Shown here: positions 1 through 64,000 of the stretch, piece after piece
Layout of the letters: each line of letters opens with the position of its first letter
Position numbering within the stretch: position 1 is the first letter of the stretch
NCBI GenBank assembly: GCA_963662625.1
Contig: OY759726.1
Span: 576,001 to 640,000 of the forward strand
Length of the DNA: 64,000 bases
Direction of reading: 5' to 3'
Source of the DNA: Nitrosopumilus sp.
Lineage (GTDB): Archaea > Thermoproteota > Nitrososphaeria > Nitrososphaerales > Nitrosopumilaceae
Program-made: the position numbers and the translations under genes
Notes under the pieces: generated by a model
The model's input: only the letters and a program-made list of their open reading frames with translations
What the model was told of the DNA's origin: nothing
Database searches by the model: none

Positions 1-2
1 AC

Positions 3-653
3 GCGCGCCTGGAGTCCGTGAACTTCAGCCTCAGGACCAGGGAGAGCCACCTCATCGGGACGAAGACGCTCGACGGGGGGACCGTGGGCTTCGAGGAGGG
101 CCTCCTGACGAGGTCCATGAGGGAGGGCAGCATGCTGTACCTCGACGAGATCAACGCGGCCGAGGCGGACGTCCTGCTCAGGCTGGACGAGGCCCTCGAC
201 GACAGGAGGCAGGTGGTCCTGAAGGAGGCTGGCGGGAGCACCGTGAGGGCGGAGGAGGGGTGGTTCGTGGTGGCGACCATCAACCCGCTGACGCACAGCG
301 GGACGAAGGAGCTCCCCCCGCAGCTGCTCAGCAGGTTCCCGATCAGGATCAACCTGGAGTATCCCCCGGAGGGGATCGAGTTGGAGATCGTGAAGAAGTA
401 CGTGTCGGGGGACAGCGACGACGACGTGATGCAGGGGATCAGGCTCGCGAACACGCTGAGGCAGGCGGCCACCGTGGAGGAGCTGTTCTACTCGCCGAGC
501 CTGAGGGAGACCATAGCGTTCGGCAAGCTGCTAGACATGGGAGTCGCCCCCAGGGACGCGGCGTACACCGTCTTCGGGAACGTGTACACGCAGTGGGGAA
601 ACATCGAGTACCAGAAGGTCAGCGACATCATCACGTCGATGTTCGGGGGATAG
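3..653 (+). CDS. MoxR/CbbQ/NorQ-type AAA+ ATPase (5' end outside window)
   Basis: Walker B LYLDEIN, VVATINP sensor motif, LLSRF, SPSLRE; directly upstream of a vWA gene. Confidence 0.9.
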   Translation, partial: ARLESVNFSLRTRESHLIGTKTLDGGTVGFEEGLLTRSMREGSMLYLDEINAAEADVLLRLDEALDDRRQVVLKEAGGSTVRAEEGWFVVATINPLTHSGTKELPPQLLSRFPIRINLEYPPEGIELEIVKKYVSGDSDDDVMQGIRLANTLRQAATVEELFYSPSLRETIAFGKLLDMGVAPRDAAYTVFGNVYTQWGNIEYQKVSDIITSMFGG

Positions 654-2216
654 ATGCAGCCGTCTGGGATAAGGGACGAGTCGCTGGTGGAGATAGCCAC
701 CTTCCTGGCCAGGAGGTGGTCCGAGAACGGGGGCGTGGCGGTCGAGTTCTCGGACAAGGCGGACACCAGGACCAGGCTGGGCGAGAACAAGGTGATCCTG
801 GCCCCCCTGGAGAAGAGGATCGGGAGCAGCTTCCAGAGGTACAGGCAGTTCAGGACGTCGCTGTGGTACGAGGCCATGAGGATAAGGTTCTGCGGGAAGA
901 TCCTCAGCAACGACCACGCCTTCGGGTTCATCCTCAACACCATGGAGACCAGGAGGGTGGAGAGGCTCGGCAGGGAGCGCTGGAGGGGGATGGACGGGGA
1001 GCTCGTGTTCAACTACGCGTACATGCTGGTGTCGAGGCCGCAGCTCCACTCCGTGTACGGCAAGGCAAGGATCGTCGAGGCGTTCTACCAGTACTTCATG
1101 TTCGGGGCGTTCAAGGGCGAGGTGCAGCCGAGCCACTTCGAGCGGGTGAGGAAGGCCGACGCGTTCGCAAAGCGCGCAGTCGACGAGGCCGTGGAGGGGG
1201 GGCACGGCACCGAGTGGCTAGAGAGGAAGGTCAGCGAGATAATAAGGATGCTGGACATAGACTCGCTGCTGACGGTGCCGGTCTCGCTGCCGTTCATGAG
1301 GGCAGGGATGGCGCTGACGAGGGAGGAGCTGCTCAGGTTCCTCAAGGTGATTGCAAGGAACAAGGAGGGGGACTTTGGGAAGGCCGATCCCGGGGCGACG
1401 CTGAGCGGGGAGGACGTCTACGACGAGTACAGGGTGCTCCTCGAGGAGGACCGGAGGAACCAGAACAAGGGCCTGGCCCCGGAGGCGGTCGGCGTCCAGG
1501 TGCCGGCCGCCGGGAACGCCGACGAGGGGGCGATCTACGACCCGGGGCTCATCAACGGGCTGAAGACCAGGTTCAAGGAGTGGAAGACCGGCTGGAAGGA
1601 GCAGCACGGGAGGAACGGCGACGAGCTTGACGTGGAGAGCTACGCGGACGGCGGCGAGCCGTTCTTCACGGACGCCAAAAAGTCGATCAAGGCAAGGATA
1701 TTCATCCTGCTCGACCACTCCTCGAGCATCGCGTCGGACGCGCCGGAGTACAAGAAGGCGACCCTGGCGCTCTGCGAGGTGCTGGCGTACCTGAGGGTGA
1801 GGTTCGCGGTGTACGCGTTCAGCACGGAGAACAGGTCCACCGTGTGCTGGCAGGTGAAGGCCGACGGCGCGAAGTGGAACCGCCTCGCGGCAAAGAGGCT
1901 GGCGCGGGTAGTCGCCAACGGCTCGACGCCGCTGGCCGAGGTGTACGACAAGATGTTCCCCGTGCTCCAGTCAAAGAGGCCCGACATATTCCTGACGCTC
2001 ACCGACGGGGAGCCGTCGGACCCCGACGCCGTGCGCGCGATGACAAAGTCGCTCAAGGGGCTGGGCATAAGGCTGGTGGCGCTGGGGCTGGGCCCGAACC
2101 CGGTAAGGTCGACGGCCATCGCGGGCAACCTGAGCCACCTGGGGTACGAGAGGACGCTCGCGGTGAGCAGGCTGAAGGACATCCCGGGCAGGGTGATCAG
2201 GATCCTGGACGTGTGA
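654..2216 (+). CDS. vWA domain protein (CbbO/NorD-like partner of the MoxR ATPase)
   Basis: C-terminal MIDAS motifs LLDHSSSI, GSTP, LTDGEP; starts immediately after the ATPase stop. Confidence 0.88.
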   Translation: MQPSGIRDESLVEIATFLARRWSENGGVAVEFSDKADTRTRLGENKVILAPLEKRIGSSFQRYRQFRTSLWYEAMRIRFCGKILSNDHAFGFILNTMETRRVERLGRERWRGMDGELVFNYAYMLVSRPQLHSVYGKARIVEAFYQYFMFGAFKGEVQPSHFERVRKADAFAKRAVDEAVEGGHGTEWLERKVSEIIRMLDIDSLLTVPVSLPFMRAGMALTREELLRFLKVIARNKEGDFGKADPGATLSGEDVYDEYRVLLEEDRRNQNKGLAPEAVGVQVPAAGNADEGAIYDPGLINGLKTRFKEWKTGWKEQHGRNGDELDVESYADGGEPFFTDAKKSIKARIFILLDHSSSIASDAPEYKKATLALCEVLAYLRVRFAVYAFSTENRSTVCWQVKADGAKWNRLAAKRLARVVANGSTPLAEVYDKMFPVLQSKRPDIFLTLTDGEPSDPDAVRAMTKSLKGLGIRLVALGLGPNPVRSTAIAGNLSHLGYERTLAVSRLKDIPGRVIRILDV

Positions 2217-2269
2217 CGCACGCACGGGCGGCTGTCAAATTATAAATTTAGCGACTGCGCGGTACAAGC

Positions 2270-3808
2270 ATGGAAGCCGACGGGGATCTGCTGGGGCGCT
2301 TCGAGAGGGAGATCCTGGCCAGGATCCCCCACCTGGAGGGGGACGGCCGGAAGGTGGCCAACCCGACGCCCCTCGTGGACCTGACCGAGGACCTCAGGGA
2401 ATGCGCCAGGAAGGTCTACAAGGAAGACCTGGGGGGCGCGGACCTGAGGGTCTACGGGAAGTTCGACTCGTCGCTGCCCGGCGGCTCGATCAAGACGAGG
2501 GCCGCGGTGCACATCATCCACGACGCCATATCGTCGGGGAAGCTCAGGGGCGGCCAGATGGTGATCGAGGCGACCTCCGGGAACTTTGGGATCGCGCTCG
2601 GGCTGCTGTCGGGGCTCGGGATCGACGTGGTCGCGCTGGTATCGAGGAAGCTGCAGGAGGGCGTCTTCGAGGAGCTGAAAAACGGGGAGATACGCACCAT
2701 AGACCTTGACATGGACATATGCCCCGCCCCGGGGATGGAGGACAGGGCGGACGACCTGGCCGCAAAGGCCACCGCGGAGAACGTCAGGACGCAGCTGGCC
2801 GGGATCGGGCTGGACACCGCGGTGTTTGACGGCAACCGCGACGAGATAGAGGGGCTGCTGGCCCGGCAGGACATCATCAACCTGGCCGTGTTCCTCGGGA
2901 GGATATACGGCCTCTTCTGCCCGGCGCAGTACGACAACGAGCTGAACGTCGAGGCCCACAGGACGGTCACCGCCGCGGAGATCGACGGGCAGCTGCGCGA
3001 GATTGGGGAGTCGCTGGGGGGCTACAAGATCATGTGCGCGTTCGGCACCGGCGGCACGTCGGGCGGCCTGAGCAGGTACGTGCGGGAGGCGTACGGCGGC
3101 AAGTCGGTGCACGTCGTCTTCCCCGCCCCGGGGCAGGACGTCGCGGGGATCAGGACGAAGGCCAACGCGGCGGGGCTGAAGCTCTACGACCCGGCCGCCT
3201 ACGAGGCGGAGCACGAGATCGACTACGAGAAGGCAAAGTTCCTCCTCAAGTTTTTCGTGGACAGGGGGCACGACATCGGGGAGAGCTCGGCCCTGGCGCT
3301 GTACTCCGCGATGGAGATGGCGCGGGACGGCGCGGCGGGGAAGTTCCTCGTCATCGTGGCCGACGGCATCGACAAGTACAGGAAGAACTTCGAGACGATA
3401 TCCGACGGCGGGGTGCCGATGAGGGTGTCTCTGGAGGACGCCGCGTCCGCCGCGGGTGGCTACGACCGCATAATCTGGGTGCACACTCAGTATACGCCGC
3501 GCGAGGAGGGGATCGAGATGATCGCGAGGTCGCTGGGCGTCGACAAGTCGAAGATCTCGGTGCCAAAGGCAAGCACCATAAGCGAGCTGCTGTCGACGCA
3601 GCGGATCCCCGAGGAGCTGGGGCGGGAGCTCGGCGGCTCCAAGGGCAAGTCGCTGCTGGTGTGCATGGCGGGGAACACCTCGTTCATGACAGCGCAGGTG
3701 CTTGCGGGCAAGGGCATAGTGACCCAGAGCCTCAACGGCGGCATCACCGACCTGCCCGAGGGGAGGGGCAGGGATCCCGGCACGTACATACAGGCCGCCA
3801 GCGAATAA
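2270..3808 (+). CDS. PLP-dependent cysteine synthase-family protein with C-terminal rhodanese-like region
   Basis: PTPLV, GGSIKTR (PLP lysine), EATSGNFG, GTGGT; C-terminal LLVCMAGNTS...SLNGGI. Confidence 0.8.
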   Translation: MEADGDLLGRFEREILARIPHLEGDGRKVANPTPLVDLTEDLRECARKVYKEDLGGADLRVYGKFDSSLPGGSIKTRAAVHIIHDAISSGKLRGGQMVIEATSGNFGIALGLLSGLGIDVVALVSRKLQEGVFEELKNGEIRTIDLDMDICPAPGMEDRADDLAAKATAENVRTQLAGIGLDTAVFDGNRDEIEGLLARQDIINLAVFLGRIYGLFCPAQYDNELNVEAHRTVTAAEIDGQLREIGESLGGYKIMCAFGTGGTSGGLSRYVREAYGGKSVHVVFPAPGQDVAGIRTKANAAGLKLYDPAAYEAEHEIDYEKAKFLLKFFVDRGHDIGESSALALYSAMEMARDGAAGKFLVIVADGIDKYRKNFETISDGGVPMRVSLEDAASAAGGYDRIIWVHTQYTPREEGIEMIARSLGVDKSKISVPKASTISELLSTQRIPEELGRELGGSKGKSLLVCMAGNTSFMTAQVLAGKGIVTQSLNGGITDLPEGRGRDPGTYIQAASE

Positions 3809-3810
3809 CC

Positions 3811-4266
3811 TTGAAATGCCTGTCGATCTGCCAGCCGTTCGCCGACCTGGTCGCGTCCGGCAGGAAGTCCGTGGAGCTGCGCAGTTGGAACACGGGCTAC
3901 CGGGGGGAGTTCCTGATCCACGCGCCGCTGAAGGTCAGGAAGGAGGAGGCCAGGAGGCTCGGGGCAGGCAGGGAGTTTGTCACGGGCGCGATCATCGGGA
4001 AGGCCGAGATCTTCGGGGTCAGGAGGTACGAGACCGAGTCGGAGTGGAGGAGGGACGGCCGGCTGCACCTGGCGTCCGGGGGGTTCCTGGGCAGCAGGTA
4101 CGGGTTCATGCTGAGGGACGCGAGGCGGTTCAGGGTGCCGATCCCGTGCAAGGGGATGCTGGGCTTCTTCGAGGCCGACGTCCCGAGCGCCCGGGCCAGC
4201 AGGTCGGAGATCGTGGCCGACATCATCGACGAGGAGCACAGGTACCGGTGGGTGGGGAGGCACTGA
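3811..4266 (+). CDS. ASCH domain protein
   Basis: TTG start; CLSICQPFADLVASGRKSVELRSW...YRGEFLIHA, GAIIG, PIPCKGMLGFF. Confidence 0.85.
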   Translation: MKCLSICQPFADLVASGRKSVELRSWNTGYRGEFLIHAPLKVRKEEARRLGAGREFVTGAIIGKAEIFGVRRYETESEWRRDGRLHLASGGFLGSRYGFMLRDARRFRVPIPCKGMLGFFEADVPSARASRSEIVADIIDEEHRYRWVGRH

Positions 4267-4366
4267 CGCGGGGCGCGCCCGGCAGGATGCGGGTTCCGTC
4301 CAGGCGGGGCCGCGTTCACGGCCCGGGCGCGGGGCCAAGGCGCGTCCCCGGCGCCGGGCCCGGGCC

Positions 4367-5703
4367 CAGTAGTTGAAAATGTACCCCCGCGGGGCACCGG
4401 CCAGCATGTTTTGACACGATCCGTGAACGTTTTGGACAGAAAAACCAATGGATCAGGCGCCCCTGTCATCCATCGTGTACCACCAAAACGAACCACGGGG
4501 GCGCCGGCTTGAGGTGGTGGGCAAGGCGTTTAAAACGTTGCCACGGCTGCTTGGGAAGGCGGGCATCAGGTTCTCGGGCCGGCACAACGCCGTGTACGGC
4601 ATGGCCGACTTCGTGCGCGTGTTGGTATCGATGTGCAGGGACCGCTCGTGCGCGTCGGGCGCCACCGGGGCGCTCGCCGTGCGCCACGGGCCCCGCCGCG
4701 TGCCGTCGTCGGCGTGGTTCCTGTCCAGGACAGGGGGGGCGTGCCGGGATCCCGGCACCATGGAGGGCAGGTGCAGGGACGCCCTGCGCTCCACGGTGCG
4801 CGGGGCCCGTCGCGCCGGGATCATCAGGGGGGCGTCCCACGCCGTGGCCCTGGACTATCACCTGATACCCAGGTATGACAGGAACCCCGCCACCAGGGGG
4901 GAGCAGCTGGTGCGCGCGAGGCACAGGAACGGGACGTCGCGCTTCGAGGGGTACGCCACCGCCCAGATGGTGGACGGGCCGGGGCTGAACCTGGCGTGCA
5001 GGCCCAAGAAGGGGAGCACGGGGGCCGAGACCGTGCGTGAACTGCTGCGTGACTGCGCTGGCGCGGGCGTCCGCCCGGGGCTGGTCCTGCTGGACCGGGG
5101 CTTCTTCTCGGCAGGGGTCGTCGGGGAGCTGTCCAGATCGGGCCACAGGTTCATCATGCCCGCGTCGCGGACGGCCGGCGTGAAGAGGGCCGTGGGGGAG
5201 CACGCGCGCGGGGAGAGGGATGCGGCGTCCCCGCACGTCCTGACGCCCCAGGACAGGAGCAAGAGGGAGCCGTTCACCCTGGTGATAGTCCCGAAGAAGG
5301 AGGGCGAGGACGGGTGGGACTCGGAGGACGCGCAGGAGAGGTACCTGGCGTACGCCACCAACGCCGGCGCCGGCAGGGCGGTCCGAGCCGCCGACGTCCC
5401 CGACGAGTACAGGAAGAGGTGGGGGACAGGGACGGGGCACGGGGACGCCGAGAAGGCCAGGCCCAGGACCACCAGCACGAACCCCTCAGTCAGGACGTTC
5501 ATGTTCTTCATGGCGCTGGTCATGTACAACCTGTGGATGATCTCGGTGGAATGGTCCGCCGGGTGGTACGGGAGCCGCGACACCGCCTCGATCCGGCTGG
5601 CGATCATGCTGGAGTACATGGTGAGGCTGGCCGCGTGCGCGGCGTATGGCGGCCGGACCTGGCCCAACCAGGCGTCTGCCGGCTAGTACATTTTCAAGTA
5701 CTG
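4367..5703 (+). mobile_element. ISH3-like (IS4 superfamily) insertion sequence, copy 1
   Basis: 18-bp TIRs cagtagttgaaaatgtac (4367) and gtacattttcaagtactg (5686), 17/18 match; 5-bp TSD GGGCC at 4362-4366 and 5704-5708. Confidence 0.9.
4448..5686 (+). pseudogene. ISH3-like DDE transposase, frame open but probably inactive
   Basis: LLDRGFFS motif; YRKRWGTGTG where the family has YxxRWxIE (catalytic Glu lost). Confidence 0.8.
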
Positions 5704-5737
5704 GGGCCAGCGCCCGCCAGGCCGCGATTCGGAGGGA

Positions 5738-5762
5738 TAATATAAAAGGGTTAATAAAGCTA
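5738..5762 (+). promoter_or_regulatory. AT-rich putative TATA/BRE region of tbp
   Basis: taatataaaagggttaataaagc just upstream of the ATG in an otherwise GC-rich context. Confidence 0.5.
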
Positions 5763-5766
5763 GTAG

Positions 5767-6330
5767 ATGTCCCGTACAAAGCCCCTGGTCAGCATCGAGA
5801 ACGTCGTCGCGTCGGCGTCCGTGGAGCAGAAGATCGACCTGTCGGAGATCACGAAAAAGTTTCCCGACACCGAGTACCACCCAGAGCAGTTCCCGGGGCT
5901 GGTGTTCCGGCTGAGCAACCCGAGGACCGCCACGCTGATCTTCAGGACGGGCAAGATGGTATGCACGGGGGCAAAGTCCGAGGAAATGGCGGTCAAGGCG
6001 GTGAACACGGTGGTCCAGAAGCTGAGGAAGGGGAAGATAAAGATAAAGAACGACGCGGTGATCACGGTCCAGAACATAGTCGCCGCCATAAACCTGGGCG
6101 GGAAGATCCACCTGGAAAAGGCCGCCAGGACCCTCCCGAGGAGCATGTACGAGCCAGAGCAGTTCCCGGGGCTGATCTACAGGATGCTGGATCCGAAGAC
6201 CGTGATACTGCTGTTTGCCTCGGGGAAGCTCGTGTGCACGGGGGCAAAGAAAGAGGCCGACGTCTACCGCTCCGTGTACAACCTGCACGCGCTGCTCGAG
6301 GAGAAGAACCTGATGATATATGGCCCGTGA
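5767..6330 (+). CDS. tbp: TATA-box binding protein
   Basis: Two repeats IENVVAS...YHPEQFPGLVFR and VQNIVA...YEPEQFPGLIYR. Confidence 0.98.
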   Translation: MSRTKPLVSIENVVASASVEQKIDLSEITKKFPDTEYHPEQFPGLVFRLSNPRTATLIFRTGKMVCTGAKSEEMAVKAVNTVVQKLRKGKIKIKNDAVITVQNIVAAINLGGKIHLEKAARTLPRSMYEPEQFPGLIYRMLDPKTVILLFASGKLVCTGAKKEADVYRSVYNLHALLEEKNLMIYGP

Positions 6331-6574
6331 CCCCCAGGCGCCGGATCCCGGCGCGGCCGGCGACGAGTACGCGGAGGAGAAGGCCAGGCTCACGCCGGAG
6401 GACGGGTTTGAGCTGGTGGGGATAGATTTTTTCGCGCCCCCCGGGGACAGGCTGTACCCCATACGGCACTTTGCGGCGTACCGTGACGCGCTGGCCGCGA
6501 AGAAGGGGCGCGGGAACCCCGAGGAGTACTTTGTGCTGTACAGGGACGCCGGCGGGGAGTGCCGCTGCCGCTAG
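6320..6574 (+). CDS. small hypothetical protein
   Basis: Protein-like composition (GFELVGIDFF); overlaps the tbp stop. Confidence 0.65.
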   Translation: MARDPQAPDPGAAGDEYAEEKARLTPEDGFELVGIDFFAPPGDRLYPIRHFAAYRDALAAKKGRGNPEEYFVLYRDAGGECRCR

Positions 6575-6578
6575 GCGG

Positions 6579-7256
6579 CTAGCCTGCAAAGGAGAACGCC
6601 GACGACGCCGACCCCGAGGCGTTTTGCGCGGTGATGGTGTACGTCCCGGGATCCTTCCAGCCGGCCCCGCCGGCAATCGCCAGGGTGGAGTACCTCCCGT
6701 CGCTTTTCGTGTCGACCTGCTCGGACCATGCCAGCTTGCCTGCAGGGTTCGTGATGGCAAGCGTCACGGACCCGGCCACGGGGGACGTGCCGCTGATCGA
6801 GACGATGTCGCCCGCCCCGTACGACGCGAGATCGGTGTGGAGGGAGAGGGCGGCCGGCCCAGCCGGGCCGTCCGCGGGCCCGCCGGGGGCGCCGCCGACG
6901 GCAAGCGCCACGGAGACGATCACCGCCAGCGCCGCGGCGCCGGCTACCAGCGCCAGCGTCGGGTTTTTCCTGGACTTCCTCGGCCCGGTGGGCGGGGCCG
7001 GGGCCGGGGGCGGGGCCGGCCGCTCCTCCCGGGCCGGCGGCTTTGCCTGCGCCGCCACGTCCGGGACGTCGGGCTCCTCCGGCTCCTCGGGCCCCCTGCC
7101 CAGGTGCTCCTCGGCCAGCTTCCTGACGTAGTTGCGCTCGTAGTTGCTGATCACCTCGTCGTTTTCGCACGCCCGGTGGATCTGCTTCAGGATCCGCTCG
7201 TCGCCTTTCTTCCGGTCAAGCAGTTCCTTGACGTCGTCGATCATTGGATCGGCCAT
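6579..7256 (-). CDS. hypothetical single-pass membrane protein
   Basis: Helical N-domain, Pro-rich linker, TM segment LALVAGAAALAVIVSVALAV, Ig-like C-domain (PGTYTITA). Confidence 0.75.
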   Translation of the reverse strand: MADPMIDDVKELLDRKKGDERILKQIHRACENDEVISNYERNYVRKLAEEHLGRGPEEPEEPDVPDVAAQAKPPAREERPAPPPAPAPPTGPRKSRKNPTLALVAGAAALAVIVSVALAVGGAPGGPADGPAGPAALSLHTDLASYGAGDIVSISGTSPVAGSVTLAITNPAGKLAWSEQVDTKSDGRYSTLAIAGGAGWKDPGTYTITAQNASGSASSAFSFAG

Positions 7257-7493
7257 ACCTGTTACTTACCGGCGGATTATTTATGAAGTTACCTTGGGGG
7301 CTGCCCGGGCGCGGGTTCCGCGCCTGCGGCAAAAGGCTGCCGGGAGGAGGCAGGTCCTCCCGGGAGTTCCTTTGGGGAACGTCCTGTTTGAAGGGTGCGT
7401 TACCATTGCAAAGTTCGTATAAAAGCGCGTGCCGGGACGCGCGGCCGCCGGCCGGGGCCTAAGTTTTTTATCTCAAGCGGTACAATGCTAGTC

Positions 7494-7868
7494 ATGTGCG
7501 CAAGCGCCCCTGACTCGTACCTTAAGAAGATAGACGAGATCCTGAGGCACGAGGAGATACGCTTCTGCGGCATGGTGGACACCGGGGGGAACCTGGTGGA
7601 GGGCAAGTTTCGCGAGGGCATACTGCCGCTGGAGCAGGACTCCGAGCGGCAGAAGATCTTCAGGGAGCTGGCTGCGAGGGTCACCGCGAGGAAGAAGTTC
7701 GAGCACTCCATGGGCAGGATCAAGTACTCGGCGTCGAGGCGGGAGGAGCTGGTCATGATAAGCTTCCCGGCAGGCGAGCACACCATCATGGTGACCGCCG
7801 GGACGAGCGTCAACATAGACCGGCTGGCCTTCAAGATAATCAAGATCCTGGGCATGGGTTGGGGCTAG
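7494..7868 (+). CDS. thaumarchaeal roadblock/DUF6659-like small protein
   Basis: IRFCGMVDTGGNLVEG...MGRIKYSASRR; TATA-like tttttat about 25 bp upstream; start uncertain. Confidence 0.7.
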   Translation: MCASAPDSYLKKIDEILRHEEIRFCGMVDTGGNLVEGKFREGILPLEQDSERQKIFRELAARVTARKKFEHSMGRIKYSASRREELVMISFPAGEHTIMVTAGTSVNIDRLAFKIIKILGMGWG

Positions 7869-7928
7869 CCGTCCGGCGGCCGTGGCGGTCTGGCTGGCGT
7901 AAAAAACGGTGAAGGTGGAGGGACAGCG

Positions 7929-8171
7929 CTACTGTTGCCCTTCTATCCCCATCAGCGTCAGGGTGGACCGGATCTTTGGGATCTTTCGTATCTTCCAAGT
8001 GATCGTTTCGCGCAGCGCCTCTACCAGGTTGGATTCAACCTTCGTGAGGATGTCGTATGCGCCAAAGGTGCCGTGCACTTCGGAGACACCCTCGATTGAC
8101 TTCAGTTCCGAGATTACTGCCTCCTCGGATCCCAGCTCGCAGTTTATGAGGACGTATGCTGTTGCCATCAC
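7929..8171 (-). CDS. Lrp/AsnC ligand-binding domain protein
   Basis: AYVLINCELG...GTFGAYDIL...IRKIPKIRSTLTL. Confidence 0.9.
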   Translation of the reverse strand: MMATAYVLINCELGSEEAVISELKSIEGVSEVHGTFGAYDILTKVESNLVEALRETITWKIRKIPKIRSTLTLMGIEGQQ

Positions 8172-8305
8172 TGCTCAACTCCCGATTTCATAATAAAAAA
8201 TAAAACCTGAAATATATAAGAATAATTAAAAATGATTATATATCAATCCAGGTTTCAGGCGCTGCCATGTAAATGTGTTTGGTGGGAGCGCGGGATTTTT
8301 AAAAA

Positions 8306-9259
8306 TCATAAAGCCCCCCTCATGACCGCCTCCAGGTCCCCGACGGTCTTTGCCGCGGCGATCCCCGACCGCAGCCTGACCCCGCCGCGCAATCCCCGGG
8401 TAAAGCGGATCGCCTGGTTCTTGACGTTCGCAAACTTGATGGCAAAGCCCCTGGTCAGTTCCAGGTACTCGAAGAACGCCTCCAGCCGGTCCGCGGCCGA
8501 GCGCTCCTCGTAGGAGCCCGTCTCCAGGTAGTCGTTGATCTGCTCGAAGAGGAACGGGTTCCCCATCGCGCCCCTGCCCACCATGACGTAGTCGCAGCCG
8601 GTGTATTCCAGCATCGCCCCGGCGTCCTCCGGCGTCACGATGTCCCCGTTGCCCACTATGGGGACGCTTGCCGTCTGCTTTAGCTCCTTTATCATCTTCC
8701 AGTCGGCCCTTCCGGAGTATCCCTGGCTCACGGTCCTGGGGTGCAGCGTGATCATCTGGATGCCGCGGTCCTCGGCCATTCCGGCAACGTCCATGAACAG
8801 GCGCCGGGACGCGTCGGTGATCCCCAGCCGGATCTTCAGGGTCACGGGCTTGCTGGTCGCGCCGACCAGCGCGTCGAAGATCTGCCCCGTCAGGCCCGCC
8901 TCCTGGAGGAGGGCCCCGCCCGCCATCTGCCGCGTGATGTGGGGCGCGGGGCAGCCCATGTTGTAGTCTATGATGTCGAAGAACGGCTCGACGATCCCCG
9001 CGGCCGCCTTCAGGGACTCGATGTCGGAGCCGAACAGCTGCACGGACAGCGGCCGCTCCTCCTCGGAGTACTCTAGGAACTCCCGTATCGTCCTGCTGTC
9101 CCGCCTCAGCTGCCTTTCCTTGGCAACGATGCTGTGTATGCTGGTGAACTCGGTCACCACCAGGCCCGCGCCCCGCCTCCTGCACTGGAGCCTCAGGGCA
9201 GGGTCGCTGACTCCGGCCATCGGCGCCAGGAACGCCTTGCTGGAGAATTTCGGGAGCAT
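8306..9259 (-). CDS. dusB: tRNA-dihydrouridine synthase (DusB family)
   Basis: LAPMAGVSD, VQLFGS, DYNMGCP, GNGDI, VMVGRGAMGNPFLF. Confidence 0.93.
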   Translation of the reverse strand: MLPKFSSKAFLAPMAGVSDPALRLQCRRRGAGLVVTEFTSIHSIVAKERQLRRDSRTIREFLEYSEEERPLSVQLFGSDIESLKAAAGIVEPFFDIIDYNMGCPAPHITRQMAGGALLQEAGLTGQIFDALVGATSKPVTLKIRLGITDASRRLFMDVAGMAEDRGIQMITLHPRTVSQGYSGRADWKMIKELKQTASVPIVGNGDIVTPEDAGAMLEYTGCDYVMVGRGAMGNPFLFEQINDYLETGSYEERSAADRLEAFFEYLELTRGFAIKFANVKNQAIRFTRGLRGGVRLRSGIAAAKTVGDLEAVMRGAL

Positions 9260-9297
9260 CCCCCGGTTACCGGGGCGCGGCCATGCCTGCCATCGGG

Positions 9298-12084
9298 CTA
9301 CGGGTCCGGGCAGCCGTCGGCGTCCATGTAGCCGTCAAAGTCTTCCGGCTCCAGGGGGCACGCGTCTTCGTCGTTGATTATGCTGTCGAGGTCGTCGTCG
9401 TGGAAGGGCCTCTGCTGCTCAGGGACCGTGTCGGGGCAGCCGTCGGAGTCGTAGTACTTGTTCCAGGTCTCGGGGCTGACGGGGCAGGAATCAAGCGCGT
9501 CGGGGTAGCCGTCCCGGTCGGAGTCGGACGCGGCCGGCGACGCGGACTGCGCGGCCCTCGTGTCGGGGCAGCCGTCCCAGTCCAGGTACTGGTTATAGTT
9601 CTCCGGCGAGCCCACGCACTGGTCGCGCCGGTCCTCGATGCCGTCGCCGTCGGAGTCGGGGAACCCGTACTCCTCCACCGCGTCTGCGGGGGCGCTGTCG
9701 GGGCAGCCGTCGTCGTCCTGGAACCGGTTGTAGGTCTCGCGCTCCGATGGGCAGGCGTCTATCGCGTCGGGCTTGCCGTCCATGTCGCCGTCTGCCAGCG
9801 GGATGTAGTCGTCGGGGCAGCCGTCGCCGTCAAGCACCCCGTTGTACGTCTCCGGCTGGGAGGGGCAGTGGTCTGCCGCGTCCATGATGCCGTCGCCGTC
9901 GGAGTCGTAGGCGGCCCTGTCGTCGGCCACGGAGTCGGGGCAGCCGTCCGCGTCCCGGAACATGTTCCAGGTCTCGGGGCTCTCGGGGCACGAGTCAACG
10001 TCGTTGGCGATCCCGTCGCCGTCGGCGTCGGCGGTTACGGCGTAGGCGACCATGTCGGGGCAGCCGTCGCCGTCGCGGAACCCGTTGAAGTTCTCGCGCA
10101 CCGAGGGGCAGGCGTCCGCGTCGTCGGGTATGGTGTCATAGTCGGTGTCGGCCCTCCCCGGCGAATAGTACCCGGGCGCCTCGGGGCAGCCGTCGCCGTC
10201 AAGCACGCCGTTGAAGTTCTCCGGCGAGTCCACGCACTGGTCGCGCCGGTCCTCGATGCCGTCGCCGTCGGAGTCGGGGAACTCGTACGCCGGCGCGCCG
10301 GAGGCGACGCTGTCGGGGCAGCCGTCGCCGTCCTGGAACCTGTTCCACGTCTCGGGGGCTGCGGGGCACGAGTCGGCGGGGTCTGGGATCCCGTCGAGGT
10401 CCGAGTCGGACGTCGGCGCGAGCCTGTCGGGGCAGCCGTCGGCGTCATAGAGACCGTTGTAGGTCTCCGGCCGGTTCGGGCACAGGTCGGCCGCGTCCGG
10501 CACCCCGTCGCCGTCGGAGTCGTAGGCGACCCTGCCGTCGGCCACGGAGTCGGGGCAGCCGTCGCCGTCCTGGAACCTGTTGTAGGTCTCCATTGCGGCG
10601 GGGCACAGGTCGTCATACCCGAGGATGCCGTCGCCGTCGGTGTCCACCGCGGGCCGGTAGGCCACGGTGTCCGGGCAGCCGTCGGCGTCCTGGAACTTGT
10701 TGAAGTTCTCGCGCTCCAGGGGGCAGGCGTCCGCGTCGTCGGGTATGGTGTCATAGTCGGTGTCGGCCCTCCCCGGCGAATAGTACCCGGGCGCCTCGGG
10801 GCAGCCGTCGCCGTCAAGCACGCCGTTGAAGTTCTCCGGCGAGTCCACGCACTGGTCGCGCCGGTCCTCGATGCCGTCGCCGTCGGAGTCGGGGAACTCG
10901 TACGCCGGCGCGCCGGAGGCGACGCTGTCGGGGCAGCCGTCGCCGTCCTGGAACGAGTTGTACGTCTCCGGCCGGTCCGGGCACGAGTCGGCGGGGTCTG
11001 GGATCCCGTCGCCGTCCGTGTCGGGCACCATGGTGCTGTCCGGGCAGCCGTCGGCGTCCTGGAACGAGTTGTACGTCTCCGGCCGGTTCGGGCACGAGTC
11101 GGCCGCGTCCATGATCCCGTCGCCGTCGGAGTCATAGGCGACCCTGCCGTCGGCCACGGAGTCGGGGCAGCCGTCGCCGTCCTGGAACCTGTTGTAGGTC
11201 TCCATTGCGGCGGGGCACAGGTCGTCAGGTCCGAGGATGCCGTCGCCGTCTGTGTCCACGGATGGCTGGTAGGCCACGGTGTCCGGGCAGCCGTCGTCGT
11301 CCTGGAACCTGTTGAAGTTCTCGCGCTCCAGGGGGCAGGCGTCCGCGTCGTCGGGTATGGTGTCATAGTCGGTGTCGGCCCTCCCCGGCGAATAGTACCC
11401 GGGCGCCTCGGGGCAGCCGTCGCCGTCAAGCACGCCGTTGAAGTTCTCCGGCGAGCCCACGCACTGGTCGCGCCGGTCCTCGATGCCGTCGCCGTCGGCG
11501 TCGGGGAACTCGTACGCCGGCGCGCCGGAGGCGACGCTGTCGGGGCAGCCGTCGCCGTCCTGGAACGAGTTGTACGTCTCCGGCCGGTCCGGGCACGAGT
11601 CGGCAACGTCCATGATCCCGTCGAGGTCCGAGTCGGACGTCGGCGAGAGGCTGTCGGGGCAGCCGTCGGCGTCATAGAGACCGTTGTACGTCTCCGGCCG
11701 GTTCGGGCACAGGTCGGCAACGTCCATGATCCCGTCGCCGTCGGAGTCGTAGGTGGCCTGGCCGCCGTCGGGGGGCACGTCGGGGCAGCCGTCGCCGTCC
11801 TGGAACCGGTTGTAGGTCTCCTTTACGGTGGGGCAGCCGTCCAGGTGATCCTGGATCCCGTCGTTGTCGGCGTCGTACCAGGGCACGAAGTCGGCCGGGC
11901 AGCCGTCTATGTTGCTGCCGTACTGCGGGTCATAGTCCTCCAGCAGGTAGGGGCACATGTCGTCGGCGTCCGGCACCCCGTCGCCGTCGCTGTCGGCTGC
12001 CGCGAGGGCCGGTCCGGGCACCATGCCGATGGTGGAGGTTAGCAGAAGCAGGAATCCCAGCAGGCAGTGTTTTTTCATGGCCAC
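9298..12084 (-). CDS. secreted thrombospondin type-3 (Ca-binding) repeat protein A
   Basis: Signal peptide MKKHCLLGFLLLL; tandem DxDGDGxxDxxDxCPxxxETYNxxxDxDGCPD repeats; start may be ATG 12078. Confidence 0.92.
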   Translation of the reverse strand: MAMKKHCLLGFLLLLTSTIGMVPGPALAAADSDGDGVPDADDMCPYLLEDYDPQYGSNIDGCPADFVPWYDADNDGIQDHLDGCPTVKETYNRFQDGDGCPDVPPDGGQATYDSDGDGIMDVADLCPNRPETYNGLYDADGCPDSLSPTSDSDLDGIMDVADSCPDRPETYNSFQDGDGCPDSVASGAPAYEFPDADGDGIEDRRDQCVGSPENFNGVLDGDGCPEAPGYYSPGRADTDYDTIPDDADACPLERENFNRFQDDDGCPDTVAYQPSVDTDGDGILGPDDLCPAAMETYNRFQDGDGCPDSVADGRVAYDSDGDGIMDAADSCPNRPETYNSFQDADGCPDSTMVPDTDGDGIPDPADSCPDRPETYNSFQDGDGCPDSVASGAPAYEFPDSDGDGIEDRRDQCVDSPENFNGVLDGDGCPEAPGYYSPGRADTDYDTIPDDADACPLERENFNKFQDADGCPDTVAYRPAVDTDGDGILGYDDLCPAAMETYNRFQDGDGCPDSVADGRVAYDSDGDGVPDAADLCPNRPETYNGLYDADGCPDRLAPTSDSDLDGIPDPADSCPAAPETWNRFQDGDGCPDSVASGAPAYEFPDSDGDGIEDRRDQCVDSPENFNGVLDGDGCPEAPGYYSPGRADTDYDTIPDDADACPSVRENFNGFRDGDGCPDMVAYAVTADADGDGIANDVDSCPESPETWNMFRDADGCPDSVADDRAAYDSDGDGIMDAADHCPSQPETYNGVLDGDGCPDDYIPLADGDMDGKPDAIDACPSERETYNRFQDDDGCPDSAPADAVEEYGFPDSDGDGIEDRRDQCVGSPENYNQYLDWDGCPDTRAAQSASPAASDSDRDGYPDALDSCPVSPETWNKYYDSDGCPDTVPEQQRPFHDDDLDSIINDEDACPLEPEDFDGYMDADGCPDP

Positions 12085-12090
12085 GGGCTC

Positions 12091-14262
12091 CTATGGGTCG
12101 GGGCAGCCGTCGGCGTCCATGTCGCCGTCAAAGTCTTCCGGCTCCAGGGGGCACGCGTCGTCGGCGTTGATTATGCTGTCGAGGTCGTCGTCGTGGAAGG
12201 GCCTCTGCTGCTCAGGGACGGAGTCCGGGCAGCCGTCGGCGTCGTTGTACTTGTTCCAGGTCTCGGGGCTGACGGGGCAGGAATCAAGCGCGTCGGGGTA
12301 GCCGTCCCGGTCGGAGTCTACGACCTGGGAGGCCGTCGGTTCAGCCGCCCTCGTGTCGGGGCAGCCGTCCCAGTCCAGGTACTGGTTATAGTTCTCCGGC
12401 GAGTCCACGCACTGGTCGCGCCGGTCCTCGATGCCGTCGCCGTCGGAGTCGGGGAACTCGTACGCCGGCGCGCCGGAGGCGACGCTGTCGGGGCAGCCGT
12501 CGTCGTCCTGGAACCGGTTGTAGGTCTCGCGCTCCGATGGGCAGGCGTCTATCGCGTCGGGCTTGCCGTCCATGTCGCTGTCGATCAGCGGGACGTAGTC
12601 GTCGGGGCAGCCGTCGCCGTCAAGCACCCCGTTGTACGTCTCCGGCTGGGAGGGGCAGTAGTCTGCCGTGTCCATGATCCCGTCGCCGTCGGAGTCCGCC
12701 GCGAGCTTGTTGTCCGCCACGATGTCCGGGCAGCCGTCGGCGTCCTGGAACATGTTCCAGGTCTCCCTTGCGGCGGGGCAGGCGTCGGCGTCGTCCATGA
12801 TTCCGTCCCCGTCAGAGTCGGAGACCGTGCCATAGTACAGGAAGTCCGGGCAGCCGTCGTCGTCCTGGAACTTGTTGTAGCGTTCTGCGGCCATCGGGCA
12901 TTCGTCGTAGGCGTCGGGGTTGCCGTCAAAGTCAGAATCGAGCAGCTCCCCGCCGTCCGTGCCGGGCACGTCGGGGCAGCCGTCCCAGTCCAGGTACCCG
13001 TCATAGTTCTCCGGCGAGTCCACGCACTGGTCGCGCCGGTCCTCGATGCCGTCGCCGTCGGAGTCGGGGAACTCGTACGCCGGCGCGCCGGAGGCGACGC
13101 TGTCGGGGCAGCCGTCGTCGTCCTGGAACCGGTTGTAGGTCTCGCGCTCCGATGGGCAGGCGTCTATCGCGTCGGGCTTGCCGTCCATGTCGCTGTCGAT
13201 CAGCGGGACGTAGTCGTCGGGGCAGCCGTCGCCGTCAAGCACCCCGTTGTACGTCTCCGGCTGGGAGGGGCAGTAGTCTGCCGTGTCCATGATCCCGTCG
13301 CCGTCGGAGTCCGCCGCGAGCTTGTTGTCCGCCACGATGTCCGGGCAGCCGTCGGCGTCCTGGAACATGTTCCAGGTCTCTGGCGCGAACGGGCAGGAGT
13401 CGGCCGCGTCCGGCACCCCGTCGCCGTCGGTGTCATTGGCAGTGGGATAGTCGACCGTGTCGGGGCAGCCGTCGCCGTCCTGGAACCCGTTGAAGTTCTC
13501 GCGTTCCGAGGGGCACGAGTCGGCCGCGTCCGGTATGGTGTCGTAGTCGGAGTCGGCGTCCGTGACAGATACGGCTCCCGGCACGTCGGGGCAGCCGTCC
13601 CAGTCCAGGTACCCGTCATAGTTCTCCGGCGAGTCCACGCACTGGTCGCGCCGGTCCTCGATGCCGTCGCCGTCGGAGTCTGGGAACTCGTACGCCGGCG
13701 CGCCGGAGGCGACGCTGTCGGGGCAGCCGTCGCCGTCTTGGAACATGTTCCAGGTCTCCGGGACGGCGGGGCACGAGTCGGCGGGGTCGGGGATCCCGTC
13801 GAGGTCCGAGTCGGACGTCGGCGAGAGGCTGTCGGGACAGCCGTCGGCGTCAGACAATCCGTTGAACGCCTCCGGCCGGTTCGGGCACAGGTCGGCCACG
13901 TCCATGATCCCGTCGCCGTCGGCGTCGTAGGTGGCCTGGCCGCCGTCGGGGGACGCGTCGGGGCAGCCGTCGGCGTCCTGGAACCGGTTGTAGGTCTCCT
14001 TTGCTGTGGGGCAAGCGTCCAAGTGGTCCTGGATCCCGTCATAGTCCGCGTCGTACCAGGGCACGAAGTCCGCCGGGCAGCCGTCTATGTTGCTGCCGTA
14101 CTGCGGGTCATAGTCCTCCAGCAGGTAGGGGCACCTGTCGGCGGAGTTTGGCACCCCGTCGCCGTCGCTGTCGGCCTCTGCGAGGACGGGGCCTGGCACC
14201 ATGCCGATGGTGGAGGTTAGCAGAAGCAGGAATCCCAGCAGGCAGTGTTTTTTCATGGCCAC
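12091..14262 (-). CDS. secreted thrombospondin type-3 repeat protein B
   Basis: Signal peptide identical to protein A; same repeats; start may be ATG 14256. Confidence 0.92.
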   Translation of the reverse strand: MAMKKHCLLGFLLLLTSTIGMVPGPVLAEADSDGDGVPNSADRCPYLLEDYDPQYGSNIDGCPADFVPWYDADYDGIQDHLDACPTAKETYNRFQDADGCPDASPDGGQATYDADGDGIMDVADLCPNRPEAFNGLSDADGCPDSLSPTSDSDLDGIPDPADSCPAVPETWNMFQDGDGCPDSVASGAPAYEFPDSDGDGIEDRRDQCVDSPENYDGYLDWDGCPDVPGAVSVTDADSDYDTIPDAADSCPSERENFNGFQDGDGCPDTVDYPTANDTDGDGVPDAADSCPFAPETWNMFQDADGCPDIVADNKLAADSDGDGIMDTADYCPSQPETYNGVLDGDGCPDDYVPLIDSDMDGKPDAIDACPSERETYNRFQDDDGCPDSVASGAPAYEFPDSDGDGIEDRRDQCVDSPENYDGYLDWDGCPDVPGTDGGELLDSDFDGNPDAYDECPMAAERYNKFQDDDGCPDFLYYGTVSDSDGDGIMDDADACPAARETWNMFQDADGCPDIVADNKLAADSDGDGIMDTADYCPSQPETYNGVLDGDGCPDDYVPLIDSDMDGKPDAIDACPSERETYNRFQDDDGCPDSVASGAPAYEFPDSDGDGIEDRRDQCVDSPENYNQYLDWDGCPDTRAAEPTASQVVDSDRDGYPDALDSCPVSPETWNKYNDADGCPDSVPEQQRPFHDDDLDSIINADDACPLEPEDFDGDMDADGCPDP

Positions 14263-14268
14263 GGGCTC

Positions 14269-16707
14269 CTATGGGTCGGGGCATCCGTCGGCGTCCATGT
14301 CGCCGTCAAAGTCTTCCGGTTCGGAGGGGCACATGTCAGAGTCGTTGATTATGCTGTCCAGGTCCGTGTCATGCTTATATCGTGACTGTTCGGGAACGGT
14401 GTCCGGGCAGCCGTCGGCGTCCTGGTACTTGTTCCACGATTCCCTGTCGTACGGGCACGCGTCCTTGCCGTCGACTATCCCGTCGCCGTCGGCGTCGGAC
14501 CTCATGTTGCCCACCGGAACCATGTCGGGGCAGCCGTCATAGTCGACATACCTGTTCCAGACTTCGTCCTGGGTAGGGCACAGGTCCATCGTGTCGGCGA
14601 CCCCGTCGCCGTCGGCGTCGGGCTGGGTGGTGTCGATGTCCGGGCAGCCGTCCGTGTCGTCCATCCCGTTGAACGTCTCCGCGCTCATGGGGCACCGGTC
14701 GGCGGCGTCGGGGATTCCGTCATTGTCGGAGTCCACCACGGCCGACTCCGTTATAAAGTCCGGGCAGCCGTCGTCGTCCTGGAACATGTTGTAGGTCTCT
14801 GCGGACAGCGGGCAGGCGTCTATCGCGTCGGGCTTGCCGTCCATGTCCCTGTCTACCAGCGGGATGTAGTCGTCCGGGCAGCCGTCGCGGTCAAGCACCC
14901 CGTTGTACGTCTCCGGCTGGGAGGGGCAGTAGTCCATGAAGTCGTTTATCCCGTCAGAGTCCGAGTCGGGCGTGGCCTTGTTGTCCGCCGTCGTGTCGGG
15001 GCACCCGTCGGAGTCCTGGAACATGTTGTAGGTCTCCCTTGCCATGACGCACTGGTCGGCGCTGTCGGGTACGCCGTCTGAGTCAGAATCCATGTCCGGC
15101 GCGTAGGGCAGGAGGTCCGGGCAGCCGTCGTCGTCCTGGAACTGGTTGTACCGCTCCCTGTCCGACGGGCACGCGTCTGCCGAGTCGGGTATCCCGTCCA
15201 TGTCGGAGTCCGTTTGCAGGACGCTGTCGGGGCAGCCGTCGTTGTCAAGGTACCGGTTCCAGGTCTCGGGCGACATGGGGCACCTGTCTATCGAGTCCGG
15301 TATTCCGTCGTTGTCGGAGTCGGTGACGGAGACGTCGGGGCAGCCGTCGCCGTCCTGGAACGAGTTAAAGGTCTCGGCTTCGGTGGGGCACCTGTCTGAC
15401 AGGTCCGCGATCCCGTCGCCGTCAAAGTCCGAGGGGGCGATTCCCGGGACGCTGTCCGGGCAGCCGTCGTCGTCCTGGAACGCGTTGTACCTTTCGGGCG
15501 CCATCGGGCAGGCGTCCAGGGCGTCCAGGATCCCGTCCATGTCCCTGTCTACCAGCGGGACGTAGTCGTCCGGGCAGCCGTCGCGGTCAAGCACCCCGTT
15601 GTACGTCTCCGGCTGGGAGGGGCAGGAGTCCATGAAGTCGTTTATCCCGTCAGAGTCCGTGTCCGGCGCGTACCTGTTGTCCGCCGTCAGGTCCGGGCAG
15701 CCGTCGTCGTCCTGGAACTTGTTGTAGGTCTCCCTTGCCATGACGCACTGGTCGGCGCTGTCGGCGATCCCGTCCCGGTCGGTGTCCCTGTCCACGGAGT
15801 ACGGGGGTATGTCGGGGCAGCCGTCGTCGTCCTGGTACTTGTTGTACCTTTCGGGCGCCATCGGGCAGGCGTCGTCGCCGTCATTTATCCCGTCGCCGTC
15901 GGAGTCGCCGCCGGCCCCGGCGAAGGACGGGGCCTTGTCGGGGCAGCCGTCGTAATCGGAAAACATGTTGAAGGTTTCGGGCTGGCCGGGGCACACGTCG
16001 AGCCGGTCCGCGATCCCGTCGCCGTCGGAGTCGGAGAATGGCGAGTCCAGCGCCGCGTCGGGGCAGCCGTCCACGTCAAGATAGCCGTTGTACGTCTCGG
16101 GCTGGTCCGGGCAGGAGTCGTCGGCGTCGCCTATGCCGTCGTTGTCTGCATCGCTGAACGGGTCGGACGTCGAGTCGGGGCACCCGTCGGAGTCCTGGAA
16201 CATGTTGTAGACCTCCGCCTTGAGCGGGCACTGGTCCAGCGCGTCGTTGACCCCGTCCCTGTCGCGATCCGAGACGGAGTTCAGGTCGTCCGGGCAGCCG
16301 TCGCGGTCAAGCACCCCGTTGTACGTCTCCGGCTGGGAGGGGCACAGGTCCGCTATGTCGGCAAACCCGTCCCCGTCGCTGTCGGGCAGCCCGCCGGATC
16401 CGGAGCCCGGCACGCTGTCGGGGCAGCCGTCGTCGTCCTGGAACAGGTTGTACTGCTCCCTCAGGTTCGGGCACTGGTCGACGTGATCCTGGATCCCGTC
16501 ATAGTCCTCGTCGTACCACGGGATGAAGTTGGACGGGCACCCGTCAACCTTGCCCTCGCCGTCCTCCTGTAGGTTCGGGCACAAGTCCGCCGAATCGTCC
16601 ACGCCGTCACGATCCAGATCGGACGCGGCGTGCACCGTGCTGATTGGAACGCTGGTTAATACAGATGCAAGTAGGAATAGGAAACCGAACATGTGTGTTT
16701 TTTTCAA
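14269..16707 (-). CDS. secreted thrombospondin type-3 repeat protein C
   Basis: TTG start giving (M)KKTHMFGFLFLL signal peptide; TSP3 repeats; ends CPDP. Confidence 0.9.
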   Translation of the reverse strand: MKKTHMFGFLFLLASVLTSVPISTVHAASDLDRDGVDDSADLCPNLQEDGEGKVDGCPSNFIPWYDEDYDGIQDHVDQCPNLREQYNLFQDDDGCPDSVPGSGSGGLPDSDGDGFADIADLCPSQPETYNGVLDRDGCPDDLNSVSDRDRDGVNDALDQCPLKAEVYNMFQDSDGCPDSTSDPFSDADNDGIGDADDSCPDQPETYNGYLDVDGCPDAALDSPFSDSDGDGIADRLDVCPGQPETFNMFSDYDGCPDKAPSFAGAGGDSDGDGINDGDDACPMAPERYNKYQDDDGCPDIPPYSVDRDTDRDGIADSADQCVMARETYNKFQDDDGCPDLTADNRYAPDTDSDGINDFMDSCPSQPETYNGVLDRDGCPDDYVPLVDRDMDGILDALDACPMAPERYNAFQDDDGCPDSVPGIAPSDFDGDGIADLSDRCPTEAETFNSFQDGDGCPDVSVTDSDNDGIPDSIDRCPMSPETWNRYLDNDGCPDSVLQTDSDMDGIPDSADACPSDRERYNQFQDDDGCPDLLPYAPDMDSDSDGVPDSADQCVMARETYNMFQDSDGCPDTTADNKATPDSDSDGINDFMDYCPSQPETYNGVLDRDGCPDDYIPLVDRDMDGKPDAIDACPLSAETYNMFQDDDGCPDFITESAVVDSDNDGIPDAADRCPMSAETFNGMDDTDGCPDIDTTQPDADGDGVADTMDLCPTQDEVWNRYVDYDGCPDMVPVGNMRSDADGDGIVDGKDACPYDRESWNKYQDADGCPDTVPEQSRYKHDTDLDSIINDSDMCPSEPEDFDGDMDADGCPDP

Positions 16708-16943
16708 GCCTACAGTTACCTTGGGGATCCAGTTATTAAACCTCACTCTACAGTCAAGCGAAAAACGCACCGAACTGGTCAAAACCCGCCCGCCCCAAAC
16801 TGATCGCGGGTGCGGCGCCGGCGGGGCATCCCGGGCGGCGATCCGGGAAGCTCCGGGACGCGCCGCCCGGCATGCAAGATCCGCGGCGGCCCGTGGGAGA
16901 TCCGGCGGGATCAACTTAAGTAAACCGGGGCGGAACTTCCAGC

Positions 16944-17972
16944 ATGAGCTGCTCGGGCGAGGTGGTCGGGGACGGCGGGGACCTCATCCAGATCAGGCCG
17001 TCCATATCGCGGCAGCTGAAAAAAGCAAAGTACGGGGTCTCGGACCACTCCACGGTGGGGCTGTGCCACTGGACCAAGAAGTCGTTCAGGCACGAGGGCA
17101 GCTGCTACAAGCACAAGTTCTACGGGATCTCGACGCACAGGTGCATGGAGTTCTCGCCTGCCGGGATGCACTGCGAGAACCGCTGCGTCTACTGCTGGAG
17201 GCCCATGGAGTTCTACGACTCGCTGAAGATGGACGAGGGCAGGGTGGCCGGCCCCGAGGAGATCATGGAGCGCCTGGCAGAGGAGCGCAGGAGGCTGATC
17301 ATGGGGCACTACGGCGACTCCAGAAGCGACAGGCAGAGGCTGGACGAGTCCCTGCTGCCAAGCCACTACGCCATATCGCTGTCCGGCGAGCCCACCATGT
17401 ACCCCAGGCTGCCGGAGCTGATAAGGCACCTCAAGTCGCTGGAGGCGACAAAGTCGGTCTTTCTCGTGACTAACGGGCAGGAGCCCGACATGATCGAGCG
17501 CCTGCGGGACGAGGACGCGCTGCCGACCCAGCTGTACCTGTCCACCAACGCCGCCGACTACGAGTCCTTCGCGAGGATCAACCGGCCGCGGTACGACGAC
17601 TCGTGGGAGCGGTGGAACAGGACGCTCGGGATGCTGAGGGGGCTGGACACCAGGACGGTCCTGCGGATAACGCTCATCCGCGGGTACAACGACCAGGCGG
17701 ACATGGTGCCGGCGTTCGCGTCGATGGCGAGGGAGTCAGGCCCGCACTTTATCGAGGTAAAGTCCTACATGCACGTGGGCCGGTCGACGAGCAGGCTGGA
17801 GCACTCAGACATGCTGGAGATGGACGAGGTGAGGGGGATAAGCCGCGGCATCGCGGAAAAGAGCGGGGCGTTTTCCGTGATGGACGAGAGCTGCGTCTCG
17901 CGGATAGTCGTGCTGCAGAACGGCGAGAGGTTCATCGACCGCTGGATTCCCGCGCGCGCAGGTACCAGCTAG
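16944..17972 (+). CDS. taw1: 4-demethylwyosine synthase (radical SAM, TYW1/Taw1)
   Basis: CYKHKFYGISTHRCME, CENRCVYCWRP, AISLSGEPT, EVKSYMHVG. Confidence 0.95.
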   Translation: MSCSGEVVGDGGDLIQIRPSISRQLKKAKYGVSDHSTVGLCHWTKKSFRHEGSCYKHKFYGISTHRCMEFSPAGMHCENRCVYCWRPMEFYDSLKMDEGRVAGPEEIMERLAEERRRLIMGHYGDSRSDRQRLDESLLPSHYAISLSGEPTMYPRLPELIRHLKSLEATKSVFLVTNGQEPDMIERLRDEDALPTQLYLSTNAADYESFARINRPRYDDSWERWNRTLGMLRGLDTRTVLRITLIRGYNDQADMVPAFASMARESGPHFIEVKSYMHVGRSTSRLEHSDMLEMDEVRGISRGIAEKSGAFSVMDESCVSRIVVLQNGERFIDRWIPARAGTS

Positions 17973-18507
17973 AGAACTTCCTCATCGCCATGAACCTGTG
18001 CGACACCGCGTTCTTCCCCGGCAGCTGCGCAAACGTCATCCGCGTCCCGCGCGGGACGAAGATCGGGTCGTAGCCCCACCCGTCCCCCCTCGGCGCCCTC
18101 GCGATGCTGCCCGGGAGCTCGGCCCCGAACGACCGGGAGGCGTCCTCGGAGCAGAACGAGATCACCGAGACGAACCTGGCGCCCCTGTCTTTTTTCAGCA
18201 GCCGCAGTATGCCGTCGTTGCCTATGGTCCGGAAGGCGTACGACGAGAACGGGCCGGGGAACCCCGAGAGCCCGTCGATGAAGAGCCCGTCGTCCTCCAC
18301 TATCACCGGCCTCCCCATCATGCCAAAGGCGCTGCGGGCCTTGTGCTCGGCGATCTCCCTGATCGAGTCGGACTGGACCTCCGGCAGCGCGGCCCGGCCG
18401 AAGCCGAGCCGGATCCCGAGTCCCGCCGCGATGGACCGCGCCTCCAGGTACTTGTTGCGGTTGGAGGACACGAAGAGGAGATCAGACGACTTTGGCATAC
18501 CTACCAC
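17932..18507 (-). CDS. rdgB: RdgB/HAM1 non-canonical purine NTP pyrophosphatase
   Basis: SSNRNK, EDDGL, GFPGPFS, GWGYDPIF, SHR. Confidence 0.93.
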   Translation of the reverse strand: MVGMPKSSDLLFVSSNRNKYLEARSIAAGLGIRLGFGRAALPEVQSDSIREIAEHKARSAFGMMGRPVIVEDDGLFIDGLSGFPGPFSSYAFRTIGNDGILRLLKKDRGARFVSVISFCSEDASRSFGAELPGSIARAPRGDGWGYDPIFVPRGTRMTFAQLPGKNAVSHRFMAMRKFSSWYLRARESSGR

Positions 18508-19102
18508 GGCTCTCGATCACGGACACGAGGCCCGTTATTTTAGCGTAATACGCCGCCCCCGCCGCCGACCGGTACCCCGCGAGGAACTTCCTCCACGCCC
18601 GCTCCATGATGCCGGCGTGGGCGCTGTTGAGGATCTCCTTTATCAGGCGCAGGTCGATCGCGTGGTCCTCTGGCTTGGACGTCCTCTGGGAGAGGCCAAA
18701 GTCCAGCACGTAGACCGTCCCCTCGTGGTAGACAAAGTTGGAGGTGGTCAGGTCCCCGTGCATGAGGCCGTTCCTGTGCATGGTGCCCACCAGGCGCCCG
18801 ATCTCCCCGGAGAGCTCGACTATCCGGGGGCCTGGCAGGTCGTGGACGGGGGTTCCCGGTATGTTCTGCATCACTATGGAGCAGTCCCCCAGGTTCACGA
18901 AGCGCACCAGCGGGGCCGGCACCCCGAACGACTTTACGTCGGCGAGCGCCCGGGACTCCCTTACGGTGCGCTGCCTGCGGAGCTTCGCGTCGAGGAGGGC
19001 GTTCCTGTAGCCCTTGGCCTTCCTGACCTTGAGGACGGCCTCGGCGCCGTTCCACGACCCCATGTAGAGGTCGGCCTCGGCGCCCTTCTTTAGCAGCCTC
19101 AT
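18482..19102 (-). CDS. bud32: KEOPS kinase Bud32
   Basis: KKGAEA, RTVRE, HGDLTTSN, LDFGL, EDHAIDL. Confidence 0.93.
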   Translation of the reverse strand: MRLLKKGAEADLYMGSWNGAEAVLKVRKAKGYRNALLDAKLRRQRTVRESRALADVKSFGVPAPLVRFVNLGDCSIVMQNIPGTPVHDLPGPRIVELSGEIGRLVGTMHRNGLMHGDLTTSNFVYHEGTVYVLDFGLSQRTSKPEDHAIDLRLIKEILNSAHAGIMERAWRKFLAGYRSAAGAAYYAKITGLVSVIESRGRYAKVV

Positions 19103-19232
19103 CACACCGGTGATCGCGGCCTGATAATTTAGGGGTTGTTGCGGCACGCGCCGCGCCGCCCGCGGGGCGCGCCTGCTGCCGGGGCGGGGCCTTCAGTAAA
19201 ACTATTACCTGCCAAGGGCCGCTGGAAGCGTA

Positions 19233-19559
19233 GTGGAAGAGAACGAGAAGAGGCTAAAGCAGGAGGACTGCAACGAGGACAGCCTGGGCGCCGGGATCCT
19301 GACCCTCACCAACAGGAGGCTGGCCTTCGACAAGACGCAGGCAAGGATGATGGACTTTTCCAAGCATTTCGGGGACACCGTCGTGGACGTCCCGCTGAAG
19401 GACGTCGCCAAGGCGTGGAGGGAGGGGCTCCTGATAAAGAAGGTGTGCTTTACCGCGAACACCGGGGACGGGCAGCAGACGTTCAAGTTTGGCGTCTTTA
19501 ACACCAAGGACTGGCTCAAGAGCATAGACAGGGCGCTGGACGAGTCCCGCGGCGGGTAG
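19233..19559 (+). CDS. hypothetical protein (PH/GRAM-like fold possible)
   Basis: GILTLTNRRLAF motif; coding-like composition. Confidence 0.7.
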   Translation: MEENEKRLKQEDCNEDSLGAGILTLTNRRLAFDKTQARMMDFSKHFGDTVVDVPLKDVAKAWREGLLIKKVCFTANTGDGQQTFKFGVFNTKDWLKSIDRALDESRGG

Positions 19560-19577
19560 GCCGGCGCGCGCGCCGCC

Positions 19578-20561
19578 CTAGTAGGCGACCCTCACGGTGT
19601 CAAGGCGCCACGACTGGGTGACGAACGTCTCCTCGAGCGGCGCGCCGGGGCCCGCCTGGGACTCGAGCAGCCCGGTCCAGCAGATCTGGCTCCCGCAGTC
19701 GCCCGAGAACTTTGGCGGCACGACGAACAGCCTGCTGCCGTGCCGCCTGCAGACGTCCTGCAGCATCTCCGACAGCCTGCGGTTCGCCGCGACCCCGCCC
19801 ACCACCATCAGCTCCTTCTTTTCGGTGAACGACAGCGCCCTCTCCACCGCCTCGCCCACCATCGCGAAGGCCGTCTCCTGCAGCGAGAAGCACGCGTCGT
19901 TCCTGTTCTTCCTGGCGGCCGCCTTTGTCGCAGACAGGAGCCCGGAGAACGACACGTCGTTGCCCTTGACGGAGTAGGGCAGCTGGACGTAGCCCGACGC
20001 GCGGGACGCCAGGGCCTCGATGTCCCTCCCGCACGGGGACGCAAATCCCACCGACCTCCCAAACTGGTCGAGCAGCTGCCCCAGAGTGATGTCGAGCGTC
20101 TCGCCGAAGACGCGCCACTGCATGTTCGTGAACGCGAGCAGCATGGTGTGGCCCCCCGACACCAGGAGCACGAGCGGGTTCCTGGCGCCGGTGAGGAGCT
20201 TCCCAAGGTCGATGTGGCCTATCGCGTGGTTCACCGGGTAGATGGGGATCTTGTAGTACGACGACAGGGAGCGCGCCACCACCGCCCCCACCCGGAGGCA
20301 CGGCCCCAGCCCGGGCCCCGCCGCGTACGAGACCACGTCCAGGTCCCTTATGCCGACCCCCGCCTCCTCGAGGCACTCTGAGAGCACCGCCGGGCTGTTC
20401 TCGACGTGGTGCCGCGAGGCCTCCCTGGGGTGGATGCCCTCCCCGTCCGGCGGCCGGTAGATCCTCCTGACGTCGGACAGGATCCTGCCCGACTTTCCCT
20501 CCTTCTCCATCACCGCGCAGGAGAACGTGTGCGCGGTGCTTTCGACCCCGAGTCCCAGCAT
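19578..20561 (-). CDS. kae1: KEOPS tRNA t6A transferase Kae1
   Basis: LGVESTAHTF, GIHPREA, GPGLGPCL, NHAIGH, VSGGHT, GETLDI. Confidence 0.96.
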   Translation of the reverse strand: MLGLGVESTAHTFSCAVMEKEGKSGRILSDVRRIYRPPDGEGIHPREASRHHVENSPAVLSECLEEAGVGIRDLDVVSYAAGPGLGPCLRVGAVVARSLSSYYKIPIYPVNHAIGHIDLGKLLTGARNPLVLLVSGGHTMLLAFTNMQWRVFGETLDITLGQLLDQFGRSVGFASPCGRDIEALASRASGYVQLPYSVKGNDVSFSGLLSATKAAARKNRNDACFSLQETAFAMVGEAVERALSFTEKKELMVVGGVAANRRLSEMLQDVCRRHGSRLFVVPPKFSGDCGSQICWTGLLESQAGPGAPLEETFVTQSWRLDTVRVAY

Positions 20562-20562
20562 G

Positions 20563-21747
20563 CTATCCCCTGCTCTGCGTCGAGACGATCTTGATCACGT
20601 CCCCGTGCTGGAGCCGGTGGTCCCCCCCTATGCGCTGCTTCGTCTTGCAGTCGATGGCGTGCAGGAACCCCCTTGCGATGTCCGCGTGGACCTCCCCCGC
20701 GAGGTCCCTCGCGGTAAAGCCCCCTGGAACCAGCTTCGCGTCGGGCAGGACGTCCCCGTCCTTGTTCGTGAGCTTTGCCTCGTCCTCGACCGGGTATACC
20801 GCCATGAACCCCAGCAGCTCAAAGACCGCGGCGTTGAGGACCTGCTGGACGCCGGTGGACGAGATCTTCGAAAAGACGCCGCGCACGAGGTCGAGCGCCT
20901 TCTTTTGCGGGGCCGAGATGTCGCCGCCCGCCGTGAACCCGCCGTCGCCCGGGGCGTAGCTTACGATGCCGGCCTTGGAGGCCTTCCGCAGCAGCAGCTC
21001 GGCCTCCGCGCTGCACGGGATGGCCGGGGGGCCCGCGATCTTCTTGATCACGCCCAGGTCCGGGCAGAGGTCCGCCTTGTTTGCGGCGATTATGATCGGC
21101 TTGGCGCCGCGCCTCAGCTCCCTGGCAAACTCCAGCAGGTCCGGGCCGGCCCAATCCTTGGGGTTTCTCGACGCCAGGTTCAGCCGCTGCAGGACGCCTT
21201 GGACGTCGAAGTCCCTGATGCCCAGGCCGGTGAAGCGCTTCGCGATCCCGTCGGCCAGCTTGGCCCTCTTCTGGTCGACCTCGCGGGTTATCCTGTCCCA
21301 GTCCCTGCCCAGGATGTCCAGGAACCACTGGTCGAACTCGTCGTGCACGAACTCGACGTCCTCCAGCGGGTCGTGGGAGCCCGCGGGCACGGGCTGCCCC
21401 TGGATGTCGGTGGTCCCCGCGATGTCCACCACGTGGATCAGGACGCTTGCCTGCCTGGCGTCGTCGAGGAACTGGTTCCCCAGCCCCTTTCCCTCGTGGG
21501 CCCCCGGCACCAGCCCCGCTATGTCGACCAGCTTGACCGGTATGTGGCGCACGCCGCCCCGGCACAGCGGGTTCTGGTGGGCCACGCCGAAGTGCCTGCA
21601 GGCGCAGTCCGCCTGGACGTGGGCCACGCCGACGTTCGGGTCGATGGTGGTGAAGGGGAAGTTCCCGGTGGGGACTGCAGTCTCGGTAGCCGCCGAGAAA
21701 AAGGTCGACTTGCCGACGTTGGCTTTTCCTAGCAGGCCGATTTGCAC
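20563..21747 (-). CDS. ychF: YchF/Obg-family GTPase (ATPase) with TGS domain
   Basis: GTG start; GKANVGKST, NFPFTTIDPN, DIAGLV, GLGNQFL, NKAD. Confidence 0.93.
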   Translation of the reverse strand: MQIGLLGKANVGKSTFFSAATETAVPTGNFPFTTIDPNVGVAHVQADCACRHFGVAHQNPLCRGGVRHIPVKLVDIAGLVPGAHEGKGLGNQFLDDARQASVLIHVVDIAGTTDIQGQPVPAGSHDPLEDVEFVHDEFDQWFLDILGRDWDRITREVDQKRAKLADGIAKRFTGLGIRDFDVQGVLQRLNLASRNPKDWAGPDLLEFARELRRGAKPIIIAANKADLCPDLGVIKKIAGPPAIPCSAEAELLLRKASKAGIVSYAPGDGGFTAGGDISAPQKKALDLVRGVFSKISSTGVQQVLNAAVFELLGFMAVYPVEDEAKLTNKDGDVLPDAKLVPGGFTARDLAGEVHADIARGFLHAIDCKTKQRIGGDHRLQHGDVIKIVSTQSRG

Positions 21748-21838
21748 GCTTTGAAGGCCACCCGTGCACTTATTAGTATTAAGGTGGCGGCGCGCCGCGT
21801 TTGGAAACCGTTTAATCCGGCGCGGGGGCTGGTACCGC

Positions 21839-22372
21839 ATGTCGATAGTGCTCACCGGGACGCCGGGCGTCGGAAAGCACACGGTCGCCGGGAAGCTCGC
21901 CGGCAGGCTGGGGCTCGGGGTCGTCGACGTCAACCTAGTGGCCCGGGAGTCCGGGCTGGTCGGGCCCGGCGGCGACGTGGACGTGCGGGGGCTCGCCGCG
22001 GCCATGGGCGAGAGGCTGGCGGCGCCGGCCCTGGTGGTGGGCCACCTGGCGCCGTACGTGCTGTCCCCGGGGCAGGCCAGGCGCGTCATAGTCCTGCGGA
22101 GGGACCCGTACGGGCTGCTTGCGACGTACGCAGGCAGGGGGTACTCCGAGGAGAAGAGCACGGACAACGCCGGGAGCGAGATACTGGGGGTGATCCTCCA
22201 CGACGCGAGGGGCAGGTTCGGGGACATGGTCGTCCAGGTGGACGCGTCGGACGGGGACGCTGCGCTGCGGAAGGCGGAGGACGCCGCGTCCGGGGGGTGG
22301 GGCGGCGACGAGGTCGACTGGCTCGGGCTGGTGGCGCGCAACGGGGACCTTGGGAAGTTTTTTCCTTATTGA
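21839..22372 (+). CDS. AK6/Fap7-type adenylate kinase
   Basis: IVLTGTPGVGK, VVGHL, VIVLRRDP, RGYSEEK. Confidence 0.85.
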   Translation: MSIVLTGTPGVGKHTVAGKLAGRLGLGVVDVNLVARESGLVGPGGDVDVRGLAAAMGERLAAPALVVGHLAPYVLSPGQARRVIVLRRDPYGLLATYAGRGYSEEKSTDNAGSEILGVILHDARGRFGDMVVQVDASDGDAALRKAEDAASGGWGGDEVDWLGLVARNGDLGKFFPY

Positions 22373-22403
22373 TTAAATAACGCCCCCCGGTGGCTATGGT
22401 GGA

Positions 22404-23921
22404 TTGTTCGAGATTGCGAAGAGCGACCTGCGCGGCAGGATAGGCACGCTGCACACGAACCACGGCAAGGTGGAGACGCCGGCGTACGTGCCGGTGATAC
22501 ACCCCGCGAAGCAGAGCATCCCCGCGAGTAAGATCAGGGACATGGGCTTCGACATGGTGATCACGAACGCGTACATCGCCAGGAACAGGTACGGCGGCGA
22601 GGCCGTGGAGAGGGGGATCCACGACATACTCGGGTTTGACGGCGCCGTCATGACGGACTCGGGGGGGTACCAGGTCCTCGAGTACGGGGACGTCGGCGTG
22701 ACGCCGCCCGAGATGGCAGGGTTCGAGAGGGGTATAATGACGGACTTCGCGATACCCCTGGACAGGCCCACCGGGTTCGGGCTCGACAGGAGGACGGCGG
22801 GCGGGCACGTGAGGCACACGCTGAGGGCGTCGCGGGAGGCGCTCGCGGAGAGCGAGGACAACGGCCAGATATGGATCGGCCCGGTGCAGGGCGGCGAGCA
22901 CTTTGACCTCGTGAGGAGATCCGCGAGGGGCCTGCTGGACGCGGGCTTTGGGATGCTCGCCCTGGGCAGCCCCGTCGAGTTCATGGAGTCGTACGAGTAC
23001 GGGCTGCTGGCAAGGATGATAGCCGCGGCGAAGGGCGAGATGCCGCACTCCGTCCCGCTCCACCTGTTCGGATCGGGCCACCCGCTGACCATACCGTTCT
23101 CGGTGGCGCTGGGGTGCGACACGTTCGACTCCGCGTCGTACATGCTGTACGCAAAGCACGGCAGGTACATAACGGAGGACGGGACCAGGCGCGTCGGCGA
23201 CATGCTGGCGTTCCCGTGCAACTGCGCGGTCTGCTCCGACCACACGCCGGCGGAGGTGGCGCAGATGGGCGGGCCGGAGAGGGTCGACGCGGTGGCGACC
23301 CACAACCTCTACGCGATAAAGAACGAGGTGGACAAGGTAAAGCAGGCGATCTTCGAGGGGAGGCTGTGGGAGTACGTGATAAAGAAGGCCAGGGCGCACC
23401 CGAAGCTGTTCGAGGTCGTCGGCGTGTTTGCGGGCAACGCCGGGTTTTTCGCCGGGACCACCCCGGCGTTCAAGGAGAGGGCCATATTCCTGTACGACGG
23501 GACGGACCAGTTCCGCCCCGAGGTGCGGCGCTACCACGAGATTGCTGGCAACTTCAGGTCGGGCAAGAAGAAGCTGCTGATCACGAGGGAGTCGGCCGCC
23601 AGGCCGGCGTACCTGTCCGGCCAGTACGCCTCCCTGAGGGGCAGGCTCGCCGACATCGACGAGTTCCAGGTTTGCCAGTACAGCCCGCACCTCGGGATCA
23701 TCCCGCTCGAGATATCCGACGTGTTTCCCGCCGCGCACCACGAGGCCGCGGCGGGCGACTTTGAGCCGGGCGACTTTCCCACGTTCGGCGAGACGTGGGC
23801 CAGGTTCCTGGGGAACAACAGTTTTTCGGACATATACTACGACAGGGGAGACCGGTTCCTGCGGCACTTTATGAGGAAGGTGCCAAGCGGCGTGAGGAAG
23901 CATTCGCTGAAGAAAAAATAA
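22404..23921 (+). CDS. tgtA: archaeosine tRNA-guanine(15) transglycosylase
   Basis: VETPAYVPVIHP, ITNAYI, MTDSGGYQ, HLFGSGHP, GCDTFDSASY. Confidence 0.95.
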   Translation: MFEIAKSDLRGRIGTLHTNHGKVETPAYVPVIHPAKQSIPASKIRDMGFDMVITNAYIARNRYGGEAVERGIHDILGFDGAVMTDSGGYQVLEYGDVGVTPPEMAGFERGIMTDFAIPLDRPTGFGLDRRTAGGHVRHTLRASREALAESEDNGQIWIGPVQGGEHFDLVRRSARGLLDAGFGMLALGSPVEFMESYEYGLLARMIAAAKGEMPHSVPLHLFGSGHPLTIPFSVALGCDTFDSASYMLYAKHGRYITEDGTRRVGDMLAFPCNCAVCSDHTPAEVAQMGGPERVDAVATHNLYAIKNEVDKVKQAIFEGRLWEYVIKKARAHPKLFEVVGVFAGNAGFFAGTTPAFKERAIFLYDGTDQFRPEVRRYHEIAGNFRSGKKKLLITRESAARPAYLSGQYASLRGRLADIDEFQVCQYSPHLGIIPLEISDVFPAAHHEAAAGDFEPGDFPTFGETWARFLGNNSFSDIYYDRGDRFLRHFMRKVPSGVRKHSLKKK

Positions 23922-23945
23922 GAAAAAAAGTGTGCAAGAAGCGGG

Positions 23946-24248
23946 CTACAGGCCCGCGTCTTCTGCCCAGCCTTTTACGAAGACTCCGTTTTCGTGGAGG
24001 GGCACTGGTTGCCCAGCGGTGTAGTTCATAGGCCTCATCCAGAAGATGGACTTCGTCGGGCACACGCCTATGCATGCGCCGTCTGATATGCACCTCTCGG
24101 GATAGTAGACGAATGCCTTGCCCCTCTTCCAGCCTTCTACTGGTTTTACCCTAAGGACATCGGGACCAAGAGACGTACAGATCTCGACACAGAGTGCGCA
24201 TCCGATGCATCTTTGCTCGTCAATGTCCGGCAGTATTGCGATTGGCAT
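23946..24248 (-). CDS. 4Fe-4S dicluster ferredoxin
   Basis: CIGCALCVEIC and CISDGACIGVCP. Confidence 0.93.
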   Translation of the reverse strand: MPIAILPDIDEQRCIGCALCVEICTSLGPDVLRVKPVEGWKRGKAFVYYPERCISDGACIGVCPTKSIFWMRPMNYTAGQPVPLHENGVFVKGWAEDAGL

Positions 24249-24382
24249 TACAGTATAGGTACTCGCCCGTTCCTATTTAAACTATGGTTGAAATCCATAA
24301 CCCTGTTATGGAGCCGATCGCCGGGCGCGCGCAGGCTCCCGTCCCTAGAAATTAAAAAACAAAAAGATGGCGTGTTTCACGC

Positions 24383-24595
24383 TTATTTTCGCATTGCGTC
24401 GATTTGGCCGGAGGTTATCCAGTCAAGCAGTTCAGCTGAAGAAGGATTCAGGTCCGCCTTCTGGCTCATCAGATTGTGCACCCAAATCCAGTTAATCTGG
24501 TTAAGAAGTGGCTTGTTGGCTTCGTCGCCAGCTCTTACCTTGGCAACAACGCTCTGGTCTTGCTGCTGTAACCACTCTTGGTAGCTTCTTCCCAT
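24383..24595 (-). CDS. small hypothetical protein (70 aa)
   Basis: Clean ORF in an AT-rich interval; resembles a conserved thaumarchaeal small protein (recognition only). Confidence 0.75.
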   Translation of the reverse strand: MGRSYQEWLQQQDQSVVAKVRAGDEANKPLLNQINWIWVHNLMSQKADLNPSSAELLDWITSGQIDAMRK

Positions 24596-24706
24596 GATGA
24601 TTGGATCTTAGCTTGCACTAATTAAAGTTTGTGCAGATTCCGTGGTTGGAACAATTAACGCGCCCGTTGCAAGGGTTTTAATGTAGAGGCAAAACCATGC
24701 AATTTC

Positions 24707-25972
24707 TTGATTGTGAAAGTATTGGGGGCCGCAAACGAGGTCGGGCGATCCGGGTTCCTGGCCAAGTGCGACGGGGCCAACATCCTGATGGACTACGGGG
24801 TGATGCTCGGCCGGCGCGACAGGCCCCCGGCGCACCCCGCGCACGTAAAGCCCAAGGACCTCGACGCCATAGTGATCACCCACGCCCACCTGGACCACTC
24901 CGGGAACGTCCCGTCGCTGTTCGTGAGCGGCAAGACCGACGTCTACGCGACCCCGCCCACGCTGGACCTCTCAAAGCTCCTGATAGAGGACATGATAAAG
25001 GTCAAGAAGAACGCTCACCCCTTCGACCTGCCGGAGATAAACAACATGATGCGGAGCGCAAAGCCGACCGGGTTCGGCGAGAAGATCAGGAAGGGCAACG
25101 CGTCGTTCGAGCTGCGGGAGTCGGGCCACGTGATCGGCGGGAGCACGGTCCTGGTGGAATCCGGCGGCAAGCGGCTCTTCTACACCGGCGACGTCAGGAT
25201 CCCCGGATCGAGGATGCTGCGCGAGGCCGACCTGGACGTCGGGGACATCGACATGCTGATCACCGAGAGCACGTACTCGCAGACCGAGCAGGCGCCGAGG
25301 CGCGAGTCCGAGGAGGGGCTGGTCGAGTTCGCAAACGAGGTCATGGACAGGAAGGGCACGCTGTTCGTCCCGTCGTTCTCGGTGGAGCGCTCCCAGGAGA
25401 TCGCGTGCATCCTCAGGGACGCCAACTTCAAGCACAGGATAATCATGGACGGGATGGCGCTGAAGGTGAACGACATAATGTTCAGGCACCCGGACTACCT
25501 AAGGGACCCGGACGTCTTTGCCGACGCGATCAACGGCGCCCTGGAGGTGAGGGGGCAGCGCGACAGGAAGAGGGCGCTGGAGGAGCCGTGCGTGGTGATA
25601 TCCCCGGCTGGGATGCTGGTGGGAGGAAACGCGGTGTACTACCTGCAGCGCCTGGCGTTCGACAGCAGGAACGGCATCGCGCTGGTGTCGTACCAAGGCG
25701 AGGGCACGCCGGGCAAGAAGCTGCTGGAGACCGGCAAGGTGGAGACGAAGGGCAAGGACATGAAGGTCTCCGCTGAGGTCAAGAAGTTCGAGTTCTCCGG
25801 CCACTCCGGGAGGAGCGAGCTGTTCGACATGATCAAGAGGATCAAGGGGAACCCCAAGGTGCTGACGGTGCACGGGGACGCAGAGTCGTGCCAAAAGTTC
25901 GCCGAGGAGATCCACGAGAGGTTCGGGCTGGAAGCGCACGCGCCGTCCGTGAACGAAACCATACAGGTCTGA
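24707..25972 (+). CDS. beta-CASP metallo-beta-lactamase ribonuclease (aCPSF family)
   Basis: LGAANEVGRS, THAHLDHSG, GHVIG, YTGD, ESTY, FSGH, VHGD. Confidence 0.92.
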   Translation: MIVKVLGAANEVGRSGFLAKCDGANILMDYGVMLGRRDRPPAHPAHVKPKDLDAIVITHAHLDHSGNVPSLFVSGKTDVYATPPTLDLSKLLIEDMIKVKKNAHPFDLPEINNMMRSAKPTGFGEKIRKGNASFELRESGHVIGGSTVLVESGGKRLFYTGDVRIPGSRMLREADLDVGDIDMLITESTYSQTEQAPRRESEEGLVEFANEVMDRKGTLFVPSFSVERSQEIACILRDANFKHRIIMDGMALKVNDIMFRHPDYLRDPDVFADAINGALEVRGQRDRKRALEEPCVVISPAGMLVGGNAVYYLQRLAFDSRNGIALVSYQGEGTPGKKLLETGKVETKGKDMKVSAEVKKFEFSGHSGRSELFDMIKRIKGNPKVLTVHGDAESCQKFAEEIHERFGLEAHAPSVNETIQV

Positions 25973-25973
25973 G

Positions 25974-26816
25974 TTGCCAGGCGCCGGCGCGATCAACCTG
26001 GACCACACCATAAACAGCGGCCAGGTTTTCCTGTGGAGGAGGGACGGCGGGTTCTGGTACGGCGTCGACGGGCAGAACGTCCTCAAGTGCGGCCCGGCGG
26101 GGGTGGTCAAGTCGTACCGCCGCGACCGGGACGATTTTTTCAGGACCGGCGACGACATGGGCGCCATAACGGGGTCCATCTCGAGGGACTCGGTGGTCAG
26201 GAGGTCCGTCGCGCGGTACCCCGGGCTGCGGCTGCTGAGGCAGGACCCGTTCCAGTGCTGCATCTCGTTCATCTCGTCGTCGAACGCCAGCATCCAGAAG
26301 ATAAGGTCCGGGCTGGAGGGCCTCTGCAGGAGGTTCGGGGAGAGGGTGCGGTTCGACGGCCTGGAGTTCCGCCTGTTCCCGCGGCCCGAGAGGCTGGCAG
26401 GCGCGCCCGTCGGCAGGATCCGGGAGTGCGGGCTTGGCTACCGCTCGGGGTACGTCAGCCTGGCGTCGGGGATGGTCGCGGGCGGCGAGGTCGACCTCGG
26501 GGCGATGAGGGCCATGGGGTACGGCGCGGCCAAGGAGCGGCTGCTGGCCATGCCGGGCATAGGGAACAAGGTGGCCGACTGCATACTCCTGTTCTCGCTC
26601 GACAAGCCGGAGGCGTTCCCGCTGGACAGGTGGGTGATCAAGGTGCTGCAAAAGTACTACCCGGAGAAATTCGGGATCCCGGCGGGGTCGGTCACCGGCA
26701 GGCAGTACGGCCTGCTCCACGGCAGGATCGTCGACCACTTCGGCCCGTACGCGGGGTACGCGCAGCAGTTCCTGTTCAAGATGGAGAGGGAGGACGGCGG
26801 GAAGAAGTGGCTGTAG
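25974..26816 (+). CDS. 8-oxoguanine DNA glycosylase (OGG1-like, HhH-GPD)
   Basis: TINSGQVF, GLRLLRQDP, GLGYR, PGIGNKVADC, YAGYAQQFLF. Confidence 0.9.
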   Translation: MPGAGAINLDHTINSGQVFLWRRDGGFWYGVDGQNVLKCGPAGVVKSYRRDRDDFFRTGDDMGAITGSISRDSVVRRSVARYPGLRLLRQDPFQCCISFISSSNASIQKIRSGLEGLCRRFGERVRFDGLEFRLFPRPERLAGAPVGRIRECGLGYRSGYVSLASGMVAGGEVDLGAMRAMGYGAAKERLLAMPGIGNKVADCILLFSLDKPEAFPLDRWVIKVLQKYYPEKFGIPAGSVTGRQYGLLHGRIVDHFGPYAGYAQQFLFKMEREDGGKKWL

Positions 26817-26876
26817 CGCGGCGCGTCGGCGGCGCGGCTCTAAACCCTTAAAATGGCAGCGGCGCCGTAGGTTCTT

Positions 26877-26951
26877 GGGCCCATAGCTCAGCATGGATAG
26901 AGTGTTGGACTTCTAATCCAATGGTCAAGGGATCGAAGCCCTTTGGGCCCG
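26877..26951 (+). tRNA. tRNA-Arg(TCT)
   Basis: GGGCCCA/TGGGCCC acceptor stem; anticodon arm TTGGA-CTTCTAA-TCCAA; T arm AAGGG-ATCGAAG-CCCTT. Confidence 0.95.
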
Positions 26952-27538
26952 TGCAGTTCCGCGCCACGGTTTTGCTCTGTGGCGCGCGCCGGGGAGGGGA
27001 TCCGAGTCGCGCTGCCCGCCGGAGCGGCGCGGCCCCGGCAGCGGATCCGGCGCGCCCTCGAACACGTCCCACCTGCAGCTCGGCAGGCACTCCAAGAGCA
27101 CCTCCCGGGGGACAGGCCCTGCCTGTTGCAGGTGCGCCGCGTCCGTGATGAAAACGGGATCAAGCACGACACGCCAAACGTCCTACACAGCTGCATAGGA
27201 GAGATGCAGGCACCCATGCGGGCGATGCGCGGCAACGGGTGGATCAAGACCCCCAGGTTGATCCAATGTTTAACACTGACTGCACCATGATCCGCGGGGG
27301 GATCGTTCCGGTCAAAACGAACGGTTACTTGGTGTGTTAGCTATCGTGGCGCCACGCCAGACAAACTAAGGCAGTGGGAGTCGGAGCGGGCTTTCAATCG
27401 GGGTCTTTCTCGCAAACTGGCTTTTGGTGTTTGCTGGTTTCCAACCCAGGCCTTTCCCGGCACCGGAGCCACCCCGCGCCGGGCCGGGCCATCCAACCGG
27501 AAGGCTTGCCGGGGGCAGGCGGAGGCCGCGGCTGGACG

Positions 27539-29197
27539 CTACGCATGCTCTGCAAGCTGCGGGTACTTTTCGCCCAGCTTCGCAAGGAAGTCCCTGGTCT
27601 TCGTGGCGCATCCCGGTATCCCCCTCATGATCTTGACGTGCATCCCTATGTCGTCACGGTCGTACCTGCTCTCCATGGCCTTTAGCAGCGCCGGGAGGCG
27701 TTTCACGTACGCGTCATAGTACTCGGACCGGTGGCTGCCGGCAAACTCGTTGGAGTACGCGTCGAGCAGGTTCAGGTCACCGCTCTCCAGCGCCATCCGG
27801 GCCGCGTCGTCCGTCATTTTTTCATGCAAGAGTATGTCTATGCAGGTGTGCAAGTCCCCTCCCTCCTTGAGGTAGTCAAGCGTGGCCCCCAGTTCCGCGT
27901 CCCAGTCGTCGGCGGCCTCCTTGATCTTTTCATAGTAGCCCCAGTTGTGCGTCATGGCGAACATGTCGCGCAGCATGCCAACCAGGCCCGGATCGCCGTC
28001 CTGCTCCAGCAGGAATATCCGGATCCTCCCGAACCCCTCCGGGTCGCCGAATTTCCGCGACGCCCTCTTGGCGACCCGCAACGCCTTCCCCCTGTCGGTG
28101 TCCGCCAGGTACCAGATGTACTTTACGCACAGGCTCTTGCTCCGCATGTGGTGGCGCAGAAGAAAGTCCCCGAGCGAGCCGTCTTCGGACTTTTCCAGTA
28201 GCAGCGACGCGGCCTCCAGGACGTCGTCCCTGCCGCGCCGCGACTCCTTGGCCGGGACTGCCGGTTTGCGTCCCAGCTGGGACTCGAAGAGGGACATGCA
28301 GTACTTGGCATCCCCGTCGTCCCCGAGCACCTCGTACATCACCTCCAGGTGGGCCAGCGCGAAGCGGCGCGTCTCCTCCCGCATGTACCCCCTGAAGAAG
28401 TACAGCAGGTGCTCCCGCCTCCGGTCACGGTCCAGCCTGAGCTTGCGCACCAGCTCGGCGGTGAGACGCATCGCGCGCTGGAAGCGCCAGGTGTAGTACC
28501 GCTTCATGTCGTTTACGATGCCGATGTTGCCCGAGATGTGTTCGCACATCTTCCTGTAGACTTCCACCGCCTTCTCCGGGTGCCCGCGCTCCTCGTACCC
28601 CTCGGCCATGGCCTCGATCGACTCGAAGCGGACCTTGTTCTTGTCCGTGATGCGGCCGTTCTTGCCCTTTGCGTTATCGTACAGGCGGTCCAGCATGGCG
28701 CCGCATTTGCTAGTGGGCGGCATGGCTGGCCTGGGAGTCCTCGCAAACGGCGCGCCGCGGGATACCTTCCGGCCCCTCGCGTAGGCGCTCCTGATCACGT
28801 ACCGCAGCGCGTCGTCATAGTCCGACACGTCCGGGTCTCCGTCCCCGCCATAAGACCCGCGGTCAGGGGCCTGCGGCAGTGCCGGCGCGTGCGCCGCGCG
28901 GCCCTCGAGCATGCCGAGGCCGCCCGTGGCCTCGTAGACGTGCAGCAGCACGGCCACCACGTGCTTGCAGTACCCGGCGCGGTTGTAGGGGCACGTGCAG
29001 CGGAAGCTCGTCCTCCCGCCGTGCCTCGATATGGACACGGAATACATCCGCCTCCCGCGCACCCTTGCCATCACAAAGTCGTCGCCGATCGACTGCAGGA
29101 TCACCCGGCCCTGCTGGAAGTACAGGCACCCCCGGTCATACGAGCTCCCGGTCGCCAGGCTCCTTATCGCGTTCAGGTCGGATTGGCCGCCGTCCAA
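27539..29197 (-). CDS. SWIM zinc-finger protein with helical C-terminal region
   Basis: SYDRG...ARVRGRRMYSV...CTCPYNRAGYCKHVVAVL; start uncertain (TTG 29197 chosen, ORF open to 29356). Confidence 0.82.
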   Translation of the reverse strand: MDGGQSDLNAIRSLATGSSYDRGCLYFQQGRVILQSIGDDFVMARVRGRRMYSVSISRHGGRTSFRCTCPYNRAGYCKHVVAVLLHVYEATGGLGMLEGRAAHAPALPQAPDRGSYGGDGDPDVSDYDDALRYVIRSAYARGRKVSRGAPFARTPRPAMPPTSKCGAMLDRLYDNAKGKNGRITDKNKVRFESIEAMAEGYEERGHPEKAVEVYRKMCEHISGNIGIVNDMKRYYTWRFQRAMRLTAELVRKLRLDRDRRREHLLYFFRGYMREETRRFALAHLEVMYEVLGDDGDAKYCMSLFESQLGRKPAVPAKESRRGRDDVLEAASLLLEKSEDGSLGDFLLRHHMRSKSLCVKYIWYLADTDRGKALRVAKRASRKFGDPEGFGRIRIFLLEQDGDPGLVGMLRDMFAMTHNWGYYEKIKEAADDWDAELGATLDYLKEGGDLHTCIDILLHEKMTDDAARMALESGDLNLLDAYSNEFAGSHRSEYYDAYVKRLPALLKAMESRYDRDDIGMHVKIMRGIPGCATKTRDFLAKLGEKYPQLAEHA

Positions 29198-29363
29198 CCA
29201 CGATGGTGGGATCCGGCGCCTTACAAGTATTTTGGTAGTGGCAACATGCCGCGTAACCCTGCCCGAACCGCCCTTGCGGGGCCGTTTTTCGTGCAGGAAG
29301 ACCGGATTGCGCCACAAATTACGGCCCCGCAACCGTTTTAATCTGGATCCGCGCACCCAACGC

Positions 29364-31148
29364 GTGGCGGGGAGGACCTACGGCACGGTGGATGTCAGGC
29401 CGAAGAGCACCATGCGCCATGACTCCAAGCACCACAGCATAGCGATCACCACGAGGCGCGACGTCGAGGAGGTCATAAAGAGCATCATACCGTCGCACGG
29501 CACGCGCCCCCTTACCGTGGAGGCGACCAGCGACAACGTGCGCCTCCTGAGCATGGTCCTCAGCGAGTACCCGATGCTGGTGGCGGGCAAGGACAGGTGG
29601 TACGGCCTGGTGATGGAAAAGGACGAGGCGAAGCACATGCAGGACCTCATCTCGGATCTTGCCCCGGTCACCCCCAACCCGAGGCGCTTCGCGGGGGTGC
29701 TCATGCCCTTCCAGAAGTACGGGCTGGACTTTCTTCTGAAGACCGACGGCAACGCGCTCGTGGCAGACGAGATGGGGCTGGGCAAGACCGTCCAGACGCT
29801 CGCCTTCGTGGCCCAGCGGCCGCAGTGCGTGCCGGTCGTGGTGGTGGCCCCCATCATCACGCTGGAGAACTGGAGGAGGGAGATACTCAGGTTCCTCAGG
29901 CTCGGGACTGGGGACAGGCGCGCCGAGCCGCGAATACGCATAATACGATCTGGCAAGGGGGGCGACCTGGGGCCGGCCGACTTTTACCTCATAAACTACG
30001 AGCTCGTGCACAAGCGCATAAACGACATACTGGCGGCGAACCCGAGGCTGGTGGTCTACGACGAGATCCAGAACCTGCGCCACACCAACACGTACAAGAT
30101 CCACGCCTGCACCGAGCTCTCGGGCCACGGGTCCGTGGCGCACCGCATAGGCCTCTCCGGGACCCCCATATACAACAACGGCGAGGAGATGTTCAAGATA
30201 GCCGAGGTGGTAAAGCCCGGCATATTCGGCACCAAGGAGCAGTTCAAGGAAAGGTTCTTCGAGGTAGACGACGTCTACGGGACCGTGCGCTTCAAGCAGG
30301 AGGAGCTGTCCGAATTCCTGCGGAAAAACCTCATAATCAGGAGGAGGAAGACCGACGTGCTCAAGGACCTGCCAGAGAAGAACAGGCTCCAGCAGGTCGT
30401 CCCCATAGACAGCTCGATGTACGAGGAGAAGATAAGGGAGCTGTACGTCAAGATAGACGGCGCGAAGAGGGCCCTCGGCGCGGCGGCGGGGGGAATGGAG
30501 AAGAAGCGCAGGCTCGCCGAGTTCAATTCCCTGCTCCTGGAGATGAGGATCGAGGAGCGCCAGATAGCTGGGCTTGCCAAGGTGCCGCACGTGGTGGAGT
30601 ACGTCAAGGGCCTCCTCGACGACTACCGGGAGGAAAAGATCGTCGTCTTCTGCCACCACAGGCGGGTGCACAAGGTCCTCCTCGACGGCCTGTGGAACCA
30701 CGGCCCCCTGCAGATAATAGGCGGCCAGTCCGACGCCGCGAGGCAGGAGGCGATAGACAGCTTCCAGAATGCCGGACGCAGGAGGGTCATCATCTGCGGC
30801 CTGCGCGCGGGCAACGTCGGCATCAACCTCACGGAGGCGTCGTACGTGGTGTTTGCGGAGCTGGACTGGTCGCCGGCGGTGCACGCCCAGGCGGAAGACC
30901 GGCTGCACCGCATAGGGCAGAGAAACCGCGTCTTCTCGCACTACCTAGTGGGCGCGGGCACGTTTGACGAGTACATCGCAGACATGCTGACTGCCAAGGG
31001 CGACGTGATAAGGAAGGTGCTGGGGGACAAGGCCGAGGCCACCAACAACCGGAAGGCGTACGAGCTGCTGGAGAAGAGGTTCGGGTTTGGCTCGGGGCTC
31101 ATCGCAGAGGAGCTTGCAAGAAAGCGGCAGGCAGACAGAAGATCGTAG
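29364..31148 (+). CDS. SNF2-family (HARP/SMARCAL1-like) helicase
   Basis: ADEMGLGKT, DEIQ, LSGTPIYN, RRRKTDVLKDLP, GINLT, WSPAVHAQAEDRLHRIGQ; GTG start chosen. Confidence 0.9.
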   Translation: MAGRTYGTVDVRPKSTMRHDSKHHSIAITTRRDVEEVIKSIIPSHGTRPLTVEATSDNVRLLSMVLSEYPMLVAGKDRWYGLVMEKDEAKHMQDLISDLAPVTPNPRRFAGVLMPFQKYGLDFLLKTDGNALVADEMGLGKTVQTLAFVAQRPQCVPVVVVAPIITLENWRREILRFLRLGTGDRRAEPRIRIIRSGKGGDLGPADFYLINYELVHKRINDILAANPRLVVYDEIQNLRHTNTYKIHACTELSGHGSVAHRIGLSGTPIYNNGEEMFKIAEVVKPGIFGTKEQFKERFFEVDDVYGTVRFKQEELSEFLRKNLIIRRRKTDVLKDLPEKNRLQQVVPIDSSMYEEKIRELYVKIDGAKRALGAAAGGMEKKRRLAEFNSLLLEMRIEERQIAGLAKVPHVVEYVKGLLDDYREEKIVVFCHHRRVHKVLLDGLWNHGPLQIIGGQSDAARQEAIDSFQNAGRRRVIICGLRAGNVGINLTEASYVVFAELDWSPAVHAQAEDRLHRIGQRNRVFSHYLVGAGTFDEYIADMLTAKGDVIRKVLGDKAEATNNRKAYELLEKRFGFGSGLIAEELARKRQADRRS

Positions 31149-31323
31149 GCGGGCCGGCACGGGCACGCCTGGCCGTGCGCCCTGCGCGCCCCCTAAACCC
31201 CGACACCCGCGCCACGTACCCGCCCGTCGCCGCGCGCGCAGGCGCGGGCCCCTCCGCGGCACCCGCGCCTGGCATGCTGGGGCGTCCAAAACCATTATAC
31301 GTAAACGCCGGCTACCCGTACGC

Positions 31324-31683
31324 ATGGAAGTCTTTGACGGGAAGAAGGCCGCCCAGGAGTACATGTCGCAGCATACCCTGGCATTCTCCACCCCGGAGCT
31401 GACCCTTATGCGGTTTGCCTTTTGGCTCGGGGATTCCGTGCCGGACCCGAAAGACAAGGACAAGGCCGTCCCCAGGATGATGACGTTCATGACCGAGCAG
31501 GACCTGGAGCCCGTCATGATCGACGACGGGAAATACGTGCCGAGCGGCGCGGTCAAGAGCACGGCGGCCTACGGCAACGCGTACAGCGAGCAGGTCCAGG
31601 GGGGGAAGTTTTGCGCCGAGTGCGGTAACGGCGTCTCTGACACGGCAAAATTCTGCCCGGAATGCGGGACGGTTGCCGAATAA
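31324..31683 (+). CDS. zinc-ribbon domain protein
   Basis: C-terminal KFCAECG...KFCPECG. Confidence 0.85.
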   Translation: MEVFDGKKAAQEYMSQHTLAFSTPELTLMRFAFWLGDSVPDPKDKDKAVPRMMTFMTEQDLEPVMIDDGKYVPSGAVKSTAAYGNAYSEQVQGGKFCAECGNGVSDTAKFCPECGTVAE

Positions 31684-31692
31684 CCCACTTGA

Positions 31693-32223
31693 TCAGACCT
31701 TGGCGCCGCACTTTGTGCAGAACTTTGCGTTGGGGCGCAGCCCGGCGCCGCAGGACGAGCACCCGCCCCCCGCTGCCGGGGCGGCCCTCTGCTGCACGAG
31801 CGCGGGATCGGGAGAGGGCAGCGTGCCGACCTTGCCGAACGCCTCCGCGGAGACTATTCCCGGCGGGGAGCCCCCCACCGGGTTTTGCGCGGTGCCGGCC
31901 CTGCCGGCCGGGGGCACCATGCCGCCCGCCATCATGCCTGGCTGCCCCATGCCGGGCATCAGCCCGGGGGACTGGGTGGCCCCCGAGCCCGTGCCGACTG
32001 CCTTCTTCAGCTCGAACAGCACCTTGATTGCCAGGAACTCCAGGGCGGAATACGCCACCACGTAGTCGCCCAGCTTCTGGAAGAACTCCTTGTCGCTTAG
32101 CTGCCCCTTCTTGTACATGTTGTTGGTGTCAAGGAACGACTCGTAGTATCCCTGCGACTCGGAGAACAGGCTGTCCAGCTTGTCAAACAGCATGTTGAGC
32201 GTGTCCACCTCCCCGAATGACAT
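31693..32223 (-). CDS. zinc-ribbon domain protein
   Basis: C-terminal CSSCG...KFCTKCG. Confidence 0.85.
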   Translation of the reverse strand: MSFGEVDTLNMLFDKLDSLFSESQGYYESFLDTNNMYKKGQLSDKEFFQKLGDYVVAYSALEFLAIKVLFELKKAVGTGSGATQSPGLMPGMGQPGMMAGGMVPPAGRAGTAQNPVGGSPPGIVSAEAFGKVGTLPSPDPALVQQRAAPAAGGGCSSCGAGLRPNAKFCTKCGAKV

Positions 32224-32287
32224 ACACGGGGTTGAATACAGGAATATTAATTACTTTAGGATCAAAAAGAGAAAAATGTGTCGCGGC

Positions 32288-32614
32288 CTACGCGAGCGCC
32301 CTGTCGATCATGCTCTTGTACGACTCTTTTGACGCGGCGCCCACCTGCTGGCTTACCACCTTCCCCTTGTCGAGGACGACCAGGGTCGGGATGCTGAATA
32401 CGTTGTATTTGGACGCCAGGTCGCTGGCCTCGTCCACGTTGACCTTGACGAACTTGACCTTGCCCTCGTAGTCGTTTGCCAGCTCCTCGACTATCGGGCT
32501 CACCATCCTGCACGGACCGCACCATTCCGCCCAAAAGTCGACCAGCACCGGGATCTCGGAATCGACCACGTCGATCGCCCAGGACCTTGCGTCGGAAACT
32601 TGCTTTATTTCCAT
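32288..32614 (-). CDS. trxA: thioredoxin
   Basis: VDFWAEWCGPC, SIPT. Confidence 0.97.
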   Translation of the reverse strand: MEIKQVSDARSWAIDVVDSEIPVLVDFWAEWCGPCRMVSPIVEELANDYEGKVKFVKVNVDEASDLASKYNVFSIPTLVVLDKGKVVSQQVGAASKESYKSMIDRALA

Positions 32615-33878
32615 GAAGTCATTGGGCGCAAAACGTACCTAAAAACGTTCACCGGAATTTACACCATTTTTTGTCGGAAAGCCGTGCCGGGGGGCCGTGC
32701 GCGGGCAGGGGCGGGCGCCCGGCGCAGCCCGGATAGCCCCAGGCAGGGCAGGCAGGCACCCGGAGGACAGGGAGCGGGCGCCGGGAGCGGCATCCGGGCC
32801 CGCCAAGGCAGGCCAGGGGACGCAGGTACGGCGCGGCACGCAGGGGGCAGCCGTGCCGCGGGCGCGGCCGTCCCTGGCACGGCACCTTGGAGGATCCCAC
32901 CTGTGGGGACTGCCCGGGGTGCCCGAAGGGCCGCCGGGAAGGCCTGGGGCGATCAGGACCGGCGCAGGCCGGGGCCCTAGGGGTTGGCAGGCCTTGGATC
33001 CCCTGGAGATCGTGGCGCCAGGGGCAGGGCATCATGCTTGATTCCGCACTCGGGGATACAGAACAGGCCCTACGGATCCTGGGGAAATGGCAGTAGTATT
33101 ACCAAGCACCACACCCACCCAGTGGACGACTGTGGCAGGCAACACACATCCCTTCTAGAAGATCAAAAGGCGTTCCTGTGCGTGCAGGAATGGCGCCAAA
33201 GGGGGCATCCTGTGGCAAGCAGTCAGGGAATGGGAACGGTGTCAAGAGCATGAAACAGTAATTCCCATGCATTTTTCACAATACGGCCAGGAGAATTCAA
33301 GGTATTCCTCCTTTTCAGTGCTTCCGGCGCCTCCCCAACTGTGTTTTGCACGTTCCGGGTAGCCATCAGCCCCACAACAGGCTCCCGTCTCCCAGTCTTT
33401 TCATGCAATGGAACGTGAAATGTCGTGGTGGCCCTGCCCGGATGGACGGCAGTCTGATCCGGGTAGAATCGTTGCACTATAATACCGTCCACATCCACCA
33501 TCCAGCCAAACAGTGACGCTACAAGATTGCCAGGCCACCAGTGGCCTGCCTATGCCGGTACAGGGTTTAGTCAGACCCTTGGCGACTCATTTTGGGTGGA
33601 CGTGTTTTTTTGCACATGAGGACAGGCAGTGGCTCTCCTAGAAGGCACGTACCAGCGGATGTTTTGTTGGCCGATTTTAATGCGCCCGGCTACACAGGTA
33701 CGGCTTGACAGGGCCGCCGGCGCGAGATGCCCCAAAGTGCGGAGCCTTCCCCGATGCCTCCGCCCATGTACGGCCCATGCCTGATCACATGAAATAGGTA
33801 AATTGGTATCATGAAATCACAAATATATATATATAATTGTGTTTTAATCGTACCAAATTGAATAACACATTAATTGCA

Positions 33879-35945
33879 ATGATCAAGCAGGTCATAAGGG
33901 GGAATAACGAAAGGAAGGCCCTGAAAGAGTCCCTGCCAATCAAGGATTGGCAGTTCAACGAAAACCTCAGGGAGCTTGAAAGGACAGGATACCTGGCCTC
34001 AGATGGCATCGTCGTGAACTTACCGGGAACCGGCAAGGGGATATTGCTGAGGGCAATATCACAAAAATTTGACATTGCAAAAATCCTCAGGGGATCGAAT
34101 GAAAGGGTACTCTGTCACCTAACCAAACCGCAGACGGTCTTTTCACTCAAGCGATCCACGGGGTTGTCAAGGACCGTGATCTACAGGGCCATATCGGATC
34201 TCCAATCGATCGGCGCGATCAAGAGAGACGGCGACGGCATCCGAATCGACGGATCGCATGAAAAACTAATGCTCTTTGCTGAGATCTTAAAAGCAGAGGC
34301 GGAGAACGGGGGCGGGCCTAACGTAGAGACCATATTCAGGAACGGAGCAAGAACGCTGAAAAAAATCCCAAAAGGGAGCACTGCCGACGGAGAGATGACG
34401 GGGTTTTCGCTGTATTCCGACTACGGGGTAGAATACCACACCACTCATGACTATTACGTCAGGCAGGACAGGAATTTGCAGCTTGAAGACGTGCTGATTC
34501 ATTCGGTATGTTCGGCGTACCGGGAGATGGATAAATCGCAGATTGCAATGTGCATGGTATTCTACCTGAAGAACAGGGAAAAGATGGACACGCTGGAATT
34601 GAGGAGAATCGCGGCAGAGTTCAAGGTGGCAAGCGTGTGGATAGACGTGGAGGGGTATCTGAGGAACAACGAACCGAAGAACTGCCGCTTGTTCCTGCCC
34701 AAGGACGAGTTTGCAGAAAAGGCAAGCCTTTACGACATTGCCCCAGACGCATACACGCTTCCGGAGGGGTATCCAAAACTGTTTGAGGACATAGGAGTGG
34801 AACTGACACGAGAAGTTACCGCATACCTGATTGGTGGGGAAAACATGCGGATAAAGGGACTGAAACCGAGAACCAAGGACTGCGACGTGGTGGTGGAAAG
34901 CAACAGTGATTACGACACGCTTGTGGAAACTCTTACTGCGATGGGGTACAGCCAGAAAGGCCCGTTGGAGTTCGCAAAAGAGGATTTGAGGATATGGCCA
35001 TCTACGATTCTCACGCACCCCAAAAGAAGCAGGATCGACCTTTACACAAAGAGGATCCTCAGGACACTGTCCCTGTCGGAAAATATGATCGGGAGGGCGC
35101 ACTATGAGGACTTTCAGAACATGAGAGTGGGAATACTGCGAAACGAGGATGTCTTTCTCTTAAAGTCAGTCACCAGCAGGGAAGGCGACATCCACGACAT
35201 GGCAGCCCTTGCACGAAATGACACGCAGGCAGACGGAACATACCGGCAAAAAATCTTTGACTGGAACATCGTCTGGGACGAAATAATCCACCAGGGGCAG
35301 GAGAACCGCACACAGGACTTTACAGGGATAATCAAAGACAACATAGAGTTACTAATTGAACAGACCGGGATAACTCCCCCGTTTCACGGAAAGCTGCTCA
35401 GGCACGTGGCAGACCACGAGATAACGCGGCTACTAAGGGAGAGGCCGCTGCCCCTCATCGAGGTTGTGGGCCATCTGGAAGACAGCATGACGTCGGGGCA
35501 TTTCATCAGAAGCCGGGTGGACCACCTGGTAAAGTCTGGAATGGCGAAAAAGACGACGGACGGGAACTTGGTGCTCGTACACCTGACAGGCAATATTAGA
35601 TTTCCCGGCTATGACCTGGAGATCGATGCCAAAAATATGGAGGAGTACCTCAAGTGGAGGTTTCCAATGCGGCAGGGAACCACCCCACGCAAGTATAAAG
35701 AACTTGCAGAGGGGCTCACCCGCATAGGACTTGACAGAGTTGGTCAGGTGGACGAGATGTGCGTGCGGGCATCACGCGCCCTGCAGGCGTGTGAAGAGAC
35801 GTACTTCAGAAATGACAAATTGCGAGATGTCGGGGCACTTCGGATCTGCGTCGGGCTATCAACCAGCGGCCCCGGCACTGATTGCAGTTCCTCTGAATTT
35901 TATGTAATAAACCATAAAAAATTCAGGGGGCTAGCTAGGAGTTAA
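33879..35945 (+). CDS. multidomain protein: tandem wHTH/AbiEi-like region fused to a DUF6036/AbiEii-like nucleotidyltransferase plus C-terminal wHTH/helical domain
   Basis: HTH TGLSRTVIYRAISDL; NTase YLIGGENM...RTKDCDVV, RIDLY, LLKSVTSREGDIHD; AT-rich relative to the core. Confidence 0.75.
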   Translation: MIKQVIRGNNERKALKESLPIKDWQFNENLRELERTGYLASDGIVVNLPGTGKGILLRAISQKFDIAKILRGSNERVLCHLTKPQTVFSLKRSTGLSRTVIYRAISDLQSIGAIKRDGDGIRIDGSHEKLMLFAEILKAEAENGGGPNVETIFRNGARTLKKIPKGSTADGEMTGFSLYSDYGVEYHTTHDYYVRQDRNLQLEDVLIHSVCSAYREMDKSQIAMCMVFYLKNREKMDTLELRRIAAEFKVASVWIDVEGYLRNNEPKNCRLFLPKDEFAEKASLYDIAPDAYTLPEGYPKLFEDIGVELTREVTAYLIGGENMRIKGLKPRTKDCDVVVESNSDYDTLVETLTAMGYSQKGPLEFAKEDLRIWPSTILTHPKRSRIDLYTKRILRTLSLSENMIGRAHYEDFQNMRVGILRNEDVFLLKSVTSREGDIHDMAALARNDTQADGTYRQKIFDWNIVWDEIIHQGQENRTQDFTGIIKDNIELLIEQTGITPPFHGKLLRHVADHEITRLLRERPLPLIEVVGHLEDSMTSGHFIRSRVDHLVKSGMAKKTTDGNLVLVHLTGNIRFPGYDLEIDAKNMEEYLKWRFPMRQGTTPRKYKELAEGLTRIGLDRVGQVDEMCVRASRALQACEETYFRNDKLRDVGALRICVGLSTSGPGTDCSSSEFYVINHKKFRGLARS

Positions 35946-35979
35946 ATTCGGCCAAGCACGAGAGAAGGAAGGTGAAAGG

Positions 35980-36840
35980 TTGAGCCTGAGGGAAAGACTA
36001 AATGCTGCAAAAGATCTGCAAAAGGAAAACTACATAGCTGTGCTTGGGCCGTCAGGTACAGGCAAGACAGTCTTCATAACGTTGCTCAACCACGCACTTG
36101 ATAATTACTTTTTAGAGAGGCACCAAGATCTAACCTCATATCCAAAAGACGGAAGGCCGTTTCTAGAAGCATGTGAAAACAGCATGATAAGAGGGGAATT
36201 TCCAGAAAGAACCCAACAGTTGTCACGCGACATGATTGTCATAGAATTGAGCGGTAGCGGGAGCACCGGCACGTCAATCGAGCTGAGATTTCCAGACATA
36301 TCAGGCGAGGACTATAACCACATGTGTTTGGGCAGCGATGTGAGAGGCGAGGAACGGGTATCCAAGGTACTGGACATGGGAAGAGCCAAGAGGGATCACT
36401 TCGGTCCTATGACATATGCGATGTATGCCAAGGCATATGTGATTTTAATTGATTGCTCAAAGTTCGACGATTGGGAGACTATGGGGACACGGTATGCCCG
36501 GGCCATCACCACAATACATGATTTCAAAAAAGTCACCAATACTTCCACAAACGACAAAATCGACTCCCTCATTGCAGTCATCTTGACAAAAGCAGACAAC
36601 CTCCCAAACAGAGGCGAGTTGACGCCGGATGATCTGGTCAAAAAACACCTAAAGCGTTTTTACAACACTCTGAATGCGGTTCATGGCGGAAAACGTGGGT
36701 TTTTTATGGTGCATGTGGAGGTTCGGCGAAACGCAGAAAACGTGGTAGAAGACCCAAAAGATCTGAAGGTTGCAGTACCATTGACGTATGATCATGAAGA
36801 ATATATTCGGTTTGTAGAATGGCTGCATCAAAATATTTAG
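35980..36840 (+). CDS. TRAFAC-class GTPase (DO-GTPase-like)
   Basis: G1 GPSGTGKT, G2 PERT, G3 DISGE, ILID, G4 TKAD; SD-like aggaaggtga upstream. Confidence 0.85.
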   Translation: MSLRERLNAAKDLQKENYIAVLGPSGTGKTVFITLLNHALDNYFLERHQDLTSYPKDGRPFLEACENSMIRGEFPERTQQLSRDMIVIELSGSGSTGTSIELRFPDISGEDYNHMCLGSDVRGEERVSKVLDMGRAKRDHFGPMTYAMYAKAYVILIDCSKFDDWETMGTRYARAITTIHDFKKVTNTSTNDKIDSLIAVILTKADNLPNRGELTPDDLVKKHLKRFYNTLNAVHGGKRGFFMVHVEVRRNAENVVEDPKDLKVAVPLTYDHEEYIRFVEWLHQNI

Positions 36841-36841
36841 G

Positions 36842-38140
36842 ATGTCTATGCAAGCAACGTGTGATCAGTTCGTCTATACTGCCGCCAAGATAGGAAGCAG
36901 GGAAGGCTACCAGGTAATAGCAAAAAGTTCCGGAATAACTGATCAGATCGTTACCAGCATGATGTCTTACCTGTACCCGCTGGGTGTCAAAGTAAGCGAG
37001 TTTAGTGAATCGCGGTCACTGATCACACTTGCAAACAAAAAATTGGTAGCGTACAGCATAATCAAAAACATCGGCATCGGATATGATGGCAGGAGGGGAA
37101 CTCTGTACAATCACACTTTTGTGATGGATGCCGACCAATTTCGGGGGATTGGCTGCGACTCGAGGCTGTTTGACCGGCATTACAAAGAAGATGGCGAGTT
37201 GAGAGGGACGCTTCCAAAAATACAGATAGAGTCAGGGTATGTTGAACCCGATTTTGGCAAACTTGACAGCGTCGGTAAGGAAATTCTGGAAGAAATCCTA
37301 TACAGAATAATAAAAAAGACAAAGCTGGCCATAGTCAGAGATCACTACGGGGATGTGGAATTTATCCAAAACCTGCTTGCCGTGCTGCCCCCCCACCAAC
37401 GCCTTGTCCCGTTTTCCACGCTGGTGGTGGAACCAGATCGCCAATACGGCTACAAGCTGATCCAGATTCAAAGGGAATCCACGGGCAAGCTTGGAAAAAA
37501 GTTTGCCGTGGTAGGCGAAAACTTGGAAATAAAAAACAGGCCCGCTTCACGTAACACTTTAGAATTTAAGGGTGCGAATATACTGTCCGAGATAATCAGA
37601 ACCAGAAACACGGAAAAATTGCTAAGAATTTTTGGCGATATTCAAAATATTTCAGATGAGCTGGCCGCAGTTAGGCAAATAAGAGTCAAAGACATATTCT
37701 CCGAAAGTGAGTTCAAAAAATCACTAAAATCCAAAGAATACGAATCAATAAAAAACAAAACCACCAAGCTCTACTCTTCGGATAGGTTTAACGATGCGCC
37801 GCCAAGGGTTATTTTATCAATTACCAAGAAGATTCGCACGATTGCGGTCACGGGATTGAAGGGGGAGAAATCCACCACCGGCGAACTGCTAGAAATTGTA
37901 AGAGTGCTTCTTGATCGTGTAAACTATATGGAAAACTATTCAAATAAAAAAATGCGCGGTTCGTTAAAAGAAAAATTCGCCAATGAAAGGTTGGATTTGG
38001 AAGAAATTTTGCGCGAATACGCTCCGGTGCAAGAAAGTTCCCCATATGCCTTTGATATTGTTGGGTATGGATGCAGGCTTGTAAAACGTTGGAAAGAGAG
38101 CGTGGAAGCATTCACGTTGCTGTTCGGGGGCAAAAACTGA
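36842..38140 (+). CDS. GAP1-N2-like (GTPase-associated) protein
   Basis: QFVYTA...GYQVIAKSSG...YDGRRGTLYNHTFV; starts 1 nt after the GTPase stop. Confidence 0.7.
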   Translation: MSMQATCDQFVYTAAKIGSREGYQVIAKSSGITDQIVTSMMSYLYPLGVKVSEFSESRSLITLANKKLVAYSIIKNIGIGYDGRRGTLYNHTFVMDADQFRGIGCDSRLFDRHYKEDGELRGTLPKIQIESGYVEPDFGKLDSVGKEILEEILYRIIKKTKLAIVRDHYGDVEFIQNLLAVLPPHQRLVPFSTLVVEPDRQYGYKLIQIQRESTGKLGKKFAVVGENLEIKNRPASRNTLEFKGANILSEIIRTRNTEKLLRIFGDIQNISDELAAVRQIRVKDIFSESEFKKSLKSKEYESIKNKTTKLYSSDRFNDAPPRVILSITKKIRTIAVTGLKGEKSTTGELLEIVRVLLDRVNYMENYSNKKMRGSLKEKFANERLDLEEILREYAPVQESSPYAFDIVGYGCRLVKRWKESVEAFTLLFGGKN

Positions 38141-38307
38141 TCGCATGTTTGGGGGTACGCATGGGCACCCTAGTTTGAGAAGGACACGTTCCAGAATGCC
38201 CTAGACTGGCAACCGATCCGGATGTGGTAATTCCTATCGTGAGAATCCTCCAAATCCCGGCCATCTGCAGGCACTATACTTAAATGATGTTTTCGTGGAT
38301 CACGGGT

Positions 38308-39114
38308 ATGAGCGCCGAGATGAGGACCAAGAAGCTGAGGGGTTCCGGAGGCTACGTCATGGCAAGCATCAGCGACGAGCAGCAGATGAAGGGGAACCTG
38401 GGGGGGCCCGACCTGTTCCTGGCCCCGATGGGGAGGCTGGACGAGGAGAGGATCTCCAAGCATTTCTGCAACACCTGCGAAAAAGAGTTCGAGGGCGCGC
38501 CGAAGATACGTTACGAGAGCCCCAACGAGGAGGTCGCCGACAACCTGATCCTGGCAGAGAAGGGCCAGTACCTGTGCGGCTCCTGCGACGGGACGCTGGC
38601 AGAGTACAGGGAGTTCAAAAAGATGGACGAGGCAGGCGAGATAGGGCACGCAAAGCCGCTCGAGCCTGCTGCCGCGCCGGAGGCGCCTGCCGCGGAACCG
38701 GCAGTGCAGGAGCAGGCGGCGGCGGGGCCCGGAGGCGGCGGGGCCGCGCCGGAACCGGCGGCAGAACAGGCGGAGGAGGCCTCCGGGCGGCGGCCAGCCG
38801 AGGCCGCGGAGGCGGCGGCGGGATCGGTGAGCCCGATCGGCGGGAGGATCGTCTTTGACGAGGACGCCAACCAGATCGGAAAGTCAAAGCACGTGGGACT
38901 GGACCCTAGCCAGTCGCTGGTGCTGGTGGTTACCAGGAACGACGGGACAGAAGAGGCGGTCTCGTGGGACAGGATCAAGAAGATAGGCGAGGTCATCCTG
39001 CTGGGGGATCCGGCCCAGGCATCCCCGGAAAAGCCGCCCGGCGAGTGCCAGGGCTGCGGGTTTGCGAACAATGAGGGCTCGAAATTCTGCGAAGAATGCG
39101 GCGCCAGGCTATAA
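38308..39114 (+). CDS. thaumarchaeal zinc-ribbon protein with PRC-barrel-like region
   Basis: HFCNTC, YLCGSC, low-complexity linker, WDRIKKIGEVILL, CQGCG...KFCEECG. Confidence 0.8.
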   Translation: MSAEMRTKKLRGSGGYVMASISDEQQMKGNLGGPDLFLAPMGRLDEERISKHFCNTCEKEFEGAPKIRYESPNEEVADNLILAEKGQYLCGSCDGTLAEYREFKKMDEAGEIGHAKPLEPAAAPEAPAAEPAVQEQAAAGPGGGGAAPEPAAEQAEEASGRRPAEAAEAAAGSVSPIGGRIVFDEDANQIGKSKHVGLDPSQSLVLVVTRNDGTEEAVSWDRIKKIGEVILLGDPAQASPEKPPGECQGCGFANNEGSKFCEECGARL

Positions 39115-39155
39115 TCCAGTAAGTTTAATCAATGGCGTTGCGGGCTGGGTTGTAG

Positions 39156-40379
39156 TTGGCTAAGAGATCTACCTACAGGGGAATCATGAGGGACGTCGCC
39201 ATCATAGCGGTCGGCGTCATCGCGATATGGCTCTCGCTCCAGGCCGTGTTCGGGACGCAGAACCCGTTTTACGTAGTCGCCAGCAACAGCATGGTCCCGG
39301 AACTGTCGGTGTACGACGTGCTGGTCGTCCAGGGGCACGCTCCGTTTGCGGAGGTGCAGGTGGGGGACGTCATCGTGTTTGACCGCCCCCTGGACCACAA
39401 CAGGGTGATAGTGCACAGGGTCGTGTCCGTAATGGACGACGATCCAAGGACGCTGAGGACCAAGGGGGACGCCAACTCGGCGTCGATCCCGGGCACGGAC
39501 TATCCCATCACGGAAAAAGAATACATCGGGACTGTCACGTACGTCATACCGCAGGTAGGCTACGTCACCCAGGTCCTAAAGCCGCCGGTCAACTACATCA
39601 TAATCGCCATAGTCATAGGGATAATGATAGCAAAGCAGGTGGTAAAGGGCAAGAAGGAGCAGGAGCCCGCGGACGCCTTGGGCAAGGACGCGGGCAAGGC
39701 GGGAGCAATAGACTCGCTCGAGGGGCTGTCGGGAATCGACAGGACTGAGAGGTATTCGGAGTACTCCAGGCACGCGGAGAGGCGGGATGGTGCGGAGCCA
39801 GGAAAGGCCGAGGAGCCAGGAAAGGCCGAGGAGCCAGGAAAGGCCGAGGAGCCAGGAAAGGCCGAGGAGCCAGGAAAGGCCGAGGAGCCAGGAAAGGCCG
39901 AGGAGCCAGGAAAGGCCGAGGAGCCAGGAAAGGCCGAGGAGCCAGGAAAGGCCGAGGAGCCAGGAAAGGCCGAGGAGCCAGGAAAGGCCGAGGAGCCAGG
40001 AAAGGCCGAGGAGCCAGGAAAGGCCGAGGAGCCAGGAAAGGCCGAGGAGCCAGGAAAGGCCGAGGAGCCAGGAAAGGCCGAGGAGCCAGGAAAGGCCGAG
40101 GAGCCAGGAAAGGCCGAGGAGCCAGGAAAGGCCGAGGAGCCAGGAAAGGCCGAGGAGCCAGGAAAGGCCGAGGAGCCAGGAAAGGCCGAGGAGCCAGGAA
40201 AGGCCGAGGAGCCAGGAAAGGCCGAGGAGTCAGGAAAGGCCGAGGAGTCAGGAAAGGCCGAGGAGTCAGGAAAGGCCGAGGAGTCAGGAAAGGCCGAGGA
40301 GTCAGGAAAGGCCGAGGAGTCAGGAAAGGCCGAGGAGTCAGGAAAGGCCGAGGACGATGCCAAGGACCGGCAAGCCTAG
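39156..40379 (+). CDS. signal peptidase I (Sec11-type) with C-terminal hexapeptide-repeat tail
   Basis: [10 protein letters not shown] (Ser), VGDVIVF, IVHRV (His), TKGDAN; two TM segments. Confidence 0.9.
39795..40352 (+). repeat. 18-bp coding tandem repeat, 31 copies
   Basis: 24 x gagccaggaaaggccgag followed by 7 x gagtcaggaaaggccgag. Confidence 0.97.
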
Positions 40380-41902
40380 AGCACGGATTCCTTGGTCTTG
40401 AACACGCGCTTAAAGTACTCGGACGACTCTGCCGGCTCCTCGACGTCGCTCGTGATGCCGGCCAGGTTCTTTGCGAGGTTCTTCTTGTACCCTATCTGCA
40501 TCTGCCTCTGGATCTGGATCCTCTGCGCCTGCGGGGAGCCCGCGCCGTGCATGGACTCCGTGAGGTAGCCCACGGCGTTCCGCCCGAGCGTCATGTTCTC
40601 GATCAGCCGCAGGATCCTCATGCGGTTCTCGACGTCCGTCCCCTTGCGTCCGGCCAGGTACTTCTTGAGCAGCGGCCCCGCCTCCGGGTGCCTAAAGTCC
40701 TTCTCGGACGGCAGCGTCACCACCAGGCCGCCGGCCACGTCCTGCGCGAGCCTGCTTATCTCGTACGGGAAGCGCGTCACGTTGTGCTTGCACACCTGTG
40801 CGAGCATGTCGTCGTTGAGGTAGACGCCGGACTTTAGCTTGTGGCCCTGGTACGACGACGCGATCCCGGCGGCGAATATGGTCTCGTTGAGGTGGGTCAT
40901 CTCGGTTATCTTGTCCTTGATGTGGGACACCCTGGGCACGCCGTTATAGTCCGCGATGGTGGCGGCCGCGCCGATCAGGACGTCGCCGAGCCCCGTCTTG
41001 CAGACGTAGCTGCGCCTGTGGTAGCACGTAAAGCGCTCCACCAGCATGGACGCGAACTCGTGCTCGCCGTGCATGAAGACCCTGTCCCAAGGGATGAAGA
41101 CCCTGTCCAGGATTATCAGCGCCTCCTGCCCGCCGAACTTCGCGTTGCCGGCGTCGATGTCGCCCTCCTCCATGCTCCGGGTGTCGCAGGACTGCCTCCC
41201 GTAGATGTAGGTGACCCCCTTCGCGTCGGCGGGGATGGCGCCCACGAGCGCCCAGTCCTTGTCGTTCCCCGTGAGCCGTATGGTGGGCATCAGTATTATC
41301 CAGTGGGAGTTGATGCACCCGGTCTGGTGTGCCTTGGCGCCGGACACGTAGATGCCCCTCTCGTCCCGGTCCACCACCCGCGTGAACAGGTCGGGATCGT
41401 CCTGCTCGGACGGCCCCTTGCTCCTGTCCCCCTTCGGGTCGGTCATGGCGCCGCCGATCACCAGGTTCTCCCGCTGGACCATCTTCACGAACTCGAGGAA
41501 CCTCCGGTGGTAGTCGGTCCCGTGCTTTTCGTCGATCTCGAACGTGGTGGAGTGCAGCGCGTTGAGCGCGTCCATCCCGACGCACCTCTGGAAGCACGTG
41601 CCGGTGTTCTGGCCCAGCTTCCTCTGCATCTTGTTCTGCATGACCAGGTCCTGCGCGCTCTCCGCTATGTGCAGGAACCTGTTGACCTGGAGCCCCGTGA
41701 TCGAGGACTCCGCGGAGGCCAGTTCGGCCTCCCTGACTGCCAGGTCGTACGTCTCGGCCACGGCGTTGATCGAGGGGCGTATCATCGGGTGGTCCACCGG
41801 CTCCTTGACCAGCTGCCCGAAGAGGTACACCTTGAGGTCACGGCCGCGCAGGCTCTCTATATAGTCCTCGCCCGTGCGTATGGTCTTGAGGACGTTCGCC
41901 AT
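40376..41902 (-). CDS. abfD: 4-hydroxybutyryl-CoA dehydratase (3HP/4HB cycle)
   Basis: [44 protein letters not shown]. Confidence 0.96.
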
Positions 41903-41980
41903 ACGGTTTGTTTGCCCGAGGTTGTATAAATATTCTATAACTGTGGGGCGTGGCCGCCGTTCCGGGCACGCCGGCGCGGA

Positions 41981-44077
41981 TCAGAGGCCTATGCGCACGT
42001 CGAGGATCCTGCAGCCCCTGCCCTCTTCCATGACCAGGACCGGGTTCATGTCCAGCTCCCTGATCTCCGCAAAGTCGGAGACCAGCTGCGAGAGCCTCTG
42101 GATGCACTCGGACAGCTTGGCTATGTCGGACGGCCTCTCCCCCCTGACGCCCCGGAGGAGCTTCTGGGTCCTGATCGAGGCGATCATGTCGTCTGCCTCG
42201 CGGCTCGTGACCGGGGCCAGCCTGAACGTGACGTCCTTGAGGACCTCGACGTATATCCCGCCCATCCCCAGCATGACCACCGGGCCGAAGCCCGGCTCCA
42301 GCTTGGAGCCGATGATCAGCTCCTTGCCGCCCCTTACCATCTCGACTACCAGGACGCCCTTTATCTCGGCGTCCTTGTCGTACTTCCTCGCGTTTGCCGT
42401 TATCTCCCTGAACGCGGACCTGACCTCGGCGTCGCTCCCCAGGCCGACCCTGACCCCGCCCGCGTCGGACTTGTGGATGATCTGGGGGGAGGCGATCTTC
42501 ATGACCACCGGGTAGCCCGTCCTCCTCGCTGCCTTGACCGCGTCTGCCGCCGTCACGGCGAGCGAGCTCCTCGGGAGCGGCAGCCCGTACGCCTTGAGGA
42601 CCTGCTGCCCCTCCTCCTCGAGCAGGTTGCGGCGCCCCTCCTTCCTGGCCCTGGCGAGGATCCTTCCGGCCCCGGCCTTGTCGACCTTGAACCTGGTGAC
42701 CCTCCCGGCCGGGGTCCTGACCCACTCGGAGAACCTCAGCATCGCGGCCAGCGTCCGTATGGCGCCCTCCGCGTAGGCATAGTACGGCACGCTGCCGGCC
42801 GCCATGATCTCCCTGTTGGTGGTCCCCTCGTCGAGGCCCATCAGGCTCGCGAGCATCGTCTTCTTGTACTTCTTGGACATCGACACTATCACCTCGGCGA
42901 GTTTGTCGTAGTCCAGCGTCCCCGACGGGGTGCACATGGATATCACGGAGCCCACGTCGGGGTGCCTCAGCACACGGTCCAGCACGTTGCGGAACCGCTC
43001 GTAGTCGGCGTCGCCCACGATGTCGACCGGGTTGCGCGAGCTCCCCCACGGCGGGATCACCGCGTCTATCTTCGGCCTGACGCTGTCGATCTTGGCCATC
43101 CTGATCCCCATCTTGGAGCACGCGTCGGTCGAGATGATCGCCGGGCCGCCGGCGTTCGACACTATGGCCAGGCCGCCCTTTGCCGGGAGCGGCTGCTCGG
43201 AGAACGCCGTGGCATAGTCGAACAGCTCCTCCATCGTGTCGACGCGTATGGCGCCGGCCTGCCTCAGCAGGGCGTCGTAGATCTCGTCGGAGCCCATGAG
43301 CGCGCCGGTGTGGGACATCGCCGCCTTTGCGCCCTCCGGGCTCCTGCCGGACTTTAGGACGAGCACCGGCTTCCTCAGCTTCCTGGTTATGTTCTTGCAG
43401 ACCTTGAGGAACTCCTGGCCGTCGCCCATGTCCTCGAGGTACATCACGATGACCCGGGTCTGCTCGTGGTTTGCCAGCATCCTCAGGACGTCGACCTCGC
43501 TCATGGCCGCCTTGTTTCCCATGCTGACCACCGCCGAGAACCCGATCCCCTGCGCGCTCGCGTCCTCGACGAGCGCCGCGCATATGGCGCCGCTCTGCGA
43601 GACCAGCGCGATCTTGCCCGACTTTGGGGTTATCTTGAGGAAGGTGGAGTTCATCATGGTCTTAGGGTCCAGGTTCATGACGCCGAGGCAGTTCGGCCCG
43701 ATCACCTGGATCTTGTGCCTCTCCGCTATGGCCCCCAGCTCCCGCTCCATCCTGGCGCCCTCCTCGTCGACCTCCTTGAAGCCGGCGGTGATTATGATCG
43801 CGCCCCTCACCTTCTTCCTGCCGCACTCCTCGAGCACCCCGGCGACCAGCGTGTTCTTTATGACGATCACGGCAAGGTCCACCGGCCTTGGCACGTCCAT
43901 GACGCTCTTGTACGCCTTCTTCGAGAAGACCTTGGGCCTTGACGGGCTTATCGGGTACACCTTCCCCCGGAACCCCTTCATGATGTTCGACGTGATGGTG
44001 GCCCCGACGCTTCCCGGCTTGTCGGATGCGCCTATCACGGCGATCGACTTTGGCGAGAGGAAGACGGATTCTGCCAT
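41981..44077 (-). CDS. ADP-forming acyl-CoA synthetase, probably 4-hydroxybutyrate-CoA ligase
   Basis: CoA-binding SIAVIGAS, GPNCLG, SHTGAL, C-terminal ATP-grasp HKSDAGGV; adjacent to abfD. Confidence 0.9.
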   Translation of the reverse strand: MAESVFLSPKSIAVIGASDKPGSVGATITSNIMKGFRGKVYPISPSRPKVFSKKAYKSVMDVPRPVDLAVIVIKNTLVAGVLEECGRKKVRGAIIITAGFKEVDEEGARMERELGAIAERHKIQVIGPNCLGVMNLDPKTMMNSTFLKITPKSGKIALVSQSGAICAALVEDASAQGIGFSAVVSMGNKAAMSEVDVLRMLANHEQTRVIVMYLEDMGDGQEFLKVCKNITRKLRKPVLVLKSGRSPEGAKAAMSHTGALMGSDEIYDALLRQAGAIRVDTMEELFDYATAFSEQPLPAKGGLAIVSNAGGPAIISTDACSKMGIRMAKIDSVRPKIDAVIPPWGSSRNPVDIVGDADYERFRNVLDRVLRHPDVGSVISMCTPSGTLDYDKLAEVIVSMSKKYKKTMLASLMGLDEGTTNREIMAAGSVPYYAYAEGAIRTLAAMLRFSEWVRTPAGRVTRFKVDKAGAGRILARARKEGRRNLLEEEGQQVLKAYGLPLPRSSLAVTAADAVKAARRTGYPVVMKIASPQIIHKSDAGGVRVGLGSDAEVRSAFREITANARKYDKDAEIKGVLVVEMVRGGKELIIGSKLEPGFGPVVMLGMGGIYVEVLKDVTFRLAPVTSREADDMIASIRTQKLLRGVRGERPSDIAKLSECIQRLSQLVSDFAEIRELDMNPVLVMEEGRGCRILDVRIGL

Positions 44078-44229
44078 GGTACGGCTTTGATGTCTGGGGG
44101 TTTGTATAATAAAGTATTCATGGGATCAGTCGTGGTAGGCTGCTCCCCCCTCCCCAAAGGTCAATTATTGGCGATCATCTAAAGCTAAACACCATAAACA
44201 CCCAATTCTGGTGTCTACAGTCGTCAAGC

Positions 44230-44630
44230 AACTGCGTGATGAAATACCATCCGGAGGCCAGGATCAAGAAAGACGCAGCGAAGCCAGACGTGAGAAGCGT
44301 GCTGGCCGAGGGGGACAATACCATAATGGATCTAAAGAAGAGGCTGAGCCATTGCACGAACCCCCACATGCCCCGTCCGAGAACTCCACACCCCACGAGG
44401 TAGAGGGATTGGAGAGCTATGGCGGTCCAAGCCCCGCCTCCCGCCCCGTATAAAATGCCTCCTGATGCAAAAGGGATATGCGGGGGCGTCCGGGGACTGA
44501 GGTTCCGAGGATCACCGGTGCTGAGGAGGGATCCCAACTGGGCTTCTGTGATCTCCAGCCCGCATGTGACGCCGACGTTACTTGGAGCCACGAAGACCCA
44601 AGTGGGGAAGTTCAAGATCGGCATCCCATA
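44230..44630 (+). pseudogene. degraded IS66-type transposase 5' fragment
   Basis: Frameshifted DLKKRLSH / HEPPHAPSENS resembles the IS66 N-terminus seen at 45444 (RLAHHGNAHSPP). Confidence 0.4.
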
Positions 44631-44648
44631 GGTACTCCATAATGAGGC

Positions 44649-45215
44649 CTAGCGGGGATATTTCGACCGGGGGTTGTATGCGCACACATCTATGATGTCT
44701 TGGGTGAACAGAATACTTTCATCAAATACGTCTAACAGGGATTGGTTTACAGGCAGTTCACTTGCATAGCATAACTGTGTTATGACTCCCGCGTCTTTGG
44801 CTGCCTGGACGGCATATACAAAATCACTGTCGGCAGTCATAATTATGGCTTTCTGAATTTGTTTATCCCAACTCATTCTAACGAGATCCACCCCCAACAT
44901 CATATCCACTCCTTGTTGTGTATAACGGACATGATCGTTGTCAGTTGTTTTTTGTAACCTGCCTAATTTTACCTCAAAGCGGGGTATGTTTTTTAGCTGG
45001 TTAACAAAACGGTGTGCCGTACTGTATCGTTGTTTCTCGTCATTGGTTGGAGGGGTGCTTTGGAAAGGCATTGAGGTGTAATAATAAGTTCGTAGATGAG
45101 CCATGTCTTTGCTTAGCCTCTCGGACAATTTTTTAAAGTCTATCTTGGGGTTGCCTTTTCGGCGTAAAATGACAGCTAAATAACCCCCGTCAATAAAAAT
45201 TGCGCAACGATCCAT
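44649..45215 (-). CDS. NYN (LabA/DUF88, PIN-like) domain nuclease
   Basis: IFIDGGYL, QQGVDMMLGVDL, TADSDF; AT-rich. Confidence 0.9.
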   Translation of the reverse strand: MDRCAIFIDGGYLAVILRRKGNPKIDFKKLSERLSKDMAHLRTYYYTSMPFQSTPPTNDEKQRYSTAHRFVNQLKNIPRFEVKLGRLQKTTDNDHVRYTQQGVDMMLGVDLVRMSWDKQIQKAIIMTADSDFVYAVQAAKDAGVITQLCYASELPVNQSLLDVFDESILFTQDIIDVCAYNPRSKYPR

Positions 45216-45398
45216 AAAACACGTAGTGGTAAGGCATTATTATAATTGCTGCCGTGCCTAGGAACGGCAACGGGTATTTTCTCTATCGTTGATTAAAACG
45301 ATAGGGCCCATTTAGGACTGCCGTACGATGAACGACAGCGGACATATAGCAACATGTACGTTCTGGAATTATAATTTAAACATTTGGTTATTGCAGAC

Positions 45399-46878
45399 GT
45401 ATGAGGTCACGTATGCTGACCCTTTAATCAACAAGGCGCGATCATGCTGATCCTTATGGCGGTAGGTGCCAGTCCGTGCGTGGCAAGGCGCAGAACGACC
45501 AGGCAGCTGGAGGGCATGCTGGCACGGGCGCCCGGCGATATCGACTCACTCACGTCAAAATACAAGGAGGCGATGGCAGAAACCAGGAGGCCCCGGGCCC
45601 GCCTCGCGCACCACGGGAACGCCCACTCCCCGCCGCCGGCCAAGCCGCCGGGATGGAAGGAAGCCAGGCGGGCGAGGAGGAAGGCCCGGAAGGCGGCTCC
45701 GGAGGGGGGCGGCGGCAGGGCCCCCGCGGGGAAGCCCGGCGGGCAGCCGGGGCACCGCGGGGCGTCCCGCGGGCACGCGCCGGGGCGCACGGTGCGCCAC
45801 GGGTTCGAGGGGGGCGTCCCGCCCGGGTGCGGCCGGTGCGGCCGCGGGACCGTGCCGGGCAGGCCCGCCACGCGGGACATGCCGGGCTTTGAGGTTACCG
45901 TGACGGAGACGCGCCACGCCGTCCAGACCGCCGCGTGCCCCAAGTGCGGCAGGGGGCACGTGGCGCCAAGCGGCCTCCCTGCGCGCGGGAGCTGCGGCAG
46001 GAACGCGGTGGCCGCGGTGGCCGCGCTGCGCCACGCGGCCGTCCCGTTCGGGAAGGCGGCGGGGGCCGTGCGGGAGATCACGGGGGTGAGGATCGCGAAA
46101 CCGGCCGCGACAAGCGTGACGGGGCGCGCCCGCGGCGCGATGCGCGGGCCGTTCCGGGACATCGCGGGCCGCGCCAGGAGGCCCGAGAGGGCCGGGGCCG
46201 ACGAGACGCGCGCCAACCTGGCGGGCGAGGGCGGGCGGGCGCGGGTCACCCGGTCCGGCAGGAACGCCGTGACCGTGCACGGCCGGAGCAGGGGGCCGCG
46301 GGTGCCAGGCAGGCACGCGGGCGGGTACCGCGGGATCGTCACGTCCGGCAGGCCCTCCGCGTACGGGAGGTCCGGCCCGGGAGGGCGCCACCGGCCGTGC
46401 CGGTCCCGCGGGCTGCGGGAGCTGCGGCACGCCGCGGAGAGGAAGGGGGCGGCGCCGCGCGCCGGGGTGCTGTACCGGCAGGCGTCCGGCGCGTACGCCG
46501 GGGCGCTGGCGGCCGCCGCCCCGGGCAGGCATTCGGCTCGCACGCGCCGCGTTTCCGGGTCTGGCATGCGCAGGCTGCCGTTCGGGCACGGGGACGCCGG
46601 GGGCACCGCGCCTGCCCCCCTGGCGGGCAGGCTGCAGGCGCCGCTGCCCCGCCCGTCCGCGTTCCCGGGGCACGGGGGGCGGGGCCCACGAACAACGCCC
46701 CCGGGCGCGGCCTGCGGCACGTGGCGGTGTCCCGAAAGATAAGCGGCCAGATCAAGGGCGGGAAGCCCTGGAGGGACAGGCGGTCCCGCCCCATGACGTG
46801 CATGATCACGTGGGAGAGGCACGGGAAATCCCTGTCAGGCGAGGTATCCAAGATAGTGTAAGGGTGGTGACCTCATAC
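45399..46878 (+). mobile_element. IS66-family element
   Basis: Perfect 12-bp TIR gtatgaggtcac / gtgacctcatac; perfect 8-bp TSD TTGCAGAC at 45391-45398 and 46879-46886. Confidence 0.93.
45444..46861 (+). pseudogene. IS66 transposase (TnpC-like), heavily decayed and frameshifted near 46690
   Basis: KPGGQPGHRG, CGRCG and CPKCG zinc finger, ADET; C-terminus PTNN...LRHVAVSRKISG lies in another frame. Confidence 0.85.
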
Positions 46879-46915
46879 TTGCAGACGGCACAGGCTAAGA
46901 TTCGGGGCCGGGCGT

Positions 46916-47272
46916 TCAGCTGCCCAGCATCTTCCCCGCGAGGTTCTCCTTCCTCGGGATCCACGCGATCTTCAGGTCGCCGTACCCCCCGATGATCCCC
47001 CAGGCCTGCTGCGCGAGCTCCCGCAGCCTGGCGTTGTTTATGGCGAACTCGTGGTTCAGCTGGTTTACGGTTACCTGCGAGTCGCTGAATACGGTGACCG
47101 GCCCGTCCTCGCCGGCGAACTTTTCCAGCGCGGATATTATGGCCATGTACTCGGCCTGGTTGTTGGTTATGCCGGGCTTTTCCGCATAGAAGGAGGTGCC
47201 GGTCTCCTTGACAAAGTACCCATAGCCGCCGTTGGGCCCTCCCGACCCGTCCACGTAGACGCTAACCGCCAT
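46916..47272 (-). CDS. rnhA: ribonuclease HI
   Basis: VYVDGS, TNNQAEY, FSDSQ, WIPRKENLA. Confidence 0.88.
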   Translation of the reverse strand: MAVSVYVDGSGGPNGGYGYFVKETGTSFYAEKPGITNNQAEYMAIISALEKFAGEDGPVTVFSDSQVTVNQLNHEFAINNARLRELAQQAWGIIGGYGDLKIAWIPRKENLAGKMLGS

Positions 47273-47714
47273 CCCTGTACAGCCTGGCAATCTTCACACT
47301 GATATTCATTGCTGCCACGTAGACCATGATGGAGATGGACTGGGACATTATCGACGCGGCGTACGGGTCGTGCCCCCAAGTCAGGAAGTAGTACTGGGCG
47401 AGCCACCTGACCGCGGTGTACACGGCCTCGGAGACCCCCAGCGAGGCGATTATCTTGAGGACGTCACGCCGGAGCGCCGCCCCGTCCAGCCGGCCGTCGG
47501 CCATGGCATAGTCCCCCCTGTGTGAGAGGCAGTACAGGCCCCCGAACGTGGACAGGTAGACGAGGTGGTCCACTGCCAGGGTGTAGGTTGCGTTCATGTG
47601 GTCTTCCTGCCCGGACATCAGCTGGGCGAATGCCGCCGACGCCGTGATCGACGCCGCGAAGGCGATCAGCATGTTCCTGTTCAGCTTGAGGTATTCGGAG
47701 CGTCTTTCCGGCAC
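47262..47714 (-). CDS. multi-pass membrane protein
   Basis: About four hydrophobic segments; overlaps the rnhA start. Confidence 0.7.
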   Translation of the reverse strand: MPERRSEYLKLNRNMLIAFAASITASAAFAQLMSGQEDHMNATYTLAVDHLVYLSTFGGLYCLSHRGDYAMADGRLDGAALRRDVLKIIASLGVSEAVYTAVRWLAQYYFLTWGHDPYAASIMSQSISIMVYVAAMNISVKIARLYRDGG

Positions 47715-47833
47715 AGGTTACCGGGGTCCCGGTTCCAATTAAACTAGCCAACCGGGCAGCGCCCGGCCGTGCCCGGGCCGCCCGCGCGTGGCCTATAAGG
47801 TATAAAAAACACGCGCGCGGACTAACGGTTGCG

Positions 47834-48715
47834 ATGATGCTGAACTACGACGCGCCCCTTTACAGGCCCCCGTCGGAGGCGCGCTCGCTCATCTTCCAGG
47901 TGACGCTCGGGTGCTCCTTCAACGAGTGCTCGTTTTGCGACATGTACAGGTCAAAGGACTACTCCGAGAGGCCGTGGGACGAGGTGAGGGCGGAGATCGA
48001 CCTCATGGCGGCCCAGGCGCCGGAGACCAGGAGGGTGTTCCTGGCCGACGGCGACGCCCTGAACCTCGACGCCGCGTACCTGGAGAGGATAGTCAGGCAC
48101 GTCAGGGGAAAGTTCCCCCGCCTGGAGAGGATCTCCTGCTACGCGATGCCCATGAACATCCTGAAAAAGACCCCCGGGGAGCTGGAGGCGCTGAACAGGG
48201 CCGGGCTCGACATGTTCTACCTGGGGATAGAGACCGGCTCCGACGTCATACTCAAGAAGGTCACGAAGGGCGCCACGTCCAGGACGATAATAAAGTCGGT
48301 CAACAAGGCAAAGGACGCCGGGTACACCGTGTCGTGCATGGTGATACTGGGCCTGGGCGGCAGGACGCACTCGGAGGATCACGTGAACGGCACCGCCGAG
48401 GTGATCAACGCCTGCGCGCCGCACTACGTGGGGGCACTCACCCTGTACCTGGAGAACGGGATAAAGCAAGAGTTCCTGGACAAGTTCGGGGAGCCGTTTG
48501 TCAGGATAGACGACGACGGGGCCCTGGAGGAGCTGCGCGGCCTGGTCAGCAGGGTAGAGTCCAAGGACGAGATCGTGTTCAGGGCAAACCACGGGTCCAA
48601 CGCGTACACGGTAAAGGGGACGTTCCCGCAGGACAAGCAGGCGATGCTGGACAAGATAGAATGGATGAGGGCCCACCCCGAGACCGCGCGCCCCCAGGGG
48701 CTGCGCGGGTTCTAG
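47834..48715 (+). CDS. radical SAM protein
   Basis: YRPPSEA, GCSFNECSFCDMY, FLADGDAL, FRANHGSN. Confidence 0.9.
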   Translation: MMLNYDAPLYRPPSEARSLIFQVTLGCSFNECSFCDMYRSKDYSERPWDEVRAEIDLMAAQAPETRRVFLADGDALNLDAAYLERIVRHVRGKFPRLERISCYAMPMNILKKTPGELEALNRAGLDMFYLGIETGSDVILKKVTKGATSRTIIKSVNKAKDAGYTVSCMVILGLGGRTHSEDHVNGTAEVINACAPHYVGALTLYLENGIKQEFLDKFGEPFVRIDDDGALEELRGLVSRVESKDEIVFRANHGSNAYTVKGTFPQDKQAMLDKIEWMRAHPETARPQGLRGF

Positions 48716-48737
48716 GCATGATCTGCGGCGCCCGGCG

Positions 48738-49250
48738 TCACTTTACCTTGCAGCAGCTGCTGCGCTGCAGCCCGCGCGCGATCCAGTAGATCGACAGCGC
48801 CAGCACGCCGGCGGATACCAGCTTCAGCTCCAGCCCCTGCATCGGGAAGATCGAGAGCCCCCCGACCGCGCCCAGGACGACCGCCAGCGGGGCGGTGCAC
48901 GCTGGGCACCCCGGGGTGAACGCGGCGAACGCCCCGCCCAGGACGGCCGACGAGCCCGACTTTACGGAGTTCGCCATCCTCATCCGGCTTATCTTGTAGG
49001 CGATCAGCGCGATGTTGACCCCCCCCAGCGCCGAGATCGCCGCCGTCAGCCCCACCGAGGCGGCCACGTGCGCCGGGGCCGCCGGCGCCTCCACCCCGAA
49101 GTGCGAGGGCAGCAGCGACATCGTCAGGAAGAAGTAGGCGGCGCCCAGCCCGATCCCGGAGGCCGCCGCTATCCCGGCGTACCTGCGGATGGACAGCACG
49201 TTGCGGATGAGTTCCATCTTGCCTGCCAACCCACAGGGGGTTGCGGCCAA
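48738..49250 (-). CDS. membrane protein with CxxC motif
   Basis: Four TM segments, PGCPAC; true start may be the ATG near 49217. Confidence 0.7.
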   Translation of the reverse strand: MAATPCGLAGKMELIRNVLSIRRYAGIAAASGIGLGAAYFFLTMSLLPSHFGVEAPAAPAHVAASVGLTAAISALGGVNIALIAYKISRMRMANSVKSGSSAVLGGAFAAFTPGCPACTAPLAVVLGAVGGLSIFPMQGLELKLVSAGVLALSIYWIARGLQRSSCCKVK

Positions 49251-49370
49251 TGGTATTTTAATTATTGTCCATAAATACTCTGGTAAATCTTAGGCGGTTT
49301 TGGGGGGATCCGCCCATGCCGTTAAATTAGGGTGTCTGACACCACATCGCCGATCGGTACTGGTTACAGA

Positions 49371-49787
49371 CTATACTGTCGTAGAGATTTCCGGGGTTTT
49401 TATCTGTTGGGCATGGCCGATTCTTTCCGTGTCTGCATCAATACGCTCTTGCATTGTTTCGTTAGCAAGAGCCCCATCTATCCTTCTTGTAGCGACTTCA
49501 AAAACAAATTTTTCTAACAGTTGTGCAGCCTCGGATTCTGGATCAAGCTTAAACATTTTTGCTCGCCCCACGTTTCTCGTGAATTTTATCAGTCCTGCTG
49601 ATTCAAGTTTTGGCAGTGCCCTAAAAACAGTTCTTTTAGAAACTCGCGAAGATTCTGCAATGTCGGTTTCTGAGTAATCAAAATCCCTGTATGTTATGAA
49701 AAAATCCAGTAATTTTGCACTAGCATTTCCAGAAAGCAGCCATTCCAATGCGCCCATATCATTCGATTCCATAACTTTTGAAGGCAT
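49371..49787 (-). CDS. winged-helix DNA-binding protein (AT-rich island)
   Basis: KLLDFFITYRDFDYSETDIAESSRVSKRTVFRALPKLE...RNVGRAKMFKL. Confidence 0.8.
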   Translation of the reverse strand: MPSKVMESNDMGALEWLLSGNASAKLLDFFITYRDFDYSETDIAESSRVSKRTVFRALPKLESAGLIKFTRNVGRAKMFKLDPESEAAQLLEKFVFEVATRRIDGALANETMQERIDADTERIGHAQQIKTPEISTTV

Positions 49788-49912
49788 TGATTATGTATGA
49801 CATATACGGTATAGATAAAGGTTGGGTTATGAATACATATAGATAATAATTGGCATACATATTATGACTTATATGGCATAATATTTATAAATGCTGGAGG
49901 ATATGTGTCCAC

Positions 49913-50656
49913 ATGACTAAAATTTATGACAAATATCACAAAACTGTATTAAAACGGTTGTATAGTATACGATGTATAGGTGGTAAACATACATCCAAAG
50001 AGAACACCCTTAAAGGATTTCCAAAGAGTGACAGAGGTAGAGGCAAAACAGCACTAAACGAGTTGATTAGGAGAAATCTAATTATCCCAAAATCCACATC
50101 CTATGGAGAACAAATTTCTCTTAATTCGAAATTGATCAAAGACGTTAAACTGATTATTAATCCAGATGAATCCTTTGCAGACTCGTCACCATATGAAGAC
50201 TCGTTGAATATGGGTTATGAAAAACAACCTTTCAAAGAAACGCATGGTAACAAAATGATAAGGGGAGTAAAATCCAAGTATGCATATCATAAAAGCATCT
50301 ATGATCCAAACATGTACATTTGTTATGTGAGCGTCAATGGGACCAAAAGACGTACTATAAAATTGGGTTCATTTGATAACCCTGAATCATTGTTGGCAAA
50401 AGCAGTTGGAGGGATTGATTCTAATTTTAAAGAGGAAGCATTCTCAAAGGCTGATTTGATAGTCTTGGGGAAGAAAATGGTAGAAAACAGGCAACCAATA
50501 CATGCAATAATTGACATGTTATCACATTTTGGATACATTGATCAGGTTTCAAAGAGGCAGTACAAGCGCACAGAAAAAAAATTACCTAAACCGCCACTGG
50601 ACATGTTCAGAAATCACGACGGTGTAGAAACACCACCAAGAAACAAAAATAGATAG
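49913..50656 (+). CDS. hypothetical two-domain protein (GGKHT-motif N-domain)
   Basis: Long AT-rich ORF, IGGKHTS...KGFP...TSYGEQISLN; TATA tttataaa upstream. Confidence 0.75.
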   Translation: MTKIYDKYHKTVLKRLYSIRCIGGKHTSKENTLKGFPKSDRGRGKTALNELIRRNLIIPKSTSYGEQISLNSKLIKDVKLIINPDESFADSSPYEDSLNMGYEKQPFKETHGNKMIRGVKSKYAYHKSIYDPNMYICYVSVNGTKRRTIKLGSFDNPESLLAKAVGGIDSNFKEEAFSKADLIVLGKKMVENRQPIHAIIDMLSHFGYIDQVSKRQYKRTEKKLPKPPLDMFRNHDGVETPPRNKNR

Positions 50657-50791
50657 AGATGTTGGTGTGTGTGCCTTGTTAACTGCCCAAGCGTGTTGCC
50701 GCGATGAATCCCGCGACATCTCCGATCCGTGCCTGGGTTACACTATAGCAACGATCAAAAGTTCTTGGTGCTCAAGAACTTTTGATCGTTG

Positions 50792-51316
50792 CTATATGAA
50801 TGCCCGCCTGCAATCTGCTGTCAGTGGCAATGTTGATGAAATACTCCAGATTACTGACCGGGCAGTTCCGGAGTGCTTCAATGAGATCGACGCCGGTTGG
50901 GGTGGCGGGCTTGATTTGGATATGTGTATGCTGTCAGGCTTTGCATCCAGCACTTGAATCACCGGTCTCGTAACGGTGTTTTCCAGGTGAATGGTCTGGA
51001 CCCTGTCCCCACGCATGACGTCTATCTCGTAAGAAACGTCCATTTCGTGTTCCATAATCTCAGAGTAGCGCGAGGCGAATCCAAAAAAACCGTCCCTTTG
51101 GATCAGGCTTTTTGGGACTGTGATCTTGCCGTCCGCCTTGTCGGTTTTATCCATGTCGATGTTGAACAGTCTCAGCACCTCAACGTCCGCCCCGTAGCGC
51201 AGGACGATCCTATCAAAATCGGCTCCAGCCCTCCACGTTATCCAGTCAAATACCTCCTCCATGGGTAGCACCTCGGGAGTTATATGCTGCTCGGTAATCG
51301 ATAGCGTGTCTTTCAA
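50792..51316 (-). CDS. hypothetical protein, possibly a truncated remnant
   Basis: Protein-like region EVFDWITW...RPVIQV next to the IS481 remnant; start uncertain. Confidence 0.45.
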   Translation of the reverse strand: MKDTLSITEQHITPEVLPMEEVFDWITWRAGADFDRIVLRYGADVEVLRLFNIDMDKTDKADGKITVPKSLIQRDGFFGFASRYSEIMEHEMDVSYEIDVMRGDRVQTIHLENTVTRPVIQVLDAKPDSIHISKSSPPPQPASISLKHSGTARSVIWSISSTLPLTADCRRAFI

Positions 51317-51329
51317 TCGTTGTCTTGGG

Positions 51330-51677
51330 GATGACAAGGCCCCTCCCCGGTCGGGGAAGCCCACCGCGTCCGGAGCGGGGCCCCTGGACCGCAGCGTCTG
51401 GCCCATAAACTCCAGGCCGTACCACCCCCGAACCAACGGGAAGACTGGGAGATTCTTCCGTAGCGTGGAGGGCGGAACATGGCACCACGGGAGCATGTCC
51501 AAGCACATCGGGTACTGCAACGAGGAGAGGCTGCACTTCTCCCCGGGCATCGACGACTGCCAGACCCCCCTGAAGGCCTTCCGTGACAAGGAGGCCGCGG
51601 AAGTGATCAGGGAGAGCAACCCGGGATGGATGGAGGCGGAGACGGATGACTAGCGGACCGACTTTTCATATACTACA
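51330..51677 (+). mobile_element. IS481-family remnant (3' end)
   Basis: RPYHPRTNGKTGRFF...YCNEERLH...TP integrase-core C-terminus; right end ttttcatatactaca (TGT...ACA type). Confidence 0.75.
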
Positions 51678-51721
51678 CCGTCACCATAGAACTAAAAAAC
51701 TTAAAACCCACAAACCGGGCA

Positions 51722-52114
51722 ATGGCCATGGACGTCTACGATACGATTTATTCGATACTGGACGCAAACGGCAACAGCATACGTGGGAGAACCGCGATCC
51801 AGAAACTCGCCTACCGCTCCCACAGCAAGGTGGCCACCGTGGACATGAGGTCGATGGCCCACGAGATTGCCGAGTGTGCGGGCATCGAAAAACACGACGT
51901 GGTAGTCCACTCTTCGGAGATACAGGTAAACCTGTACGAGGGGGAGATCATGATCATGTGGAAGGGAGTCCCGAGAAAACTGGACGAGTTCTCCCCCATT
52001 AACGCCAACAAATCCGCCATCAACAAGTTCTACGTGTTTGGCCCCGGCGGGGAGGGGGCCAAGAGGGACATCAGGAAATGCGTGGAAGACATGCTCGGCA
52101 CGCGCATGGGATGA
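51722..52114 (+). CDS. hypothetical protein, possibly chimeric
   Basis: N-terminal IRGRTAIQKLAY resembles a wHTH/YwgA-like start; remainder not recognised. Confidence 0.5.
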   Translation: MAMDVYDTIYSILDANGNSIRGRTAIQKLAYRSHSKVATVDMRSMAHEIAECAGIEKHDVVVHSSEIQVNLYEGEIMIMWKGVPRKLDEFSPINANKSAINKFYVFGPGGEGAKRDIRKCVEDMLGTRMG

Positions 52115-52683
52115 TCATCCTGCGCCCCGCCTGGCTGGGGCTCTTCAGCGGGGCGACGCGGGCCGCCTGCCGTTCACCGGAAGCACGCAATACGGCCATG
52201 ACCCAAAATCTTGATCAGTGTATTGCCGGCTCCCTCATAGATCGGGCATGCTGGAATCAGGCGGCTTTGGCTTACTTCTGGGCATTGGCTTGGCGGCATC
52301 GGGGATTGTCATGCTGCCATGCCTAATGGGCTCCCACAATGCCATACGGAGAAGCCGCTACCATTGGGGCGTTTGGCAGTAGAGGGATTCGGGGTTGCGC
52401 TGACGGCGTCTGGCGCGGCCGCCTTGGGCGCGGTGATGCCCCAAATGCCATCAAAGAAAAGACGGGGTCAGGCGCCCTCCACGCGGGCGGGCGCGGCCCA
52501 GTACGGGGACGATCATGCCGCCGTCCTGGCGCGTGCGCCGGAAGCCGACGGGCAGTTTGCCCCCGAATCCAGCAGGCGGGGGAGGGCCGCCGCCCGGCGA
52601 CTAGAGGCTCCGGAGGCGGAGGCGGCCCCGAGCCATGCCGCACGTGGGGGCGCGTCCCCCCCCCCGGGGCGCCCCGGCGGCCC

Positions 52684-53634
52684 TCACGCCCCCCTTATCC
52701 CGTACCCCATCAGCACTGAATAGCACCCCAGCCCGCACTCCTCGCACCGCGGCTTCATGGAGCCCTCCTCGGCGCTGCCTATGCAGCACGGCGTCTTCTC
52801 CCTGCCCATGTGGTCGACCGACACGATGGCCCAGGTGGGGCAGTCGACCGGCGTGGTGCCCCTGCCGCCCCAGCTCCTCCTCATCATCTCCAGCTGCTTT
52901 GGCGGGTTGACGATGTAGTCGCGGTGCTCCCCGGCGCGCATCTCCAGCAGCCCGTCGACGACGGCGTCGCGCTCCTCGCCGAACGGCAGCCACAGCGGGT
53001 CGCCCTCCATGAACGGGGTGTGGAACTGGAAGCCTATCTTGTTGGAGTGGCCGCGCCAGTCCTCGATCACCTGCCCGACGGTCTCGTGGTTCTTCGAGTT
53101 TATCGTCATCGTTATCCAGATGTCCTTGCGGGAGTCCCCGCCCCCGGCGACGTAGTCCAGGACGTTCTTCCTGGTCCTCTCCCAGGCGCCGTCGCCGCGG
53201 ATCTCGTCGTGGACCCGCCTGGAGCCGTCTATGGACACCCAGTAAAAGTAGATGCCCGGGATGCGCGGTATGGGGCAGGTGCCGTTCGTCACGACGCAGG
53301 CCCTCCTGGGGAACTCCCTGACGAACAGCCTGACCACGTCGGGCCGCATCAGGGGCTCGCCGCCGACCAGCGTCACCATGAAGACGTGGTTCCTCTTGAA
53401 CTTCTCCTCGATGACGCCCTCCCACTGCTCCAGGGTGAGCTCCTCGTTCTCCTTCCTGTTGAGCCACCAGTAGCAGTGCTCGCAGTGCAGGTTGCACACG
53501 TTGATGATGTCGGCCGAGCCGTACAGCGGGCTGCGCCTGCCCAGCAGCCTGTAGGAGGCGAACTTCACCCCCAGGCGGAAGTACAGTGGGGACTCTGCCA
53601 GGATCTGCCTGAACCCGCGGCCCATTATCTCCAT
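52684..53634 (-). CDS. radical SAM protein
   Basis: CNLHCEHCY, VGGEPL, VTNG, VSIDG; C-terminal Cys cluster. Confidence 0.88.
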   Translation of the reverse strand: MEIMGRGFRQILAESPLYFRLGVKFASYRLLGRRSPLYGSADIINVCNLHCEHCYWWLNRKENEELTLEQWEGVIEEKFKRNHVFMVTLVGGEPLMRPDVVRLFVREFPRRACVVTNGTCPIPRIPGIYFYWVSIDGSRRVHDEIRGDGAWERTRKNVLDYVAGGGDSRKDIWITMTINSKNHETVGQVIEDWRGHSNKIGFQFHTPFMEGDPLWLPFGEERDAVVDGLLEMRAGEHRDYIVNPPKQLEMMRRSWGGRGTTPVDCPTWAIVSVDHMGREKTPCCIGSAEEGSMKPRCEECGLGCYSVLMGYGIRGA

Positions 53635-53917
53635 GGTACGGGTATGCCCGCGCTAGTATTTTAGCAGGACGGGCTGGGCCGCCCCGCCGCGCCGCGGCGG
53701 CCTAGGGCAGGCCACCCGGAACGAGGGCCCTGTCAGGCGGGGCCTTCCTTGCAGGACCTAACGCTTGTGAGGCCGGATTTGCCGTGCGGGAGGCGACGTT
53801 TCCGAGAGCGCCCTTCCGGCAGCGGGACGGCGCACACCTGGCTGCGGCTCGCACGGCGGCAATCTTCCGGTTTTTTGGAAAGAGTTTTTAAATAGCTCTC
53901 TGGAAAGTTACTAACTC

Positions 53918-54277
53918 ATGTCCAAATCCATGCAAAACTCAGAGGCGGTGATTGGGTTTTTAAGGACATTAGCCGATATAATGGACGGGTGGCATGAGGC
54001 AATGGAGGCAATGTTAACACAAAACCAAAGAGCCAGCAAACAATTGGAGGCATTTAAAGATCTAAACCTTACAGACCCGAAGATTATCGAAGAACTGCCC
54101 AAGATGTTTTCATCGGAACAAATAGCCATATTGCTAAACGTATTACTTCGACTGTCTGAATATGGCGCAAAATTCGGTCCCCTGGCAGAAGAAAGAATGC
54201 AAGAATTCGAGTACATGCGTGAACTAATCATAGGTACAAGGATCAACCTGCACAAGCTATTGGGTGACGACGTTTGA
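53918..54277 (+). CDS. hypothetical protein (AT-rich mini-operon gene 1)
   Basis: ORF preceded by ttttaaat TATA. Confidence 0.65.
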   Translation: MSKSMQNSEAVIGFLRTLADIMDGWHEAMEAMLTQNQRASKQLEAFKDLNLTDPKIIEELPKMFSSEQIAILLNVLLRLSEYGAKFGPLAEERMQEFEYMRELIIGTRINLHKLLGDDV

Positions 54278-54546
54278 TGAGCGAGACCTTTCAGATTAAC
54301 AAAATAATCCAGAGCACGCCCCTGACTGGTTTTGCCATGAGCATTGGCGAGGCATACAAAGACGTAATAAAAAACGCAACGAATCTCACAAACCCCCCGG
54401 ACATAGTGAAATTTACAGATTCCGGGTTTGACATCAACATGAACAACATGGTTATAAGCATACCGTACATCATCGTGTTTGAAGACACCATGTATGCCGT
54501 ATGGAAGAACGATTCCGGACAACTGGTCATGAAGGAGCTGGGCTGA
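54277..54546 (+). CDS. hypothetical protein (mini-operon gene 2)
   Basis: TGATG stop/start overlap with gene 1. Confidence 0.6.
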   Translation: MSETFQINKIIQSTPLTGFAMSIGEAYKDVIKNATNLTNPPDIVKFTDSGFDINMNNMVISIPYIIVFEDTMYAVWKNDSGQLVMKELG

Positions 54547-54547
54547 C

Positions 54548-54835
54548 ATGATACTCCCAAAATTGCCAGTAGGCATAGAACTAAAAAACACCAACGCCAC
54601 CATAACCACCGACACGAACGTGTTCCCGCCGGAAACCAACAAAATCACAACGGTGGGGAGGATCAAGCAGAAGAAGTACCACGTGGAATGCAACGGGAAG
54701 GGCCAGATGAGCTTCTACGCATTAAAGGATCCGGTGGAACATATAAGGGAAATCGCCAAGCTCCGGGACGACGGCCTAATCACGGCCGAAGAGTTTGAGC
54801 AAAAAAAGAAGGAACTGCTGAAACACATAAAATAA
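54548..54835 (+). CDS. SHOCT domain protein (mini-operon gene 3)
   Basis: C-terminal IREIAKLRDDGLITAEEFEQKKKELL. Confidence 0.8.
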   Translation: MILPKLPVGIELKNTNATITTDTNVFPPETNKITTVGRIKQKKYHVECNGKGQMSFYALKDPVEHIREIAKLRDDGLITAEEFEQKKKELLKHIK

Positions 54836-54961
54836 CGCGCGCCTGGAACCGCCACAGGGAACGTGCAGCTGTCTGTTGTGGCGCCCCCGCGGCACCCGCT
54901 CAGGCCGCCATTTCCCCGCGGGCTATGCTTTTTTGCACTGGCGTGGCGCGCCCCAAGGCCT

Positions 54962-56370
54962 CAGTAGATCGAAATGTGCCCCAGCGGAACGCCGGCCAGC
55001 ATGTCCTGGCCCGATACCGGAACGTTTTGGACAGAAAAACCAACGGGTCAGGCGCCCCCGTAACCCGTCATGTATCACCAAAACAAACCACGGGGGCACC
55101 GACCCAGGGTGGCCGGCAAGGCGCTTGAAATGTTGCCCGGGCTGCCGGAGAGGGCGGGCATCGGGTTCTCGGGCCGGCACAACGCCGCGTGCGGCACGGC
55201 CGGCTCCGTGCGCGTGCCGGTGCCGGTGTGCAGGGACCGCGCGTGCGCGTCTGGCGCCACCGGGACGCTCGCCGTGCGCCACCGGAAGAGCCACATACCG
55301 TCGTCGGCGTGGGTGCCCTCCAGGATACGGGGGGCGTGCAGCGGCCAGGACGCCATGCGGGAGCGGTGCCCCGGCTCCCTCGCCGCCACCGTGCGGGAGG
55401 CCAGGCGGCCTAGGATCCCCGGGCGGGCGCGCTGCGTCGTGGCCCCGGCCTGCCACCCGATGCCCGGGCACGGCAGGGACCCCGCGACCCGGGAGAGACA
55501 GTTGGTGCGAGCGAGGCACAGGTCCGGTACGTCGCGCTCCGGGGGGTACGCCACCGCCAAGGTGGCGGGCGGGCCGGGGCCGGACCTGGCGCGCGGGCCC
55601 AAGAAGGGCAGCGCGGGGGCCGGAATCGTGCGCGAGCTGCTGCTGGACTGCGCAGGGGTTGGAGTCCGCCCTAGGCCGGTCCTGCCGGGCAGGGGGTTCT
55701 TCCCGGCCGGGGTAGTGGGGGAGCTGTCCGGGCCGGGCCACGGGCCCGTCATGCCCGCACCTCGGGCGGCCGGCGCGAAGGGGGCCGCGGGGGAGCACGG
55801 CCGGGGGGAGAGGGCGGCGGCCTCCCCGCACGCCCTGGCGCCCCGGGAGAGGAGGGCCAGCGAGCCGTTCACCCCGGTGACAGTCCCGGAGGGGGATGGC
55901 GATGACGGGCGGAACCCGGGGGACGTGCAGGAGGCAAACCCGCCCGCCCTCTTCTCCTCTCTCCATACGTGTGGGGACGGGTGGGACTCGGGGGACGTGC
56001 AGGAGGGGCACCTGGCGTACGCCACCAACTCGGACGCCGGCGGCGCGTACCGCCCTGCCGGCGTCCCCGACGAGTACAGGAAGAGGTGGGGGACAGGGAC
56101 CGGGCACGGGGACGCCGGGAAGGCGAGGCCCAGAACCGCCAGCCCGGACGCCTCCGTCAGGACGTTCCTGTTCTTCATGGCGCTGGTGACGTGCAACCTG
56201 TGGACGGTGCCGGCGGCGTGGTCTGCCGGGTGGTACGGGAGCCGCGACACCGCTCCGGTCCAGCTGGCGATCATGCCGGGGTGCATAGCGGGGATGGCCG
56301 CGGGCGGGGCGGATGGCGGGCGGGCGGGGCCCAACTAGGCGTCTGGCGGCTAGTACAATTCGATCTACTG
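54962..56370 (+). mobile_element. ISH3-like element copy 2, decayed (pseudo-transposase 55070-56338)
   Basis: Homologous to 4367-5703; TIRs cagtagatcgaaatgtgc / gtacaattcgatctactg (16/18); flanks ggcct vs gatct. Confidence 0.88.
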
Positions 56371-56427
56371 GATCTGTACCGTGAGCCGCGTCACGGCGCA
56401 CCACATGGGCGGCCTGGGGGGCCGCGC

Positions 56428-57498
56428 CTACCGGAACAGCAGGGAGATGACCCGCCGGACCCCGGTCTTCTTTGGCTCGCCGGTCCAGTCCGAGATGGTC
56501 GTGGTGGGCTTTTCGACGAATATCCCCTGCGGCCTGTACAGCAGTATCACCAGCAGGATCACCCCCAGCAGCAAAAAGTCCAGCCACACCACGTCAAACG
56601 GCACGAACCCCTCGAAGGAGTCCTTGAAGAATATGATCAGCTTCCTCACCGTGACGAAGATCAGCGTCCCGAAGACGATCCCCTTGTTGTTTGCCAGCCC
56701 GCCTATGAGTATCATGAGGAACGGCCAGAACGTCCAGCTCGCCCTGTCGTAGGCAAACGCGATGGTGCCCCCCACGTAGAAGGCGTACAGCGCCCCGCCG
56801 ATGGCCGCCAGCGCGGCGGACACCAGTATCACCTTGATGCGGATCCGCGCCGCGTCCTTGCCTAGCGACTCGGCGGCGACCTCGTTGTCGCGGACTGCCC
56901 GCAGCGTCCTGCCCAGCGGCGAGCGCACCATCCTCTCGCTGAAGACGAAGACGGCGGCGGCTATTAGCACCAGCCCCAGCGTGGCCACCGGGAAGCGCAT
57001 CTCGTCGGGCAGGAACGACAGCGGGTCGGGCACCTGCACCCCCAGCGTGCCGCCCACCAGCGGGGTGAAGTTGTTGCCCACTATCCTGATGCTCTCGCCG
57101 AACGCCAGCAGCGTTATGGCCAGGTAGTCCCCGCGCAGCCGGATGGCCGGGTACGACGTCAGTATGCCCAGGCCGCCGCCGACGCCGGCCGCTATCCCCA
57201 GCGTCAGGAAGAAGACCGCAAAGCCGATCCCCGTGTTGTCCACCAGCCAGGCGTTGATCTGCGAGACGATGAGCAGGTTGTCGGCTATGTAGTCGCCCTC
57301 TATCCCCGCCATGCCCGCGAATATCCTGCCCGGGACGGACGCGGCGATGAAGGCGCCGGCGCCGACTGCCAGCACCTTGCCGAAGTTGGGGATGCCGGTG
57401 TACCCGAACTCCAGGTTCAGGCTGAGGTTGACTATCACGTATACCGCGAAGATTGCGAGCAGGTCCACCACGAAGATGGCCTCAGGACCGATCGCCAT
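56428..57498 (-). CDS. livM: branched-chain amino acid ABC permease
   Basis: LNLEFGYTGIPNFG, RLRGDYLAI, SPLGRTLRAVRDNE, RPQGI. Confidence 0.92.
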   Translation of the reverse strand: MAIGPEAIFVVDLLAIFAVYVIVNLSLNLEFGYTGIPNFGKVLAVGAGAFIAASVPGRIFAGMAGIEGDYIADNLLIVSQINAWLVDNTGIGFAVFFLTLGIAAGVGGGLGILTSYPAIRLRGDYLAITLLAFGESIRIVGNNFTPLVGGTLGVQVPDPLSFLPDEMRFPVATLGLVLIAAAVFVFSERMVRSPLGRTLRAVRDNEVAAESLGKDAARIRIKVILVSAALAAIGGALYAFYVGGTIAFAYDRASWTFWPFLMILIGGLANNKGIVFGTLIFVTVRKLIIFFKDSFEGFVPFDVVWLDFLLLGVILLVILLYRPQGIFVEKPTTTISDWTGEPKKTGVRRVISLLFR

Positions 57499-58408
57499 TC
57501 CTCCTCAGCCTCGACCAGTTTATCCCGGCCAGCCCGCGCGGGGCCAGCATCAGGGTCACCACGATGAACACGAGCGGTATGAGCGGGCGGTACGCCACCA
57601 GCCACGAGCCGAACTCCCCGGCCAGGAACCTCGTCCCGAGCACCTCGGTGAGCCCGATCAGCAGGCCGCCTGCTATGGCCCCGTATATGCTCAGGAACCC
57701 GCCGGCGATGCTGGCCGCGAACACGCTGGGGATCAGCAGGGGGCCCAGGTTCGGGTCGCCCTGGAACCACAGCGACATCAGCGCGCCGGCGACCCCCGCC
57801 AGCCCGCCGCCGAGCATCCACGACACCCCGTAGATCACCTTCACGTTTATCCCCACGGTCTCTGCCAGGTCGTAGTTCTCGGTGGCCGCGCGCATGGCGA
57901 TGCCGAACTTCGTCTTGTTGAGCATGACGTACAGCGACAGCGCCAGCACCCCTATGGCCGCCGGCGCCACGAAGACTATCATGGGCATGCCGGCCAGCTC
58001 CGCGTCGTAGCTGCGCAGGGTGAACTCCCTGGAGGTCACCCGGAAGGCCTCCACGATGTAGTCGGACGCTATGTTGAGGACCGCTATGAGTATCAGGTCG
58101 AATGCCAGCGTCGATATCATCTGGATCGCCTGCGAGGCGCCCTTGCGGATGAGGGGCTTTAGGATGAAGGTGTACAGGGCCACTGCGACCAGCCCGGCCA
58201 CCACGAAGGAGATCGGCACCGCCACGTACGGGGATACCTCCCACACCCTCGTGGCGACCAGCGCGATGTAGACGCCGATCGTCGCGAACGAGGCGTGCGC
58301 GAAGTTGGGGACGCGCGTGGTGAGGTAGGTCAGCGTGAGGCCGATGCTCAGCAGCGCCAGGAGGCTGGCGAAGATTATCGCGTCGGAGAATATGGGATCG
58401 GCTGCCAA
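57482..58408 (-). CDS. livH: branched-chain amino acid ABC permease
   Basis: GLTLTY...NFAHA, TKFGIAMRA, PRGL. Confidence 0.92.
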   Translation of the reverse strand: MAADPIFSDAIIFASLLALLSIGLTLTYLTTRVPNFAHASFATIGVYIALVATRVWEVSPYVAVPISFVVAGLVAVALYTFILKPLIRKGASQAIQMISTLAFDLILIAVLNIASDYIVEAFRVTSREFTLRSYDAELAGMPMIVFVAPAAIGVLALSLYVMLNKTKFGIAMRAATENYDLAETVGINVKVIYGVSWMLGGGLAGVAGALMSLWFQGDPNLGPLLIPSVFAASIAGGFLSIYGAIAGGLLIGLTEVLGTRFLAGEFGSWLVAYRPLIPLVFIVVTLMLAPRGLAGINWSRLRRNGDRS

Positions 58409-58595
58409 CTCAGGCCCCCTTGGCCTGCCCCGGCCACGCCCGGGGCCCCGGGCCGCCGCGGGCCGCGCCGCCTGTGGGGGGACCGGTGGGAACCATGCTC
58501 TGTCACAGTCATGCCGGGGCCGTGGTTAATCTACATATCGGCAGGCGCGCGCGGTTCCCTGGTCCGGAAAGCCGATCGCCGCTTGCCCGGGCAGG

Positions 58596-58703
58596 GCCGG
58601 CAGGGGGCGGGCGCGCCGGCGGCGCCCCCGGTGCTCCCCCGGCGCCAGGGGGGACGGCGTGCCTATCGCCGGCAGGGGGCGGGCGCGCCGGCGGCGCCCC
58701 CGG
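58596..58703. repeat. two perfect 36-bp direct repeats 36 bp apart
   Basis: gccggcagggggcgggcgcgccggcggcgcccccgg at 58596 and 58668. Confidence 0.85.
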
Positions 58704-59126
58704 GGGCGGGGGGCGCGGGCATGGCGCGGAATGCCAAGGAAGCGCGGGATCCGGGCCGCCCGGACTACGCGGGGCCGGACGGTTCGAAGGCGCGGCGGAT
58801 CGCGCGGGACGTGCCCCCGCAAACGCCGGGGCCGCGGCCGCCACGGAGTCCGCGCGGCCGGGCGCCTCGGCCGGGCGCCTCCCTGAGGCACGCGCGGCGC
58901 ATCGCGCCGCCCCCGCGCTGGCAGGCCGCGGGCAAAGATGCCCGTGCTCGGGGAGCGAGCTGCATCGCGGATCCCGCGTGCGCAACGCGCAGCCAAGCGA
59001 AACGTGCCGGACTGGGGAGGGACGAACGCCCGCGCGCATGCCCAAGCACCCCGCCATCGAACCTGGCGCGGGGCCGCATTTCGCTTGGCTGGCGCGCCTC
59101 GAAAATTAATATGGGGCAGGAGGGAG

Positions 59127-59227
59127 CGGCGGGTGTGGGACTTGAACCCACGGTGTGCTCGTTACACAATCGCCTTTCTGAGGCAATCGCTTCAGGGCGA
59201 CACCTTACCACGCTAGGTAAACCCACC
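59127..59227 (-). tRNA. intron-containing tRNA with long variable arm and G73; GAA anticodon if spliced at 37/38 (isotype ambiguous, Phe or Ser)
   Basis: GGTGGGT/ACCCGCC acceptor, TCGCC/GGCGA anticodon stem, 14-nt insert, GTGGG-TTCAAGT-CCCAC T arm; TATAAATA about 25 bp upstream. Confidence 0.85.
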
Positions 59228-59312
59228 GGGCATTACCTTATACGTACGTATATTTATACCGAGTTGCGGCGCGTATGCATGTTTTTTATATGATGCCCCA
59301 ACTTGGGAGATC

Positions 59313-59474
59313 ATGACGAGGTGGGGCAGGGACCAGACAGAGTTTACCGTAAGGCTGTCATTTGATGGGAGGAACAGCATGTCATGCAGGATACCAAAGC
59401 CGATACTGGATCTCCTGGGCGATCCAGACATGCTAACGTTCAAGCTCGAGGGCGGCAAGATCACGGTGGGCTGA
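59313..59474 (+). CDS. small AbrB/MazE-like protein (53 aa; absent from the ORF track)
   Basis: MTRWGRDQTEFTVRLSFDGRNSMSCRIPKPILDLLGDPDMLTFKLEGGKITVG; tttttata upstream. Confidence 0.7.
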   Translation: MTRWGRDQTEFTVRLSFDGRNSMSCRIPKPILDLLGDPDMLTFKLEGGKITVG

Positions 59475-59475
59475 C

Positions 59476-60904
59476 ACGAGTCCCAAAAGGGCGAGCCCCC
59501 CCCCCGAGGGGCGGGCAGGTTAAGAACAGGACGATATTCACGGGCGACAACCTCGAGATAATGCGCGGCATGGAAAACGAAAGCGTGGATCTGACATGCC
59601 CGGGTCCCCCGTTCAACTCCAAGCACAACTATGCGGCACCGATCGGCTCCAGGGCGGCTGGCGCGGAGTTCAAGGACACTTAGACGCTGAGCGGCATTGA
59701 CCAGGCATGGTGGGGCGAAATCGCGGATCAGAACGAGCCGCTGTACTAGATCATCGGCACTGCCGGAAAGGTTGGCGACGAGTCCACCATGTCATACCTG
59801 ATATACATGGCAATCAGGATTCTGGAAATGCACAGAATCCTGAAGCCCGCGGGCTCGCTGTACCTGCATTGCGATACCACGATGAGCCACTACCTGAAGC
59901 TGGCACTGGACTCAATATTCGGAAGCAAGTCGTTCCGCAACGACATTACGTGGAAGCGGACCAGCTCTCACAATGACGGCAAGAGGTACGGAAAGATTTC
60001 CGACAGGATACTGTTTTACACCAAGACTGAAAAGTGCGCCTGGAATTACGTTTGCATGCCATATTCGAGGGGGCACATGGAAAAAAACTTCAAAGACGAG
60101 GACGGGCGCGGGCGTTACGCCCACAAGGACTTGACGGCGGAGAGCCTGGCAGGTGGCGGGTATGAGTACGAATACAAGGGCCACGTCAGGATCTGGAAAA
60201 GGTCCCCGGAGTCGATGGCAGAGTTGGAAAGGCAGGGAAGGATACACATGCCAAAAAGGAGGGGCGGGGTTCCAAGGTACAAGATATATCTTGACGAGGC
60301 AAAAGGCGTCCCACTGCAGAACATCTGGACCGACATACCAAACGTCCAAGGCCAGGAAAGGCTGGGCTATCCCACGCAAAAGCCACTCGCGCTGCTGGAA
60401 CGGATCATAGATGCAAGCAGTTACACGGGCGACGTGGTGTTCGACCCGTTCTGCGGATGCGCCACGGCCTGCCTTGCGGCAGAGAGAAGGGGGAGGAGGT
60501 GGATAGGGTGCGACATATCGGAAAGGGCCTATTCGCTGATTGAGCAAAGGCTCAAAAAGGACGCCGGGATCGCCAAGTTTGTTACCGGTGCCGGGGAAGT
60601 CATACAGAGGACGGACATACCCAAAAGGAGGGGAAGGAGATCCAAGGACATCAAACACGCGCTGTACGGCACGCAGCGCGGCCACTGCAACGGCTGCAGG
60701 CACCACTACCAGTTCAAGGATCTCGAGGTTGATCATGTGGTACCCAAGGCAAGGGGCGGGCAGGATGACGACGGCAACCTCCAGCTATTGTGCGGCAACT
60801 GCAACAGGAGAAAGGGGAAGAAACTCACGATGGCCGAGCTGAAAGCGGTCCTGGACGCGGAGGGGGTGACGTTCGGCGGGGGCGCCCACGAACCGCGGAA
60901 CTGA
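59476..60904 (+). pseudogene. N4/N6 DNA methyltransferase-HNH endonuclease fusion with disrupted 5' part
   Basis: IFTGDNL; degraded catalytic motif (CPGPPF for YLDPPF); in-frame TAGs at 59681 and 59747; YPTQKP, DPFCGCAT; C-terminal CNGC...VDHVVP...NLQLLCGNCN. Confidence 0.85.
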
Positions 60905-61232
60905 CGCACCGCCACGGCTTTGGCCAGGAGACCCACGCCCCCATGGATTCACAGAACCGCCCACCAAAGGGCACCCTCCTTCTCCCGCACGATCCACCCC
61001 ACCCCGGAATAATTCGGCCTCGCGCAGTCTGGATGCCCCGGGCCCGCGCATATCCCGTGCTCCCCCACTCCCGGTGGTGGCAGAGGCGGGGCACCTGCTG
61101 CTTGCCGACTTTGCGCTCTCGGACTGGGGCGAACGGCCTTCCGGACTAGGCTGACACGGTGATTTTCAAGCGGTGTCGGGCTACCCCGCCCTGGATAAAA
61201 CACTTAACTCCGGCTCCCCCGCATACCATGCG

Positions 61233-61988
61233 ATGGCCATACTGACCGTGACCGGGATCGAGAAGCACTTTGGCGGCCTCAACGTGCTCGACGGGGTCGA
61301 CATGGAGGTCGAGGGCGGCAGGCTGTACCAGATGATCGGGCCCAACGGGAGCGGCAAGACCACGCTGATAAACGTGATATCCGGGCTGCTGAGGCCCGAC
61401 GGGGGGAGGGTCGTCTTCGACGGCACAGACATCACCGAGATGGGGCCGTTCGAGACCTTCAAGGAGGGGCTGGTCAGGACGTGGCAGATCCCGCAGCCGT
61501 TCTCGACCCTCAACACCGTGGAGAACCTCATGGTGTCGGGCGAGGGCAACTCCGGGGAGGGCTTCCTGGCCGCCCCGCTGAGGTCCGGGTGGAGGGCCGA
61601 CGAGGAGGCGGCGGCCGAGAGGGCCGACGGCGTCGCCCGGATGGTGGGCCTGGACGAGAAGAAGCACGTGCCGAGCCAGAACCTCAGCGGGGGGCAGCAG
61701 AAGCTGCTGGAGCTGGGCCGGGCCATGATGTCCGACGCCAAGATGATCCTCATGGACGAGCCGATCGCCGGCGTCAACCCGACCCTGGCCCACCAGATAT
61801 TCGAGAAGATCGAGAAGATCTGCGCCGAGCAGAAGATCACGTTCCTCATAGTGGAGCACAGGCTGGACATATCCCTCCAGTACACCGAGCACGTCTTCGT
61901 GATGAACAGGGGCAAGATAATCGCCGAGGGCACCCCCGACGAGGTCACGAGGCACCCCAAGGTCGTGGAGTCCTACCTGGGTGATTAG
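61233..61988 (+). CDS. livG: branched-chain amino acid ABC ATPase
   Basis: GPNGSGKT, RTWQ, LSGGQ, MDEP, VVESYLG. Confidence 0.93.
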   Translation: MAILTVTGIEKHFGGLNVLDGVDMEVEGGRLYQMIGPNGSGKTTLINVISGLLRPDGGRVVFDGTDITEMGPFETFKEGLVRTWQIPQPFSTLNTVENLMVSGEGNSGEGFLAAPLRSGWRADEEAAAERADGVARMVGLDEKKHVPSQNLSGGQQKLLELGRAMMSDAKMILMDEPIAGVNPTLAHQIFEKIEKICAEQKITFLIVEHRLDISLQYTEHVFVMNRGKIIAEGTPDEVTRHPKVVESYLGD

Positions 61989-62735
61989 ATGGCCGACCCC
62001 AAGGAGCGCGTCGTCAGGGTGGACAAGCTCAGCTCCGGCTACGCCAGCAGCCACATACTCTTCGACGTGGACTTTGAGGCCAGGAGGGGGGCGATCACCG
62101 TCATAATAGGGCCCAACGGGAGCGGCAAGAGCACGCTGCTCAAGAGCCTGTTCGGGCTCTGCACCGTCTATTCCGGGAAGATATCGTTCCTGGGCAAGGA
62201 CATAACCGGCCTCACGCCGCACGAGGTGGCGCGCGAGAGGATCGCGTACCTGCCACAGGTGAACAACGTGTTCGCCAACCTGACCATCCGGGAGAACCTC
62301 GTGATGGCCGGGTACACCGTCGACCCCAAGGACTTTGCCGAGAGGGTCCCCGGCGTGATGGACGCGTTCCCGGAGCTGAAGAGGTACGAGGGGGAGAAGG
62401 CCCAGTCGCTCAGCGGGGGGCAGCGCCAGATGCTGGCCATGTGCATGGCGCTGGTGAGGCGGCCGACGCTGATGCTGTTCGACGAGCCGACTGCCAGCCT
62501 GTCGCCGAAGCTCTCAGTCGACGTCCTCAACAAGATGGAGGAGATAAGGAGCGAGTTCGGGATCACCGTGATCCTGGTCGAGCAGGACGTCAAGCGCGCC
62601 CTCAAGTTCGGGGACTGGGTCTACCTGCTGGCAAGCGGCAAGAACGTCTTCGACGGGACGCCGGCGGAGCTGCAGGCCCACCCGGAACTGGGCAGGCTGT
62701 ACCTGGGCGTGACCCAGGGAGACGCCCGCAAGTGA
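61989..62735 (+). CDS. livF: branched-chain amino acid ABC ATPase
   Basis: GPNGSGKS, LSGGQRQMLA, FDEPTASLSP, VEQ. Confidence 0.93.
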   Translation: MADPKERVVRVDKLSSGYASSHILFDVDFEARRGAITVIIGPNGSGKSTLLKSLFGLCTVYSGKISFLGKDITGLTPHEVARERIAYLPQVNNVFANLTIRENLVMAGYTVDPKDFAERVPGVMDAFPELKRYEGEKAQSLSGGQRQMLAMCMALVRRPTLMLFDEPTASLSPKLSVDVLNKMEEIRSEFGITVILVEQDVKRALKFGDWVYLLASGKNVFDGTPAELQAHPELGRLYLGVTQGDARK

Positions 62736-62784
62736 CGCCCCCAGCGCGGGAAGCGTGGCGCCTTGGGGCGTGCAGGGGCGCGCC

Positions 62785-63999
62785 CTAGCCCAGGGTCACG
62801 GAGTCGTCGGCCTGGGTGTACTTTCCTAGCAGCACCCACTCCCCGCCGCGGATGCCCCACACCTCATAGTCCGCCTGGGCCAGGTCGCCCGCCTCGTTGA
62901 GCGTGGTCGGCCCGATCGCCCCGCTGTAGCCCGCGGCGATGCGTGGTATGGCCTCCCTGATGGTGCCGGGGTCGGAGCTCTGCGTGTCGAGCATCGCCAG
63001 CCCGATCACCCACACCGCGTCGTACGACGAGTGCACGAACGTGTTGGGCGTCCTGCCGAGCGTCTCGGTGAGGTGGTCCTGCACCTTCTGGTACGTCGGG
63101 TTCTTGGAGGCGGCCACCTGCACCGTGGTGAACTGGACGGCGGTCGAGAACTCCAGCCCTATGGGGTCGTCTACCAGCTTGTGCTCCTTGGTGTTGGCGC
63201 CCGGCCCGAACCACCTGACGTCGTCTAGGACGCCGTGCGAGGAGGAGGACTGGACGAACTGGAGGATCTCGGCAAAGCCCAGGAACACCACCGCTACCCT
63301 GTCGCTGCCGTACGCGTCGACGTGCCGCTGGACCTTCTCGGCCAGGAGCGACGCCGACGTGGAGAACTCCGGGGACTCTGGGTTGTAGCGGATCCCCTCG
63401 TCTGCCGTGCCGCCGCGCTCCACGAATGACGCGACCGTCGCCTCGCTCAGGCCGTCGCCCCACGTGTCGCCGCGCCACACCGGCACTATGGCCTCCATCC
63501 CCTCGTGCCGGACGAGCTTTGCCAGCGCGGTCCCCTGGTTGGTGTCGTCTGGGACCAGCCTGAAGACGCTGTCTCCGGGGATCGCCAGCGCCGGCGCCGA
63601 CGAGCAGCAGCTGACCAGCACCATGTTGTTGGAGTCAGAGTACCCCTTGATGTTCCTGATGTTGGAGCTGGTCTCCGGGCCGACCACTATCCCTATCCCC
63701 TTGGCGTTGAGCGAGGTCAGCTTCTCCAGCGCCATGACCGGGTTGGTCGCCGAGTCCTCGGACACCATCTTGAGGCGCCACGGGGCGTCGATCCCCTCCA
63801 GGTGGCGGTTGAACTCGGTCACCCCGAACTTGGAGCCCTCCCAGTTCTCCTCGCCGTGGGTGGCGAGGTCCCCGGTGAGCGGGAGGATCAGCCCGATGGT
63901 GACGTCGCCGGACAGCCCGGCCTCCCCGCCCTGGTCCCCCGGCGCGGGCTGCCCCGAGAGGGCCACTGCGACCGCGATGCCCGCCAGCGCCGCGGCAGC
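62785..63999 (-). CDS. livK: branched-chain amino acid-type ABC substrate-binding protein (5' end outside window)
   Basis: IGLILPLTG, EDSATNP, VVGPETS, FRLVPDD, SYDA, GDL. Confidence 0.85.
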   Translation of the reverse strand, partial: AAAALAGIAVAVALSGQPAPGDQGGEAGLSGDVTIGLILPLTGDLATHGEENWEGSKFGVTEFNRHLEGIDAPWRLKMVSEDSATNPVMALEKLTSLNAKGIGIVVGPETSSNIRNIKGYSDSNNMVLVSCCSSAPALAIPGDSVFRLVPDDTNQGTALAKLVRHEGMEAIVPVWRGDTWGDGLSEATVASFVERGGTADEGIRYNPESPEFSTSASLLAEKVQRHVDAYGSDRVAVVFLGFAEILQFVQSSSSHGVLDDVRWFGPGANTKEHKLVDDPIGLEFSTAVQFTTVQVAASKNPTYQKVQDHLTETLGRTPNTFVHSSYDAVWVIGLAMLDTQSSDPGTIREAIPRIAAGYSGAIGPTTLNEAGDLAQADYEVWGIRGGEWVLLGKYTQADDSVTLG

Positions 64000-64000
64000 C

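Follow-up and report, generated by a model that had tools for sequence, protein, structure and literature searches.

We identify in the window, the 64,000-nt stretch of a Nitrosopumilus sp. genome (G000) analyzed here, a supernumerary tRNA gene that is neither the tRNA-Phe nor the tRNA-Ser of the cell and that is one member of a family of long-armed, odd tRNAs in marine ammonia-oxidizing archaea. Comparison with its relatives indicates that the tRNA occupies a fixed slot of an IS6-family unit as a passenger gene; the window copy of this unit retains the small open reading frame (ORF), the tRNA, and both promoters (that of tRNA and ORF and that of the transposase) and has lost the transposase. 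On balance, we favor, with moderate confidence, the interpretation that the gene encodes a genuine, intact extra tRNA that has a promoter of its own, is spliced to an 87-nt, long-armed tRNA with a GAA anticodon, and is a passenger of an IS6-family unit deprived of its transposase.

The gene (59127..59227, minus strand) is class II shaped, with an intron, anticodon GAA, and G73. It was found with Rfam model RF00005 (39.7 bits, gathering score 29; E values of 6e-7 in a local search and 4.8e-7 in a whole-genome search), by ARAGORN with introns allowed, which calls it tRNA-Phe(gaa) i(37,14), and by a cloverleaf parse with all stems paired; ARAGORN in default mode and a filtered Rfam scan of the 64 kb missed it. 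It is 101 nt long, is read from 59227 to 59127, and, as read from the sequence, has no encoded CCA. On this strand, the 5′ exon (59190..59227) comprises the 5′ strand of the acceptor stem, the D arm, the 5′ strand of the anticodon stem, and C32 to G37, with the anticodon at 59193-59191; a 14-nt intron lies at 37/38 (59176-59189); and the 3′ exon (59127..59175) consists of A38, the 3′ strand of the anticodon stem, the variable arm, the T arm, the 3′ strand of the acceptor stem, and G73. The acceptor stem (GGTGGGT/ACCCGCC) has seven pairs, including one U-G, and is followed by U8, a D stem ACCT/AGGT with the D loop AGCGTGGTA, G26, an anticodon stem TCGCC/GGCGA that encloses a 21-nt precursor loop, and, past the variable arm, the T arm GTGGG-TTCAAGT-CCCAC. 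A sequence-only reading had drawn attention to a long variable arm and to G73, and both are present: the arm, TTGTGTAACGAGCACACC (59169-59152, minus strand), is 18 nt long, with one unpaired nucleotide, a 5-bp stem TGTGT/GCACA, the loop AACGA, and two unpaired nucleotides, and the discriminator is the G at 59127. The universal tertiary positions U8, A14, G18-G19, U33, purine 37, and the T loop TTCRANT are found in the window tRNA and in all 20 parsed relatives.

The intron boundaries, the 4-bp CTGA/TCAG helix, and the mature length of 87 nt given in that reading were the same on rereading. The TCAG of the intron pairs with C32-U33-G34-A35, and the resulting central helix (CUGA/UCAG) of a bulge-helix-bulge (BHB) motif at 37/38 appears in the local minimum free energy (MFE) fold and is preserved in the copies of G016 and G310. 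Cuts two nucleotides beyond the helix on both sides remove 59176-59189 and leave the loop CUGAAGA. The 3′ bulge, AAA, contains the 3′ splice site and is clean; on the 5′ side (A36, G37, C), the bulge departs from the textbook 3-nt form, since the intron-internal helix that closes it has only one or two pairs, making the BHB a relaxed one. The isolated anticodon arm folds as the anticodon stem plus the CUGA/UCAG helix plus a 3-nt bulge, with an MFE of −10.7 kcal/mol versus −5.73 ± 2.22 for shuffled sequences, of which 5/200 were equally stable. When the full 101-nt precursor is folded, the intron pairs in the MFE structure with the 3′ strand of the anticodon stem, and the anticodon and variable region is not a cloverleaf. 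The intron is identical in the G310 copy and differs in that of G016 at two positions, which lie in loop or bulge only. That canonical splicing yields the anticodon GAA, as the sequence-only reading had it, is borne out by four relatives without an intron (L073, L086, L099:12661, and L100:14102), which carry GAA directly in a 7-nt loop.

Separate genes for tRNA-Phe(GAA) and tRNA-Ser(GGA), for which a check had been proposed, were both found in the genome, at G000:C1:1781532-1781607 and at 373041-373140, respectively. Both are ordinary, and the window tRNA is therefore an extra one. The genome holds canonical Phe-GAA, Ser-GGA/GCU/UGA/CGA, and Leu genes, and the body of the window tRNA does not closely match that of any tRNA-Ser or tRNA-Leu of the host (pairwise score of at best 25, versus 80 for self). 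Across G001, G002, G016, G103, and G408, the canonical Phe-GAA is 94 to 100% identical and the canonical Ile-GAU is 83 to 100% identical. The odd tRNA is patchy: its D-arm motif occurs in 5/401 family genomes and its 3′ motif in 17/269 genomes that are at least 90% complete, the latter tally taking in ordinary tRNAs and one unpublished genome (G229). Separately, a G73-type tRNA(UAA) of G000 (715647) and G020 was considered as a normal Leu-UAA, which would have meant that G73 tRNAs are leucylated. This was rejected because that tRNA is not conserved (5/41 genomes at E ≤ 1e-6, with ≤75% identity outside G000; 1/41) and because a canonical, intron-bearing Leu-UAA is present in 5/5 genomes tested, G000 included; pattern searches for the canonical Leu-UAA returned chance-level matches only.

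Twenty intact relatives were parsed from 12 Nitrosopumilaceae genomes. All have the long variable arm and 19 have G73; the single A73 member (L066, in G310) is intact, and G73 is thus not obligatory in the family. Their anticodons are GAA, GAU, UAU, and CAG, so that A35 is common to all, and a Ser anticodon occurs in 0/20. U8, A14, GG, G26, Y32, U33, R37, and A38 are invariant, the anticodon loop is 7 nt long in 19/20, and position 37 is G in 12 members and A in 8. Compensatory changes on both sides were found in 13 of 21 stem pairs. The variable-arm stem itself covaries (TGTTC/GAACA, TGTCT/GGACA, and TGCTTC/GGAGCA); together with the retention of the arm in 20/20 relatives and the lack of a BHB there, this disposes of the suggestion that the arm is a second intron. 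Pairing across the 20 members is near perfect, with one nonpair in 420 cells, which is partly built in: members counted as intact had been prefiltered by pairing, and the search pattern dictated the T arm. Between the G000 and G016 copies, 11/101 positions differ, and between the G000 and G310 copies, 10/101; pairing is never broken, and the remaining differences are in loops. Decayed copies are numerous elsewhere (two each in G001 and G408 and fragments in G016, G326, G395, and G376), and the G103 copy has a 6-nt loop and one acceptor mismatch; selection is therefore not strong everywhere. G699 holds eight copies within a 50-kb restriction-modification island in which DNA methylases are frequent; PADLOC, applied to the unknown proteins of the island, returned restriction-modification methylases only. 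A scan of viral contigs with the D-arm plus CTGA pattern gave 0 loci. One G083 copy adjoins a gene for GlyRS, a housekeeping enzyme.

The organization of the relatives suggests that the tRNA belongs to a mobile unit with the order small AbrB/MazE-like ORF, shared promoter, tRNA, and DDE transposase. The transposase ORF begins 40 to 50 nt after the tRNA in six loci, and a truncated transposase follows in two more. Repeats within single genomes comprise ORF, tRNA, and transposase (L079/L090) or promoter, tRNA, and transposase (L091/L097). Units lacking the tRNA have the same promoter, with the transposase ATG placed where the tRNA would start. Among 30 transposase loci, the slot is empty in five and occupied in four by a C/D-box-sRNA-like gene, three of which match Rfam sR1 at a subthreshold 26 to 31 bits. 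Terminal inverted repeats were looked for in L090 and L097, and none were found, nor were target duplications; because the ends of the insertion sequence are thus not defined, placement of the tRNA inside it is argued from the slot and from the extents of the repeated units, which derive only from within-genome homology. IS66 transposases beside the G016 and G103 copies were considered as part of the system and rejected; they are only 26% identical to each other and were taken as unrelated insertions.

Classical IS6 elements are ∼0.8 kb long and have one gene. The transposases of the relatives resemble those of IS6-family insertion sequences in matching Pfam PF13610 at 50 to 54 bits (cutoff, 27) and in the names of their homologues, that of P0074 being designated “IS6 family transposase [Nitrosopumilus ureiphilus].” The archaeal unit differs in having a divergent second small ORF, a slot for an RNA gene, a transposase of 365 to 383 amino acids with an N-terminal SWIM/Zn-binding part, and a score (111.9) below the NCBIfam (NF033587) cutoff of 125.

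Much of this unit can be recognized in the window. The clear TATA box reported upstream of the tRNA is there, TATAAATATA at 59258-59249 (minus strand), 22 to 31 nt from the gene, within a divergent promoter region (59228..59312) that also has a T/A-rich box for the small ORF near 59283-59291 (plus strand). The promoter block TATAAATATACGTACGTATAA is, by alignment, common to tRNA-bearing and tRNA-less IS6-type units of other genomes. On the other side, 13 nt past the 3′ end of the tRNA, the conserved motif CATATTAATTTTCGAGG (59097..59113, minus strand) corresponds to the region in which the transposase gene of relatives has its promoter and start; it follows the tRNA in G016, G103, G310, G395, G394, and others; here it is an orphan. 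An oligo(T) run directly after the gene is present in most relatives and absent in the G000 copy. The place of the transposase is taken by a stretch of ∼80% G+C (58420..59096) without a recognizable gene, in a genome of 63% G+C; its ORFs gave no Pfam match, and six family transposases used as tblastn queries found no match anywhere in G000 at E < 0.2.

Divergent from the tRNA lies an ORF of 53 amino acids (59313..59474, plus strand) that is AbrB/MazE/SpoVT-like. Homologues with 39 to 62% identity (tblastn and alignment) occupy the equivalent position in 12 further loci of the family, the one in G395 being 60% identical, and the small ORF is kept upstream of the tRNA in 13 of 29 loci searched. 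It has no Pfam or NCBIfam match. Its AF2 model (pLDDT, 79.5) has MazE, VapB, and AbrB as top Foldseek matches, all at E > 0.1, and its nearest Atlas cluster is “AbrB/MazE/SpoVT” (score, 0.89). Beyond it on the same strand is a fusion of an N6/N4 DNA methyltransferase and an HNH nuclease (59384..60904), which matches PF01555 at 1e-37 from profile position 28 and HNH at 1.6e-12 and is typed by PADLOC as a type II methyltransferase. It is split over two frames (59384-59683 and 59789-60904), with the N-terminal methylase motifs in a frame other than that of the PF01555 part, and the gene is therefore probably broken. DNA methylases occur within ∼1.5 kb of the tRNA in G000 and in 5/14 other 3-kb loci, an association only.

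The identity elements of the window tRNA give a mixed picture. The archaeal Phe set, as tabulated in PMC9976931, comprises A73, C13-G22, G20, and G34-A36. The window tRNA matches the anticodon (G34, A35, and A36) and has G73, U20, and U13-A22 in place of the others; three of four nonanticodon Phe determinants are missing from the body. This makes phenylalanine a less likely charge than serine or leucine, or than inefficient charging, and PheRS should charge the tRNA poorly because A73, G20, and C13-G22 are absent. The body had been called Ser-like, and this description stands in part. The long arm (18 nt), G73, and the 9-nt D loop agree with Ser (the D loop of host tRNA-Leu has 11 nt, with 20a/20b). 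The T arm GTGGG/CCCAC is that of host Leu-CAG, and the geometry of the variable arm is of neither type: the stem in host tRNA-Ser is flush with the anticodon stem, with a GCAA loop and one unpaired 3′ nucleotide, while the window tRNA has one unpaired 5′ nucleotide, two unpaired 3′ nucleotides, and another loop. Its anticodon, GAA, is not NGA or GCU. Position 30-40 is C-G, versus G-C in 4/4 host tRNA-Ser genes, G30-C40 being described in the same source as a weaker determinant for bacterial-type and archaeal SerRS. That text also gives G73 as an antideterminant for the LeuRS of H. volcanii (PMC9976931), A73 being the discriminator expected of tRNA-Leu. If the tRNA is charged, the likelier enzyme would be SerRS, given G73 and the long arm, or LeuRS, given the Leu-type T arm and the anticodons of the family, which are those of Leu or one step removed. 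Judged by these features, serine, leucine, and no charging (or no use in translation) each seem a tentative choice of equal weight, while phenylalanine seems clearly less probable.

Under the favored interpretation of an intact, spliced passenger tRNA, its own TATA promoter would drive transcription, and the splicing endonuclease would cut the pre-tRNA at the slightly relaxed BHB in the canonical position, yielding an L-shaped, long-armed RNA of 87 nt that carries the anticodon GAA. The tRNA would have traveled as a passenger of a Nitrosopumilaceae IS6-family unit, the copy in G000 later losing its transposase. We infer that the window tRNA is expressed and spliced. Charging with Ser or Leu would turn any decoding of UUY into low-level Phe→Ser or Phe→Leu substitution. 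Taken further, an insertion sequence family of ammonia-oxidizing archaea might carry small-RNA genes of its own in a slot reserved for them and spread them, including long-armed tRNAs that are charged with Ser or Leu regardless of anticodon and read Phe, Ile, or Leu codons. The element would then deliver a mistranslating tRNA that is regulated by a MazE/AbrB-like repressor and acts as a module of addiction or stress; alternatively, the tRNA might be an RNA partner of the transposase. We regard this extension as speculative and rather doubtful.

The slot and the fate of the transposase bear on two other explanations. The RNA might be nondecoding and act for the element as a cofactor or in cis: lying as a stable structure, processed by RNase P and RNase Z, between the promoter and the transposase gene, it could set transcript ends, insulate or tune transposase expression, or bind the Zn-finger transposase. 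The C/D-box-like gene in 4/30 loci implies that any stable RNA fits the slot, rather than a decoding role, and the 5/30 empty slots imply tolerance of any compact structured RNA. The drifting anticodon (GAA, GAU, UAU, and CAG) and the mixture of G37 and A37 (12 and 8 of 20) point the same way, as does the bacterial allo-tRNA(UAU) group, which PMC5389517 judged to be probably inactive in translation and associated with transposable elements and toxin-antitoxin systems. A mere processing signal would, however, not need Y32, U33, R37, and A38 in 20/20 members, a 7-nt loop in 19/20, and every tertiary position, and the G000 tRNA outlived the loss of the transposase and so was not kept there for it; we consider the nondecoding explanation to be of limited probability. 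Loss of the transposase, the frameshifted methylase next to it, and the common degenerate copies in other genomes would also suit a relic without function: a passenger gene, stranded in a dead insertion sequence, that is decaying and only by chance still intact. Yet the flank has drifted to ∼80% G+C while the tRNA, its A/T-rich promoter, the 17-nt downstream motif, and the 53-amino-acid ORF are intact, and the 10 or 11 differences from the G310 and G016 copies are confined to loops or preserve pairing, which makes a relic unlikely.

Three further readings concern what the gene is for or what it encodes, and all have little to recommend them. PheRS might read GAA, tolerate the long arm, and charge the tRNA correctly, the element supplying, in phage-like fashion, spare decoders for A/U-rich Phe, Ile, and Leu codons. 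GAA occurs together with G37, which archaeal tRNA-Phe also has; the anticodons GAA, GAU, UAU, and UAA match codons used very frequently by the A/T-rich Nitrosopumilaceae, and one copy (L066) has A73. This spare tRNA-Phe is nevertheless quite improbable given the missing body determinants, the presence of Ile and Leu anticodons on the same body, and the finding, in PMC3333845, that a nev-tRNA-Ile(UAU) of comparable design accepted only Leu in vitro. The tRNA could instead be a chromosomal target (att site) of mobile elements and not their cargo, with the copies and fragments as junction duplicates: 5′-truncated and 3′-truncated copies flank conjugation-type and restriction-modification genes in G016, eight copies share the G699 island, and tRNA genes are used by 39/68 thaumarchaeal integrated elements (PMC6563490). 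The targets described there are ordinary tRNAs, though, no tyrosine integrase was found next to any family copy, whole intact copies with differing anticodons recur with promoter and transposase, and the transposase starts exactly at the tRNA position in tRNA-less units; an att site is accordingly very unlikely. Last, an ordinary tRNA-Ser(GGA) would result, as a matter of arithmetic only, if 14 nt were removed at 34/35. A hand check of the cut registers found no helix that would support this, as had been stated earlier, the intron TCAG matches A35 and not G35, and the genome has a normal Ser-GGA gene. The four intronless GAA relatives exclude a mature GGA, and with a canonical BHB nothing requires the noncanonical splicing or editing that had been entertained, leaving this reading a negligible probability.

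Several known systems share features with the family. Like tRNA genes of phages and mobile elements, its members are supernumerary and move with a selfish element; the tRNAs of those carriers, however, are normally canonical isoacceptors that match their anticodon. Mistranslating anticodon variants of tRNA-Ser have reportedly been engineered in yeast and occur naturally in humans. These share the logic that an anticodon-blind synthetase charges a long-armed G73 tRNA whatever its anticodon, but they are point mutants of a bona fide tRNA-Ser, whereas the body of the window tRNA closely copies no host tRNA-Ser or tRNA-Leu. The closest analogues are the nev-tRNAs of nematodes and the allo-tRNAs. 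In PMC3333845 (2012), nev-tRNAs are class II tRNAs with a long variable arm and the anticodon CCC (Gly) or UAU (Ile), derived from tRNA-Leu, extra, and weakly expressed. Like the archaeal tRNAs, they are long armed and extra and have anticodons of neither Ser nor Leu, with UAU in both; they differ in being eukaryotic nuclear genes with no tie to a transposable element and in that their charging with Leu and decoding were demonstrated in vitro. The window tRNA shares the class II body and non-Ser/Leu anticodon of the nev-tRNAs, which are further defined by charging with Leu and restriction to nematodes; given the different lineage, it counts as an analogue rather than as one of them. The allo-tRNAs, found in Acidobacteria and other bacteria, are extra tRNAs of Ser type with many non-Ser anticodons (Mukai et al. 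2017, PMC5389517, as far as accessible). Their most abundant group, UAU, often has destabilizing mutations, has toxin-antitoxin systems and genes related to transposons in its vicinity, and reportedly for the most part does not translate, which resembles the degenerate copies, the transposase, and the nearby antitoxin-fold small ORF of the archaeal family. In contrast, what defines an allo-tRNA is an acceptor/T-stem structure of 8/4 or 9/3, whereas the archaeal family has the normal 7/5 (a 7-bp acceptor and a 5-bp T stem); allo-tRNAs are also bacterial and intronless, with no fixed slot in an insertion sequence described in that part of the source.

No description of this family was found in the literature on thaumarchaeal long-variable-arm tRNAs, Nitrosopumilus tRNA variable arms, allo-tRNA/nev-tRNA, mistranslation, or thaumarchaeal integrated mobile elements; Table S2 of PMC6563490 or the isotype/anticodon conflicts compiled with the tRNAscan-SE 2.0 paper (Supplementary File S6) may include such genes. 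A conflict between anticodon and body in long-armed tRNAs is known in nematodes and some bacteria, where its purpose is debated, and the archaeal family would add a third case, independent of these. Here the genomic logic is clear, with a fixed slot in an insertion sequence, an antitoxin-fold regulator alongside, and interchangeability with a C/D-box-like RNA. Whether mobile elements deliberately carry mistranslating or nondecoding tRNAs becomes testable in cultivable Nitrosopumilus, as do the features by which the SerRS, LeuRS, and PheRS of Nitrososphaerota discriminate. For annotation, anticodon-based calls of tRNA-Phe, tRNA-Ile, or tRNA-Leu for such genes inflate or distort tRNA complements.

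Two minor observations concern the locus. A liv-type ABC transporter lies near the tRNA in both G000 and G016; its orientations differ, and no shared insertion is therefore claimed. Contigs of X1 and X2 cover the window tRNA without differences (X1 may be the source sample), and X2 and X3 also have, on another contig, a further related copy that differs in its variable arm and flanks.

The long-armed tRNA gene of the window (101 nt; 59227→59127, minus strand) is predicted to encode a genuine, spliced, extra tRNA(GAA) that would be a poor substrate for PheRS and a passenger of an insertion sequence. Read 5' to 3', it has a 7-pair acceptor stem (GGTGGGT/ACCCGCC, with U-G at 3:70) followed by U8, a D stem (ACCT/AGGT) with the D loop AGCGTGGTA, G26 and an anticodon stem (TCGCC/GGCGA) with a 21-nt loop in the precursor, an 18-nt variable region (59169-59152), and a T arm (GTGGG-TTCAAGT-CCCAC) followed by G73; CCA is not encoded. 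A TATA box, TATAAATATA, lies 22-31 nt upstream (59258-59249, minus strand). With the Rfam tRNA model the gene reaches 39.7 bits (gathering score 29), and ARAGORN with introns allowed reports tRNA-Phe(gaa) with a 14-nt intron; default ARAGORN and a filtered Rfam scan of the 64 kb both miss the gene. On re-reading, all coordinates of the sequence-only reading were correct, and its observation of a long-armed tRNA with GAA after canonical splicing was confirmed.

In the precursor loop, C32-U33-G34-A35 pair with TCAG of the intron, and the 3' splice site falls within an AAA bulge; the standard ruler places the intron at 59176-59189 and gives the spliced loop CUGAAGA. A local fold of the anticodon arm yields the same helix (−10.7 kcal/mol, z −2.24, equaled by 5 of 200 shuffles), with the caveats that only 1-2 intron pairs close the 5' bulge and that, in the minimum free energy fold of the whole precursor, the intron pairs instead with the 3' strand of the anticodon stem. 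The anticodon is settled by four intronless relatives, whose ordinary 7-nt loop contains GAA, bearing out the GAA first proposed.

The gene has relatives, here called the odd-tRNA family. When 60 related genomes were searched by BLAST with the 101 nt, extended matches came from G016 (91% over 96 nt, plus fragments) and G001 (two degenerate copies) alone; the remaining 22 “matches” were short T-arm stretches. A pattern combining the D arm with CTGA found six loci in four of 185,579 species genomes, every one from Nitrosopumilaceae, and none in viral contigs. Allowing ≤1 mismatch, the T-arm/acceptor pattern was found in 8 of 401 genomes from the order, three of which have probable tRNA-Cys genes from another family, and in 17 of 269 Nitrosopumilaceae genomes with completeness of ≥90%, a tally in which some hits are ordinary tRNAs and one genome, G229, is unpublished (pattern count only). 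Parsing of the fetched loci gave 20 intact members from 12 genomes; two further copies in G083 (GAU) and one in G284 (GAA) were called by ARAGORN and rejected by the parser. Conservation across Nitrosopumilaceae, raised as a check in the sequence-only reading, is found in these 20 members, though it is patchy, the D-arm motif by itself being present in 5 of 401 Nitrosopumilaceae genomes.

The anticodons of the 20 members are GAA (eight), GAU (five), UAU (four) and CAG (three), so that A35 is common to all; the discriminator N73 is G in 19, with a single A. Every member has a variable region of 15-20 nt and keeps U8, A14, GG, G26, Y32, U33, R37 and A38. Because members were prefiltered on pairing and the T arm was set by the search pattern, evidence for the fold comes from compensatory changes rather than near-perfect pairing: 13 of 21 stem pairs have changed on both sides, with examples at 4:69 and 5:68 (both G-C/A-U), at 11:24 (C-G/U-A) and in the anticodon stem (27:43, 29:41, 30:40 and 31:39), and the variable stem also covaries. 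The window copy differs from those of G016 and G310, two other genomes, at 11 and 10 of 101 positions, respectively, with no pair broken and the intron TCAG intact in all three. That the variable arm is itself a second intron was ruled out, since it is present in all members and no bulge-helix-bulge surrounds it.

The gene is supernumerary to the canonical set of its host, G000 (1.86 Mb, single contig, 63.4% G+C). Separate genes for tRNA-Phe(GAA) and tRNA-Ser(GGA), about which the sequence-only reading had asked, are both present (76 nt at 1781532-1781607; at 373041 with a 13-nt intron), together with tRNA-Ser genes for GCU, UGA and CGA, tRNA-Leu genes for CAG, UAG, GAG and CAA, and an intron-bearing canonical Leu-UAA at about 563300. 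No host tRNA is a close match, the highest pairwise scores being 25 (Ser-GCU) and 24.5 (Leu-GAG), against 80 for self. Across five related genomes, identity of the canonical tRNA-Phe is 94-100%; for canonical tRNA-Ile it is 97-100% in three and 83-84% in the two of the same genus. Three ARAGORN/Rfam miscalls were noted in G000 (C1:563288-564402 and C1:1248765-1248868): Leu-CAA (16-nt intron), recognized by its A73 and Leu-type arms, is misnamed Ser-CGA by ARAGORN, and Leu-UAA is missed by Rfam and given by ARAGORN as “Asn with a 1026-nt intron.”

The amino acid carried by the odd tRNA is a matter of conflicting elements. Archaeal Phe identity is described as A73, G20, C13-G22 and the anticodon (PMC9976931), of which only the anticodon is present. 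Ser identity is described as depending on a long arm together with G73 and, more weakly, on G30-C40 (PMC9976931); the first two are present and G30-C40 is absent, yet it occurs in all four host tRNA-Ser. For Haloferax volcanii LeuRS, G73 is reported as an antideterminant (PMC9976931). Several features argue against a straightforward Ser assignment: the T arm matches that of host tRNA-Leu, family anticodons either belong to Leu or are a single step away, with no Ser anticodon among members, and one intact copy has A73. Unpaired variable-arm nucleotides (5', 3') are also intermediate, at 1 and 2 compared to 0 and 1 in host Ser and 1 and 3 in host Leu. The Ser-type body originally proposed holds for the long arm and G73 but not for the T arm or arm geometry. 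On these features, serine, leucine and no amino acid at all are about equally likely, each a tentative prediction, and phenylalanine would be distinctly improbable. Outside the window, G000 has a second extra class II tRNA (C1:715647-715730, plus strand), with anticodon UAA, G73, a 9-nt Ser-type D loop and a T arm of Leu type, alongside the canonical Leu-UAA. A similar pair occurs in G020 (at 9085 and 1533267), and in neither genome is the G73-type tRNA(UAA) conserved in relatives.

The family and its genomic setting substantially extend the original interpretation, which is otherwise supported in part. At six loci (G310, G345, and two each in G395 and G394), a DDE transposase of 365-383 amino acids begins 40-50 nt after the tRNA on the same strand; two further tRNAs are trailed by a truncated transposase and a 24-amino-acid remnant, respectively. 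The transposase matches PF13610 (50-54 bits), rve and SWIM, its top NCBIfam match is IS6 (111.9 bits, under the cutoff of 125), and homologues are named “IS6 family transposase [Nitrosopumilus ureiphilus].” The motif following every family tRNA, TTCTATATTAATTTTCGAGG (in the window CATATTAATTTTCGAGG, 59113-59097), is an A/T box plus the start region of the transposase gene. On the other side of the tRNA, a divergent small open reading frame (ORF) of 53-58 amino acids is conserved in 13 of 29 loci searched (window 59313-59474; 39-62% identity to homologues). Pfam and NCBIfam give no match for it, and an AbrB/MazE/SpoVT fold is indicated by three concordant but weak results: the closest Atlas cluster (AbrB/MazE/SpoVT, score 0.89), an AF2 model (pLDDT 79.5), and top Foldseek matches to MazE (probability 0.97-0.98, TMq 0.64), VapB, AbrB and SpoVT, all with E values of ≥0.16.

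Within-genome repeats span ORF, tRNA and transposase (loci L079/L090, 84% over 1.5 kb) or promoter, tRNA and transposase (L091/L097). The transposase occurs in 31 of 61 Nitrosopumilus genomes (E ≤ 1e-30). In a survey of one best transposase locus per genome in 30 genomes, a tRNA or its 3' part lay directly upstream in two, the small ORF and promoter abutted the transposase with an empty slot in five, a C/D-box-sRNA-like gene filled the slot in four, and the arrangement was different or unclear in 19. The C/D-box-like genes (L163, L165, L171 and L174) lie some 60-110 nt before the transposase start and show C, D', C' and D boxes with a terminal stem; three of the four score 26-31 bits with Rfam sR1, under the gathering score of 45. 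The promoter block TATAAATATACGTACGTATAA is common to tRNA-bearing and tRNA-less units, and in their alignment G1 of the tRNA takes the position otherwise occupied by the transposase ATG, which argues that the tRNA is carried as a passenger, in a slot of fixed position within an IS6-type unit. Since a search found no terminal inverted repeats, placement inside the element rests on unit extents and the slot rather than on mapped ends.

In the window, the small ORF, divergent promoter, tRNA and orphan transposase promoter are intact, and G000 has no transposase homologue (tblastn, E > 0.2). Where the transposase would be (58420-59096), there are about 680 nt at roughly 80% G+C with no recognizable gene; this stretch contains short G+C-rich tandem repeats and lies between a liv-type permease and the tRNA. 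Persistence of A/T-rich signals and the fold beyond the transposase in a 63% G+C genome suggests that the ORF-tRNA pair is retained for its own sake. The small ORF adjoins an N6/N4 DNA methylase-HNH fusion (59384-59683 and 59789-60904, plus strand) that appears frameshifted, its N-terminal methylase motifs being in a different frame from the remainder, and Liv-type ABC transporter genes flank the locus on both sides. Elsewhere in the window (about 45600-46860, plus strand), IS66 family transposase matches by tblastn fall in two pieces overlapping by 13 nt, suggesting a frameshifted IS66-type gene; the minus-strand ORF there has no Pfam match. In two sequencing runs (X2 and X3), contigs of co-occurring DNA matching 59166-59228 carry a relative of the tRNA 5' half joined to a different variable arm, with a different but related upstream flank including a partial ACGTACGTATAA block; in X2, this copy is deeper in coverage than the window's own contigs.

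Other family copies lie in mobile or defense-rich DNA. A 50-kb island of G699 (L098-L100, C2:170001-230000) holds at least eight family tRNAs (ARAGORN anticodons CAG, two GAU and five GAA) with about 15 restriction-modification genes, an IS66 transposase and a T2SSE ATPase; many of its large proteins have no Pfam or PADLOC match. In G408, two intact copies and two degenerate ones fall inside 3 kb, and the G016 fragments adjoin VirB4/TraG-like, T2SSE, methylase and ScaI genes.

The nearest analogues are the nev-tRNAs of nematodes, described as Leu-derived, with Gly or Ile anticodons and Leu charged in vitro (PMC3333845), and the UAU group of bacterial allo-tRNAs, described as tied to transposon-related genes and toxin-antitoxin systems and thought mostly nontranslating (PMC5389517). 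The odd-tRNA family belongs to neither, being set apart by its normal 7/5 architecture and archaeal host. The literature searched gave no account of long-armed tRNAs with Phe or Ile anticodons in Nitrososphaerota, or of an insertion sequence with a fixed slot for tRNA or C/D-box genes, although supplementary lists may hold either.

Two other unusual tRNAs were noticed. The 93- to 96-nt tRNA-Val(CAC) of G000 (C1:1410747-1410840, minus strand), also seen in G020 (L117) and G015 (L140), has about 20 extra nucleotides in its variable region, an insertion that is conserved in three genera and is presumably a noncanonical intron. Loci L069-L071 (G470, G454 and G499, from another family of the order) are tRNA-like and share the acceptor and T arm of the odd-tRNA family; they differ in having U73, a GCA-type loop and a D-region insertion, receive no ARAGORN call, and are probably tRNA-Cys with a noncanonical intron.
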